From a virus (lineage: Duplodnaviria; Heunggongvirae; Uroviricota; Caudoviricetes), in IMG/VR virus record IMGVR_UViG_2740892235_000012: a DNA stretch of 6,921 bases, one strand, 5' to 3'. Below are positions 1 through 6,921 of this stretch, one piece after another. The notes under the pieces are model-generated. The model was given only the letters and a program-made list of their open reading frames with translations. It ran no database searches and was not told the origin of the DNA. Positions within the stretch are counted from its first letter, which is position 1. Each line of letters begins with the position of its first letter. The position numbers and the translations under genes were made by a program.

Positions 1-195
1 AAACAGATGCGCATTAATGAGGCTAACAACCTGATTAATGAAAAACAATGGCCATCAAAATTACAGCTTGGCAGGCTGAGCGAATTAGAAAAGAATAGTT
101 TTAATGCTGTACTGGATTACCTTGATGCACTGGATAAAGTTGATATTAGTACGGCACCTGATATTGACTGGCCGGTAAGTAGCTTCAACAAATGA
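1..195 (+). CDS. Tail fiber assembly protein, C-terminal fragment (5' end lies outside the window)
   Basis: The reading frame is open from base 1 (codons AAA CAG precede the first ATG at 7) and stops at TGA 193-195. The C-terminal motif KVDISTAPDIDWP closely resembles the conserved C-terminus of lambda Tfa / P2 gpG-type tail fiber assembly chaperones as I recall them. Its position immediately upstream of the sheath gene fits P2 gene order. Confidence 0.7.
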   Translation, partial: KQMRINEANNLINEKQWPSKLQLGRLSELEKNSFNAVLDYLDALDKVDISTAPDIDWPVSSFNK

Positions 196-214
196 TTGCA
201 GTTGTCTGAATAAA

Positions 215-300
215 TTTTCTGGTTGGTGTTGTACCAGGTGTTAGCCAACCTGGATAAATAGATTGCAATAATAGCTCAACAGAAAATGCACTCACCCATT
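215..300 (+). promoter_or_regulatory. Candidate Ogr-dependent late promoter (PF-equivalent) with nested dyad symmetry
   Basis: AT-rich 123-nt gap between the Tfa stop and the FI start. Dyads seen directly: CTGGT (219-223) / ACCAG (233-237); GGTTGG (221-226) / CCAACC (245-250); CCAGG (234-238) / CCTGG (249-253). They centre about 65-90 nt upstream of the FI ATG, where P2 late promoters carry their activator site. -10-like hexamers (TAAATA 255-260, TAATAG 269-274) lie downstream and there is no good -35, as expected for an activator-dependent promoter. Exact promoter elements are not resolved. Confidence 0.45.
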
Positions 301-318
301 AACCACGGAGTTAAACGG

Positions 319-1509
319 ATGAGTGACTATCATCACGGCGTGCAGGTGCTGGAGATTAACGACGGCACCCGCGTCATTTCCACTGTATCCACTGCCATTG
401 TCGGCATGGTCTGCACGGCCAGCGATGCGGATGTGGAAACCTTCCCCCTTAATAAACCGGTGCTGATTACCAATGTGCAGAGCGCAATTGCAAAGGCCGG
501 TAAAAAAGGTACGCTGGCGGCGTCGTTGCAGGCCATCGCTGACCAGTCAAAACCGGTCACCGTAGTCGTGCGTGTGGAAGACGGCACCGGCGACGACGAA
601 GAAACGAAACTCGCGCAGACTGTTTCCAATATCATCGGCACCACCGACGAAAACGGTCAGTACACCGGACTGAAAGCCCTGCTGGCGGCGGAGTCGGTTA
701 CCGGTGTTAAACCGCGTATTCTCGGTGTGCCGGGACTGGACACCAAAGAGGTGGCGGTTGCACTGGCATCAGTCTGTCAGAAGCTGCGCGCTTTCGGGTA
801 TATCAGCGCATGGGGCTGTAAAACCATTTCCGAGGTGAAAGCCTACCGCCAGAATTTCAGCCAGCGTGAGCTGATGGTCATCTGGCCGGATTTCCTCGCA
901 TGGGATACGGTCGCCAGTACCACCGCCACCGCGTATGCCACCGCCCGTGCGCTGGGCCTGCGTGCTAAAATCGACCAGGAGCAGGGCTGGCATAAAACGC
1001 TGTCCAACGTCGGGGTAAACGGTGTTACCGGCATCAGTGCCTCTGTATTCTGGGATTTACAGGAGTCCGGCACCGATGCTGACCTGTTGAACGAGTCAGG
1101 TGTCACAACGCTGATTCGCCGTGACGGTTTCCGCTTCTGGGGTAACCGTACCTGCTCTGATGACCCGCTGTTCCTCTTTGAAAACTACACCCGCACCGCG
1201 CAGGTGCTGGCCGACACGATGGCTGAGGCGCACATGTGGGCGGTGGACAAGCCCATCACTGCAACGCTGATTCGCGACATCGTTGACGGCATCAATGCCA
1301 AATTCCGTGAGCTGAAAACAAACGGCTATATCGTGGATGCGACCTGCTGGTTCAGCGAAGAATCCAACGATGCGGAAACCCTCAAGGCCGGAAAATTGTA
1401 TATCGACTACGACTATACACCGGTGCCTCCTCTCGAAAACCTGACCCTGCGCCAGCGTATTACCGATAAATACCTGGCAAATCTGGTCACCTCGGTTAAC
1501 AGCAATTAA
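319..1509 (+). CDS. FI: Contractile tail sheath protein (P2 gpFI homolog), 396 aa
   Basis: Protein beginning MSDYHHGVQVLEINDGTRVISTV matches P2 FI in sequence and length by recollection. GGAG at 307-310 sits 8 nt before the ATG at 319. The ORF-track start at 286 adds 11 residues with no RBS. Stop is TAA 1507-1509. Confidence 0.93.
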   Translation: MSDYHHGVQVLEINDGTRVISTVSTAIVGMVCTASDADVETFPLNKPVLITNVQSAIAKAGKKGTLAASLQAIADQSKPVTVVVRVEDGTGDDEETKLAQTVSNIIGTTDENGQYTGLKALLAAESVTGVKPRILGVPGLDTKEVAVALASVCQKLRAFGYISAWGCKTISEVKAYRQNFSQRELMVIWPDFLAWDTVASTTATAYATARALGLRAKIDQEQGWHKTLSNVGVNGVTGISASVFWDLQESGTDADLLNESGVTTLIRRDGFRFWGNRTCSDDPLFLFENYTRTAQVLADTMAEAHMWAVDKPITATLIRDIVDGINAKFRELKTNGYIVDATCWFSEESNDAETLKAGKLYIDYDYTPVPPLENLTLRQRITDKYLANLVTSVNSN

Positions 1510-1521
1510 GGAGCCTGACCG

Positions 1522-2040
1522 ATGGCAATGCCGCGCAAACTCAAGTTAATGAACGTCTTTCTGAACGGCTACAGCTATCAGGGCGTTGCAAAGTCCGTCA
1601 CGCTGCCAAAACTGACCCGTAAGCTCGAAAACTATCGCGGTGCGGGGATGAACGGCAGCGCACCGGTAGACCTCGGCCTTGATGACGATGCGCTGTCAAT
1701 GGAGTGGTCGCTCGGTGGCTTCCCGGATTCGGTTATCTGGGAGCTTTACGCCGCAACCGGTGTGGATGCCGTGCCGATTCGTTTTGCAGGCTCTTACCAG
1801 CGCGACGATACCGGCGAAACGGTGGCCGTCGAGGTGGTCATGCGTGGACGTCAGAAAGAAATCGACACCGGCGAGGGCAAACAGGGAGAAGACACCGAGT
1901 CGAAAATCTCCGTGGTCTGCACCTATTTCCGGCTGACGATGGACGGTAAGGAGCTGGTCGAAATCGACACCATCAACATGATTGAGAAGGTGAACGGCGT
2001 CGACCGGCTGGAGCAACACCGCCGCAATATCGGCCTGTGA
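1522..2040 (+). CDS. FII: Tail tube protein (P2 gpFII homolog), 172 aa
   Basis: AAGGAG at 1508-1513 sits 8 nt before the ATG at 1522. The protein (MAMPRKLKLMNVFLNGYSYQG...) and its 172-aa length match P2 FII. It directly follows the sheath gene, as in all P2-like tail operons. Confidence 0.93.
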   Translation: MAMPRKLKLMNVFLNGYSYQGVAKSVTLPKLTRKLENYRGAGMNGSAPVDLGLDDDALSMEWSLGGFPDSVIWELYAATGVDAVPIRFAGSYQRDDTGETVAVEVVMRGRQKEIDTGEGKQGEDTESKISVVCTYFRLTMDGKELVEIDTINMIEKVNGVDRLEQHRRNIGL

Positions 2041-2047
2041 TTTTCAT

Positions 2048-2068
2048 CCGGTCAGCCTGGCTGACCGG
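2048..2068 (+). other. Perfect GC-rich hairpin in the FII-E intergenic region (9-bp stem, 3-nt loop)
   Basis: CCGGTCAGC (2048-2056), loop CTG, GCTGACCGG (2060-2068) is an exact inverted repeat. It begins 8 nt after the FII stop and is followed by TTAACCCC rather than a U-tract. Next to it, GGTTAACC (2067-2074) is itself palindromic. Confidence 0.6.
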
Positions 2069-2096
2069 TTAACCCCGATTCAGAAGTGAGAAAACC

Positions 2097-2372
2097 ATGA
2101 ACAAAGAAAACGTCATTACCCTGGACAATCCGGTCAAACGTGGTGAGCAGGTTATCGAACAGGTCACGCTGATGAAACCCAATGCCGGGACGCTGCGCGG
2201 TGTCAGTCTGGCTGCAGTCGCGAACTCCGAAGTCGATGCACTGATTAAAGTGCTGCCGCGCATGACGGCACCGATGCTGACCGAGCAGGAAGTCGCCGCG
2301 CTGGAACTGCCTGACCTTGTGGCGCTGGCCGGTAAGGTGGTCGGTTTTTTGTCGCCGAACTCGGTGCAGTGA
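2097..2372 (+). CDS. E: Tail assembly protein E (P2 gpE homolog; tape-measure chaperone analogous to lambda gpG), 91 aa
   Basis: ATG at 2097 is preceded by GTGAG at 2086-2090. The 91-aa length matches P2 gpE, and the gene sits immediately upstream of the tape measure gene. Stop is TGA 2370-2372. Confidence 0.88.
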   Translation: MNKENVITLDNPVKRGEQVIEQVTLMKPNAGTLRGVSLAAVANSEVDALIKVLPRMTAPMLTEQEVAALELPDLVALAGKVVGFLSPNSVQ

Positions 2373-2524
2373 CGTTTCCGAAAAATCTCTCGGTCGATGA
2401 CCTGATGGCGGATGTGGCAGTGATATTTCACTGGCCGCCATCAGAACTGTATCCCATGAGCCTGACCGAACTCATCACATGGCGCGAAAAGGCGCTCCGG
2501 CGAAGCGGAAACACGAATGAGTAA
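2097..2524 (+). CDS. E': E+E' fusion protein made by -1 programmed ribosomal frameshift near the 3' end of E, 142 aa
   Basis: Slippery heptamer T TTT TTG at 2345-2351 in the E frame. After a -1 slip the frame runs from GTC at 2351 for 57 codons (VAELGAVTFPKNLSVDDLMADVAVIFHWPPSELYPMSLTELITWREKALRRSGNTNE) to TAA 2522-2524. Total length is 85 + 57 = 142 aa, matching P2 gpE+E' as I recall it. Confidence 0.82.
2345..2351 (+). other. -1 frameshift slippery site (TTTTTTG) for E to E'
   Basis: An X XXY YYZ-type heptamer in the zero frame of E (codons TTT TTG), 21 nt before the E stop. It corresponds to the recoding site described for the P2 tail operon and is analogous to lambda G/GT. Confidence 0.8.
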
Positions 2525-4964
2525 CAATGTAAAATTACAGGTATTGCTCAGGGCTGTTGACCAGGCGTCCCGCCCGTTTAAATCCATCCGCACAGCGAGT
2601 AAGTCGCTGTCGGGGGATATCCGGGAAACACAAAAATCACTGCGCGAGCTGAACGGTCACGCATCCCGTATTGAGGGATTTCGCAAGACCAGTGCACAGC
2701 TCGCCGTGACTGGTCATGCACTTGAAAAGGCACGGCAGGAGGCCGAAGCCCTTGCCACACAGTTTAAAAACACCGAACGTCCGACACGTGCTCAGGCGAA
2801 AGTGCTGGAATCAGCAAAGCGAGCGGCGGAGGACTTACAGGCGAAATATAACCGCCTGACGGATTCCGTTAAACGCCAGCAGCGGGAACTGGCCGCTGTG
2901 GGAATTAATACCCGCAATCTTGCACATGATGAGCAGGGGCTGAAAAACCGTATCAGTGAAACCACCGCACAGCTTAACCGTCAGCGCGACGCACTGGCGC
3001 GTGTCAGTGCACAACAGGCAAAACTTAACGCAGTAAAACAGCGTTATCAGGCCGGAAAAGAACTGGCCGGAAATATGGCCTCAGTGGGCGCTGCCGGTGT
3101 GGGGATTGCTGCTGCGGGAACGATGGTCGGTGTTAAGCTGCTGATGCCCGGTTATGAGTTTGCGCAGAAAAACTCAGAATTGCAGGCTGTGCTCGGTGTG
3201 GCAAAAGACTCCGCCGAAATGGCCGCATTACGCAAACAGGCGCGTCAGCTCGGCGACAATACCGCAGCCTCGGCAGATGATGCAGCCGGTGCGCAGATTA
3301 TTATTGCGAAAGCCGGTGGGGATGTTGATGCCATTCAGGCGGCAACGCCGGTTACACTGAATATGGCGCTGGCGAACCGCCGCACGATGGAAGAAAACGC
3401 CGCCCTGCTGATGGGGATGAAATCTGCCTTTCAGCTTTCAAACGATAAGGTCGCTCATATCGGGGATGTTCTCTCCATGACGATGAACAAAACCGCCGCC
3501 GATTTTGACGGCATGAGCGATGCGCTGACCTATGCCGCACCTGTGGCAAAAAATGCCGGTGTCAGCATTGAAGAAACCGCCGCAATGGTTGGGGCGCTGC
3601 ATGATGCAAAAATCACAGGCTCAATGGCGGGGACGGGAAGCCGTGCCGTGTTAAGTCGCCTGCAGGCACCGACGGGAAAAGCATGGGATGCACTCAAAGA
3701 GCTTGGCGTGAAAACCTCAGACAGCAAGGGGAATACCCGACCAGTATTTACCATTCTGAAAGAAATGCAGGCCAGTTTTGAGAAAAACCGGCTCGGTACT
3801 GCCCAGCAGGCTGAATACATGAAAACCATTTTCGGGGAGGAGGCCAGCTCAGCCGCTGCTGTGCTGATGACTGCCGCCTCAACCGGAAAGCTGGACAAAC
3901 TGACCGCTGCGTTTAAAGCCTCAGACGGGAAGACCGCCGAGCTGGTAAATATCATGCAGGACAACCTCGGCGGTGACTTTAAGGAGTTTCAGTCCGCTTA
4001 TGAGGCGGTGGGGACTGACCTGTTTGACCAGCAGGAAGGCGCGCTGCGTAAGCTCACGCAGACGGTCACAAAGTATGTGTTAAAACTCGACGGCTGGATA
4101 CAGAAAAACAAATCACTGGCGTCAACCATTGGTCTCATTGCCGGTGGCGCACTGGCGCTTACTGGCATCATCGGTGCCATTGGCCTCGTAGCCTGGCCGG
4201 TTATCACCGGCATCAATGCCATCATCGCGGCAGCAGGCGCAATGGGGGCAATCTTCACGACGGTTGGCAGTGCCGTTATGACGGCCATCGGGGCGATTAG
4301 CTGGCCGGTTGTGGCCGTGGTGGCCGCCATTGTCGCCGGGGCGTTGCTTATCCGTAAATACTGGGAGCCTGTCAGCGCATTCTTTGGCGGTGTGGTGGAA
4401 GGGCTAAAAGCGGCATTTGCGCCGGTGGGGGAACTGTTCACGCCACTTAAGCCGGTGTTTGACTGGCTGGGTGAAAAGTTACAGGCCGTGTGGCAGTGGT
4501 TTAAAAACCTGATTGCCCCGGTCAAAGCCACACAGGACACCCTGAACCGTTGCCGTGACACGGGCGTCATGTTCGGGCAGGCACTGGCTGACGCGTTAAT
4601 GCTGCCGCTTAATGCGTTCAACAAACTGCGCAGCGGTATTGACTGGGTACTGGAAAAACTCGGTGTTATCAACAAAGAGTCAGACACACTTGACCAGACC
4701 GCCGCAAGGACTAATGCCGCCACGTATGGCACCGGTGGTTATATTCCGGCGACCAGCTCTTATGCAGGCTATCAGGCTTATCAGCCGGTCACGGCACCGG
4801 CTGGTCGCTCTTATGTGGACCAGAGTAAAAACGAATATCACATCAGCCTGACGGGCGGTACTGCGCCAGGGACACAGCTCGACCGCCAGTTACAGGATGC
4901 ACTCGAAAAATACGAGCGGGATAAACGTGCGCGCGCCCGTGCCAGCATGATGCATGACGGTTAA
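2517..4964 (+). CDS. T: Tail tape measure protein (P2 gpT homolog), 815 aa
   Basis: A very long ORF directly after the E/E' chaperone pair. The N-terminal roughly 180 residues are heptad-rich and alpha-helical in character (Q/A/R/E/L rich), the middle carries a long Gly/Ala/Ile-rich hydrophobic segment, and the 815-aa length matches P2 gpT. The ATG at 2517 overlaps the E' stop; stop is TAA 4962-4964. Confidence 0.93.
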   Translation: MSNNVKLQVLLRAVDQASRPFKSIRTASKSLSGDIRETQKSLRELNGHASRIEGFRKTSAQLAVTGHALEKARQEAEALATQFKNTERPTRAQAKVLESAKRAAEDLQAKYNRLTDSVKRQQRELAAVGINTRNLAHDEQGLKNRISETTAQLNRQRDALARVSAQQAKLNAVKQRYQAGKELAGNMASVGAAGVGIAAAGTMVGVKLLMPGYEFAQKNSELQAVLGVAKDSAEMAALRKQARQLGDNTAASADDAAGAQIIIAKAGGDVDAIQAATPVTLNMALANRRTMEENAALLMGMKSAFQLSNDKVAHIGDVLSMTMNKTAADFDGMSDALTYAAPVAKNAGVSIEETAAMVGALHDAKITGSMAGTGSRAVLSRLQAPTGKAWDALKELGVKTSDSKGNTRPVFTILKEMQASFEKNRLGTAQQAEYMKTIFGEEASSAAAVLMTAASTGKLDKLTAAFKASDGKTAELVNIMQDNLGGDFKEFQSAYEAVGTDLFDQQEGALRKLTQTVTKYVLKLDGWIQKNKSLASTIGLIAGGALALTGIIGAIGLVAWPVITGINAIIAAAGAMGAIFTTVGSAVMTAIGAISWPVVAVVAAIVAGALLIRKYWEPVSAFFGGVVEGLKAAFAPVGELFTPLKPVFDWLGEKLQAVWQWFKNLIAPVKATQDTLNRCRDTGVMFGQALADALMLPLNAFNKLRSGIDWVLEKLGVINKESDTLDQTAARTNAATYGTGGYIPATSSYAGYQAYQPVTAPAGRSYVDQSKNEYHISLTGGTAPGTQLDRQLQDALEKYERDKRARARASMMHDG

Positions 4965-4978
4965 GGAGGTGACGAAAA

Positions 4979-5458
4979 ATGATGCTCGCGTTAGGTATGT
5001 TTGTTTTTATGCGCCAGACGCTGCCACACCAGACCATGCAGCGTGAATCAGATTATCGCTGGCCGTCAAATTCCCGTATCGGTAAACGGGAGGCCTACCA
5101 GTTTCTCGGTGTGGGTGAGGAAAACTTGACGCTGGCCGGTGTGCTTTATCCCGAACTGACCGGCGGCAAGCTGACGATGACCACGCTCAGGCTGATGGCA
5201 GAGGAAGGCCGGGCGTGGCCGTTGCTGGATGGCACAGGCATGATTTACGGCATGTATGTCATCAGCAGGGTGAGTGAAACAGGGAGTATTTTCTTTGCAG
5301 ACGGCACACCCCGGAAAATTGATTTTACGCTGTCACTCACCCGCGTGGATGAATCACTGGCCGCGCTTTATGGCGATATCGGTAAACAGGCGGAGTCGCT
5401 CATCGGTAAGGCCGGTAGTCTGGCGACCAGATTCACGGGTATGACGGGGGCGGGATAA
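4979..5458 (+). CDS. U: Tail protein U (P2 gpU family), 159 aa
   Basis: Strong RBS AAGGAGGT at 4963-4970, 8 nt before the ATG at 4979. The protein (MMLALGMFVFMRQTLPHQTMQRESDYRWPSN...) and its 159-aa length match P2 gpU. Stop is TAA 5456-5458. Confidence 0.9.
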   Translation: MMLALGMFVFMRQTLPHQTMQRESDYRWPSNSRIGKREAYQFLGVGEENLTLAGVLYPELTGGKLTMTTLRLMAEEGRAWPLLDGTGMIYGMYVISRVSETGSIFFADGTPRKIDFTLSLTRVDESLAALYGDIGKQAESLIGKAGSLATRFTGMTGAG

Positions 5459-6621
5459 TGCTGGATGCGCTGACATTTGATGCAGGCAGTACGCTGACGC
5501 CGGATTACATGCTGATGCTCGACAGCAGGGATATTACCGGCAATATCAGTGACCGTCTGATGAGCATGACCCTGACGGATAACCGGGGCTTTGAGGCTGA
5601 CCAGCTTGATATTGAACTGAACGATGCCGACGGGCAGGTCGGGCTGCCGGTTCGTGGCGCTGTCCTGACGGTGTATATCGGCTGGAAAGGTTTTGCCCTG
5701 GTATGCAAGGGGAAATTCACCGTTGATGAGGTTGAACACCGGGGCGCACCGGATGTGGTCACCATCCGCGCCCGGAGTGCAGATTTTCGTGGCACGCTCA
5801 ATTCCCGCCGGGAAGGCTCCTGGCATGACACCACGCTCGGTGCGATTGTTGAGGCGATTGCCTCCCGTAACAGGCTGGAAGCCAGTGTCGCTCCGTCACT
5901 GGCAGGAATTAAAATCCCGCACATCGACCAGTCGCAGGAGTCCGATGCGAAATTCCTGACCCGTCTTGCTGAACGCAACGGCGGTGAGGTGTCGGTAAAA
6001 ATGGGAAAACTGCTGTTTCTCAAAGCGGGGCAGGGGGTGACGGCCAGCGGTAAAAAAATCCCGCAGATTACCATCACCCGCAGCGACGGCGACCGTCATC
6101 ATTTTGCGATTGCTGACCGTGGAGCCTACACAGGCGTAACGGCAAAGTGGTTACACACCAAAGACCCGAAGCCACAAAAGCAGAAGGTAAAACTGAAACG
6201 CAAAAAGAAAGAGAAACACCTGCGCGCACTGGAGCACCCGAAAGCGAAACCGGTCACGCAGAAGAAAGCGCCAAAAGTACCGGAAGCGCGCGAAGGTGAA
6301 TACATGGCCGGTGAGGCTGACAATGTTTTTGCCCTGACCACGGTATATGCCACGAAAGCGCAGGCCATGCGCGCCGCTCAGGCGAAGTGGGATAAACTGC
6401 AACGGGGCGTTGCGGAGTTCTCCATCAGCCTGGCTACCGGTCGTGCAGATATTTACACGGAAACACCGGTTAAAGTGTCAGGCTTTAAGCGCGTCATAGA
6501 CGAGCAGGACTGGACAATCACTAAGGTGACACATTTTCTGAATAATAGCGGCTTCACGACGTCCCTGGAGCTTGAGGTCAGGCTTTCTGATGTGGAGTAC
6601 GAAACAGAAGATGATGAGTGA
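5458..6621 (+). CDS. D: Tail protein D (P2 gpD / Phage_GPD family; baseplate hub-like, related to the VgrG N-terminal domain), 387 aa
   Basis: The ATG at 5458-5460 overlaps the U stop (TAATG). The 387-aa length and sequence match P2 gpD by recollection, including an internal lysine-rich segment. Stop is TGA 6619-6621. Confidence 0.92.
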   Translation: MLDALTFDAGSTLTPDYMLMLDSRDITGNISDRLMSMTLTDNRGFEADQLDIELNDADGQVGLPVRGAVLTVYIGWKGFALVCKGKFTVDEVEHRGAPDVVTIRARSADFRGTLNSRREGSWHDTTLGAIVEAIASRNRLEASVAPSLAGIKIPHIDQSQESDAKFLTRLAERNGGEVSVKMGKLLFLKAGQGVTASGKKIPQITITRSDGDRHHFAIADRGAYTGVTAKWLHTKDPKPQKQKVKLKRKKKEKHLRALEHPKAKPVTQKKAPKVPEAREGEYMAGEADNVFALTTVYATKAQAMRAAQAKWDKLQRGVAEFSISLATGRADIYTETPVKVSGFKRVIDEQDWTITKVTHFLNNSGFTTSLELEVRLSDVEYETEDDE

Positions 6622-6639
6622 TGTTTTTATTTTATCTGT

Positions 6640-6668
6640 TTGTTTTATAAGGATAAATTAACTAAAAT
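6640..6668 (+). promoter_or_regulatory. Candidate sigma70 promoter for ogr
   Basis: In the 81-nt AT-rich gap between D and ogr: TTGTTT (6640-6645), a 17-nt spacer, then TAAAAT (6663-6668). A GAGG RBS at 6691-6694 sits 8 nt before the ogr ATG. In P2, ogr is transcribed from its own promoter. Alternative hexamers exist in this AT-rich stretch, so the exact -35/-10 assignment is tentative. Confidence 0.4.
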
Positions 6669-6702
6669 GGCACCATCAACAAAACCGGAAGAGGTGCTCG
6701 CG

Positions 6703-6921
6703 ATGTTTCATTGTCCTTTATGCCAGCATGCCGCACATGCGCGTACAAGCCGCTATATCACTGACACGACAAAAGAGCGTTATCACCAGTGTCAGAACGT
6801 GAATTGCAGCGCCACGTTCATAACTTATGAGTCGGTACAGCGATACATCGTGAAGCCGGGAGAAGTCCACGCCGTAAGGCCGCACCCGTTGCCGTCAGGG
6901 CAGCAAATTATGTGGATGTAA
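6703..6921 (+). CDS. ogr: Late gene transcription activator Ogr (Cys4 zinc-finger protein), 72 aa
   Basis: The protein MFHCPLCQHAAHARTSRYITDTTKERYHQCQNVNCSATF... carries a C-X2-C-X22-C-X4-C motif (Cys 4, 7, 30, 35) characteristic of the Ogr/Delta family, with length and sequence as I recall P2 Ogr. The ATG at 6703 has a GAGG RBS. The ORF-track start at 6640 is a TTG lying inside the putative promoter. Stop TAA 6919-6921 is the last codon of the window. Confidence 0.9.
   Translation: MFHCPLCQHAAHARTSRYITDTTKERYHQCQNVNCSATFITYESVQRYIVKPGEVHAVRPHPLPSGQQIMWM

Follow-up and report, generated by a model that had tools for sequence, protein, structure and literature searches.

A conserved hairpin between the tube and chaperone genes of P2-type phages as the putative counterpart of the phage 186 partial terminator tI

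The late tail operon and its single long spacer

The window, i.e. the whole 6921-base stretch of DNA analyzed here, covers in full the late tail operon of a phage of the P2 type (genus Peduovirus). Over positions 1500–2550 (1,051 bases compared) its identity was 98.7% to phage P2 and 99.7% to the P22H1 isolate, and the genes were identified by homology to the annotated P2 record. The features are, in window coordinates:

319–1509, + strand: FI, tail sheath gene, with which the upstream high-copy segment opens (its length of 1191 nt matches P2 FI and the P22H1 record)
1522–2040, + strand: FII, tail tube gene, with a strong Shine-Dalgarno sequence (AAGGAG) and a TGA stop codon at 2038–2040
2041–2047, + strand: linker UUUUCAU, 7 nt, U-rich and G-free, between the FII stop codon and the stem
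2048–2056, + strand: 5' arm of the hairpin, CCGGUCAGC (from sequence, folding and covariation)
2057–2059, + strand: triloop CUG (from sequence and folding)
2060–2068, + strand: 3' arm of the hairpin, GCUGACCGG; most relatives carry GCUGGCCGG instead, giving a U·G wobble
2069–2082, + strand: tail UUAACCCCGAUUC, pyrimidine-rich and G-poor, with no U-tract (from sequence)
2086–2093, + strand: weak but accessible Shine-Dalgarno region of E, GUGAGAAA (duplex energy -5.0 kcal/mol)
2097–2372, + strand: E, tail assembly chaperone gene, with which the downstream low-copy segment (E, E+E', T, U, D) opens
2517–4964: T, by homology to the P2 record
4979–5458: U, by homology to the P2 record
5458–6621: D, by homology to the P2 record
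Right-hand end of the window: ogr, by homology to the P2 record

By the same homology, E also yields an E+E' frameshift product. For FI, the mechanical open reading frame begins at the first ATG, at 286; the ATG at 319, which has GGAG upstream, was taken as the true start from the homology to P2 and P22H1, in which the gene is 1191 nt long. An inverted repeat, GGTTGG...CCAACC, lies at 221–251, where the P2 record puts the Ogr activator site of the PF promoter, a placement judged from the offset to the FI start. No exact TGT-N12-ACA match was present at 221–251, and the only one in the window falls inside FI (1044–1061). A terminator-like match at 2324–2351, consisting of a stem at 2324–2345 followed by TTTTTT, was rejected as a terminator: it is really the slippery sequence of the E/E' -1 frameshift, T_TTT_TTG at 2345–2351, in agreement with the site annotated in P2.

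Contractile tails generally contain many sheath and tube copies per virion and few copies of the chaperone, tape-measure and tail-tip proteins. The spacer between FII and E is 56 nt long, whereas all other junctions within the operon (FI–FII, E'–T, T–U and U–D) are close-coupled, with spacers of at most 14 nt or overlaps. The FII–E spacer is the sole long spacer of the F operon and is located exactly at the boundary between the high-copy and low-copy genes.

A stable hairpin without a U-tract follows the tube gene

The initial annotation had described a perfect 9-bp, GC-rich hairpin lacking a U-tract in this spacer, a description borne out by the sequence, a repeat search and folding. The hairpin, CCGGTCAGC-CUG-GCUGACCGG (2048–2068), has a perfect 9-bp stem with 7 of 9 pairs G-C and a 3-nt loop; in DNA form it reads CCGGTCAGC (2048–2056), CTG (2057–2059) and GCTGACCGG (2060–2068). 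The repeat search found the arms at 2048–2057 and 2059–2068 to be 100% complementary. The hairpin begins 7 nt past the FII stop codon and finishes 28 nt before the E start codon. Folded alone (2044–2072), it had an energy of -16.5 kcal/mol, made up 81% of the ensemble and scored z = -5.0, and none of 200 dinucleotide shuffles folded as well, so that the folding check proposed in the initial annotation came out in the hairpin's favor. By our own estimate, which was not computed with a tool, perfect stems of this kind would occur by chance about 0.16 times in 6.9 kb and about 0.001 times in the 56-nt spacer; the real evidence that the hairpin is not a product of chance is its conservation, described below.

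The stem-loop is on the transcribed strand, and its stability (-16.5 kcal/mol) and G-C content (7/9 pairs) are those of an intrinsic terminator. A U-tract immediately 3' of the stem is absent: the tail directly following it, UUAACCCC (DNA TTAACCCC), holds 2 U (T) in 8 positions. A consensus terminator scan of the window did not call the hairpin at 2048–2068. The covariance models of Rfam 15 gave no relevant match to it, even at E-values up to 10, and it is not a REP element. RNase III sites need about 20 bp or more of double-stranded RNA, and we rejected an RNase III processing site, as the stem is too short for one (9 bp here, 7–12 bp in relatives). The adjacent palindrome that the initial annotation took to add to the local symmetry, GGTTAACC, is indeed present at 2067–2074, but it cannot fold on itself and is limited to certain lineages, with 186-type phages having GGTTATTA in its place; the claim of added symmetry did not hold.

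The hairpin is conserved in most of the P2 family

Tube-gene loci were gathered from genome and viral collections, which gave 311 unique tube-to-E junctions; at 80% identity of the tube proteins, these fell into 48 clades. A hairpin was called when a perfect stem of -9 kcal/mol or better was found within 72 nt of the tube stop codon. Such hairpins were present in 84% of the 311 junctions, compared with 5% of shuffles (an enrichment of about 17-fold) and 9–11% of adjacent coding sequence, and were the typical state in 34 of the 48 clades. The conservation across P2-like phages that the initial annotation had named as a further check was hence found.

P2, L-413C, a Klebsiella phage, PSP3, Midge and 613R3 all carry a hairpin at the same site, and Erwinia ENT90 has one there with a different stem. 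In phiCTX, KL3, KS14, 4LV2017, RE2010, YenM31.17 and Shewanella M16-3, the G-C-rich hairpin just past the tube gene is built from unrelated stem sequences. In a minority of clades, the tube-to-E site holds a canonical terminator, with a hairpin and a T-run. The 136-nt tube-to-chaperone spacer of Shewanella phage M16-3 (locus L015, 1461–1598) contains three successive hairpins, the first of which is a canonical terminator, GCCCGCA...TGCGGGC followed by ATTTTTTAATT.

The hairpin was absent from about nine clades, all with short spacers (roughly 25–40 nt), and from Burkholderia phage Mana, whose spacer measures 24–30 nt depending on the ATG chosen as the E start. Natural variants without a hairpin after the tube gene, Mana among them, were found at loci L146, L064, L157 and L009. 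In L146, a close relative, tube stop and E start share the sequence ATGA, and L064 and L157 have spacers of 26–30 nt and a stronger Shine-Dalgarno sequence (GGAGAG). Given these several lineages, the hairpin is common but dispensable, and these natural variants that lack it could act as controls for its contribution. Two further loci, L094 and L095 (Acerihabitans sp. TG2), start like the other junctions (TAATTTTCCCCGG) and part from them within the hairpin's 5' arm, and their contigs stop about 200 nt beyond the divergence point. The divergence may reflect an insertion or rearrangement at the hairpin, or else a break in the assembly.

Equivalent junctions in other phages leave no room for a hairpin, with spacers of 15 nt between V and G in lambda and 9 nt between M and gp41 in Mu. 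The element is therefore a trait of the P2 family and not of tailed phages in general. A general rule for long-tailed phages was likewise rejected, the lambda and Mu spacers and the 3-nt N–M spacer of P2 all being too short.

Base pairing is maintained on the mRNA strand

Covariation was assessed in 90 unique Enterobacterales junctions aligned with MAFFT, with no structure supplied. In this alignment, 89.3% of the cells were paired, compared with 11–44% when the 3' partner was slid by 1–3 columns, and both-sided (compensatory) changes were seen in 7 of 10 pairs; none of 500 shuffles matched the observed pairing and covariation values. The central pair was U·G in 53 junctions, C-G in 29 and U-A in 6, the last being the rare form carried by the window. 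Over the nine core pairs, G·U outnumbered A·C by 77 to 14. The hairpin of P2 itself has energies of -15.9 kcal/mol on the sense and -11.8 kcal/mol on the antisense strand, and over all junctions the sense strand was more stable by 3.4 kcal/mol on average.

The stem in the window is a perfect palindrome whose two strands fold alike (-16.5 vs -16.9 kcal/mol), as might befit a protein-binding site or cruciform in the DNA, or a structure on the antisense strand. In most relatives, however, the central U·G reads as a mismatched C·A on the opposite strand, which breaks the palindrome, and no upstream A-run is present to serve as an antisense U-tract. Given the asymmetry between the strands, neither a palindrome in duplex DNA nor a structure of the antisense strand can be the feature under selection. 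Structure and position also persist while the stem sequences are unrelated between clades, which, like the excess over shuffles, speaks against these readings and against a lack of function. We regard this whole group of readings as very improbable. What the comparison shows to be conserved is an RNA element, formed on the mRNA strand. As a less likely possibility, the favored U·G wobble at its center could mark recognition by a nuclease or an RNA-binding protein rather than being neutral.

Correspondence to the partial terminator tI of phage 186

The phage 186 record (NC_001317) contains the feature "tI; partial terminator of pJ transcript" at 15906–15932, between the tube gene I, an FII homologue that ends at 15898, and H, an E homologue that starts at 15960. 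Its sequence is ACCGGTCAGC-ACT-GCTGGCCGGT-TATT. Aligned from stop codon to start codon, the 186 and window spacers showed 80% mean column identity and shared the stem core CCGGTCAGC / GCTG(G/A)CCGG. The two elements thus occupy the same site, flanked by the tube gene and the E homologue, and have the same stem core (CCGGUCAGC / GCUGGCCGG). They lie in operons of the same layout, in which an Ogr/B-activated late promoter precedes sheath, tube, E, E', tape measure, U and D. They differ in the central pair (U·G in tI, U-A in the window), in the loop (ACU vs CUG) and in stem length, the 186 stem reaching 12 bp through two flanking pairs that the window lacks. The tail also differs, UUAUUACC in 186 and the less U-rich UUAACCCC in the window. 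Judged by its position, alignment and stem core, the hairpin is the P2-type orthologue of phage 186 tI.

The same 186 record marks another terminator as "predicted" and tI not, which suggests that the tI label has an experimental basis in 186. Six terminators and one attenuator are annotated in the curated P2 record, none of them in the FII–E spacer, and the closest records to the window also carry no annotation of the hairpin. Besides the FII–E hairpin, a census of the P2 genome gave no strong hairpin separating co-directional genes within a late operon. The literature that we searched contained no transcript mapping for the P2 F operon or P2-type tailocins, and a paper on P. aeruginosa 3' ends does not mention the pyocin genes.

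Canonical terminators of these phages, such as the P2 ogr/F-operon terminator and 186 tB, resemble the window element in being G-C-rich sense-strand hairpins directly past a gene. They have 5–7 U after the stem, whereas the window hairpin is followed by UU and then AACCCC. The operon-end terminators of P2 and 186 have runs of 5–7 T that tI and the window hairpin lack, which points to partial rather than full termination at the latter.

P2 contains another hairpin of related design, an 8-bp triloop hairpin without a U-tract inside lysC, GCTGGCAC-GCT-GTGCCAGC (NC_001895, 8399–8417; locus L177), annotated in the P2 record as "putative transcription attenuator; O operon". Like the window element it is a G-C-rich triloop hairpin in a P2 late operon, and it precedes tail-completion genes of lower copy number; it differs in lying within a coding sequence rather than in a spacer.

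How transcript 3' ends might form at the hairpin

The initial annotation had proposed that the stem-loop sets the stoichiometry of the tail proteins as a partial terminator, a protective 3' end or a translational barrier. This general reading is supported by the annotation of tI in 186, by conservation on the sense strand throughout the family and by the position of the hairpin at the high-copy/low-copy boundary. The explanation that we favor, with a probability of roughly 0.6, is that the hairpin acts like 186 tI, with a fraction of the late transcripts ending there and FI–FII mRNA being more abundant than downstream mRNA. Under this model, some of the PF transcripts would stop at the hairpin, the others extending through E, E', T, U and D. 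Intrinsic termination of low efficiency, aided by the UU after the stem, would create the ends, and the G-C-rich stem would then shield the FI–FII message from 3'-to-5' exonucleases, however the end arises. We infer that transcripts of the present phage may end in this manner, with a consequent effect on protein ratios.

Several observations argue against such termination. Intrinsic termination should be weak with the tail UUAACCCC, whose 2 U in 8 make it even poorer than the 186 tail UUAUUACC. Counted after trimming of weak base pairs at the stem foot, at least 5 T in the 8-nt tail were found for only 42 of 261 hairpins (16%), and several lineages have no hairpin. Moreover, P2 sets the ratio of the capsid protein N to the terminase subunit M without a hairpin, over a spacer of 3 nt.

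Low U content is expected if the hairpin is purely protective. In E. coli, Rho-dependent transcripts end just past stable terminator-like stem-loops with reduced U, no upstream A-tract and a mild excess of C over G downstream, and these stem-loops protect the RNA against PNPase and RNase II (Dar & Sorek 2018, PMC6061677). With its stable stem, reduced U and lack of an upstream A-tract, the window hairpin has the properties of such stem-loops, which it also resembles in G-C content, in its terminator-like size and energy and, in the pooled data, in an excess of C over G just downstream; it differs from them in being located within an operon, 28 nt before the next translated gene, and not at the end of a transcription unit. 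Polymerase would then read through, 3' ends would be made downstream by Rho acting on poorly translated E–T RNA or in the spacer by RNase E cleavage, and PNPase and RNase II would shorten the RNA as far as the hairpin, so that a stable FI–FII message remained while the downstream RNA decayed faster. The pooled composition in the Enterobacterales set fits this pattern (8-nt tail T.38, C.39, A.19 and G.04; the bases preceding the stem pyrimidine-rich, with an A content of.12), as do the 172 of 261 hairpins (66%) with at most 3 T in the 8-nt tail. The pooled C/G ratio was about 5 at 0–10 nt after the stem and 1.25–1.5 at +30 to +120, compared with 0.8 upstream in the tube gene. The weak Shine-Dalgarno sequence of E, treated below, would suit Rho as well.

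However, in the window itself C/G at 2097–2200 is only about 0.9, and E starts 28 nt past the stem, which leaves little untranslated RNA for Rho loading. The 186 curators named the orthologue a terminator, and true U-tracts occur at the same site in some clades. A purely protective stem is, in our judgment, possible but doubtful. The stricter version, in which the element is a protective 3' stem throughout the family, with no terminator, and the ends come from Rho on weakly translated E–T, seems unlikely. If it were true, tail-gene stoichiometry in P2-type phages would be Rho-dependent and could shift when the satellite phage P4 expresses the Rho inhibitor Psu.

A weak E ribosome-binding site at the same junction

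The Shine-Dalgarno duplex energy in the window is -5.0 kcal/mol for E and -8.4 kcal/mol for FII. Over 126 junctions, the mean energies were -4.1 kcal/mol for E and -7.8 kcal/mol for the tube gene (p = 1e-21). A translational step-down hence acts at the same FII–E junction, the Shine-Dalgarno sequence of E being systematically weaker than that of the tube gene. Together with partial termination as favored above, the mRNA excess and the weaker E ribosome-binding site would match the many sheath and tube copies and the few copies of the other tail products.

In the minimum free energy structure of the window spacer, UUUUCAU (2041–2047) pairs with the E Shine-Dalgarno sequence. Sequestration of the ribosome-binding site was nevertheless rejected, as the unpaired probability of the E Shine-Dalgarno sequence was 0.63, compared with 0.58 in flank-shuffled controls (122 junctions), i.e. 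it was more accessible than the controls, and the stem ends 28 nt before the ATG. The part of the initial proposal that invoked a translational barrier consequently does not stand where the barrier means occlusion of this site.

In a different kind of barrier, the hairpin would stop ribosomes leaving FII from sliding on and starting anew at E, whose translation would then depend solely on its own weak site. This idea draws on the geometry of the spacer. The base of the stem lies 4–8 nt past the stop codon in 106 of 112 unique Enterobacterales junctions and its end 28–33 nt upstream of the E ATG in 107 of 122; the spacer itself measures 54–63 nt in 119 of 131, and 67 of the 112 Enterobacterales relatives have a 3-nt loop. 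The close coupling of all the other junctions (FI–FII, E'–T, T–U, U–D) and the weaker Shine-Dalgarno sequence of E are also in line with insulation of E. In distant clades, however, the stop-to-stem distance ranges from 2 to 37 nt, and the hairpin does not touch the accessible E Shine-Dalgarno sequence. Insulation also leaves the full terminators at the same site in some clades and the 186 annotation unexplained, and we consider it improbable.

Implications for tail-protein stoichiometry

Partial termination at the hairpin would account, at the RNA level, for how one promoter supplies unequal amounts of tail proteins. The idea is old, in that a partial terminator is already recorded for phage 186, and intercistronic hairpins that adjust the ratios of mRNAs from one operon, among which this one falls, have long been known. 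What is added here is that the P2 records omit the element, that its structure is conserved across most of Peduoviridae and that most versions have no U-tract. This last feature puts the focus on how the transcript 3' ends form. In practice, the element is of use in genome annotation and in the engineering of P2-type tails and tailocins, where deleting or keeping the FII–E spacer could alter expression ratios.

Other repeats in the operon

A second copy of the 3' arm, GCTGGCCGGT, lies at 2324–2333 in gene E, beside the frameshift site. The 8-mer CTGGCCGG, which matches the 3' arm of the hairpin in most relatives, has seven coding-strand copies in the window, at the following positions:

168, 882, 2325, 3063, 4193, 4301 and 5132

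In P2, there are 8 plus-strand and 2 minus-strand copies. Alternative pairing of the hairpin with GCTGGCCGGT in E was considered and rejected as coincidence, given that CTGGCCGG recurs 7 times and that this recurrence is unconserved beyond the closest clades. The copies are probably an effect of Leu-Ala-Gly codons, none of them linked to the hairpin.

Inside E', a perfect 10-nt inverted repeat, CTGATGGCGG / CCGCCATCAG (2402–2411 and 2435–2444, with a 23-nt gap), lies about 50 nt past the frameshift site and 73 nt before the T start. Both arms are the same in P2, a Klebsiella phage and PSP3. Among 116 unique relatives, the changes fell at codon wobble positions and at least one pair was broken in 54; since broken pairs were almost never compensated, we rejected the repeat at 2402–2444 as an RNA structure, and it looks driven by the coding sequence.
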